NCBI RefSeq assembly: GCF_001194135.2
Contig: NC_069002.1
Location: 78,327 to 129,061 of the forward strand
Length of the DNA: 50,735 bases
Direction: 5' to 3'
From: Octopus bimaculoides
Lineage: Eukaryota
Part shown: one piece after another, positions 1-50,735 of the stretch
Position numbering within the stretch: the first letter of the stretch is position 1
How the letters are laid out: every line of letters starts with the position of its first letter
Translations under genes and position numbers: made by a program
The notes under the pieces: model-generated
Database searches by the model: none
What the model was told of the DNA's origin: nothing
Seen by the model: the letters and a program-made list of their open reading frames with translations, nothing else

Positions 1-264
1 TATGTGCCACCCGCACAAGAGCCAGTCCAGGGGCACTGGCAACGATCTCACTTGGCTTGCCGGGTCTTCTCACGCACAGCACATTTCCAAAGGTCTCGGT
101 CAGTAGTCATCGCCTCGGTGAGGCCCAATGTTCGAAGGTCTTGCCTCACCACCTCAGCCCAGGTCTTCCTGGGCCTACCTCTTCCACGGGTTCCCTCAAC
201 TGTTAGGGAGTGGCACTTTTTCACGCAGCTATCCTCATTCATTCTCACCACATGTCCAAACCAG
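1..264 (-). mobile_element. RTE-clade LINE: 3' end of the ORF and start of the 3' UTR (continues past the window edge)
   Basis: ORF 48..251 contains GRGRPRKTWAEVVRQDLRTLGLTEAMTTDRDLWK, the typical RTE C-terminal motif. Bases 1-50 match the 3' UTR family seen at 21171 and 22844. Confidence 0.85.
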
Positions 265-1223
265 CTTCACGGTGGTGCACCAGCATGACCGCAGCCACTT
301 GGCTGAAACACATAAATAAATAAATAAATAAATATATATATATATATATATAAACATAATTAAGGTTCATGGAAGATTTTGTTGTTAAAATCTATGTGCA
401 TTAAGTTGGTTATTCTTCTGCAGTATACAAAATATTTTAATTCATTGTACAATTCCTAATGATATTTAATTATAAATATATAATAGGATTTTTTAAAACA
501 CTGTGTGGCTATGTGAGTCCACTTGAGTAAAGCAAGAATCAAAAGGGGTCCATAGGCTGAAAATTACTGATCTAAAATGGGACCTATTAAAAAGATGATA
601 ACGTAAATTTTTAACTCCAATTTCTGTCACTTAATCTTATTTATTTATTGTACACAGTACTCAGGATTGTAATGAAAAGATTTTGTCTAAGTGAGTGCAG
701 GGAGTAAATAATTTGGTATAACCCTTAATATATTACAGATATCCATTTTACTAGCTTTGTTCCTCATAAAAATGAAAAGCAGAGTTGATTCGAGTATAGT
801 ATGTTTTAACTCAGAACCATGGAGCCTCTGAGGTAGTAGTGAACAAAACAGGTTTACATCAGGTCTTCTGCTATCAACATCAAGTCCCAGAAATCTATGC
901 AGAACACTTCAGAAAAGAAACATTTAGACAAACTATTCTACCTTGTAAATTTAAAAAGAAAGAAAAAAGAAAGAAATGAAAATAAAAGGTTATCTGTTGA
1001 AAGATGCTAAGATTAGATAGAGAAAAAACATTTGGAAAAAAAAAAAAAGAAAAAGGAAATTGCATTACTCAATGGAATACATATGGTTATCAGAAAGGAC
1101 ACATTGTAGTCATTAAATCTCAAAAAGCAAAGCAAAATATATAAAAAAACGAGAACATTTATGTATGTGTGTGTATGTATCCTGATTTTGAGGATTTAAG
1201 TAACACAACAAATATTTTCATTA

Positions 1224-1449
1224 TTAACCCTTTAGTATTCAAATTATTTTGTCAAATGCAATGCTCGTTTATTCAGTGTTTTGAATAAATCATGATTAAT
1301 CTCATAGCTGCAAGATTTCAACGATATCATTGTTTCTTTTTAGAATGACATTGTAGGGTGGGTGTGAATGGCCAGATCTGGCTGGTTTAAACATAAAATA
1401 GGTAGAATATTCGGGCTGCATATGGCCAGTTTAAATGCTAAAGGGTTAA
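1224..1449. mobile_element. TTAA-flanked MITE, family A (piggyBac-like ends), opposite orientation to the other copies
   Basis: TTAA|ccctttagtatt ... aatgctaaaggg|TTAA. The internal sequence is the reverse complement of the copies at 6929, 14772, 25101 and 50166. Confidence 0.8.
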
Positions 1450-1664
1450 ACCAATATTATAAACATATCTAAAAAAAATATGATGGAAGGCTTTAACTTG
1501 GATATGAACACTATGAAATGGTGGCCGTTCTGTGTCATATAAAAAGCAGCAGATTGGTATCAAAAGAATTAAAGATGAGGTTAATAGCTTAAATAATTAT
1601 ATAATCTTATTAACTACAACTTCTCTCAAACAATTAGATGATTTGATTTAAGTAAATGACTTAC

Positions 1665-1708
1665 TTCATCGGTGTAATTAGGTGGGTAGTGTTGCAGAAT
1701 AAATGGTT
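1665..1708 (-). CDS. DENND1: DENND1 coding exon 3
   Basis: On the minus strand: tttccatttcag | 44 bp | gtaagt. It splices in frame to exon 2 to give EPFILQHYPPNYTDE, against recalled human DPEVQRQFPEDYSDQ and DPVVLWKFPEDFGDQ. The 44-bp size and phases match the recalled vertebrate exon 3. The intron 1709-4675 is 2967 bp. Confidence 0.88.
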
Positions 1709-2211
1709 CTGAAATGGAAATATCAAAATACATCATTAACATGTATGAATACATAAATATCATTAACATATGAATACATAAATAAATATAATTAACACAC
1801 AGTCAACTATTTTCTAAGGAAGTGATTATGTTTGGAAGGGAAAAATGTTATTTTAGTTATTTGACACTTGTGTTGTAAAGTTTATTCCCTTCTTTAAAAG
1901 CTAGTACACTGAAAGTATTTTATGTAATTTCTCTTCTTGCTCTCAAAAAGAAAAAAAAAATCAGTATATATAACGAGAACAGAACGAAGGGTATACAAGA
2001 AATAAATGAGAATATATTGGGCTCTGTCTGTCTCTCTCTCTCTCTGGTCAAGTGAATAGAAATACAAAGATATCTGGAATCATAGACTATGTCAGGAAAG
2101 GAGAGAGAAGAAGGGAGAGAAGGGAGGGAAGAAGGGAGAGGAGAAAGAAGAGAGTCATAGTGAGCAAGATAGATACAATCACTATGAATACACTGGACAA
2201 CAGACTGCCTA

Positions 2212-2495
2212 ATCATCACCATCACTTAACCCATGCTAGCATGGGTTGGACAGTATGACGAGAGCTGGTTAGGCAGAAGACTGCACCCTGCTTCGCTGTC
2301 TGTTTTAGCAGGGTTTTTACAGCTGGATGCCCTTCCTAACACTAACCATAGCAGAGTGGACTGAGTGCTTATTACATGGCACCAGCGCAAGTGAGGTCAG
2401 TTTTGGCAAGGTTTTAACAGCTGGGTGCCCTTCCAAATACTAACAACTTTACAGTGTGAACTAGATGCTTTTTACGTGGGACCAGCACTGGCAGG
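2212..2495 (-). mobile_element. Diverged copy of the RTE 3' UTR / RTE-tailed SINE
   Basis: Contains ccatgctagcatgggttggac and acagctggatgcccttcctaac, shared with the copy at 21171-21429. Confidence 0.75.
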
Positions 2496-2995
2496 GTCAC
2501 CAAGTAACTTGCAAGACAAAGATCCTTTGAGAGGGGAGGAGGGAGCATTGGAGGAGATGATCTTGTATCAGATAATGAAAGGTTAGTGTGACAGAGAGAC
2601 AGAAACAGGTATCTTGCTTATAGAAGAGATACATGGTTACTCTGTCAGAGAGAGCGAGAAAGAAGGAGTGATCAAGATGGAGTCCAGTAATGGGTGTGTT
2701 GTTGTAGAGGACATACATGGTTAAGCAGCCCAAGGAATAGAGGAAGAGGGAGAAAGAGAGAGTAGAAGAGAGCAAGAGAAAGGGGGAGAGGGAAAGAGAA
2801 CAAGAGTGCAAGAGAGAGATAGTGGCAAAGCACCAGAGTATGCACACAAGGAATGGGGATCAGAATATATATGGGGGATGGTGGAGAAGAGCCAGGGAGA
2901 GATAAGTGGTGGCAAAGTGGAAGGGCATGCCCTCAAGATACAGGGTCAGAATATAAATGATAGTGTATTGCCAAAGTGCATGAGTAGGGAGTAGA

Positions 2996-3901
2996 GACAA
3001 TGATCCCTCCAAGTCAATCAGGTCCTTTGCCAGAGACATAGGAGTGCTTGAGTTTCTTATTAGGCAGGTAGTGCATAAAGACATTCGGTATTCCTCATAC
3101 AAGATGAGAAAGGGCCAATTTTTATTCCAAGCCATCAAGGACAAGAAGAAATTCCGCTCGATGAAGCTTTTGAACAAACTCAAGCATCCCCTCCAACTGA
3201 GCATACTTTTGGTTTTTCTCAGACCAAGAAAAATTTCTACCAAGATCAGATGATGAACACACAGAACAACCGTTGGCCTGCCATGTCCCCAAAACATGTA
3301 CCAAGAGTGATAAAAATCAAACATCCAATCAACATCATGGTGTCTGGAGTGATCACTAGTGATGGTGACGTTATGCCTCCATTCATTTTTCCACACGGCT
3401 TCAGACTCAACATGGAGACCTACATCAAGTGCCTGGAGGAGGTAGTGCTGCCCTGGGTCAAGGGGTTGGCTGCTGGGAGACCTGCAACTGGACTCAGAAT
3501 CATGTTACACAAGCAGGATAACCCAGTCATAGCTGTCAGATGATTTCTCTGACAACATCACCCCTAACATCTGGTTGCCTAACTCCCCAGATTGCAACCC
3601 CTTGATTATTATGTGTAAGAGACCAACAAAACTTCTTATAACACCAAAGATGAACTGAAGGCACGGATTATGGCAGCATTCACCAACTTAAACGCGGAGA
3701 TTGTCCAAAAGAATCTCAAGAGATTCCAAAGTTGTCCGGAGGTCATAGTTGAAGCCAATGGTGATTTTATTGAATAAATTTACTCTTTAGGATTTCAAGA
3801 TATTTTTGGTGCAATTTTGGTAAATATATTTGTTAAAATGAGATGTCAGTGATATTTTCATTTTTGCATAATTTAGACATGACAATTTACTCACTGCACT
3901 C
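2996..3901 (+). mobile_element. Decayed Tc1/mariner-superfamily transposase, maT/DD37D type, 5'-truncated, with probable right end
   Basis: Frameshifted reading: SKSIRSFARDIGV (HTH), FSD.KNF, KHPINIMVSGVITSDGDVMPPFIFP, LD(3491)SESCYTS, WLPNSPDCNPL(D)YY, EANGDFIE*. There are 37 residues between the second and third catalytic D once a 1-nt deletion near 3603 is corrected. Confidence 0.85.
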
Positions 3902-3925
3902 TTTGTGTGTGTGTGTATCTATCTA

Positions 3926-3965
<40 letters not shown>

Positions 3966-4139
3966 TACATACATATGCAAACATATACATTCGTATATAC
4001 ATAAATATCAGTCTTAAGTGCTTGCCATGTAAAGTCTACTCTGCATAAATCAATATTTGTGAACGTGTTTATTGACATCATACATATACACAGATATACA
4101 CACATAGACAGACATGACACATACACATCGGCAGTTTAC

Positions 4140-4370
4140 GGCGGTGAGCTGGCAGAAACGTTAGCATGCCGGGCGAAATGCTTAGCGGTATTTCGTCTGC
4201 CGCTACGTCCTGAGTTCAAATTCCGCCGAGGTCGACTTTGCCTTTCATCCTTTTGGGGTCGATTAAATAAGTACCAGTTACGCACTGGGATCGATATAAT
4301 CGACTTAATTCGTTTGTCTGTCTTTGTTTGTGCCCTCTGTGTGTAGCCCCTTGTGGGTAGTAAAGAAATA
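4140..4370 (+). mobile_element. tRNA-derived SINE family 1, well-preserved copy
   Basis: A-box-like tggcagaaacgttag and B-box gttcaaattc (4214-4223). The core gtcgactttgcctttcatcc...aataagtaccag recurs at about 24060, 24290, 25590, 32123, 48560 and 48745. Confidence 0.8.
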
Positions 4371-4675
4371 ACACATTGGCAGTAAAAAAATAAAGAGAAA
4401 ATTATAGAAATGTTTACACCCAAAAGCTTGTGCAGCTTCACAACTTACTCCACTCCAGTGAGTTACTCATTCTCAAGTAATAGTTACCACACCTATTAAA
4501 TATTCTCTACTATCCTAATTTACTTCCAAACTCTCAGCTGTTGATACACTGCCAGACTTAGCCAAGTAGTTATGTTTAACTAATCATTAATAAGAGTGGC
4601 ATAACATTGAGAAAATTATGAAGGAGAGCAAATTTGCTATTGGCAATTATTTAAGTGATAAGTAGTATCTCTCAC

Positions 4676-4740
4676 CTTCTTTGTCACCCGATGGCTTGCC
4701 AATTTCTACAAAAAGTTCAAATATTCTTTCTGGATTTTCT
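4676..4740 (-). CDS. DENND1: DENND1 (connecdenn, Rab35 GEF) coding exon 2, start of the uDENN domain
   Basis: On the minus strand: ttttcttctttcag | 65 bp | gtgaga. It translates (x)ENPERIFELFVEIGKPSGDKE, which resembles the recalled human DENND1A QNPETTFEVYVEVAYP and DENND1B ANPDRTFDLVLKV. Phase 2 start and phase 1 end. Confidence 0.88.
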
Positions 4741-6228
4741 CTGAAAGAAGAAAACAGTACACTTACACAAGAATACACTGAAGAAATATTTTACATATAT
4801 AGTAATTAATAATACAAGTACAAGGTCTCAAATTCAGAGGTTATGTGTGATTATATTGACCTTGTTACTTGACTGGTAATTTATCAGTTCTGAAAGAATA
4901 AAAGATAAAATTGAAACGTTGGTGTGTGTATAACAGTGTAGATACAAGTGTAGAATGATAGCACGTATAATATTTTGTCTCAGAGAAACTTCTGAAAGGG
5001 ACTTGTGTAGAAATTAAAAAAATACAGGCCTCACTCAGAATGCCTGGTGAATTGCCAAGTCTGGTATTTTGACTGGATTTGGTCTCCTCAGTAAATAATA
5101 CCTCAGACTTTCTGAGTTAAGCCAAAAATGCTGGTTCCAATATTGAGATCAGTAAACAAAGCTTTTGGTGATTTGAACAAATTGACCAAATTTGCAAACT
5201 GATAGAACTCCATTTCAAAAGGATAAAAAAATGAGAAAAGAAAAGACACAGATGACACAAAAAAGTATTCAAAACAAAATTAAATAAAATAAAAATCAAA
5301 GAAATATGGTTTAATCTTGGAAGTCACTTAACAAAAAATACTTTAGTAGCGTCATAAAGAGAAGTTTGAAGTGGTGTTCTGTTGTAACTGCTTATAAGTG
5401 GACTGAAAGTGGAGGAGATATAGAAAATGACAGAATGGCAGTCAACTGTACCAGATTGATACAAGTAATGGTGGTGGTGGTAATTTTATTACTAATATTA
5501 CCTTGATCAGCCTTCACTGAGCAGATCTATGATCAAAAGACATTCCATTGTGACCATTCTATCTATTTCCTTTTTAATTTCCACAGTGGATCTAAAACTA
5601 CATTACCTAATGTAGGCCTTTCTTTTTAAAGACTCTAAACAACCAAATTTCTCATAGAATCACACCAATTTCTATTGGCCAATAAATACTCACCCAATGG
5701 GTTCACAACATGGAAGTTTGCAACCTACTGTAGATATCACACTGTCCTTAGGCAAGCCACTGAACTAGTTTCAAAGTTAGTAAAAAATTTTATATTGTAT
5801 TTCTTAAAATATCTTTCCATAGCATTGACAATTACAACCAGTCTTCACTTTTTAGATAAATGAGAAACCACTTCATGTGAGCTACCTCCACCTCCACACA
5901 CATACATAAAACAGTTATCCACACAATGGTGTGACAAGTACAACAAACATTCATGTTGTTCTCACAAGCAAGAAATATCATAGCAAGTGCAGATATGGCA
6001 GTATATTTAAGAAGTTTCTTCTTTGCAATCACACAGTTTTAGCTCTAACCTTGCCATGCAACATTGAGCAAATGACTTTTAGCCATTGCTTCAAGTCAAC
6101 CAATGCTTTATGAGTGGAATTTGACAGACGGAAATTTTACGGAAACCTGCCAATACAATCATTGTTGTTCTAGGGTGTCATCCATAGAATCTACTCTGCT
6201 GTAAACATGCAGACCTGGACACCAGTTA

Positions 6229-6540
6229 TCATCATCAGTTTAACATCAAATTTTCCATGCTTGCATGGGTCAGATGGAACTTGTTAAGACAGATTTTCTA
6301 CAAACAGATACCCTTCTTGTTGCCAACCCTCTCCTGTTTCCAAGCAAACTAATATTTCCCATAGCCAGATGTATTTTCCTGAAAGACTGAAAGTAAATGT
6401 TTACAGCCATCATGTGATGTCAAGACAAAGGTGCACTCACCCCCACACACGACAGGCTTCTTAAAGTTTCTATCATCCAAATCCACACACAAGGCTTTGG
6501 TTGGCCTGTCTACAAATATATTACTCCCTCTTTCTACCAG
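6229..6540 (-). mobile_element. Composite SINE: family-2 head region with an RTE-type (GAT)n tail
   Basis: The catcatcag-tttaac-ttttccatgcttgcatggg tail is joined to ccaaatccacacacaaggctttgg. The same architecture occurs at 17150-17505 (+) and 26178-26510 (-). Confidence 0.65.
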
Positions 6541-6552
6541 TCTCACATGCCC

Positions 6553-6718
6553 TTAACCCTTTCGTTACCAACCCAGCTGAAACCGGCTCTGGCTCTGAGT
6601 ACAAATGTCTTGTTTTCATAAGTTTTCATAAGTTATTTTACTAAATTCTTTGTTACAATTAAAGTAATTGAAAGAAACACAGAGCATCTCAACAGAAATA
6701 CAGTAACGAAAGGGTTAA
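6553..6718. mobile_element. TTAA-flanked MITE, family B, with perfect 12-bp TIRs
   Basis: TTAA|ccctttcgttac ... gtaacgaaaggg|TTAA, 158 bp between the TTAA sites. Related internal sequence lies near 8530-8700 and 27190-27330. Confidence 0.85.
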
Positions 6719-6928
6719 AAAGTCATCAGCACTACTTGTCATCCTTTGCCTAAGCCCCACCTCAACCATTCACCATAAGTTAGTACCAAGCTACAGTATT
6801 TTGTGAGTGACAGTGATGAAGATGCTTTACTACGACCACTTCCAAAGTAAACTATGCCCATGTTGAAAGGAAGCACTCTGTGACACTAGAAAACAATGAA
6901 ATCTGTTTCTCAATGATTAGAGGAAATC

Positions 6929-7102
6929 TTTACTCTTAAGCATTTAAACCATTGGTTTTATGTTGGGACTGGCCTCTCACACCTACCCTATAATGTCATT
7001 CTAAAAATAAATAATCACATCACTGAGATTTAAAAGCTGAGATAATGCATAGGTAGTTCAAAACAATGCAAATAAATAAGCATTACATTGCTAAAAGGTT
7101 AA
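6929..7102. mobile_element. MITE family A, internally deleted and diverged copy
   Basis: ttactcttaagcatttaaacc ... ggcctctcacacctaccctataatgtcattct ... gctaaaaggttaa. Confidence 0.7.
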
Positions 7103-7307
7103 ATGTTCATGAACACAGATGTAACTGTGTGGCTAAAAAATTCACTCTGCAAACACAGGGTTCCCCCATTTGATCCTACTACATGGCATCATAGGCAAGT
7201 GGTTATCACAATTTTAGGCTGATGCAAATCTTGTGAACGGAGTTAGATTAAGTAAATTTAAAGAGTTGAAAGCTAACATATTCAACACACCAAGCAGTTA
7301 AAACATT

Positions 7308-7310
<3 letters not shown>

Positions 7311-7374
<64 letters not shown>
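7311..7374. repeat. (TG)n microsatellite
   Basis: Pure dinucleotide run. Confidence 0.95.
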
Positions 7375-7378
<4 letters not shown>

Positions 7379-9134
7379 GAAAAAAAAAGGCTAATATGAA
7401 ATACAACTCTGGAAATATTTCAGTATTATTCTGACCTCATCAATGAAACATACTCTCCACTGTACTGTATTTGGTATAGTACTGATGAAACAATCAAGTA
7501 AACACACAAGCTTTGTACACTGGTGAGCAGAGGTAATTAGGATTGTTGAGAAATTAAAGGACATTGTAAATAGTGTTATCAACTGGAATCTTGAACTATA
7601 AGAATAATCAAATAATAATGCTTACATTTCTTATGCTTTCATTTTCTTTAAACTGATGCTCCAGCGTGATCTTAAACATGATGAAAACAAATTGAAAAAC
7701 TAGTTTCATGCAACCTGCTTTTCTGAATATTTTTTAATAAGATAAATTGGATTGTTTATAGATGAATTTATGAGGAAAGGAGATTGATGACGACGACAAA
7801 ATATTTGAGAATAATTTTTCTCAACAGTAGGAAGAAACAAGTGTAACTAAGACAAATATAGCAAACCCATGCAACTATCGAATACATTAAATAAGCTACA
7901 ATGTTAAAGACCTACTTCAGAAAAAATAAGTAAATTCTATTTGACTGAGTTTATGTTAGATTCTTAAATAATTAGTTTGTTTTAGTGATGGATGAAGAAA
8001 ATAGAAGATGAAGTATAGTCAAAACCAAACATTTTTTATCTTATTTATTTTTTTAAATGCCTTTAAGATGAAAGGAATATTTTTACGTCATGAGGTTACT
8101 TACAAGGTCAAATAATTTGACGGGCATTCTTCTAGACAAAAACCAATGCTGTTTATCACAGTCAATAAACAAGACTTTCTTTCTCTAGCATGTAAGTGCT
8201 AGAAAAATTAGTTCATTAGAAATATTTACATGCTTTTTTATTTATATTCTATAATTTTGTTTTCACTTTCTTACCAAGATAGAACTAACAAGTGTTATTA
8301 ACCTAAAATGTTAAAGCAATATGGTTGCTTAGTGAATGGTTAATGCACCAAATACACTAACTAACACATTAGTTCACATCCTTGGACACTTTTTCTTGTG
8401 TATTTTATTTTATGTGCTTAAGAATCTTAATGCCCTCAATTAACTTCAATTATCACTTGAAACAGATTTACTTAAATATTAATATATACATACGAAAACC
8501 TGCCAGAACCTGTCCCTGGTTCTATAATATAAAGTGTTTTAAAGTGATTTAAACTAAAACTTTCCATCAAAATATCCTGTTATGTCCCAAACACCAGCTC
8601 AATAATGACAAAGTTATTTTACAAATTCTCCATTATTTTTTAAATTTATTGAAACAAAAGCAGTGTATTTCAACAGAAATGTGATAACAAAAGAGTTGAT
8701 ATGGATTATGTTGGGTTTTCTCCAAATTTTAGAGAGAGAGAGTATGTGTGTGTGTGTGTGTGTCTGCACACACAACAAAACCATGAACTAGAAACCCTTA
8801 AACGATCATCACCCTTAAGAAATATAATTCCTATGAAAGAACAATGAGGTTCAGGTATGAGATGAATATGAGACAGAATAGGGGGAAAAGGTATGTGCAC
8901 TGAGTGAAAATAGTGTGACAAGATCAGAGAGAAGAAACGAGTTGGATGCAAGAGAGACCAGTTCAGTGCATACAGAAGTAAAGAAAAGAGGATAACATAG
9001 CAGACTGGGTGTCAGAAGATGAGTTGCAAAAAGCCTCAATTCTGCTGAGATGGCTGGGTCTTCTCAACATGGCATAACACCATTCATTTTGGTCTTCCCT
9101 CACCACCGTCATCTCCCCAGAGGTTCAACATATA

Positions 9135-9181
<47 letters not shown>

Positions 9182-9478
9182 NNNNNNNNNNNNNNNNNNN
9201 NNNNNNNNNNNNNNNNNNNNNNNNNNNNNNNNNNNNNNNNNNNNNNNNNNNNNNNNNNNNNNNNNNNNNNNNNNNNNNNNNNNNNNNNNNNNNNNNNNNN
9301 NNNNNNNNNNNNNNNNNNNNNNNNNNNNNNNNNNNNNNNNNNNNNNNNNNNNNNNNNNNNNNNNNNNNNNNNNNNNNNNNNNNNNNNNNNNNNNNNNNNN
9401 NNNNNNNNNNNNNNNNNNNNNNNNNNNNNNNNNNNNNNNNNNNNNNNNNNNNNNNNNNNNNNNNNNNNNNNNNNNNNN
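9182..9478. other. Assembly gap beside a (TA)n run
   Basis: N run. Other gaps are at 37338-38157, 39092-39655, 40590-41558, 43001-43149 and 48980-49124. Confidence 0.98.
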
Positions 9479-11520
9479 ATATATCAACAATAATAAAGAT
9501 TATTACAAAGTGACGTAGTATTATTAACTGTTGTATAACCTATTTTGAATACCTAACTGACAGCAAACTGATAAATGTTTGGAGTAAAGTAGAGCACTAA
9601 ACAAAAACCCCTACAATAAGTATCATATATAAAATTAAGTGCTAGAGTTGATATGGCTAACTTAAAAAAAAAAAACTTACAAGACTGTGCTCCAGTATGG
9701 CCACAGACTGAGACAAGTGAAAAGGGAAGAGTTTTTTCATTTAGAAAACAAATACAGAAATTTAATGGAAAAGAAATTTGAAAAAATTTGTCTTCAATTT
9801 TGTTTTTTCTCTCAAAAGAGTTATTTTTTGATGCATCTATTTTAAGGAAAACTAAATTCTACAATTTCTAAAAGTGTCTAATCACAGGAGCAGGTTCCAA
9901 ACCAAAACTCCATTTATAGGACTTAACATTTGGTTTGATTTTCAAAATCAATTTTGGATAAGGTGGAGGTAGGAGTAGAGATGTCAATGTGAACTTCTTC
10001 AGTCATCCTTGTACATACATAAGACTGCCTGCATTAGATGTGTGTCAATGCTTGTATTAGGTAAGAGTATGGAGTAAGTGTGTGTGCTTACAGAAATATG
10101 TGTAAGTGAATATACGAGTGAGTGCGTAAGCATGAGTGAAAGTGTAGAAGTATGTATGTGTGTGAGTGAGCGAGTGTGGTAGTGTGCATATGTGAGTGAG
10201 CAGGTGTGGAAGTGTGTATATGTATGTGCACACGCATATGAATGAGCATGTGTATGCATATGAGTGAGAGTGTGTTAACGAGTGAGAGTGCGTGAATGTG
10301 TGCATTTTCAGTAAATCAACTCCAAGTTGACAAAACCAGTTAGGAAACTGATAACTTTGGCCTTAAACAGTGTCAGCCAGTCTTCTCAAATGTAGTTCAA
10401 TGCATAAATTACACTTTGGGGTGAGTAGCAGAAGGAGGTGGGATGGAAGGAGATTGAAATATCAAACAGTTCTGGATAATAGAATATTCAGGTCATATAA
10501 ATATTTTTCTCTAAATTCCAAGTTTCTGAGATAGTGCACAGCCTTTGGTCACTGGATTCCCAGACCATTTTAGACTATGGCTGGTGGATGGCATAATTGG
10601 TAGAGCATTGGATAAAATATCTTTTAGCATTCGGTTATGCCTATTTATGTTCAGAGTTCAATCCCCAATCAATTTCACTTTACCGTTTACTCTTCCAAAA
10701 TAAGGACTGAGACCAATATCATACTTCCACTATATCTGAATTTCAGTCATCACTAACCAGTAATTTAGTCATGCTTAGGAGAAATGTATACAAGTTTTAA
10801 TAACCCCATTAATCTCACACATTCCCACCTAACCCAAGGGTCTCTTGATAGAAACCCATTCAGGCAATCAGTAAACATTCTATTAACATTAAACTCCATA
10901 AATATCAAAATTACAAATGTATTTTCTTATCTCTGCCTCCTCTATGGTCCCTACTCCTTTGAGTTGCTAGTAACATAAACCTTCCACTCAAGCCCACCTT
11001 TTATCTTTTTATCACACCTGCTGTGTATCACCTGCTACTTTTCTTTTTAAATCCATCCTTTCTCCATGGTTGTGGATTAAAGAAGAAACCATAGATATAA
11101 AGAAGACAACTAAATATATTTTGTGTTATCTGATAACACCACAGAAAATAGTTACTGCCACAATTGATTAATAACAAGGCCAATTAAAACATCTTTGGTG
11201 CCATCCATATGATAATTAGACAATTATGTGAGTGAATGCACATTTCATGATTAGGACAGTATATACTTAAGATACTTTGCAATTTACTTGCTAATACTTC
11301 AGAAAGTTACAGAGTGTTTACACTTTGATACAAGTCTCTGTCTAGCACTTGACAATGAGGAATAAAAAATTATGGAAGATAAAGCAGGGATCATCTGAAA
11401 TGTGCAATAACAAAGATTACATTGGTACAGGCATGTGATGCATAGGAAATATAACAAGTGAAGAAGCATCCAAGGGGAGGGAAACTGGAAGAGAAATAGT
11501 AAAAGCTAATCTCAGGATCT

Positions 11521-11880
11521 TTTACTTGTTTCAATCATCAGACCTCAACCATGCTGGGGCACCACCTTGAAAAATTCTTAGTTGAATGAATCAACCCCAG
11601 TATTTTATTATATTTTTTTTTAAGCCTAGTACTTATATTTTTTGCTGAACAGCTAAGTTATGGGGACATAAACACCCCAACACCAGATGTCAAGCGGTGG
11701 TGGGAGGACAAATACACACACACACAGAAGCTTCTTTCAGTTTCTGTCTACCAAATCCATTCAAAAGCTTTGGCCAGCCTGGGGCTGTAGTAGAAGACAC
11801 CCAAGATGCCATGCAATGGTATTGAACTCAGAACCATGTGACTGAAAAGCAAGCTGTTTACCACACAGCCATGCCTGGCC
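11521..11880 (-). mobile_element. tRNA-derived SINE family 2, near full length
   Basis: Reverse complement of the family at 33823-34080 and 33121-33310 (gctgtgtggtaaacagcttg...ggttctgagttcaa...gaaacaagtaaaa). Confidence 0.75.
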
Positions 11881-13269
11881 ATAAAATATTATGATAATGT
11901 CTGAATTAAAAAAATAATAATAAACTAAGAATATTGTTGGATGCCTTTGATCATAGTCAGCCAAATCCAGACTAATCTAAGACTAAACAATGACACCAAA
12001 TGATTTTGTTAAAGACAAAGATTAGTGCCAGTGATGGAAATGTCAACCAGCACCTCGAGGTACCCAGTTAGGATTGTCAACGTTGTTTATCAGAGCATGT
12101 AAAGAGCTAACAGTCACCTACAAATCAGTATGCATCAAGCATTTGCCAATTGTTTTAGGTGCTTACGTAGTTATGAACAAGCATAGACATCCTCTCAACT
12201 CTATCCTACATTGACCCAGAAGAACAACCAGGGTTTGTCATCTGAAAGGTAAGAAGTACACCAACGAATGAAATAGAGCAGAAGAGACTGGAGCAATGTA
12301 AAAGTGTCTTACTCAAGGATACAACACACACCACCTGTAGTCCAAGAACTGAATCGCATGACTGTGATGATTGTGATTCAAACACCCTAAACACACGGCC
12401 TAGAATATGGATAATTGAAAAAAAAGATCTTAGAATTTGTGGATGCTAATCCTTTAGAAGTTACCCTAGCCAAAAAGAAGTTATTTCAACATGATACTTG
12501 TAAACTAAATTCAAGAAGACATTTAGCAAAACTATAACCGTTTTGTCAAATTTTCAATATATTTCCTAGTCATAAATTTAATATTTATATAAATATAGGC
12601 AACACTGAATTTTACAGTTGCCTATATTGTACACCTGTGTATTAGGGGAGACTCCTGGCATCTATGCCACAGCATGCAATTATAAGAATCAAAACCATAT
12701 AATTGAAGCAGAGTACACATGGCATGTATGTACCCTCTTTTCCAGCTGTCTCATTTTAAAACTCAAAGATTTAAATTAAATTTGGATTTGTTAATTGTAT
12801 TAATCATCATTATTGCTTTAACATCTAGTTTTTTATGTTTGCATGGATCAGACAAAAGTATGTTGAGGCAAAGTTTTCTAAGGCCAGGTGCCCATTGTGT
12901 CACTAACCTCCATTTGTTTCTAAGCAGACTAATATTTTTCCAGTCGATCAAGTAACAAACAGAATGGACATGCTTTTTCAATGGACTGTAAGCAAATAAC
13001 ACCACAGTGATGTCTCTGTTTACAAGTGAACTCACGACAAATAAGCAAAATATGAACTCTCTCTTTCTCTCACGCGCACACACACACACACACACAAGTA
13101 ATTTCCACATTACGGCTATGTCAGAATATTGGGAAACTAAAGTATGACTATTAACTTTGGGATATGGTCTGTAATTTTGCTCTTACAGGAAACTAATATT
13201 GCATAGTTTTAAATTGTCAACTACTTAAAATTTACACTTTTTTATTAACTCCCACTCCATTGTAGCCCT

Positions 13270-13515
13270 ACTCAGCCAAAGGTGGGGGTCTGTCTTGCAA
13301 GCTGCATAGTGACCTCACTAGTCCTGGTGCCCCCAAAACAAAGCACCTAGTACACTTTAAAGTGGTCAGCATTATAAAGGGCATACAGTTATAGAAACCA
13401 TACCAGAGTAAACACTGGAATACAATGTTGTCTTCAGACCTGCTGGACACCAACACTTCTCAAACTGCCCAACCCATGCCAGCATGGAAATAAACATTTG
13501 ATGATGATGGTGACA
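13270..13515 (+). mobile_element. Diverged RTE-tailed element
   Basis: Ends in cccaacccatgccagcatggaaataaacatttgatgatgatgg. Confidence 0.6.
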
Positions 13516-14771
13516 ATGACGATATGTCAAGTTTTCTCTGTTGATGTGTGTTTGGAATACATCATAGGAGTATGTCAAATGGTATAATAGTAAATATAAA
13601 ACAACCCAATTCATATCAGTATGGTGGGGAGGGAACAATTTTGAAATGATGACAATCATTTTACATGCATGCATGTGTTTTAAAAGGTTATTCCTATTTC
13701 ATTCATCTCTTCATTGTTGTTGTTGTTGTTGTATGCTCCTCTCCCCATTTCCACCTTCCCTAAACCACCACACCCACCAAACCCACTGACTTCATAGAAC
13801 ATTATTTCAGACAGTAGTAGTCTAAGAACATTCAAGTGATTCACACCACAAATTCTTTTGCCAGCTTCCTCTAAGGACCGAAGCCACTCCACATCTCTTC
13901 CCAGATTGATTGCTATCTCTGGCTGTTGTTCTTTCAAGTAGCTCCTAACACTAAAAACTCTTAGGTCACATGATGTATTAACTGAACAACAAGCTGACTA
14001 CAATGACAACCAAGAGGACAACATAGTTGAAATATCTATAGACAACTATGAGGAATGAACTGTTTTTTGTTAAGGAATTTTTTTTATTCTGGAGAGGAGG
14101 GCCAGTTCTTTCCATTCTGATGGCCACCCACACTAAACTAAGCACTTTCTATTTTTACCTTTTGTCACATGCTACATTCCTCAAACTGATTTCCTGTACT
14201 AAATAGGAAGTTCGTCAATACAAACTTTTTTTGTTAAGTAGTTAATCAGGATAAAATTCTAACATGAGAAAACAAACAAAATAAAAAAGAATGTTTACGT
14301 ATTAAATGAAGTTTAACACTTAAGAGCCTTCTTGCACTTCAATCTGTTCCATGTGGGAAGTATATATATACCAATGACAATATTTCATAATTGAATGTTG
14401 TTGCTATTGTTGTTGTGTTGTGGTGTTATTTAGAACTGCAACTCTGTTACAGGAAATATCTATTAGAAGTCTGTTATTGGCACTGAAATGGATTTTTAAC
14501 AGCAAGAGAAAATAGCCAAAAAAAGAAATCTCTGGAAGATATCAGGAGAGCAGTGTCTCCAAAAAAAGAACTCATTTGGACCATGACAACCTGTTCAATC
14601 CATATAAGCATGGAAAGCAGACATAAAATGAAGATGGTAATGGAAATCCAGTAAAAGAATGTTTAAATAGATGTCTGACATGCTAAAAATAGCAGTCAGA
14701 TCTCCATTACATCACATCCTACAGGAATGCAAAAGCAGTAACCAAATTGCCTCAAATCACATCTTACAGTT

Positions 14772-14984
14772 TTAACCCTTTAGCATTTAAACCAACCATA
14801 TCAGACCAAAAAGTTCAACCTATTTTATGTCCAAACTGGTCAGATCTGGCCTCTCACACCAACCCTATAATATCATTGTAAAAATTAACAGTTACCTCAT
14901 CAAAATCTCAAAGCTATAAAATAATGCAGGATGCATTAAATGTCAATAAATAAGTTTGACAGAATGTGAGTGCAAAAGGGTGAA
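14772..14984. mobile_element. MITE family A copy
   Basis: TTAA|ccctttagcattt ... gtgcaaaaggg|tgaa, with family A internal sequence. Confidence 0.75.
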
Positions 14985-15404
14985 AGAAAAGATTTGTTGA
15001 ACAATGTGGTGCTCGATTATAGAGAAAGGCAGGGTGGATGTAGCTGGAATATCTTTGATCATCAGGAATAAACAGCACTGACGAGATGATTGACCTAAGT
15101 TAACAATGACCAGACTTTGCAAAAAATGATTTTTAAATGATGAAAAATCCAAGTTCTACACTAAGTAGATACATTATACTTGAATAAAAAAAGGAGGGGG
15201 GGTGGAGCTAGTCATAGCTGGAAAGCCTTTAATTATAGGCCTACTTGATTAGTATTGATCTGGAATTAAATTACAACATAGGGAAACCCTTGAAACATAT
15301 AAGCTATTTGACTGAAGATCTTCCCAATAGTTCTCAGTGAATCTTCTACTTTGATCTACAAGGACAAGTGTGACCTTTTGTTGAGCATAAAGAAACAGCC
15401 AACC

Positions 15405-15565
15405 AGTAGTTGTTTAGTCCAGATCAGTCCTCACTGAGCAGGTTCATGATCAAAGATGTTTCTACACTGACTTCCTTGTCCTTTTATGTATATTGGATGA
15501 CATTGTCCACATAGCCATCTTTTAAGACAGTATTTTCAGAAATGTTGCTACTATTTCTAGCATAG
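15405..15565. repeat. Short unclassified dispersed repeat family
   Basis: gttgtttag..cag.tca.cct.a.tgagcag...atgatcaaa...ttcca..gtgac recurs at about 5490-5620, 34555-34700, 35170-35290 and 36330-36480. Partial copies lie near 14690, 25450 and 29360. Confidence 0.55.
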
Positions 15566-16832
15566 CAAGGCTTGTAGGCACATAGAATATTTGTTTATTG
15601 CCATGGTAATAAGTAACAGTGAATTTGCTATAAAAAAAAACAAAAAGAACACATACAGCAAGTTAATGATTCAGACAGACAGACAGACATGAAAGTCAGG
15701 CAGAAAATGAAAAGCCTGTGTTAGAGCAGAAAGATTAAATCAAGAAGCAGGATGTGTGGTACAAATAAAAGCTGCAGCTGATGGCATTAGAATACAATGT
15801 TGAAAATTTGTAAACTCATATCCTGTTTGGCCAAACATTACAAGTTCACTCCTGCTATACGTTAATATGTTCCATGTGTCAATTTAGCCTGACCACTCTG
15901 AGACTTCATTTCACATCATGATAATAGACTTCAGATTAAATATTCAACGAAGGTGTGGCTGTGTGGTTAAAGATGTTTGCCTTGCAACCACAAGATCTCA
16001 GATTTAGATCACAGACAAGTATCTTCTACTATAACTTCAGTCAGACCAATGCCTTGTAAGTGAAATTGGTAGCCTGTCACATGTATGAATGAGTGAGTGG
16101 ACATTGCTTAAAAGAAAAACAGCATTCATGTTTATGTCCCATAATATAATGGTGTAAGCAAGTAGAGATTGCTAAGATAAACAAGAGACTTAAAAACCAG
16201 TATTGGGGTGGATGTGACTGACTGGAACCCTTCAAGGTGAAACCTCAACAAGGCCACAGTCCAATGAATGAAACAAGACCAAATAACTATGATGATTTTC
16301 TTTTTTTTTTTAATAAAATCTTAACAGAAAAAAATACATTTCAATCTTTTTTTTTTTTTTTACACTCAGTATACATAGGTACAAATAGTTTCATTTAAAT
16401 CTCATATGTAGATGCTATGAAGCAATGAAACCTGGACATTAAAAATAGCCAAAAAACAATAGCTTGATAAAGATAATCAATGATTTGCTAAATGAACTAG
16501 CTTTTAATTTACAATATAGATCAGTTAGAAGTAAAATCAGTTTGTGCATAAGAGACAGGCTAGAATAATAATTGTGCTCATAATATTTAAGCTTTAAAAA
16601 TGTTTCAAATTTTGGCAACAGACTAGATCATTATATCACTTGAAGTGAGTAGGGTTGGAAACAGGAAGGGTGGAGCAGCCTACCATGAAAAAAGTTCTTC
16701 CCTAATGTATTTTTATTTGACCCATGCAAACATTGAAAAGTAGTCATTAAAATGGTATATATTTTTAATACTTACATTTCTTTTTGAGTGTATTCATGTA
16801 TGTTAGTATATGTGCAAGTGAATGCATGTGTG

Positions 16833-16990
16833 TACAAGGGTGAGCAGAAAAGTTCATAGGCTGACTATGAAGGAGTGATGCTAGACTTGTGAACTCTTGC
16901 ATGCAGTAATTTCAACTCTTTAATAACTGCATTGTTTCTCTCCAGGTAAATTAGACAATAGAAGTGGGTAAGAACCTTATAGCTTAGTGT
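16833..16990 (+). mobile_element. Possible mariner 5' terminal fragment
   Basis: TA|caagggtgagcagaaaagttcatagg resembles mariner left ends (from memory). No partner TIR or ORF was found. Confidence 0.35.
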
Positions 16991-17149
16991 GCATGCATGA
17001 CAGAGTTCAATGTCATTTTGTGCCAAGTGGCTTCACTCTACATATTTATTCCTGTTATCATAGCAACAGGCCTAATACTTTTTAATCAGACCACGACTGT
17101 ACATGCATGCGTGCATGCGTGTGTGTGTGTGTGTGTACCGGAATCATTC

Positions 17150-17505
17150 CCACAACACAACACCATGGTTCATTCAGGTTCATTCCTACAACATGGGCAA
17201 GTGTTTTCTACGATAGCCCTGGCTCAACTAAAGCCTTGTGAGTGGATTTGATAGAAAGAAGCTTAAAGAAGCTCATCATGTATGTGTGTACCTTTATCTT
17301 GACATCACATGATTGCAAACGAATATCATAGTCATTCAAGTGATGTTGTTTGTTTCTAGTTTTCCATGAAAAACACATCCAGTTATAGGGAATGTTACCT
17401 TGCTTGGAAACAAGTTAGAATTAGTGGCCAAAGAAAATTTGATTAAAGAAATTCAGTTTGATCCATGCAAAGCATGGGAAAAAGACATTAAAATGATGAT
17501 GATAT
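17150..17505 (+). mobile_element. Composite SINE (family-2 head plus RTE-type tail)
   Basis: ggttcattcc...aaagccttgtgagtggatttg head, a central cttgacatcacatga block, and a tail ccatgcaaagcatgggaaaaagacattaaaatgatgatgat. Confidence 0.65.
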
Positions 17506-18679
17506 GGCTATATACTTTGTCCATTTAATTATTACTATTAACTATCACCACAATTTACTTTTCTTTTCACAAATGAAACTGACAAATTGATTTTTTACAG
17601 AATTATGCATACAACTTGGCTGCAATTACAACTTCGGGAACTAGCCAAATATTCTGAATTAATTATTAAAGATAGGTTTTCATTATGAGCTAAGGAGGAA
17701 TGCTTCACTAGTATGAACTGACATTCTGGTAAATAATGAAAATTCTATAAAAGAAAAAAAAAAAAGCTTAGGCACCAGCCCAAATTTTTGTCAGTGGTGA
17801 CAGTTGATAGAATCAATACCAATATATTACTGATATTATTTTGCAGTCTTTGTTTATGTGTTGTGGGATTAAATGAAAAGTTGACCTCTTTGGTATTGAA
17901 GGCAAAACAAATGAGATAAATACTGTTTGTTACTCAAGTTTGGGATGTGCATGGGTTAAGTGATAGGTGATATAAAAAACTTCAATTAAAGAATAAATTA
18001 CTTTTCACTATGCACTCACTATCACTGCCACCACCACCACCACCACCACCACATCTCTCTCTCTCTCCCTCCCTGTGCCTCTCTCTAATCTCACCATCAG
18101 AACATCACCCCTCAGCTAAAATTATATTCCTAACTCTCTATCTTCAACTAACATTTTTAACCACATAATAAATATTACGTTTCCCTTACTACATAATTTG
18201 GATGCTTCTCTCTCCATCTTTTCTCTTTCTGCCTCACTCTATGCCTTATCCTCTTTCCTGCTTTTCTTTCTTCCTCTTTTTCACTAATCATGTGACAGTG
18301 TTACCAATGGGCTAAGTAATGTAATGACAAGCAGACAGTTTCAAATTTTGGCAATTAAGAACCAGTCAAGTAGTGGGTTCAGTGTAATTGACTAAACACC
18401 ACCTCCTTAAAGTGTTGGTCTTGTGCTGAAATGTAAAACATTAGTAAGAGTATTATATCCTTTCTCAGAATTAAAAATAAAACAAAAAGTACACAAATGA
18501 AATTTTGTTATCCATACACCAGGACTCACTTCATCTCCTCACTCCAGCCAGCATCTGAGATATCCAAATACCAATGACTATAAGAACTTTCACCTAGTCC
18601 ATAATATCGTTATATTATCTACTTAATCATCATTATTGTTACAATTACTTGGAAAAATAGGAACACCTTAATATATGTG

Positions 18680-18729
18680 TATATATATATATATATATGT
18701 GTGTATATGTATATATGTGTATATGTATG

Positions 18730-18812
<83 letters not shown>
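18680..18812. repeat. Compound (TA)n/(TG)n microsatellite
   Basis: Read directly; it explains the HTHTHT/IYIY ORFs. Confidence 0.95.
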
Positions 18813-18816
<4 letters not shown>

Positions 18817-19432
18817 AGGCTTATTAAAATGGAAGTCCTGAGATGAATATCTATATTCAACACCCAGCTCCTCAAACATTAAGTAGTTACTTTTCAGAAG
18901 TCTCGTGTGTGTAAGTGGGGGGGGGGAAGTACTGTCTATTTATGTCATATCTGCCACACATCTTATTTTTACAAAGAAATGTCTTAAGTCCGTGAAAAAT
19001 AAAATCTACAAATTAGGGTGGTATTGTTGAATAATGCTGACAGGGATGGCTACTGTGTTGCTCCAATGCAGCACCTGCCTTCTCTATTAGTTGTGCTCAC
19101 AATCTGTTACCATTGCATATTCAGTGTTTATCCTAGTATGGACATCTAAATACAACAAGTATTATCAAAACAATAACAATGGAAATAAAAACATGATGAT
19201 AGAAGTGAAAGATTTTACTTCTAAGATAACAGTTAGAGTAGGGAAAGTACTTAAGCTAAACTGTTGCCTAGAAAGTATAAGTGAGAAACTATGCCAAGAC
19301 ATACGGCAATGAAGTGGAAGAGAGAATTCTGGAGGGCCAGGACAGCAAAAATATAAGAATGAAGAAAACATAAATAATAGTTACAGACTGCTTAAGAACT
19401 TCTGTTACCATACTTCTATCAAAATACACCAT

Positions 19433-19660
19433 CTTTCATCATCGTCATCTAGCATCCATTTTCTATGATGGGTTTGACAGTTTGACAGGAGCTGCTAGCC
19501 AGAGAGGTGCACCACGCTCCAATTGTCTGTTTTGGGTGGATTTCTATGGTTGGATGCCCTTCTAACATCAACCACTTTACAGTGTACTGGGTGTCCCTTA
19601 CATGGTACTGGCATGGGTGCCACTTACGTGGCACCAGCATGGCTGCTTTTTACCCACAAA
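19433..19660 (-). mobile_element. Diverged RTE 3' UTR copy
   Basis: catcatcgtcat...gggtttgacagtttgac...ggatgcccttctaacatcaaccactttacagtgt. Confidence 0.65.
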
Positions 19661-19900
19661 CTTTCAATACAAGTAGGTATCTATGAATTTTTGATAATAT
19701 TTAAGTGTAATTTCTACTGTACTTTTTCTTGGAGAACATCCAAAACGAAATATTTTAATACCTCATTTGTGAAATTTGGATGAATATTTTAGGAAATATG
19801 ACAATTTAAATGGTCAGTGAAACGGTTGAATTTTGCATAATTTGAGTTAATGAGTAAGTAGCTATATTCGTAATATCATATCTTTGAAACTGAGGTGATA

Positions 19901-20498
19901 ATCATCATCATCATCATCATCATCGTTTAGCTAGGTTGACTCAAAGGCCCTTCGATTCTAGTCCTTGCTTCCACACCTGGAACTTCTCTAGTTCTGATAG
20001 TGACTCAGCAATTAGGGCAAGGTCATCAGCATAGAGGAGCTCTCAGGGGCATTTTGTCTTGAATTCCTGTGTTATTGCCTGGAGGACTATGATAAATAGG
20101 AGGGGGCTGAGGACTGAACCTTGGTGGACCCCTACCTCTACCCAGAATTCTTCGCTGTACTCATTGCCAACCCTCACCTTACTGACAGCGTCCCTGTACA
20201 TGGCTTGCACACCTCTCACTAACCATTCATTTATCCCTAGTTTCCTCATTGACTACCAGATAAGGGATCGGGGGACCCTGTCAAAGGCTTTCTCCATGTC
20301 AACGAAAGCCAGGTACAGGGGTTTATCTTTGGCTATGTATTTCTCCTGCAGCTGTCTTGCCAGAAATATAGCATCAGTGGTGTTTTTCCCTGGCACGAAC
20401 CCAAACTGCATCTCATCTAAACTGACTCTCTCCCTTATTAGTTGGGCTATGACCCTCTCCATGACTTTCATTACCTGATCCAACAACTTACATCATAG
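19901..20498 (-). pseudogene. RTE LINE reverse-transcriptase fragment, about 190 codons in one frame with in-frame stops
   Basis: KLLDQVMKVMERV..QFGFVPGKNTTDAIF..FVDMEKAFDRVPR..GVHQGSVLSPLLF..P*ELLYADDLALIA..KGL*VNLAK. YADD is at 20022-20033. The reading is followed directly by (GAT)n at 19901-19924. Confidence 0.93.
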
Positions 20499-21170
20499 TA
20501 TCAAATTAGATCCAGGAAATTTAGTTTCTCCATCTTATATTAATGAATAAAGTGAGATGTTAGAGAAAGATAAATGATGCTTGCAATATTGTTACTCATA
20601 CATTTATATGACAGTCAAAAAAAAAAAACGAAAAACAAAAGAAACCCCTGCTTTGGAACTATTTTCAGATTTCTTTGAGGATAACAACTGGAATTCAACA
20701 GCAGTAGTATATTATAGAACCTACTAAAGTAGTTTCTTTCTTCTGCTCGAATCAATTAATAAATTTTAAGGGTGTGGTTACATAGTCAACAAATCTGAGA
20801 TTCCATGATTATCTAGTTCATTCGAGCAACAGGCAAAGCTATTCCAAATCCTTAAATCCTTCCCCCACACCTCTCTCTCTCTCTCTCTCTCCATCAACAG
20901 ACAAGAGATTTTACAATGATTATCAAAGAAAGACTACAGCAGCAGTAAATATAGATGCACAGTTGAAATTCCAAGAAGTAAGCCATATACTTCAAATTAG
21001 CCACATAAAATAAAATGCTGTCATAATTACTGATCACAGTAAAAGACAAACTTCAGTAAATTTTAATAGTTTGTATTTAATAACTATTAACAAAAATTTT
21101 AATTTCTTTTACTTCAGTTTTGATAGTGACTTGCCTGCTGAGACTGTTTTAGATTGATTCTATGACAGCA

Positions 21171-21429
21171 CATCATCATCATCATCATCATCGTTTAACG
21201 TCCGCTTTCCATGCTAGCATGGGTTGGACGATTTGACTGAGGACTGGCGGACCAGATGGCTACACCAGGCTCCAATCTGATTTGGCAGAGTTTCTACAGC
21301 TGGATGCCCTTCCTAACGCCAACCACTCAGAGAGTGTAGTGGGTGCTTTTACGTGTCACCCGCACGAAAACGGCCACGCTCGAAATGGTGTCTTTTATGT
21401 GCCACCCGCACAAGCCAGTCCAGGGGCAC
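21171..21429 (-). mobile_element. Young RTE 3' UTR copy A with (GAT)n tail, 5'-truncated
   Basis: Nearly identical to the reverse complement of 22857-23115. Confidence 0.88.
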
Positions 21430-22821
21430 CACTTACAAAATGTTTGTTTTTAAATGAAAAATCTTCCATTGTAATTTTATGTAAAAACATTTTTACTAAG
21501 TTCTATGCAAAACACTAACATTGTAACAAAAAAGTTAGTTTACTAAATCCCAAATTACTTTTAAAATCATTCAATTCATAGCAATAATATATTTCTTTAA
21601 AAATAGTGTCATGAATGAGTTAAAACACTTTATTTAAAATCAAAATACAAAATTATTTTCAAGTCTACAAATTCAAAATTTAATCATATTTCTAGTGTAA
21701 GGACATTGACATTGCACTTTGGAAGTAATCAAGAGTTTGGTGGGATATACAAAAATAACTTTTCAATTCCTTATTAACCTTTTGTTTGGAATGTATCTTA
21801 AGATTCTTGCATTAAAATATCATGGAAAGTCTAATATAAGTCTTCTGTTACATGAAGAATTTATTAAGACTAACTGTCATTATTAAGCTGTTATTTGGAA
21901 CATAAATTAACATCAAATATTGATGGAAGGTTGTTTGTTTTAGATCACTTTATAATAGGTTTGTATCACAGAACAAGGGGCAGTCTTGGACAGGACAGTA
22001 TTAAAAAGGTTAAACACATAAACTTTAAAATTGAGACCTCAGATAGGTTATACAAATATTACAAAAAGTTTAGTAGTCCTTTCTTAAAAATTTTTATTCA
22101 AATAAACAAGCTAAACATTTCTTAATGACAAGTAGAGACAAAAAATCACATTTATTGATTACATCATTAGATAACATTAACACGTGATCATTACACTATT
22201 AGCCAAAGCTGAGAAAGTAGATTGAATGACAGTTTACATTGAAAGCTAAGTCTGACTAATAACAATAATATCATGCCAGCCTGCAAAAGCAGCTAACATC
22301 CTTAATAGACAAACATTAAGTGGCAGTGTTATACTTAAAATAAGCCAAGGAATAAGAAGTCTAAGAATAAATATATTAGATATGGTAAAGTAAAATTTTA
22401 CATAGGCAACAGCTTTCTTTTTGTTGTTGTTTTCCTATTGCTCACATCTGCAATACCAAAATAGACTGCAGTGTGCTGGATCTGATCCCAGTTTTCAAAG
22501 TGCTAACTGGTTGAAGGGAGACACCACTTCACATAGAAGGGAATTCAATCTAACACAGATTTGCCAAAGTAAAGAATTTGAGCACAGTGCTGAAAATTAG
22601 TACAATGCTGGTCACTAACATTAACTGTACCACACTAGTTACACCTAGAGAGGAGGAGCTATGTCTCACAGGGCATGTCTACAGCTAGATGGACTGAACA
22701 ACTGTGCAGTATATCAATTTTAGCATACCAGAGTTATCTGAACTGTGTTACAATATTTTAGTGTATTGTCGATAAGCTTTAAGTGTGTTGCAAAATTGAG
22801 ACAAACCAGATCATAATTTTT

Positions 22822-23115
22822 GGCTCCTGTAGGATTTTCGAGCGAGATCGTTGCCAGTGCCCCTGGACTGGTTTGTGCGGGTGGCACATAAAAGACACCA
22901 TTTCGAGCGTGGCCGTTTTCGTGCGGGTGACACGTAAAAGCACCCACTACACTCTCTGAGTGGTTGGCGTTAGGAAGGGCATCCAGCTGTAGAAACTCTG
23001 CCAAATCAGACTGGAGCCTGGTGTTGCCATCCGGTTTCACCAGTCCTCAGTCAAATCGTCCAACCCATGCTAGCATGGAAAGCGGATGTTAAACGATGAT
23101 GATGATGATGATGAT
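22822..23115 (+). mobile_element. Young RTE 3' UTR copy B with (GAT)n tail
   Basis: gagatcgttgccagtgcccctggactgg (shared with bases 24-50 of the window) through gttaaacgatgatgat. Confidence 0.88.
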
Positions 23116-24059
23116 TTGGCTGCAGTATAATATATTGGAGATATGATAACAACTAGACATGTGACTGATGACCCATGATTCAATGTTAAACTGCCAAAAA
23201 ATTCAATGTACCACAAAATATTTTTTAAAGCAGCTTGTCACTAATGTGAAACATTTAGTAAGTTCTGTAGTACCTGAACCATCTACCCTTCTGTTGGTAA
23301 GTTGCCCCTCATCCCACTTACTGATCCTACCAGCTGCATGTTTCCAGAAACAAAACAAAATACATAAAAAAAAAAGATGGTGGGTGGGAATGTAAAATAA
23401 ACGAAGGAAACAATGACATAACTGACAACCTAAAAAACAGAAAAAAAGATTCGTTTCACTTCAGTTTCAACTTGGGTTGTGGTTGTTCTGTTTAAACAAG
23501 ATAGCTACCACAATAAACACAAAGTTCAATGGTTTAAAAGGTCAATTATCAGTAAAATCCTAACAAAGTCATTAATAATTAACTCACCAACTAAAAACTT
23601 ATGGTTAACTTAGTTAATTAAGTAAAGTGAAGAGAACAATACAGATATTTGTTTGTAAAATTTTAATCCTTGAAGAATAGAAATTTTTTCAAATATGAAG
23701 AATTATTAACAAGTCTCTATACCAGTGCCAGCCAACATTGTCATGAAACCCTGACATCATTATCATCCCTGTTTAATGTCCATTTTCTAAGCTAGCATGG
23801 GTTGGATGGTTCGACAGGAGTTGGCCAGCCAGAGAGCTGTCCAGACTCCAGTTGTCTGTTTTGATATGTCACTGGGATTTACATGACTTTTTAAAAGATT
23901 GTGGAACTCACACCGATATATTATATACAGCCCCTACTCCTCATCCACTAACTTCAATAAAACATTAAAGGAGTCAAAAACTGCTGTAGTGAGAGAATTA
24001 AAAATAATAAGCTATTATAATATGAATAATAGCTTATAAGAATAAACTGTTAGAATTCT

Positions 24060-24465
24060 AATTTTGGCACAAGGCCAACAATTTTCAGGAGAGTGGGAAG
24101 TACCAGGGCTCAACTGGTACTTTATTCCACAACCCTGAAAGAATGAAAGTTAAAGTTGACTTTGGCAAAATTTGAACTCAGAATCTAAAGAGCCAAAAGA
24201 AATGCCACTTAGTATTTTGTCTGATATGCGAATGATTCAAGCCAGCTCACTGCCATAATAATAATAATAGTCTTAAATTTTAGAATAAAGTCAGCAGCTT
24301 TGAGAGAAGTGGGATTAGTAGATGCCATTGATTCTAGCACTTGACTGGTGATTTATTTTACTGAACCTGGAGAGATGAAAAACGAAGTTGATTCCAGTAG
24401 AATTTAAATTCAGATGGTAACAAGTCAGAAGAAATACTGCTAGGCATTTTGTCTGCTAGAAAATA
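24060..24465 (-). mobile_element. Two adjacent diverged SINE family 1 copies
   Basis: Both carry atttgaactcaga / atttaaattcaga (B box on the minus strand) and ctggtact/ctggtgattta cores. Confidence 0.65.
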
Positions 24466-24565
24466 ATAATGGAGGTCACTCTCCTTGATTTTGATGTACA
24501 AGTGTATGAAGGAAAGGATTTAACAAAATAGAAACAAAAAAGGTTAAAAATACAAGAAACTGCAT

Positions 24566-25010
24566 TCATTTGCAATGGATACATGAATGTAATTTGAGTC
24601 CAGGTATGGATTTTGCAGTGAAGTCACAATGGGGACAATGATGACTTCCATTTTGCCTGGGATTGGACAAATGTATCTGTTGACTGCAGGATATAATTCT
24701 TTGATTGTTCTGTTTCTTCAACTCAAATCGTTTCAAATGAATCATCAAATATTTTACGCCATTCAGATAAATCTAGGCAATAACTTTCCCAAGATGTTAA
24801 ATTAAGCTGTGGAGATTTTACTGATTATTTCAACTTCTCTTTATACATAAGGAAGGGCTTTTCTTTGCTGCAGACTCCTTCTACTTGTTGGTCATACAAA
24901 AGAATTTTCAGAATGCGATCATTTTGCATTTGAACAACATGTCCTGCCCATCTGCACTGAATTCTCAGCTGCATGCCTTTGATATTAGAGCTATCACATT
25001 TTTCTAAGCT
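24566..25010 (-). pseudogene. Old RTE-type LINE ORF C-terminus with terminal C2H2-like zinc finger
   Basis: Minus-strand reading: QLRIQCRWAGHVVQMQNDRILKILLYDQQVEG..YKEKLK*..SWESYCLDLSEWRKIF, then after a frameshift CPHCDFTAKSIPGLKLHSCIH. Confidence 0.8.
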
Positions 25011-25100
25011 TTTGACATTTGATGTATAATCTTGCCATTTGTTACTTTCTATCTATCTTCCTATTATTATTATGAACTTGTATTTTCTGCCTCTATTCTT

Positions 25101-25324
25101 TTAACTCTTTAGCATTTAAACTGACCATATCCAGCCAAAATATTCTGCTTTATGTTCAAATTGGCCAGATCTTACCCTTATACCTACTCTACAATGCTAT
25201 TCTGAAAATAAACTAACACATCATGAAAATCTTGAAGCCACAAGATTATGCATGATTAATTTAAAACAATGATGAATAAATAAGCATTGCATTTGACAGA
25301 CAAATCTGAATGCTAAAGGGTTAA
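25101..25324. mobile_element. MITE family A copy, full length
   Basis: TTAA|ctctttagcattt ... aatgctaaaggg|TTAA. Confidence 0.82.
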
Positions 25325-25589
25325 ATTCACCTTCCACTACTAGCATATCACTACTTCCTATTAAAGCACTATCTCATTCTAGAATAGATCACAACTATAA
25401 TGTTGGCTGCTGATAGTCGGCAGGGAACTCACAAGCCAATGGAGGAACTTTTATATAGTCACTCCGTCTGCTAGAAATAACAATCAAATCTACCTCAAAT
25501 ATCATCTCAAGAAAGACATATTAGATAATTAACTAGTCCTAGTTAACCTAAAAAGAGATGGAATAATATTGACTGGTGTTCATTACAGA

Positions 25590-25910
25590 TTTCATCCTTT
25601 CGGGGTCAATAAATTAAGTACCAGTTATGCACTGGGGTCGATGTAATCAACTTAATTCCTTTGTCCTTGTTTGTGCCCTCTATGTTTAGCCCCTTGTGGG
25701 CAATAAAGAAATAAGAATCCTTACTACATTAGACAAAATACTTAGCGTTTCTTCTAGGTCTTTACATTCTGACTTCAAATTTCACCAAAATAGACTTTAT
25801 CTTTTGCCCTTCCATGGGGTCAATAGTACCAGCTGAGCACTGGAGTCTATATAATCAACTTGCCTCCACTCACACACCCTCAAAACTTGTTCCTAAATTT
25901 GAAACCATAT
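25590..25910 (+). mobile_element. SINE family 1 partial copies in tandem
   Basis: cctttcggggtcaataaattaagtaccag...gccccttgtgggcaataaagaaata, followed by a second diverged core. Confidence 0.7.
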
Positions 25911-26177
25911 TAGAACATATCTCACACAGTATATAGCATGTTCAACAGTTTTCAAAAAGCTAAAAAAGAATTTCTTTTTGCTGGTATTGTTTGGTTCCAG
26001 GGCCACCCTTACTGAAGCAGATCTGTGAAGGGTCATTTTTCTACAATGACTAGCACCTCTTTTATTCAGAACGTCATTAACATCCAATATGTTGTCCCTC
26101 TTCGAAGGTTATAAGATGTGATTTGAGGGAAGACTGACTGTTATTTTTAGTTTTCAAATGACTACACAGGAATTCTT

Positions 26178-26510
26178 GTGTTGGTTCAACATTTTTTGAA
26201 TGTTCACTTTTCTATGGATTGGATAGAATTTATTAAGGCAGAATTTCTATGGTCAGATGCCCTTCCTGTCACGGACCTTGTTTCCAAGAAAGGTAATATT
26301 TCCCCATTGCCAGATATGTTTTTGCAGAATATTAGAATGGCACTGACAGTAACACCCATTTACAACTACCGTGTGATGTCAAAACAAGGAGGTAGAAACA
26401 AACATATATGATGGGCTTCTTTCATTTTCTGGCTACCAAATCTACTCACAAGACTTTGGTTAGGCTGGGGCCAAAGTAAAAGATACTTGTACAGGGTGCT
26501 ATACAGTCTG
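26178..26510 (-). mobile_element. Composite SINE (family-2 head plus RTE-type tail)
   Basis: Same blocks as 6229-6540. Confidence 0.6.
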
Positions 26511-29500
26511 TTTGAAAAAATAGTAAAAGTTGCCAAAAAGTAGAAGCAATGGTTATACATATGAATGAAATAAGTTGGTTGGTCTCAAATCCTTTGACTA
26601 CCACTACTGAAACAAAGAAAGAATATATATATATACTTATGTCAGCAAAGACTAAAATCTAGATACAAAAGAAAGTGAATTTAAATAAAGTAATTGGACC
26701 AGTGTGGAAACATCCAATTGGAAATGGCACTCAACAATCTCTTTCTAAGAAATACATAGGACTTTGAAGAAAATTGTAAAATATGTATACATATATAAGG
26801 ATATTTCTAGAAAGAAATGTGTAAGAAAAAATTCCATGACATGTAAAGAAACACTTTCAAACCTCGTTGGTTTACATGTACATAGAGACATCTTATAACC
26901 TGGTTGGATTATATCCATGTATATACACCCAATCAGAGTGTATATAAAATCTGTTGGCTTAAAGAACAGTAAAAAAAAAACAAGGTCAAGATTTTTTATG
27001 TTTCATTGAGTGTAACTAACTCATTGTAATATATTTGTTCTGACATTTGTAAAGCATACTGATAAGTTACATAAGTTTTATAATGAAAATAACATCTAGA
27101 ATTTGAGTCACCCATTTTGTTGTTTTGTTTTGTTTGTTTTTTTGCCTTTTAAGTTATGGTTGTGGCTAACAAAACCACCCTTGGTTTTGTTAGCCACTGT
27201 TTTAAAGGGAATCAAAACTTTACATTGAAGCTCCATGTTAATTTATATTCCAAACACCAGTTACAAATTCATTATTTTCAAAATTGAAACAACGGCACTA
27301 TATTTCGTCCCAAATGTAGTAACTAAAGAGACTTTCTAGAAATACTTCTTTTTACAAATTTCACAAAATCCAGAATTCAAGGAAAAAACGAGCACTTTGT
27401 AAGTATATATTAATCTAGCATCATTATGTGAGAAATCAAGTCATCACATCTTATGCAAGAGTTCTGAGATGTGATTGGAGTAACAGAATACAAGAGAAGC
27501 TGACTTCTACAACAATTTATCTTAAAAGTAATGCATAAGCATAAAAATAACATATCTCATATGTCAAAAGCACTATAAAAAATGCAAAATAAATAAAAGA
27601 TTGTCACTCATGTGCAAGTATGACCACCAGACAGCTTGTACCATGCTTTTACTTATTGTTTTAGTGAGCAGAAATAGATATTCTGTTCGTCATCCTAACT
27701 TTGGCTCAACAAAACATCCAGAATATGATAGATGGAAGGAGACAGCGCTGCACCAACTGTCAGATTACAGCTGGATAGATTGAAGCAATTAACTTCCCTT
27801 AACAAAAGGGAATGCTAAAGGTAAAATTGCTAATTCAATAAGCTACTGTAGTACCAACTAACAGATCTGGACATCAAATTCATGAAATCACATTCTGCAT
27901 ACTTTAACTCACATGTGATTGTTTTGAGATGTTACAAGTAACAGATTGACATTCTCTGTACAAAGAGATTTCTCTCATCATTAATACCATAAAACTCAAC
28001 AAGAAGAAGCACTGACCTTCGCAAATATCATACACACGAGGCATTTAAAGAGTTACATTTTGTATTTGAAGAAAAAGGAATGATTAGAGTAGCCCCATAT
28101 TGTCACAGTTCTTGGTAGACTTGAGAAATGCTTCAGACAAGGCGCAAGAGAGGATGAAAGGGGCAGGTTACTAAATTTTACTTCTGTCCACAACTAAGAC
28201 AGAGAATAGCTTACATGTTTTGGAGGCCAACTTTATTCTCTTACAGACAGAGAAATAGGACTTTGAGGACCATATTTAAAAGCCAATAGTGTTAATGGTT
28301 ATGTCAGGTTAGGAGAAGCATGAAAGAAGAAAATGCACAGTACAATAGCTGTAGAATAATAATAATTGCTACATTAATGTCATTAGTGAGATGCAAAGAG
28401 GGACCAGAAACAATGCAAACAAATTAAAGTACTGGGAGAAAATGTTATTGAGGTGACATTTTGTAACTATTTTATATTCCAAGAGTTTACATAATAACAT
28501 TATTTCTTCTCCCTCAACCACCATTAAGGAGAAAAAGAAAAAACAAAGTTTCCTACTCTTCCATACTTACTTTATACATGTGAAAAGGTCAGATATATTT
28601 CTAGTGGATTTCATCAAAAGCAGTTAACAGAGACACACAAAATAAAGAAAAAGAAAGTGCCAATGAATTACCAACTGGAGCTAATGACTAGTGTTTATTT
28701 TTACAACATTTTCAGGGGAGGAGGCTTATATTAGAGAACTATTGCCAAAGATGAGCCTTGGCAAAGTTGTCTTTTTAAAACCCTGATTTGTCACACAGTT
28801 CTTTCAAAAGAACAGTCCACTTCAAATACAAATCTGGTGAATCTAAGGAATTTATTAATATTTTTGTTTTCTTTAGTGTCAGAAAAAGCAAGGAAATATT
28901 ATCTATAGTACACAAGAATGGCCCATAAGAACCTATGGAAAAACTCTAGGCTAGACAATAGCTAAAAAAAAAATGAAACTAACAACAGTAGAGTCATGAA
29001 GCTATGACTCACGAGTCAGTAATGCTTCGTCTAGTTTTTATCTAAAGAGCTGATGTACCATTTCATATCTGTGTTTACTAAAGGACTTCGGAACCGTACT
29101 GAAATAAAATTATATATATTTATACACACACACACACACACACACACACTGGTATGCAGATAGACCAATCTCTTGTGCTTCACAAGACTATCAGCCACGT
29201 TTCTGCCCTCACCCTTCTCTTTCTACCATTGTCAGTTAGAACAAAGTCCTTCAAGCCTACACTCTCTATCTCTATATGTACAGCTATACAGTTGAGAACA
29301 GCTTCTCAAGCAAATGAGAAAAACCTAATGAGTTAAGAGAGCCTCTACATGGTCACTTACCCTGTTAAAAACAGTAACAAAATATTTCCCTCAAGCCACA
29401 CCCCACTGCCTTAAAAGAAGGACACAACAGATGAGTGTTTCTCGGTGTGGCTTCTGAAGAATATTACAGTTCCAAGAAAAAAGGAATTTCTGGAGTTTCA

Positions 29501-29582
29501 CAAAAACTGTCTTGCTAAAATTTTAAATCATTTCTTTTATAAAACTAATAGTGCTCCCATTTTAAAAATATTGGACTATATG

Positions 29583-30161
29583 AAGACCTGGGATGAGGTG
29601 GTGAAGCATGACCTTCGAACGTTGGGACTCACAGAGGTAATGACAAGTATCTGAGACCTTTGGAAATATACTGTGCTTGAGAAGATCCAGCAAGTCAAGT
29701 GAGACTGTAATCATGGCCTATGCCAGTGCAGTATAACCGGCCCATTTAAGAGTACCCTCCAATTATTGGGCAATTAACTGCACTTGTGAAGACCTGTTGA
29801 GTCAAGTGAAGTCATTGTTGTGGCTGATGACAGTTCTGCCTGATTGGCACCCATGCCAGTAGCACGTAAAAAGCACCATTCATGCGTGGTCGATGTCAGT
29901 GCCGTTTGACTGATTTCATGTTGGTGGCACGTAAAAAGCATCTTTTAAGCATGGTCGATGCCAGTGCCAGCTGATTGGCTTCTGTGTTGGTGGTACATAA
30001 AAGGCACCCACATAGTGGTTGGCATTAGGAAGGGCATCCAGCTGTAGAAACTTTGCCAGATCAGATTGGAGCCTAGTGCAGCCTTCTGGCTTGCCAGTCC
30101 TCAGTCAAACCGTCCAATCCATGCCAGCATGGAATGCGGACATGACGATGATGACGACGAT
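29583..30161 (+). mobile_element. RTE LINE 3' end: ORF terminus, 3' UTR with internal ~60-bp repeats, and tail
   Basis: KTWDEVVKHDLRTLGLTEVMTS, then about three ggcacgtaaaaagca-containing units, then ccatgccagcatgg...gatgatgac. Confidence 0.85.
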
Positions 30162-30524
30162 GGGGAGTGGGGTTAGGGTTATGTTCTAAATCAAAAAAAT
30201 TTATTTAATGTCTTTTCAAAATTAGGATGAGATGTCCATAAAATTTACAAAGATTGGAAGGTTTTGTTATAATGAAAAATCCCAGTTTTTGGAAGAAGTC
30301 ACAAGGCTTAAAATTACACACTAAGCTTTTATTTATAGACTCTTAAAAGTTTTATTGGTTTAGTCTGGAGAATGGTGCCAGTGACCATTGTAAGTATTCT
30401 AAGACCAAATTAAAATTTTAAAAAGAAAAACAAAGAGCAATAATACTTGAAATCAAGTTAATTTCTTTCTCTCGTTTAAGAAAAATGTTAATTTAGCACC
30501 AAATTCTGTTTATCTTTATTTTTT

Positions 30525-30830
30525 CTCTTTTACTTGCTTCAGTCATTAGAGTGCAGCCATACTGGGGCATAACCTTGAAGAATTTTTAGTTGAATGTATC
30601 AATCCAAGTACTTATTCTTTAAAAACCTGGTACTTATTCTCTTAGTCTCTATTGCTGGACTGCTAGATTATGGGGATATAAACACACTAGAACCAGTTGT
30701 CAAGCACCGGTGGGGGACAGACAGACACAAAGACATACAGATAACTACAAATACAATGGGCTTCTTTCAGTTTCCATCTACCAAATCCACCCACAAGGCT
30801 ATAATAGAAGACACTTGCTTAAGGTGCTAA
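30525..30830 (-). mobile_element. SINE family 2 copy
   Basis: ttttacttgcttcagtcatt...cagtttccatctaccaaatccacccacaaggc. Confidence 0.7.
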
Positions 30831-32122
30831 AGGAGAAACATAATGTCTATAACTATATGTAAACAGTCTCTACAAGCAAACATGTATGGGCTTCTTGGTT
30901 GGTTCGCGGGTGTCCTGGGCAGGTACAGCTCACGGAAGTATGAAGGGAATCGGTGTGCATGAACAGACTTTCATTAGTTTGGGGTTAGGGTTAGGGTGGA
31001 ATTCAAATACTATTAGTGTACGAGAAGGCAACAGAGAGCTTCCTGCAATACACCTTTCTCTGTGGTGTTTTGATCACCCAATGGAGTCACAGTTGCAATT
31101 ATACAACCCTACCATTCCTACGTTGAAATTGAAAATAAAAGATTAAAAAAGAATGTAGAAAACTAATTTTAGTTATCTTTTCATAAGATCTGTCTAGACT
31201 CAGTGTGAAAGGACTTGTAAATGAAATATATCACTTAATAATAATAACAACAACAACATATTATGTAAAGAACAGAAGCAGTACTTCAGAGAAGGAGAGG
31301 TTAAGAAATGCCTTTTGAGGGAAAGAAAAAAATATGACAGAGGTGGGAGTGGGGGAAAACTGTCATTTTTGGATCCTGGGATGACAGTTTTTGTTGAGAA
31401 GAATAAAATAAAATAAATAAAAGCAGTGATTTTCAGAGACAGCTCTGAACAATACTAGTTTCATTGTGAAAATATAATAGTTTTTTCAATAGGATATAAA
31501 GAGTAAAAAATAAATAAATAAATAAAATGGTTGTGATTGAGACTAAAATAACTGTAAAGAAAACATTTTTGTTTTCTTTATTTTGTTATTACTTTAAATT
31601 TAAATACATTCATATTATAGTATTTATTGTTTTGTTATATACAAGATTTGAAATACTGACTCAATTTCAATTCAGGTACATTAAAAAGCATTTTTCTAAC
31701 AGCAAGTTCAACCAAAGTTTGAAACCTGAACTCTCACTAATCACTTTTCAACTTAGTCATGGGCCTCAACTTTCAGCATAGGTGCTTTTGCTTTTTGTTT
31801 TTTTCTTGCATGACACTATTTCCTTTTTTTCTTTTTTTTTTATACAGAGTTTGCTAATCAAATCTTTATTGGGCCTCCTATGAGTACCTAGATCAACTGT
31901 GTCACAGCCACAGATAAAAGCCTCAACAGGCTTTTCCAGAAAATAATCCACAAAGGTGATTCGCAGAAAAGTGTAGTTCAACCTCAGTATCAAGTAACTA
32001 ATTTACATAAGACTTACCCAACATTGCTATAAATACATAAACTTACCTCACACAAACCCCTACACATCTCTATACACTGAAAAACTGTCCCACTGACATG
32101 TTAATAGATCTACTCCCACTAA

Positions 32123-32335
32123 GGTGGTGAGCTGGCAGAACTGCCAGCATGCCAGATAGAATGCTTAGCAGCATTTCATCTGTCTTCATGTTCTGAGTTC
32201 AAATTCTACTGAGGTTGACTTTGCCTTTCATTCTTTCAGAGTCAATAACATAAGTACCAGTTGTGTACTGGGGTTGATGTCACTGACTTACCCCTCCCTC
32301 GAAATTGCTGGCCTTGTGCCATAATTTGAAATCAA
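32123..32335 (+). mobile_element. SINE family 1 copy with the alternative tail
   Basis: ggtggtgagctggcagaa...gagttcaaattc...gaaattgctggccttgtgccataatttgaaatc. Confidence 0.8.
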
Positions 32336-32699
32336 TATATCTAATTCCACTAACAATTTAATTCAAACATTCTTATACATGCATTACTGAATGTATACAT
32401 ATATACACTGTGTACTTTCATTTATTAAAAGACATTTTAACTGCTCGTCTCTGAATATATCCTCAGGATATTGCCTGAGTTGGGAGCGACCCAATAATTC
32501 TTGTATGCATTAACAAACAAAGGATATTCTTATATCCTAAAAAAGCGTAAACTTTGACAAAGTGCTGATGCTGCCTCAACTGCTGCAGAGAAGGAAAACA
32601 AATGCCCTGCACGCCTGGTCAGGGATGCTGCCAGCGTGCTTCCCACACCTTACAACAGAGACATACTATGCTGCAGACTTCCATTCAACAAGGAACGAA

Positions 32700-33045
32700 T
32701 AGATGAGCATTTCCAACATGGCACCTGTACCAGTGGAGCGCTAAGAACACCGCCTGAGCGTGATCATTGCCAGAGCAGCTGCCTGGCTTCCTTGCCAGTG
32801 GCACGTAAATAGCACCATTTTAAGTGTGGCCGTTGCCAGTACTGCCTGACTAGCCCTTGTGCCGGTGGCACGTAAAAGCACCCACTACACTCTCGGAGTG
32901 CTTGGCGTTAGGAAGGGCATCCAGCTGTAGAAACTCTGCCAAATCAGATTGGAGCCTGGTGTAGCCATCTGGTCCGCCAGTCCTCAGTCAAATCGTCCAA
33001 CCCATGCTAGCATGGAAGGCGGACGTTAAACGATGATGATGATGA

Positions 33046-33048
<3 letters not shown>
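32700..33048 (+). mobile_element. Young RTE 3' UTR copy C
   Basis: The last ~190 bp are almost the exact reverse complement of copy A and end in gttaaacgatgatgatgat. Confidence 0.85.
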
Positions 33049-33092
<44 letters not shown>

Positions 33093-33120
33093 CACACGAT
33101 ATATGTATCTGTGTGTCTGA

Positions 33121-33310
33121 GTGTATCCTCTCTCCATCGCTTGACAACCAATGTTGGTGTGTTTACGTCACCGTAACCTAGCAGTTCGGCAAAAGAGACC
33201 GATAGAATAAGTGCTAGGCTTACAAAGCGTAAGTCCTGGAGGTTGATTTGTTCGACTAAAAGCAGTGCTCCAGCATGGCCGCTGTCAAATGACTGAAACA
33301 AGTAAAAGAG
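33121..33310 (+). mobile_element. SINE family 2, 3' half
   Basis: cgcttgacaacc...gttcggcaaaagagaccgatagaataag...gactgaaacaagtaaaagag. Confidence 0.78.
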
Positions 33311-33822
33311 AATATATATATACATGCCAAAATAGTATTATGTCAACAGATTGATCGAACACATGAAATATATGTTTACATTATGAGAATTTGTAAATTT
33401 CAACAGATATGAAATTGTTGAGTTTTTTGGGGTTTTTTAAAAATTTTTTACGGTGGAATTCAAGATGGATAAAGCTATAAATAACAGTGTATAGAACACT
33501 GGGTTAAAAAAAAAACCCTTGAATGGGAAAAAGTCTTGCTATGGGATACCCTACATCTATGAACATGACGGATGTTCTAGCGATAATGAAGAGTAGCCGT
33601 TGATTTTCTCCATCCGGAGAGAACCCAATATTCTTCACTCTTTTCTTTATAGCTTTTAGTAGATTTTATATACTCACATACACAAACTGCCTTACATGTA
33701 CTAACAGTAGGTGTAAACAATTCACACGCACACATGTAATAAACATACACACCTAAGAAGCAGTAAGTAAATATATATATATATCAATGTTTATATTTAC
33801 AGTGTTAAGCACTCTTACTTCC

Positions 33823-34080
33823 TCTGTGTAGTAAGAAGCTTGTTTCCCAACCACATGGTTCCAGGTTCAGTCCCACTGCGTGGTATCTTGGGTAGGTGTC
33901 TTCTACTATAGCCTCAGGCCGACCAAAGTCTTTTGAGTGAATTTGGTAGACGGAAACCGAAAGAAGCCCGTCGTACATATTTGTGTGTGTGTGTGTCCCG
34001 TCCACCGCTTGACAACCGAGGCTGGTGTGTTTACGCCCCCCGTAACTTAGACTGACAGAATAAGTACTAGACTTACAAAG
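33823..34080 (+). mobile_element. SINE family 2, 5' and central part
   Basis: tRNA-like head gtgtagtaagaagcttg...ggttcagtcccactgcg. Confidence 0.8.
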
Positions 34081-34140
34081 AACACACACACACACATATA
34101 ATTAGGAAGATGTGTGTGTGTGTATATATATGTGTGTGTG

Positions 34141-34224
<84 letters not shown>

Positions 34225-34299
34225 CATACATACACACACACACACAACATATATATCTTCCTAATTATACACGCAGATGGAGCAAGTTGCATATAGTCT

Positions 34300-37136
34300 A
34301 GCAAAGAACTCCTGTAAAAGTATACGAGTTCCGGTCTCCACCAAATGGGGGGGGGGGCGGTGCCGGAGCCAACTTGTGACAGTTGAACGATTCATTATAT
34401 CAATATTGGCTCTCCACAAGCGAGCATACTCTCTACAATGGCTTGATTATCAGAGGTGTAACAGCCGTTATTCCACTACCCTTATGATGTAACCTGACTG
34501 CCTGATGTGACAACTGCAACCAACCTACACACATTAATATGATTTATAGTTGATTGTTGTTGTTTAGCTCAAAGTCTACCTTGATTGAACTGAACAATGA
34601 TCAAAAGCGTTCCAGCCGTGACCATGACCATCTAATAATTTTTCAATATTATTTTTTTAAGGGATAGCGTATCCAAGACTACTCAATGCAGTTCTGACGT
34701 TTAAAGACGTTGATTTCTTGAAGGTCGTGCAACCACGCAAAGGATACTCGATATAAAGGCACAGCCTAATAGGACTTTATATAGCCAATACCCTCAGTGT
34801 AAAAACAAAAGACAAATGGTTCTGAGTGGAATGCTTTTGACTGGAGGGCCTGCGTGATCAGGGATTTCCTAACGGCGAGTGTTTGGGCACGGTATCAATT
34901 TAGCATATTTATAATAATAATCCTGATTGCAGCACATTATTGAACACATCTAAAATGAAAAATAAAAGATTGACATACTGATTAAAGAATTCCAGACATC
35001 TCTTCAAAAACTGTTTCTTTTTTTTTTTTGCAAGTTCCAGGCCCCGAACATAAAAGTAGCACAGAGAACTTAGCTCACAAAATAATGAAGAGGTTCTCGT
35101 AAAATATTAGGATGTTAATATACACATATATATAGAGAGAGAGTGAGAGATTAACAACTACTAAAGTGATCCTATGCAAAAATAGCAGCCAAATTTCTTT
35201 CAATTCACACCCTACTATGTTAGAAAAAAATTGGAAGGACATTTTGGATGATGTGTAGAAAATAGGAGACGATCATGGCTGGGAAGCCTTTCATCGCATG
35301 CCTCTTTTTCCAGGGACAATCAATCGAAATTAGAAATCGCAACAAAACCTATAACGGGGTAGAAAAAGGGGTAAAAAAAAACAAAACAAAACAAATCGGA
35401 GGAGAAATCCGTAGACGTGTCTTTGACGAAGCTTTCTGTTCTATTATGACCGTCGTTAAGTCAGAAATAACCGAGAAATACATAAATCACACAAAAACAA
35501 GAACTTCATTGAATTTTCTGAAACAAACAAATATACTTAATTATGTTTATAAGTATAACATATGTTATTGTATAAACTAGATATTTAACAAGGATGATAT
35601 CGTTTGATACAATTTAGTAGTGTTTGCCATCACAATAGCTTTTAAAATAAGTTTAGGAAAATTTTTACTATTTCCACTCGTCTAATGAAACGATTTAAAT
35701 AGTAAAAATTTACCGAGAAAAGGGGATCAACCTTTTAGTTTGACCGAAAAGGGTACGGAATAGAAGTCGAGGTAAAATTGGGAAAAAAAATATTGAACAG
35801 AAGGAAAGAACCACCCAATTCCTTGTCCTATTCCATGAGGCAATGATAGTTATTCCGAAAGTCTGTCGAGGGAAGGAACAATAAATATTTACCAAAAGGA
35901 AGCTTATAGGATTCTTCATTTTTCCAATAAAAATCAAGATAAAATTCTAATGTTCCTCATAAATAAGTCTATCGTAATCTTATATTTGTAGTTTATTTGA
36001 AACGTTATGGAAATTGAAATTCATTGAACCATATGTTGGATCCCTTCAACGTTTAACTGTATATTTATTGTCATTTGCTAAAGTTTTAAAAAAAGTTAAG
36101 AAAAATCTGAAGAATTAAAAAGAAGGAAATTGTTTTAACACACACCCACTTGTAACGAACCAACGAGGAAGCCGCTGCACCGTCTTTCGGTTTACTAGAT
36201 ATAGCAGCTAAATCTCCTAAAATAAGAACATAACATCTTTACAGAAAAGGGTGGGGGAAAGAAAAGATGTGTATTGTAGTTTTAGATAGAAACAAAAAAA
36301 AAACGACAGTGATGCTCCGAACGTTTTGCTTACAGACCCAGTTCAACCAGGGCTGACCAGGGGCTAAATAACATTGCAAACAACTACTTGTATAAATTAG
36401 TATTGTGTGTGTGTAGCCCGAAGTCTCCGATAAAACAGAAATATGGTCAGACATTCCAGCCATGACCATCCAGTGCATTTGTATATTTAAGACTGTTCAA
36501 GGTGTTCTTTCTTTTCAGACTGGAGGAAGATTTGGCTGCTATTAATAGCAGGCAGTGTGACAGTATAAGCGGTTCAGTTGTTGGTGTGTGTGTGTGTGTG
36601 TGTGTAGATAGATAAATAATAGAATCAGATTGAAAATCAGTTTCCTCAGGATTTGTCGTTTCTTCTACAAAAATGTAGCAGAGTAAAGTGAATGAATGAG
36701 TTAAATGGGTTTCGAAACCGAGTCCACTATCTCCACTTTCGTGGGAGCCTATACTTTTTTTGCCCATGGTGTAGACCAATTTTTTTCTGCTTTCTTTTAT
36801 CGGAATGTTTTCAACCTTTAATATCTTTTCGCCTTCACTAAAGTGAAAACGGTGATTCGGTTTCGAACCCCAATTAAGTATCTTTTTGCAGTAGAAACGA
36901 ACGTCACCAACACTTATCGCTTCGATCAGATATAAAACAGGAAATCCCAATATGTATCGACCCAAAGTAGGGGATGATCGATATTATGAGGAGTATTTCA
37001 ACTGACGCAATAAGTCGTTTGTTTGAGACAAAGATTTCAAGAAACAAAAGCGAAAGAAACTTAACACATATGTGGTGTGTGTGTGCGTGTAAGATAAGAA
37101 AATATAATAGAAATTTCATGTTATATATACATACAT

Positions 37137-37173
<37 letters not shown>

Positions 37174-37337
37174 TATATTTTATTTACATGTCACACAAAC
37201 GTGAAATGGAAAAGAAAGAGATGTTTTTGATTTCAATAAGTAAACACCGCCCTACTTTTGTGGTTGTCATGTTGAGGGGGTGGGACACGAAACATATTTC
37301 TTGAACGGACGAAGACTTTTCACGTTCGACCAACAAC
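34300..37337 (-). promoter_or_regulatory. CpG-enriched zone, candidate DENND1 promoter or 5' region
   Basis: Visibly more CG dinucleotides in non-repeat sequence than in the CpG-poor flanks, with DRE-like TATCGA (36955) and ATCGATA (36977). It lies between the VPS13 end and DENND1 exon 2. Inference only. Confidence 0.35.
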
Positions 37338-38157
37338 NNNNNNNNNNNNNNNNNNNNNNNNNNNNNNNNNNNNNNNNNNNNNNNNNNNNNNNNNNNNNNN
37401 NNNNNNNNNNNNNNNNNNNNNNNNNNNNNNNNNNNNNNNNNNNNNNNNNNNNNNNNNNNNNNNNNNNNNNNNNNNNNNNNNNNNNNNNNNNNNNNNNNNN
37501 NNNNNNNNNNNNNNNNNNNNNNNNNNNNNNNNNNNNNNNNNNNNNNNNNNNNNNNNNNNNNNNNNNNNNNNNNNNNNNNNNNNNNNNNNNNNNNNNNNNN
37601 NNNNNNNNNNNNNNNNNNNNNNNNNNNNNNNNNNNNNNNNNNNNNNNNNNNNNNNNNNNNNNNNNNNNNNNNNNNNNNNNNNNNNNNNNNNNNNNNNNNN
37701 NNNNNNNNNNNNNNNNNNNNNNNNNNNNNNNNNNNNNNNNNNNNNNNNNNNNNNNNNNNNNNNNNNNNNNNNNNNNNNNNNNNNNNNNNNNNNNNNNNNN
37801 NNNNNNNNNNNNNNNNNNNNNNNNNNNNNNNNNNNNNNNNNNNNNNNNNNNNNNNNNNNNNNNNNNNNNNNNNNNNNNNNNNNNNNNNNNNNNNNNNNNN
37901 NNNNNNNNNNNNNNNNNNNNNNNNNNNNNNNNNNNNNNNNNNNNNNNNNNNNNNNNNNNNNNNNNNNNNNNNNNNNNNNNNNNNNNNNNNNNNNNNNNNN
38001 NNNNNNNNNNNNNNNNNNNNNNNNNNNNNNNNNNNNNNNNNNNNNNNNNNNNNNNNNNNNNNNNNNNNNNNNNNNNNNNNNNNNNNNNNNNNNNNNNNNN
38101 NNNNNNNNNNNNNNNNNNNNNNNNNNNNNNNNNNNNNNNNNNNNNNNNNNNNNNNNN

Positions 38158-38880
38158 TTTACAGGGTGGCCATAAAGTCGGGGTCCAAACATTTACAGGG
38201 TGGCCATAAAGTCGGGGTCCAAACATTTACAGGGTGGCCATAAAGTCGGGGTCCAAACATTTACAGAGTGGTCATAAAGTCGGGATCCAAACATTTACAG
38301 AGTGGTCATAAAGTCGGGGTCCAAACATTTACAGGGTGGCCATAAAGTCGGGGTCCAAACATCTACAGGGTGGCCATAATGTCGGGGTCCAAACATATAC
38401 AAGTGGCCATAAAGTCGGGGTCCAAACATTTACAAGTGGCCATAAAGTCGGGGTCCTAAATTTAAAGGGTTGCCATAAAGTTGGGGTCCAAACATTTACA
38501 ATCGGACATAAAGTCGGGGTGCAAAGATTTAGAGAGTGGCCATAAAGTCTGGATCCAAACATTTACAGGGTGGCCATGAACTCGGGGTCCAAACACTTAC
38601 AAGTGGACATAAAGTCGGGGTTCAAAAATTTACAAGTGGCCATAAAGTCGGGGTCCAAACATCTACAGGTGGCTATACAGTCGGGGTCCAAATATTTAGA
38701 AGTGGCCATAAAATCGGGGACCAAACATTTACAAGTGGACATAAAGCCGAGATCCAAGCATTTACAAATGGCCATAAAGTCAGGGTTGAAACATTTACAA
38801 GTGGCCATAAAGTCGGGGTCCAAACATTTACAAGTGGCCATAAGGTCGGGGTTGAAACAAGTACAAGTGGCCATAAAGTT
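38158..38880 (+). repeat. 33/34-bp tandem array 1
   Basis: Unit aca(gg/a)gtggccataaagtcggggtccaaacattt, about 21 visible copies; the left end runs into a gap. Confidence 0.95.
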
Positions 38881-40078
38881 CTTGTGGCCCTAGGCACCTT
38901 CTTGCTGCGCAAAACACATTTTAGCGACGCCAGACACGTTCTTGCGGCGCAAAGCACGTTTTAGCGACGCGAGGGACGTTTTTTCGGCCCCGGGCACGTT
39001 CTTGCGTTTCTAGGCACGTTATTGCAGCCCCAGACACGTTCTTGCCGCGCCAGGTACGTTATTGCGACACCGGGCACGTTCTTGCGGCATCNNNNNNNNN
39101 NNNNNNNNNNNNNNNNNNNNNNNNNNNNNNNNNNNNNNNNNNNNNNNNNNNNNNNNNNNNNNNNNNNNNNNNNNNNNNNNNNNNNNNNNNNNNNNNNNNN
39201 NNNNNNNNNNNNNNNNNNNNNNNNNNNNNNNNNNNNNNNNNNNNNNNNNNNNNNNNNNNNNNNNNNNNNNNNNNNNNNNNNNNNNNNNNNNNNNNNNNNN
39301 NNNNNNNNNNNNNNNNNNNNNNNNNNNNNNNNNNNNNNNNNNNNNNNNNNNNNNNNNNNNNNNNNNNNNNNNNNNNNNNNNNNNNNNNNNNNNNNNNNNN
39401 NNNNNNNNNNNNNNNNNNNNNNNNNNNNNNNNNNNNNNNNNNNNNNNNNNNNNNNNNNNNNNNNNNNNNNNNNNNNNNNNNNNNNNNNNNNNNNNNNNNN
39501 NNNNNNNNNNNNNNNNNNNNNNNNNNNNNNNNNNNNNNNNNNNNNNNNNNNNNNNNNNNNNNNNNNNNNNNNNNNNNNNNNNNNNNNNNNNNNNNNNNNN
39601 NNNNNNNNNNNNNNNNNNNNNNNNNNNNNNNNNNNNNNNNNNNNNNNNNNNNNNNCTGGAAACGCAAGAAATATCCGAGGCCGCAAGAACATGCCCGGGG
39701 CCGCAAGAACATGCCTTGAGTCGCTAGAACGTGCCTTGCGCCGAAAAAACGTGCCTAGGCCGAGAAGTACGTTTCTGGCGCCGCATGAAGGTGCCAGTTG
39801 CTGCAAGAAGGTTACTGGTACCGCAAGAACGTGCTAGGGGCAGTAACTAGGTGTCTTGAGCCGCTGGTGAGTGCCTGGGGCCGTATGTACGTTCCTAGGG
39901 CCATAAGTAGGAGCCGGGGCCTTAAGTACGTGCCCGGCGCCGCAAGAACGTGCCCGGCGCCGAAAGATCGTACTCGGGGCCGAAAGCACGTGCCTGACGC
40001 CGCAAGGACATTCCCGACACCGCAAGAACGAGTCCGGCGCCGGAAGCACGTGCCCAGATAGCAAGAACTTGCACGGCA
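38881..40078. repeat. ~21-bp GC-rich tandem array, forward left of the gap and inverted right of it
   Basis: ggcacgttcttgcggcgcc at 38881-39091 and ggcgccgcaagaacgtgcc at 39656-40078. Confidence 0.9.
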
Positions 40079-40470
40079 AGTGGCCATAAAGTCGGGGTTC
40101 AAACATTTACAAGTGGCCACAAAGTCGGCGACCAAGCATTTACAAGTGGCCATAAAGTCAGGGACCAAACATTTAGAAGTAGCCATAAAGTCGGGGTTCA
40201 AACATTTACAAGTGGCCATAAAGTCGGGGTCCAAACATTTACAAGTGGCCATAAAGTCGGGGTTCAAACAAGTACAAGCGGCCATAAAGTCGGGACCAAA
40301 CATTTACAAGTGGCCATAAAGTCGGGGTCCAAACATTTACAAGTGGCCATAAAGTCGGGGACCAAACATTTACAAGTGGCCATAAAGTCGGGGTTCAAAC
40401 AAGTACAAGTGGCCATAAAGTCGGGGTCCAAACATTTACAAGTGGCCATGAAGTCGGGTTTCAAACATTT
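40079..40470 (+). repeat. 33-bp tandem array 2, same orientation as array 1
   Basis: About 12 copies of acaagtggccataaagtcggggtccaaacattt. Confidence 0.95.
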
Positions 40471-40479
40471 ATCTGCGGA

Positions 40480-41795
40480 TGCACATACGTTCCTGCGGGG
40501 CCAGGCACGTTCTTGCGGCCCCGGGCATGTTCTTGCGTTTCCAGTTATGTTATTGAGGACCCAGACACGTTCTTGCAGCGCCAGGTACGNNNNNNNNNNN
40601 NNNNNNNNNNNNNNNNNNNNNNNNNNNNNNNNNNNNNNNNNNNNNNNNNNNNNNNNNNNNNNNNNNNNNNNNNNNNNNNNNNNNNNNNNNNNNNNNNNNN
40701 NNNNNNNNNNNNNNNNNNNNNNNNNNNNNNNNNNNNNNNNNNNNNNNNNNNNNNNNNNNNNNNNNNNNNNNNNNNNNNNNNNNNNNNNNNNNNNNNNNNN
40801 NNNNNNNNNNNNNNNNNNNNNNNNNNNNNNNNNNNNNNNNNNNNNNNNNNNNNNNNNNNNNNNNNNNNNNNNNNNNNNNNNNNNNNNNNNNNNNNNNNNN
40901 NNNNNNNNNNNNNNNNNNNNNNNNNNNNNNNNNNNNNNNNNNNNNNNNNNNNNNNNNNNNNNNNNNNNNNNNNNNNNNNNNNNNNNNNNNNNNNNNNNNN
41001 NNNNNNNNNNNNNNNNNNNNNNNNNNNNNNNNNNNNNNNNNNNNNNNNNNNNNNNNNNNNNNNNNNNNNNNNNNNNNNNNNNNNNNNNNNNNNNNNNNNN
41101 NNNNNNNNNNNNNNNNNNNNNNNNNNNNNNNNNNNNNNNNNNNNNNNNNNNNNNNNNNNNNNNNNNNNNNNNNNNNNNNNNNNNNNNNNNNNNNNNNNNN
41201 NNNNNNNNNNNNNNNNNNNNNNNNNNNNNNNNNNNNNNNNNNNNNNNNNNNNNNNNNNNNNNNNNNNNNNNNNNNNNNNNNNNNNNNNNNNNNNNNNNNN
41301 NNNNNNNNNNNNNNNNNNNNNNNNNNNNNNNNNNNNNNNNNNNNNNNNNNNNNNNNNNNNNNNNNNNNNNNNNNNNNNNNNNNNNNNNNNNNNNNNNNNN
41401 NNNNNNNNNNNNNNNNNNNNNNNNNNNNNNNNNNNNNNNNNNNNNNNNNNNNNNNNNNNNNNNNNNNNNNNNNNNNNNNNNNNNNNNNNNNNNNNNNNNN
41501 NNNNNNNNNNNNNNNNNNNNNNNNNNNNNNNNNNNNNNNNNNNNNNNNNNNNNNNNNNGGGGCACGTTCTTGCGGTGTCGGGAATGTCCTTGCGGCGGCA
41601 GGCACGTGCTTTCGGCCCCGAGTACGATCTTGCGGCGCGGGGCACGTTCTTGCGGTGTCGGGAGTGTTCTTGTACCTGGCGCTGCAAGAACGTTTCTGGG
41701 GCCGCAATAACATGACTGGAAACGCAAGAAATATCCGGGGCCGCAAGAACATGCCTTGAGTCGCTAGAACGTGCCTTGCGCCGAAAAAACGTCTC
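40480..41795. repeat. Second ~21-bp array block: forward, gap, forward, then inverted
   Basis: 40518-40587 and 41672-41740 are near reverse complements of each other. Confidence 0.88.
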
Positions 41796-41914
41796 CCCAC
41801 ACAAAACAAAATATTTCATAAATAAGTGGTGTTATTAAATTAGACATGGCCTGGGCCAATCGTTGTTCAAAACAAGGTATAACTTAGATAAGTTATATCT
41901 AGATATATATATCA

Positions 41915-42300
41915 TGACCATTGCCATTTCTTATCCACTTTCCATGCTGGCATGGCCTAGACAGTTTGACTGGAACTGGCAAGCCGGGCAGCTGCACCTG
42001 GTTCTAGTCTGATTTGGGGTTGGATTCTAAGGCTGGATGCCCTTACTAACCCCAACTCCTCCAAGAGTGGAGTGGCTGCCTTTCACATGTCACTGGCATG
42101 GATGCAGTCACAACTCGAATTTCACTAAAATTCTCTCAAGCCCAGCAAATCGCCAAAGGTCATCATCACAAGCGTCACTGCCTCTCTGGCATTCCACATT
42201 TGAAGATCATGCTTCACCACCTTATCCCATGTCTTCCTGGGTCTACCTCTTCCACAGTTAGAGATGAGATCAGCATTTCTTTACACAGCTATCCATGTAT
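41915..42300 (-). mobile_element. Old RTE LINE 3' end (ORF terminus plus UTR)
   Basis: The minus strand reads CGRGRPRKTWDKVVKHDLQ, and the tail ttccatgctggcatgg is at 41941. Confidence 0.75.
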
Positions 42301-43342
42301 ATATATAGACTCACATAGTTCCATAATAAAGCAAATCTTAATTTTGTTACAAAGAAAAATAAGACTCAAGATTTTCAAATTGACTTTAATATTTTTATTT
42401 ATTTTCATCATATTTCACAGCTATCACATTTGTATACATATGTTCTGCCAGACAGAACTAGATAGTTGGGAGTTTGTACTTTTAGGAAAAGAGAGATAGA
42501 GAGGACCCACCCCCAAACCCTTTGATCTAATAACAATTGTATCTGAAAAAAAAACAATAAATAAAAACAAGTCCAAGTAGCCAGAGTTGTTAAATAAAGT
42601 CAATGAATTGTGTAACGAGCAATCAAGTCTAGGCTAATGGAGTCAACAATTAAAAAGTTAGCTACTAGAAAATGCTTTCCTTCACATGTTACAGAGAAGA
42701 GAAACATCTATAATAGTAACAGCAACATATTGGAGAAGAGAGGGTAAAGGGAGATGGAGGAATGTTTGAAAGATTAGATTATTAGTTGATCTGAATAAAA
42801 ATAAAAGGTGGGGTGGGGGAAATTAATATACGTGGGTCAATGAGAAATAGGACAGTGAATATAAGTAAAAATGCGAGCAAAGAATTGTAATCAGAAATAG
42901 ATTTTTAGATCAGATTTTGTTTTTCATAGAAATACTTCCTACAACTTAAAAATACTGACAATGTAGGTTTTACTTAGCTACAGTCACCATTTCTTTTCCT
43001 NNNNNNNNNNNNNNNNNNNNNNNNNNNNNNNNNNNNNNNNNNNNNNNNNNNNNNNNNNNNNNNNNNNNNNNNNNNNNNNNNNNNNNNNNNNNNNNNNNNN
43101 NNNNNNNNNNNNNNNNNNNNNNNNNNNNNNNNNNNNNNNNNNNNNNNNNTTTTGCAATCAATGATGAAGAAAACTTCACAAATATTCATGGGACTTGGTT
43201 TATGGTAACAGTTAATGCCATCTTTGTATTAAGTACCATACTTGAAGCAAATCTATTGCAATACTTTACTCATTATATATAATACAATGTAAGATGTACT
43301 GTTCAATTATGTTCAACCGAACATTATAAGATATTGAATCTA

Positions 43343-43383
<41 letters not shown>

Positions 43384-44046
43384 TATAAAATATATTGACG
43401 AAAGGAAAATATCTACTTAAATTTTCCTTTCTTAGTGTTCCTTTAAGTCAACATTGCAGGTGTGTTTGTTAGGCAGACTAGGCTAGACCACCAGACATCT
43501 GTAACATTCTGCTTAAACCAGGAAATTAAAAATAAGTTTGAAACTTTGTTTGGCCATGACAAACATGAAAATATCACTAACACTGCATGCAGTAAGAATA
43601 TTGTTTAAATATCCTTTTATGGTCATATTAATATCTTGTTGCTACTATAGTGGTTTTCTTATTTGATATTCAAATATTGGGCAAAAAGGAAGCCATGTTT
43701 ATAGGTCTTCTGAATACAAACTTAAATATATGATATTGCACAATATATATATATATATATATGTAATCTTCGATACCATTTTGGTAAATGAAGGGAACTG
43801 CTAATAATATGGCATGCTGAAGTCTACACAGCAGTTGTGCTGCCTATAATATATCAGAAATGACTGTTGTTGTTGGTTTTGGTTTGGCTTTAGATGGAAG
43901 CAGCTAACATTTAGCCAAGTTCTCATATTTGGGAGTTTGTTATTTAAGACAGGGAACTTTAGTTTTGCAGAAAAAGAAATGATAAAATTGAATACTTTCA
44001 TATGTCTGTGTGTTGTTTGTTTTATATTTGTTTTTACCAAGCCAGC

Positions 44047-44300
<254 letters not shown>

Positions 44301-44905
44301 ATATAAATTGTTTAATTAGTTGAAGAATTGGCATGGAATGTTATGCAAATTTATTGTAGATTACCTATTCTTGTCGATAAACATTTATTTGCTTAATCAA
44401 TAAAGAGGGGTAGGGTAGAAATGTTGGAAAACAAAAAAGGAGAAAGAAGATGGAAAGGTAAAAAGCTAACAAGCATCCAGTTCACTCTCTCTTCTACAAG
44501 CAAAGGTCCTTGAATGAAAGAAACAGAAAAACCAAAGGTAGGTAGGCAGGTAGACTTGTTTAACAATGCTTTCCACTGTTATCATACCAGCAACAAGATT
44601 ATCATGTAATAAGGTAACTTTATAAATCACACGCTGTTTCTACAAAAAAATTTCCAGCTCAGGTCTCTACTAACAATCAACAACAATGTATATTTACAAC
44701 ATCATTCATCACAGATATAACGAGCAATAAATAAGGTTCAGTGGGTAGGTGGAAGGAAGAGGAGAAGAGATTTTCATTTATTTTATAATTTTATTTTCGA
44801 GCGAAGATTTTTCTTTCAACAATACGAGGGTGGATGTGGGTGGAATATGTAAGTAGCAAAAAAAAAAATGTTATATTTTTCTTTAACTATCTGGTCCCAA
44901 CAACA

Positions 44906-44948
<43 letters not shown>

Positions 44949-45540
44949 TATACACACATGTATATTACATACATATAATTGTATGCATAATATTGTACAT
45001 AAAACAATGATTAAAAGAACAAGACTTGCACATAAATTAACATTTTTCCCCCTTCTCTGCAGAAGAAGCATTATGAAGCATTTGAACAAGGGCAGTTAAT
45101 TGTTTCTTATTTCATTCATCCCACTTGTTAGCTTTAGCAAGAAATTTTGATTTCTACCATTGGCAAGATGCCACAAATTAGGGTGGGGAGTTGTGAATAT
45201 GGGAATTAAATTGACTCAACAGAGGCTAATAATTTTTGAAGACCTAACACATAAAGGGTGGCGTGTTGTGGTGTTGATGGTACAAGTTCTGTCCAATCCT
45301 TTCATATTTCTAAATCTATCTTTCAAACTAACCTTATTTTAAATCAAATATAATTAGCAAAATATTCAAATTCTTAATGGTCATATTTATCAGTTGATGA
45401 AACTGTGTGCTTGTATGTTTTTGTTTGTGTGTGCGTTTGAGAGAGTAGGAGACCAAAATGTAATCTTCACAAATCCAACAAAATTATATATAGTGCTTTG
45501 TTTTATTTTAACTTTATTTTATTTTTTAAATTGTCATATT

Positions 45541-45585
<45 letters not shown>

Positions 45586-46934
45586 CACTAGAAAAATAAT
45601 TATCTGATTGTTCTTTGACTAAGTCATTGCATTGGGAAAATTCCATTCAACAACATCTCTAGATATTACAAAAAAAAAACCCCCAAAAATATTAAATAAA
45701 AAGGGACCTACCCACACTCAAATACATGCAAGAACAGCAGCAGTGTTATCCCAAGATTCGAAGCATATACACAAGAAAACAAAGGTCTGTTTTTTGATTG
45801 ATGCCCTTTTATCCAAATGCTAATTGACATTGCAAGGAAACAACAAATAACATAAGAAGACACAAACTATTGATATTCCCCTCTACGACATAACTATCTA
45901 CTTGGTATCACTCATCATGGAACAACATATATATATATATATATCATGTCCTTGGTGTTTGAGAAAGCAATGAAGATGACAGGTTCACACACAACACATT
46001 TGTGTATGTGTTTACTTTGATGAAGCATGTGCTCAGTTCTATGCATCTAAGTAGATAATTGAATCTAAAGAATAACAACAATTATTACACAGACAGTTAA
46101 TTGACCATAAACAACAAAGCTAAACTCTACAGTAAAACATAACGCTGTCTCAATGTATATGGTTTTTGATTTTTAAATAACCAAAAAAACTAAGCATTCT
46201 AGAGAAGCTATGGCAGAACAGCAAGAGATTCTACAAACACCAAGCTTGACACAAGTTTGCTAAAGAAGGAAACAACTTGCTTTCTTTCTTTTTCATTTTT
46301 TTGTTTACTTTGTTTTTGCTTTTTTTTGCTGTTTTTATTCAAACACTTAAAACTGCTTTTTTTTTGTTTTGTTTTGCTTTGGGCTGACATCCTATTGGCA
46401 AGTTAAATCTGGCTCTAAGACGCAATCAAATGGCGATAACTGAATTTCAAAAACTGCTACTAAAACTGCTATTAGGGTTAGCAAAAAACTGCCGACAGAG
46501 ATTTTTCAGTTTTCATAACCATCGTTTCTCACTTGAAATTTTTGGAGTCGTCGGGGATGCGTCAAACATAGCTAATGACTTAGAGGCCCAGTGGTTGCCA
46601 GGACTGTGGTGGGAAGAATTAGTAAACCTATTCTTAGGGGTTGGGTGGGGGAAGAAGTGAAGAAATTTGTAATGAAAATTTCAGTTGTTTTGAAGGTGAT
46701 TCATCGAAGACTGAGATGGGTCTTTTCTTTTCCCTTCTTCTGCAGTTATTTAATTTCGTAAACTTAATTAATGGTTAAATATTAAATGTTGACACCCTGT
46801 GTATGTTTATTATATGTGCTTGATTGATTGGGAATAAATAACATAACACTGTTGGAATGAAGTTAAAGGAACTATTCTGCTAACATAAGATTTTGAGTTT
46901 CAGAAAATCAAAACACTGTGTCAAGCCAAGGCAG

Positions 46935-47035
46935 CAAGAAGAAGAAGAAGAAGAAGAAGAAGAAGAAGAAGAAGAAGGGAAAAAAAAAGAAGAAGAAGAA
47001 GAAGAAGAAGAAGAAGAAGAAGAAGATGAAGACAA
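46935..47035. repeat. (AAG)n trinucleotide repeat, probably within the VPS13 3' UTR
   Basis: Read directly; the UTR placement is inferred. Confidence 0.9.
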
Positions 47036-47493
47036 AGAAGACAACTAAGAAGAAAATAGAGAACAAAAGTTGAGTTATCCATCATTAATCATCATTCAAA
47101 AGCAGATTAGAAAGTTTCATCAATCAATTATTACTTGGTTAATTGTCTTGGTCCCAAAGCTATGTGGGAGAACATATAATAAGTAGGAATATTATTGGAG
47201 AAAAAAAAATAATCAAAAAAAAATGGTAACAATAATAATCTTCATCGTTTAGAAGGGAGGAGCTGGAGGGAAGAAATGCTGTTGGTGTTTCTGACTGAGA
47301 AGAATATTTTGAGAATTTTAGAGACAGAGAGGTATGAGAGAGCCGAAAGTTATCAACTTTCCAAATGAAGTTGGTTGTTTGTGCAGTTGTGGCAGGAGGT
47401 GGCTTGTAAAATGCCAACTTTTGAAGAATATAAGAATATAACTAAACATTAGTTTAACAATTGTAGATTATAGACTGGTATATTAGTGTATAT

Positions 47494-47562
<69 letters not shown>

Positions 47563-47909
47563 GATATGTATACATACAAATGTGTATGTATGTATGTATG
47601 TGTGTGTTTGTGCATGTATATATAGATAGATACATATGTATACATGTACATATGTATATATACACATGTATGTATGTGTGTTTGTGCATATGTATATAGA
47701 TATGCACACATACATACATATATAATAATAACAATGGTTGGGGAAGAATGACTGGTTGGTCAACAGTTGAAACTGTTTTATGGAGGGAACCTTGTGCCAA
47801 CAGGGTCCTCTCATAAGCAATAGACTAAAGTTGGGAGATGGGGATGGGGAAAAACAATGACGTGCCTTGTCACACTCCACGTCACACACCTGGCGATTGT
47901 GCTCATGTT

Positions 47910-48029
47910 TCACTGTTTACGGAATTTAATCACATTTTCTATCTTCTTGTGTAACCATGTTAGCACCTGAGTGTCATTGCATACAATATCCCGCTCACCG
48001 CTGGAGAAGAGATTCAGGCTGGAATCATC
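47910..48029 (-). CDS. VPS13: VPS13 (A/C-like) probable last coding exon with stop codon
   Basis: Strong acceptor gtttccattttcag, phase 0 and compatible with the previous exon. It reads DDSSLNLFSSGERDIVCNDTQVLTWLHKKIENVIKFRKQ then TGA (47910-47912), resembling the final strand and helix of the VPS13 PH-like domain. Further splicing from an internal donor cannot be excluded. Confidence 0.68.
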   Translation of the reverse strand, partial: DDSSLNLFSSGERDIVCNDTQVLTWLHKKIENVIKFRKQ

Positions 48030-48559
48030 CTGAAAATGGAAACACAAAAATGAATAGAACTGGAATATATAATACATGAATTATATAGAAATATGAAAAT
48101 ATTCTATGCTTTTTCCCTCTTTCCATAGAAAAAATATCTCTCAACAGAGAGAAAAAGAAAAAAAATCCCTGAAGCAGTTCTGTCCCCTCAAGAAAATCAC
48201 TCACCCTCTCTCTTGTTCCATAGTAATCACTCTCCTTCTCTCTCTCCCTCTTTCTTACTCCATAAGCAACTATAAGCAGCAATTTTCAGTGAAATAATCC
48301 CACGTGTATGAAACACTGGTCGAATTCCAAATGCTACACACAAAACTGATGCCATGGTGAGATGAAATAAATAGGATACTGAACCTAAGTCACCTTGATG
48401 AAATAAGCAACAAGGAAATACAGCCAGAAATCCCTCATTCGCACCTGCAAATAACACACAGGGACTTGTGTATGATTTGTAATGAAAATGTTAAACATAA
48501 ACTGCATAAAGGACCATCACACAAAGCCAGTCTATACTGGAACAATAATGATAATCCTT

Positions 48560-48915
48560 TCTATTATATGCATAAAGTCTGAAATTTTGAGGGAAGCAGT
48601 AGGTCAATTATTGGTATTTATTTTGCTGACCCCAAAAGGATGAAAGGTAAAGCTGACCTTGGCAGAATTTGAACTCAGAATGTAAAGCATTTTGTTTGCC
48701 ATGCTAACAATTCTACCAGCTTGCTGCTGGAAATAATAATAATGGTTTCAAATTTTGGCACATGTCTATAATTTCAAGGGTGTGGTTAAGTCAAGTGCAT
48801 CGACCCCCAGTGCTCAACTGGTACTTATTTTATCAACCCCGAAAGGATGAAGAGCAAAGTCGACCTCGATGGAATTTGAACTCAGAATGTAAAAACAGAC
48901 AAACTGCTGCTAAGC
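48560..48915 (-). mobile_element. Two SINE family 1 copies in the last VPS13 intron
   Basis: gaatttgaactcagaatgt occurs twice, with cgacccccagtgctcaactggtacttatt. Confidence 0.75.
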
Positions 48916-49594
48916 AAATATAGTTACCAAAATTTTATATTTACAATTTCAGTTTGTATTTCTGTCATTTTTTCAAATANNNNNNNNNNNNNNNNNNNNN
49001 NNNNNNNNNNNNNNNNNNNNNNNNNNNNNNNNNNNNNNNNNNNNNNNNNNNNNNNNNNNNNNNNNNNNNNNNNNNNNNNNNNNNNNNNNNNNNNNNNNNN
49101 NNNNNNNNNNNNNNNNNNNNNNNNCAGTGAAAAATTAATAGAATTGACATTGAAAATTGGCAGGACAGCAGCAAAAAGAAAAAAAAAAAAAAAAAAAAAA
49201 GGGCTTGATTCTTTTTTCATAAAGATATTTTATTTGACTCTTTCTGAAAAAGAAAGGAGGAAAGACAAGAGGAAAGAATGGTACAAAATTAAGGGGGAAA
49301 GAAAGAGAAAAAGAAAGAAAAAGGAGAAAAAAAGGAAGAGTGAAAGAAAGAAAGACAAAGGGAAGGAAGAAAGACAAGGATAGAGAGTCAAACATAGATA
49401 CATAGATGAATGAATGGACAAACAGACATGAAAACAGACAAATATATAAATAGGTAGGTAGACAGATGGATAGATAGATAGGTATGCGAATAGGTAGATG
49501 GATAGATGGATAGAAAGATAGGTATATAGATGGATGGATAGAAAGACAGATATGTGGATATAGGGATGGATGGATGGATAGTTTGATTATTTAC

Positions 49595-49721
49595 CCTTTT
49601 GATTCTAAAAACAAGTCTTTTATCAACAATTGCAGGTATTTCCAGCAAACTATCAATTGGAACTTCCCATTCCACATTCCAGTCACCCCATAATTTAGTT
49701 TTCTCCAACAGAAACAGATGT
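49595..49721 (-). CDS. VPS13: VPS13 (A/C-like) penultimate coding exon, C-terminal PH-like domain
   Basis: On the minus strand: tttgtatcttttcag | 127 bp | gtaaat. It translates (R)HLFLLEKTKLWGDWNVEWEVPIDSLLEIPAIVDKRLVFRIKR, which aligns by eye with recalled human VPS13C RRVLCIKEVEILGLMCVDWQCPFEDFVFPPSVSENVLKISVK. The paralogue assignment is uncertain. Confidence 0.72.
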
Positions 49722-50165
49722 CTGAAAAGATACAAATATTTCAACAAAATCATAAACGTTTGTCAATGTGTGATAGCATAAATGATATAAATATCTGTGT
49801 GCACATATTGGCACAGCAGAAGCATGTGAGAGAAAGCGTAATGCTGAGAGTTCACCATTATCTTCATTGTTTTAATGTTCACTTTTCTGTGCCTGTATGG
49901 GTTAGATGGAATTCATCAAGGCAGATCGTCTATCACCAGATACCTTTTTTTTCTTTATTGTCAACCCTCACCTGTTCTTCTGTTTTCCGTGCTGTCATGG
50001 GTTGAACAGTTTGACCAGATGCCCTTCCTAATGCCAATCACTTTGCAGAGTGTGCTGTATGCTCTTAAATAAGGGGGCTTTTTTATGTGGCACAGGCACC
50101 GGGCTATTGCTCTCCTGTTTATGAACAAGGTAATACATGTCCCAGTCTATTGAACAATGAACAGC

Positions 50166-50400
50166 TAAACCCTTTAGTATTTAAACAGGCCAACCATATC
50201 TGGCCCAAATATTCCACCTGTTTTATGTTCAAACCAGCCAGATCTAGTCTCTCACACCTACCCTACAATGCCATTTTAAAAATAAAAACAATCACGTCTT
50301 TGAAGTCACAAAGCTATGGAGATAATCCATGATTGATTCAAAACAATACAAATAAATAAGCAGTACATTTGACAGAGTAATCTGAAGGCTAGAGGGTTAA
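50166..50400. mobile_element. MITE family A copy
   Basis: taaaccctttagtattt ... gaaggctagaggg|TTAA. Confidence 0.8.
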
Positions 50401-50510
50401 ACATGGTTACATAATGAACTGGAAACAAATGATAGTGTTTGAATGAGTTTTCTGTGTACAAAGGATCACACATGTAAATGAAGGGAGATGTGAACTTTCT
50501 CACACAAGCA

Positions 50511-50564
<54 letters not shown>

Positions 50565-50735
50565 ATGTATGTATGTACGTACGTACGCACGCACGCATGT
50601 ATGTATGTATGTATGTATGCCAAGCTCAAGAGACATACAAGGGCCTCACATCATTGACATTGACTCATTTCAATGATTCTTCCTAGCAATGGCTTGGCTT
50701 GTATACAAGAAAACAGCTAAGATATCTGTATATAT

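What the first reader, a model, noticed from the sequence alone, without database searches (positions are those of the whole stretch)
38158..41795. GC-rich higher-order satellite with built-in palindromes (foldback-like)
Seen in sequence: the order is [33/34-bp direct array][21-bp array forward...inverted][33-bp array][21-bp array forward...inverted]. Specific variant-unit strings recur at long range. 38987-39057 matches 40518-40587 (direct), 39656-39750 matches 41715-41790 (direct), 40518-40587 matches 41672-41740 (inverted), and 39955-40035 matches 41559-41640 (inverted). This implies a ~1.5-2 kb higher-order unit containing long inverted arms. Inference: it is either a palindromic satellite or a Foldback-type transposon with modular TIRs. 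It is a CpG-dense island in a CpG-poor context, could form cruciforms, and sits between two housekeeping genes. Four gaps hide much of it.
Basis: partly seen in the sequence, partly recalled or inferred. Interest (0 to 1): 0.7.

Follow-up and report, generated by a model that had tools for sequence, protein, structure and literature searches.

The report
Octopus chromosome-end satellite block with inversions
This is not a transposon but a local block of two tandem-repeat families that mark the ends of many Octopus bimaculoides chromosomes, arranged here in alternating orientations; it is an ordinary kind of subtelomeric DNA that seems not to have been described for this animal.

Summary
Window 38158-41795 reads [33/34-bp array +][20-bp array fwd|gap|rev][33-bp array +][20-bp fwd|gap|fwd, then rev], then unique DNA. 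The short period is 20, not 21. All four long-range matches are real (87-94% identity against a 73.5% background). 42% of the span is unread N.

The genome is the Octopus bimaculoides chromosome-scale assembly; the block lies 116-120 kb from the start of scaffold C22.

The 33/34-bp unit belongs to a satellite found at 15 or more chromosome-scale scaffold ends. Fifteen of 18 placed loci lie within 120 kb of an end (P about 1e-34). It has two shared subfamilies: distal alpha (33 bp) and proximal beta (34 bp). The outermost array has the same polarity relative to the terminus in 11 of 12 ends. The window holds the beta type plus a private 33-bp derivative.

The 20-bp GC- and CpG-rich unit is a separate minisatellite family, also concentrated near the ends (11 of 15 loci within 230 kb). 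Polarity switches inside contiguous sequence are common in both families, often centred on the unit's own short palindromes.

The composite junction is unique in the genome and the flanks are not shared, so a Foldback transposon is not supported. Verdict: a new member of a known kind, of modest interest.

The parts
37338..38157 (.). Assembly gap that hides the left boundary of array A
   Evidence: The sequence to its left (36500-37337) is unique in the genome.
38158..38879 (+). Array A of the chromosome-end satellite: seven 34-bp beta-type units (38158-38395), then 33-bp derived units
   Evidence: TRF gives 21.6 copies and score 976. Unit list. Subfamily assignment.
38880..39091 (+). 20-bp GC-rich minisatellite in forward polarity; contains block X'W' (38936-39057)
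   Evidence: GC 58%, CpG observed/expected 1.37.
39092..39655 (.). Assembly gap; the forward-to-reverse polarity switch of the first unit must lie here
   Evidence: Polarity markers are forward on the left side and reverse on the right side.
39656..40076 (-). 20-bp minisatellite in reverse polarity; contains block X (39656-39752) and block Y' (39933-40030)
   Evidence: It joins array B at a shared GCAAG motif.
40077..40471 (+). Array B, twelve 33-bp units, same strand as array A
   Evidence: TRF score 629. 87% identical to array A against 70-81% to other chromosomes.
40472..40589 (+). 20-bp minisatellite, forward; block X'W' (40503-40588) is the left arm of an inverted repeat
   Evidence: 91% inverted match to 41672-41756.
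40590..41558 (.). Assembly gap inside the second 20-bp block
   Evidence: Register across the gap is uninformative.
41559..41672 (+). 20-bp minisatellite, forward (block Y, 41565-41662)
   Evidence: 95% inverted match to 39933-40030.
41644..41693 (.). Polarity switch seen in read sequence: GTTCTTG-TACCTGGCGCTG-CAAGAAC. As single-stranded DNA it folds into a 19-bp stem with a 12-nt loop.
   Evidence: Fold energy -34.9 kcal/mol, z-score -3.2 against shuffles.
41673..41795 (-). 20-bp minisatellite, reverse (blocks W and X); the array ends near 41783 and unique DNA follows
   Evidence: 96% direct match of 41723-41792 to 39682-39752.
41895..42300 (+). Flanking SINE-like dispersed repeat, not part of the satellite
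   Evidence: More than 6000 first-look candidates; scored copies on many chromosomes at 72-76% identity.

Best explanation
The region is a non-mobile block of subtelomeric tandem repeats in Octopus bimaculoides. It combines two families.

(a) The beta (34-bp) subfamily of a satellite that caps many chromosome-scale scaffold ends, plus a local 33-bp derivative of it.

(b) A 20-bp GC- and CpG-rich minisatellite family that also concentrates within a few hundred kb of chromosome ends.

Shown:
- the layout;
- the chromosome-end distribution of both families;
- subfamily consensus sequences shared between chromosomes;
- a fixed polarity of the outermost arrays relative to the terminus;
- frequent polarity switches inside contiguous sequence.

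Inferred:
- The arrays grow and homogenise by unequal exchange and gene conversion. This acts most strongly within a locus (A vs B 87%) and more weakly between non-homologous chromosome ends (70-81%, yet with identical subfamily consensus).
- Polarity switches arise when a broken or stalled 3' end folds back, or switches template, at the short palindromes built into each unit. These are ACGT and GGCGCC in the 20-mer and TGGCCA and GGWCC in the 33/34-mer. This is the way fold-back inverted duplications form at chromosome ends in yeast and humans.
- A composite of about 1.5-2 kb was then duplicated once and remodelled.
- The high CpG content fits GC-biased gene conversion in a recombination-rich subtelomere, or absence of germline methylation.

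The block probably has no sequence-specific function beyond being subtelomeric, recombination-prone, probably heterochromatic DNA.
For: Organism. A hit named Octopus bimaculoides lies on a contig of 35,489,836 bp, exactly the length of G000:C25.

33/34-bp family.
- Arrays of 1-18 kb reach or lie near the termini of C1e, C2e, C3s, C5e, C6s, C7s, C11s, C12s, C14e, C18s, C18e and C19e. They lie 22-118 kb in on C8s, C4s and C22s (s = scaffold start, e = scaffold end).
- Only three small internal sites were found.
- 15 of 18 placed loci are within 120 kb of an end, P about 1e-34.
- The same alpha and beta consensus occurs on 8 or more chromosomes. The order is unique DNA, beta, mixed, alpha, terminus.
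- The outermost array has the same inward polarity in 11 of 12 ends, P = 0.006.

20-bp family.
- 11 of 15 placed loci are within 230 kb of an end, P about 1e-21.

Polarity switches in contiguous sequence.
- 20-mer loci: six '-' to '+' switches centred on ACGT.
- 33/34-mer loci: switches centred on TGGCCA (C6, C12) or GGWCC (C12).

Not mobile.
- The junction is unique in the genome.
- Flanks are not shared.
Against: - True (TTAGGG)n telomeres are not assembled at any scaffold end. No telomere-to-satellite junction of the expected type was found. 'Subtelomeric' therefore rests on scaffold coordinates from a short-read plus Hi-C assembly.
- This block is 116-120 kb from the scaffold start, not at it. 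The first 10 kb of C22 carries neither family.
- Genome searches score only the best candidates, so the census is a lower bound and could be biased.
- Arms around the switches are no more alike than ordinary units. The fold-back origin is therefore inferred from junction positions only.
- 42% of the region is unread.
Confidence: 0.75

Rival explanations
1. Assembly artefact. The two-copy, alternating-polarity layout would come from small repeat contigs (934, 934 and about 240 bp) being misoriented, or from two haplotypes being placed in tandem. The real locus would be a simpler array.
For: - Three gaps lie in or next to the block, and 42% of it is N.
- Nearly every array of both families elsewhere is bounded by gaps.
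- Two contigs have exactly the same length, 934 bp.
- Counterpart blocks differ by 4-13% and in array length, as alleles of a variable repeat might.
Against: - Contig 39656-40589 alone carries reverse 20-mers, a 33-bp array and forward 20-mers in one read stretch.
- The contig starting at 41559 carries a forward-to-reverse switch internally. Inversions therefore do not depend on contig orientation.
- More than 20 such switches occur inside contiguous sequence at 10 or more other loci.
Confidence: 0.12
2. The 33/34-bp satellite is centromeric, or pericentromeric, on telocentric or acrocentric chromosomes, not telomere-associated. It would sit at scaffold ends because the centromeres do.
For: - 13 of 14 chromosomes carry it at one end only.
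- Related octopods have some telocentric and subtelocentric chromosomes, and mainly centromeric C-bands (PMC5646656, PMC6160780).
Against: - One chromosome with both ends positive is close to the 1.8 expected for 15 random ends (my arithmetic).
- The six largest scaffolds all carry it, whereas most octopod chromosomes are metacentric (PMC5646656).
- Assembled arrays are small.
- Polarity is fixed relative to the terminus.
- A short (CCCTAA)n tract abuts one array.
Confidence: 0.08
3. A Foldback-type transposon whose long terminal inverted repeats are built from 20-bp subrepeats, with the 33-bp array as its internal or flanking module.
For: - Inverted 20-bp arrays flank a 33-bp array. Matched arms of 86-122 bp are 84-91% identical.
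- The single strand folds back with z = -5.9.
- Drosophila FB elements have inverted repeats made of 10-, 20- and 31-bp subrepeats (from my own knowledge).
Against: - No second copy of the composite junction exists in 2.34 Gb.
- The array end at about 41783 is not a conserved terminus: the same motif continues as array at 39740-39760.
- Flanks are unique or an unrelated SINE-like repeat.
- Both families occur alone and are restricted to chromosome ends, not dispersed.
- No transposase lies nearby.
Confidence: 0.03

Closest known systems
Subtelomeric (telomere-associated) satellite DNA, e.g. Drosophila TAS arrays, human TAR1 and subtelomeric repeat blocks, subtelomeric satellites of bivalves and plants
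   Same: - Short-unit tandem arrays on many non-homologous chromosome ends.
- Subfamilies shared between chromosomes (concerted evolution).
- A proximal-to-distal zonation.
- A fixed polarity towards the terminus.
   Different: - Sequence unrelated to any named family I could find.
- Adjacency to (TTAGGG)n is not shown, because the telomeres are unassembled.
- This copy lies 116-120 kb inside the scaffold and is interleaved with a second family.
GC-rich hypervariable minisatellites clustered in human subtelomeres (from my own knowledge)
   Same: - 20-bp unit with 54-66% GC.
- Arrays of 0.1-5 kb.
- Strong clustering within a few hundred kb of chromosome ends.
- CpG retained in a CpG-poor genome.
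   Different: - One sequence family at many loci, not many unrelated loci.
- Frequent polarity switches within arrays.
- Length variability and any recombination hotspot role are untested.
Fold-back inverted duplications and palindromes formed at broken chromosome ends (yeast palindromic amplification; human terminal inverted duplications)
   Same: - Head-to-head junctions centred on, or a few bases from, short pre-existing palindromes, with small spacers (12 nt at window 41672).
- Located at chromosome ends.
   Different: - The events here are old: arms are 75-85% alike.
- They lie within satellites.
- No associated terminal deletion can be assessed.
Foldback (FB) transposons of Drosophila and FB-like elements
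   Same: Inverted arrays built from short tandem subrepeats that can snap back as single strands.
   Different: - No conserved termini and no target-site duplication seen.
- No dispersed copies and no transposase.
- The components are independent chromosome-end satellites.

Membership tests
Subtelomeric / telomere-associated satellite | Head-to-tail tandem array of a short unit | tested here: met
   TRF gives 21.6 and 12 copies at 85-88% matches. Units are listed.
Subtelomeric / telomere-associated satellite | Family present at the ends of many non-homologous chromosomes and rare elsewhere | tested here: met
   15 scaffold ends on 14 chromosomes and 3 small internal sites; P about 1e-34. The window copy itself is 116-120 kb from the C22 start.
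Subtelomeric / telomere-associated satellite | Lies directly next to the terminal telomere repeat | tested here: inconclusive
   No (TTAGGG)8 tract lies at any scaffold terminus. Chimeric telomere-plus-satellite queries found only C6:17603-17778, a 26-bp (CCCTAA) tract at the inner edge of an array.
Subtelomeric / telomere-associated satellite | Cytological location at chromosome tips (FISH) or Bal31 sensitivity | not testable with these tools
   Needs wet-lab work.
GC-rich subtelomeric minisatellite | 10-60-bp GC-rich unit in arrays of 0.1-30 kb | tested here: met
   20-bp unit with 54-66% GC; arrays of about 0.1-0.4 kb in the window and up to several kb elsewhere.
GC-rich subtelomeric minisatellite | Loci clustered towards chromosome ends | tested here: met
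   11 of 15 placed loci within 230 kb of an end, 12 within 700 kb, 3 internal.
GC-rich subtelomeric minisatellite | Length hypervariability between individuals | not testable with these tools
   Only one assembly is available.
Foldback (FB) transposon | Long terminal inverted repeats made of tandem subrepeats | tested here: met
   Inverted 20-bp arrays with matched arms at 84-95% identity. This is true in form only.
Foldback (FB) transposon | Conserved outer termini shared by copies | tested here: not met
   The motif at the right end also occurs inside array 39740-39760. No other locus shares the ends or flanks.
Foldback (FB) transposon | Multiple dispersed copies of the whole element, with target-site duplications | tested here: not met
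   The junction-spanning query hits only itself in 2.34 Gb. The left end is hidden in a gap, so a duplication could not be read.
Higher-order-repeat (HOR) satellite | Three or more tandem copies of a multi-monomer unit with identical internal junctions | tested here: not met
   Only two copies. The two 33-to-20 junctions differ, and the distance from junction to block X'W' is 107 vs 46 bp.
Helitron/MITE-associated satellites of molluscs | Short arrays embedded between conserved element flanks found genome-wide | tested here: not met
   The left flank is unique. The right flank is an unrelated SINE-like repeat that starts about 100 bp away.

The most novel reading that the evidence does not exclude
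Octopus chromosome ends share a conserved architecture. It is zoned (unique DNA, beta 34-mer, alpha 33-mer, terminus), fixed in polarity, and carries an inherited head-to-head inversion at six or more ends. This pattern would be kept uniform by frequent exchange between non-homologous ends, or by repeated fold-back healing.

On that reading, the beta-only C22 block (and a similar one on C4 at 117 kb) is an interstitial relic of a former terminus onto which about 116 kb was later captured. That would make chromosome-end turnover in cephalopods directly testable.
Probability: 0.15. Interest if true: 0.5.

Novelty: new member of a known kind. Interest (0 to 1): 0.3.

Why it matters
- It gives cephalopod genomics sequence markers for chromosome ends: the alpha and beta 33/34-mers and the 20-mer. 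Full-text searches of the held library found no description of subtelomeric repeats for any cephalopod. TTAGGG is the only telomere motif determined experimentally in the group (PMC13218726).
- The markers can be used as FISH probes.
- They can be used to judge whether scaffold ends are true chromosome ends, and to flag possible mis-scaffolding. Examples are the beta arrays 116-118 kb inside C22 and C4.
- They can be used to study exchange between chromosome ends.
- For the finding itself the result is deflationary: it is ordinary subtelomeric satellite DNA, not a new mobile element.

Tried and rejected
- Rfam on the whole window: no family at gathering score.
- Foldback transposon: rejected for lack of shared termini, flanks or further copies.
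- Regular higher-order repeat: rejected. There are only two copies and their junctions differ.
- Recent perfect palindromes or cruciforms: arms flanking 20 switches are 73-90% alike and not symmetric about the centre. Only the 41672 site gives a modest hairpin.
- Telomere adjacency: a (TTAGGG)8 scan and two chimeric telomere-plus-satellite queries found only the short C6 interstitial tract.
- Cross-species reach: translating the 11-codon periodic ORF of array B and searching 5.8 billion proteins gave no hit at E <= 0.001.
- Gene context: ten long ORFs against Pfam gave only RVT_1 remnants. Short exons were not searched, so 'between two housekeeping genes' stays untested.
- Literature: four full-text searches found nothing on cephalopod subtelomeric or satellite repeats.
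Full report
**Observation**

I read window 37800-42200 and ran Tandem Repeats Finder.

- Array A, 38158-38879, 21.6 copies. It has seven 34-bp units, TTTACAGGGTGGCC..., then 33-bp units, TTTACAAGTGGCC....
- A 20-bp array, forward, 38880-39091.
- Gap 39092-39655.
- The 20-bp array, reverse, 39656-40076.
- Array B, 40077-40471, twelve 33-bp units on the same strand as A.
- 20-bp forward, 40472-40589.
- Gap 40590-41558.
- 20-bp forward, 41559-41672.
- A polarity switch visible in read sequence.
- 20-bp reverse up to about 41783, then unique DNA.

The short period is 20 bp, not 21. Their identities are 87, 90, 91 and 94%, against 73.5 +/- 7% for randomly paired segments of the same arrays.

The 20-bp arrays have 54-66% GC and CpG observed/expected 0.99-1.37. 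The whole window has 36% GC and 0.36.

**Gaps**

- N makes up 42% of the finding.
- Across gap 39092-39655 the polarity of the 20-mer flips. The sides are therefore not continuous in any simple sense, and a switch or a misoriented contig is hidden there.
- Across gap 40590-41558 both sides are forward. Their register is off by 17 of 20 at the estimated length, which says nothing because the length is only an estimate.
- The left edge of array A is hidden in gap 37338-38157.
- The inversions do not depend on how contigs were oriented. Contig 39656-40589 alone carries reverse 20-mers, a 33-bp array and forward 20-mers. The contig starting at 41559 carries a forward-to-reverse switch internally.

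**Where the window comes from**

The window is G000:C22:78327-129061 in a 2.34-Gb genome of 145,327 contigs. A Tc1/mariner-like ORF in the window hit a protein named 'uncharacterized protein LOC128250757 [Octopus bimaculoides]'. That protein lies on a contig of 35,489,836 bp, which is exactly the length of G000:C25. The genome is therefore the chromosome-scale Octopus bimaculoides assembly. The block lies 116-120 kb from the start of the 37.7-Mb scaffold C22.

**The 33/34-bp family is a chromosome-end satellite**

Searching the genome with the unit and with array A, and reading the fetched loci, gave the following (s = scaffold start, e = scaffold end):

- Arrays of 1-18 kb run to, or within a few kb of, the termini of C1e, C2e, C3s, C5e, C6s, C7s, C11s, C12s, C14e, C18s, C18e and C19e.
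- Arrays lie 22-25 kb inside C8s and about 117 kb inside C4s and C22s.
- Only three small internal sites were seen: C2:145.13 Mb, C3:129.53 Mb and C6:109.87 Mb.
- Fifteen of 18 placed loci within 120 kb of an end has a binomial probability near 1e-34.
- A 30-nt core occurs 311 times with up to 3 mismatches, and 0 times in the reversed control.

Monomers extracted from 12 loci fall into two subfamilies whose consensus is the same on many chromosomes:

- alpha, 33 bp: GGCCATAAAGTCGGGGACCAAAAATTGAACACT
- beta, 34 bp: GGCCATAAAGTCGGGGTCCAAACATTT[A/G]CACA[C/G]T

The order is unique DNA, beta, mixed, alpha, terminus at C1e, C18e, C14e, C19e, C12s, C6s and C3s. The window holds beta-type units plus a private 33-bp derivative. 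This fits its 70-81% identity to other chromosomes, against 87% between arrays A and B.

The outermost array has the same polarity, read inward from the terminus, at 11 of 12 ends (P = 0.006). At six ends an inner array of the opposite polarity follows.

**The 20-bp family is a separate subtelomeric minisatellite**

Searching with 41559-41795 and with a 34-nt pattern, together with the scaffold lengths, placed arrays as follows:

- Near scaffold starts: C9 (10-14 and 215-222 kb), C25 (3.8 kb), C2 (191 kb), C24 (209 kb), C10 (659 kb).
- Near scaffold ends: C24 (227 kb from the end), C8 (8 kb), C5 (0.8 kb), C23 (84 kb), C14 (170 kb), C21 (185 kb).
- Three internal sites.

Eleven of 15 placed loci lie within 230 kb of an end (P about 1e-21). 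Identity to the window is at most 81%. These arrays mostly occur without the 33/34-mer. The two families lie within 5 kb of each other only here, at the C5 end and on unplaced contig C105048.

**Polarity switches are a property of both families**

Marker scans found more than 20 switches inside contiguous sequence at 10 or more loci.

- In the 20-mer, six '-' to '+' switches are centred on the unit's ACGT core (GCAAGAACGTTCTTGC-like).
- In the 33/34-mer, switches are centred on TGGCCA (C6, C12) or GGWCC (C12).
- The window switch reads GTTCTTG-TACCTGGCGCTG-CAAGAAC. As single-stranded DNA it forms a 19-bp stem with a 12-nt loop (z = -3.2).
- Contig 39656-40589 closes on itself through its reverse and forward 20-mers (z = -5.9).
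- Arms around the switches are only 73-90% alike and are not symmetric about the centre. The events are therefore old, and stable cruciforms in duplex DNA are unlikely.

**Not a transposon**

- A query spanning the 20r-to-33 junction matches only itself across the junction.
- The left flank is unique in the genome.
- The right flank becomes a SINE-like repeat with thousands of copies about 100 bp beyond the array.
- The motif at the right end of the array also occurs inside the first unit, where the array simply continues.
- The two 33-to-20 junctions differ, so even the local duplication is imperfect.

**Mechanism**

Shown: the layout, the chromosome-end distribution, the shared subfamilies, the polarity rule, and the junction positions.

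Inferred:

- Arrays expand and homogenise by unequal exchange and conversion, strongly within a locus and weakly between chromosome ends.
- Inversions arise by fold-back priming or template switching at the palindromes inside each unit, as described for terminal inverted duplications in yeast and humans (from my own knowledge).
- A composite of about 1.5-2 kb was duplicated once.
- CpG richness reflects GC-biased conversion or a lack of germline methylation.

**Limits**

- No (TTAGGG)n tract lies at any scaffold terminus. The 99 hits to (TTAGGG)8 are short interstitial tracts.
- Chimeric telomere-plus-satellite queries recovered only a 26-bp (CCCTAA) tract at the inner edge of the C6 array.
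- TTAGGG is the only telomere motif determined experimentally in cephalopods (PMC13218726, PMC6160780).
- 'Subtelomeric' therefore rests on Hi-C scaffold coordinates.
- A centromeric reading for telocentric chromosomes cannot be fully excluded, though the six largest scaffolds all carry the satellite and most octopod chromosomes are metacentric (PMC5646656).
- Genome searches score only the best candidates, so all counts are lower bounds.
- I could not fetch all 60 ends.

**Verdict**

This is a real feature, correctly observed. It is best read as ordinary subtelomeric satellite and minisatellite DNA with old inversions. It is new for this species as far as the held literature shows. It is a new member of a known kind, with interest about 0.3.

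Noticed in passing
L013-L023 (C1, C3, C6, C12, C14, C18, C19 ends): The chromosome-end satellite has two subfamilies: alpha (33 bp, distal) and beta (34 bp, next to unique DNA). Each has the same consensus on many chromosomes. At six ends an outer array is followed by an inner array of the opposite polarity.
   Followed up: partly
L013 7753-7778 (G000:C6:17753-17778): A short (CCCTAA)3.6 tract sits exactly at the inner edge of the beta array, in the orientation of a left-end telomere. It could be a relic telomere or the tail of a transposable element.
   Followed up: partly
G000, genome-wide: 99 matches to (TTAGGG)8 are all short interstitial tracts. None lies at a scaffold terminus, so true telomeres are missing from this assembly.
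   Followed up: no
window 38158-39091 and 39656-40589: The two gap-bounded contigs inside the finding are both exactly 934 bp long although their content differs. Unexplained, possibly coincidence.
   Followed up: no
G000:C4:117301-118213 (L017 4301-5213): A beta-only array sits about 117 kb from the start of C4, almost the same distance as the C22 block. The window's left flank is unique, so this is not a shared duplicated segment. It could be coincidence or a scaffolding pattern.
   Followed up: partly
L029 228-4176, L030 22-3478, L032 610-2322 (C21, C23, C24): The 20-bp arrays on these chromosomes adjoin kilobases of (GTTC/ACGA)-type short repeats such as cgttcgttcgttc. This hints that the 20-mer, which contains ACGTTCTTGC, grew out of such a microsatellite.
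   Followed up: no
G000:C105048 (unplaced, at least 14.3 kb): This unplaced contig holds both families: a 20-mer at 7446 and 33/34-mer arrays at 11874-14306. It is one of only three places found where they lie within 5 kb of each other.
   Followed up: no
window 20046-20492 (-), 3079-3540 (+), 41895-42300, 1-285, 21237-21515, 22723-23046: The window is rich in transposon remnants. These are reverse-transcriptase fragments (Pfam RVT_1), a Tc1/mariner-like ORF related to O. bimaculoides LOC128250757, and several copies of a SINE-like repeat with thousands of genomic copies.
   Followed up: partly
window 40056-40090, 38866-38900, 40455-40490: The junctions between the two families fall at short shared motifs: GCAAG at the 20r-to-33 junction, and GT or TT at the two different 33-to-20f junctions. 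This suggests microhomology-mediated joins.
   Followed up: no
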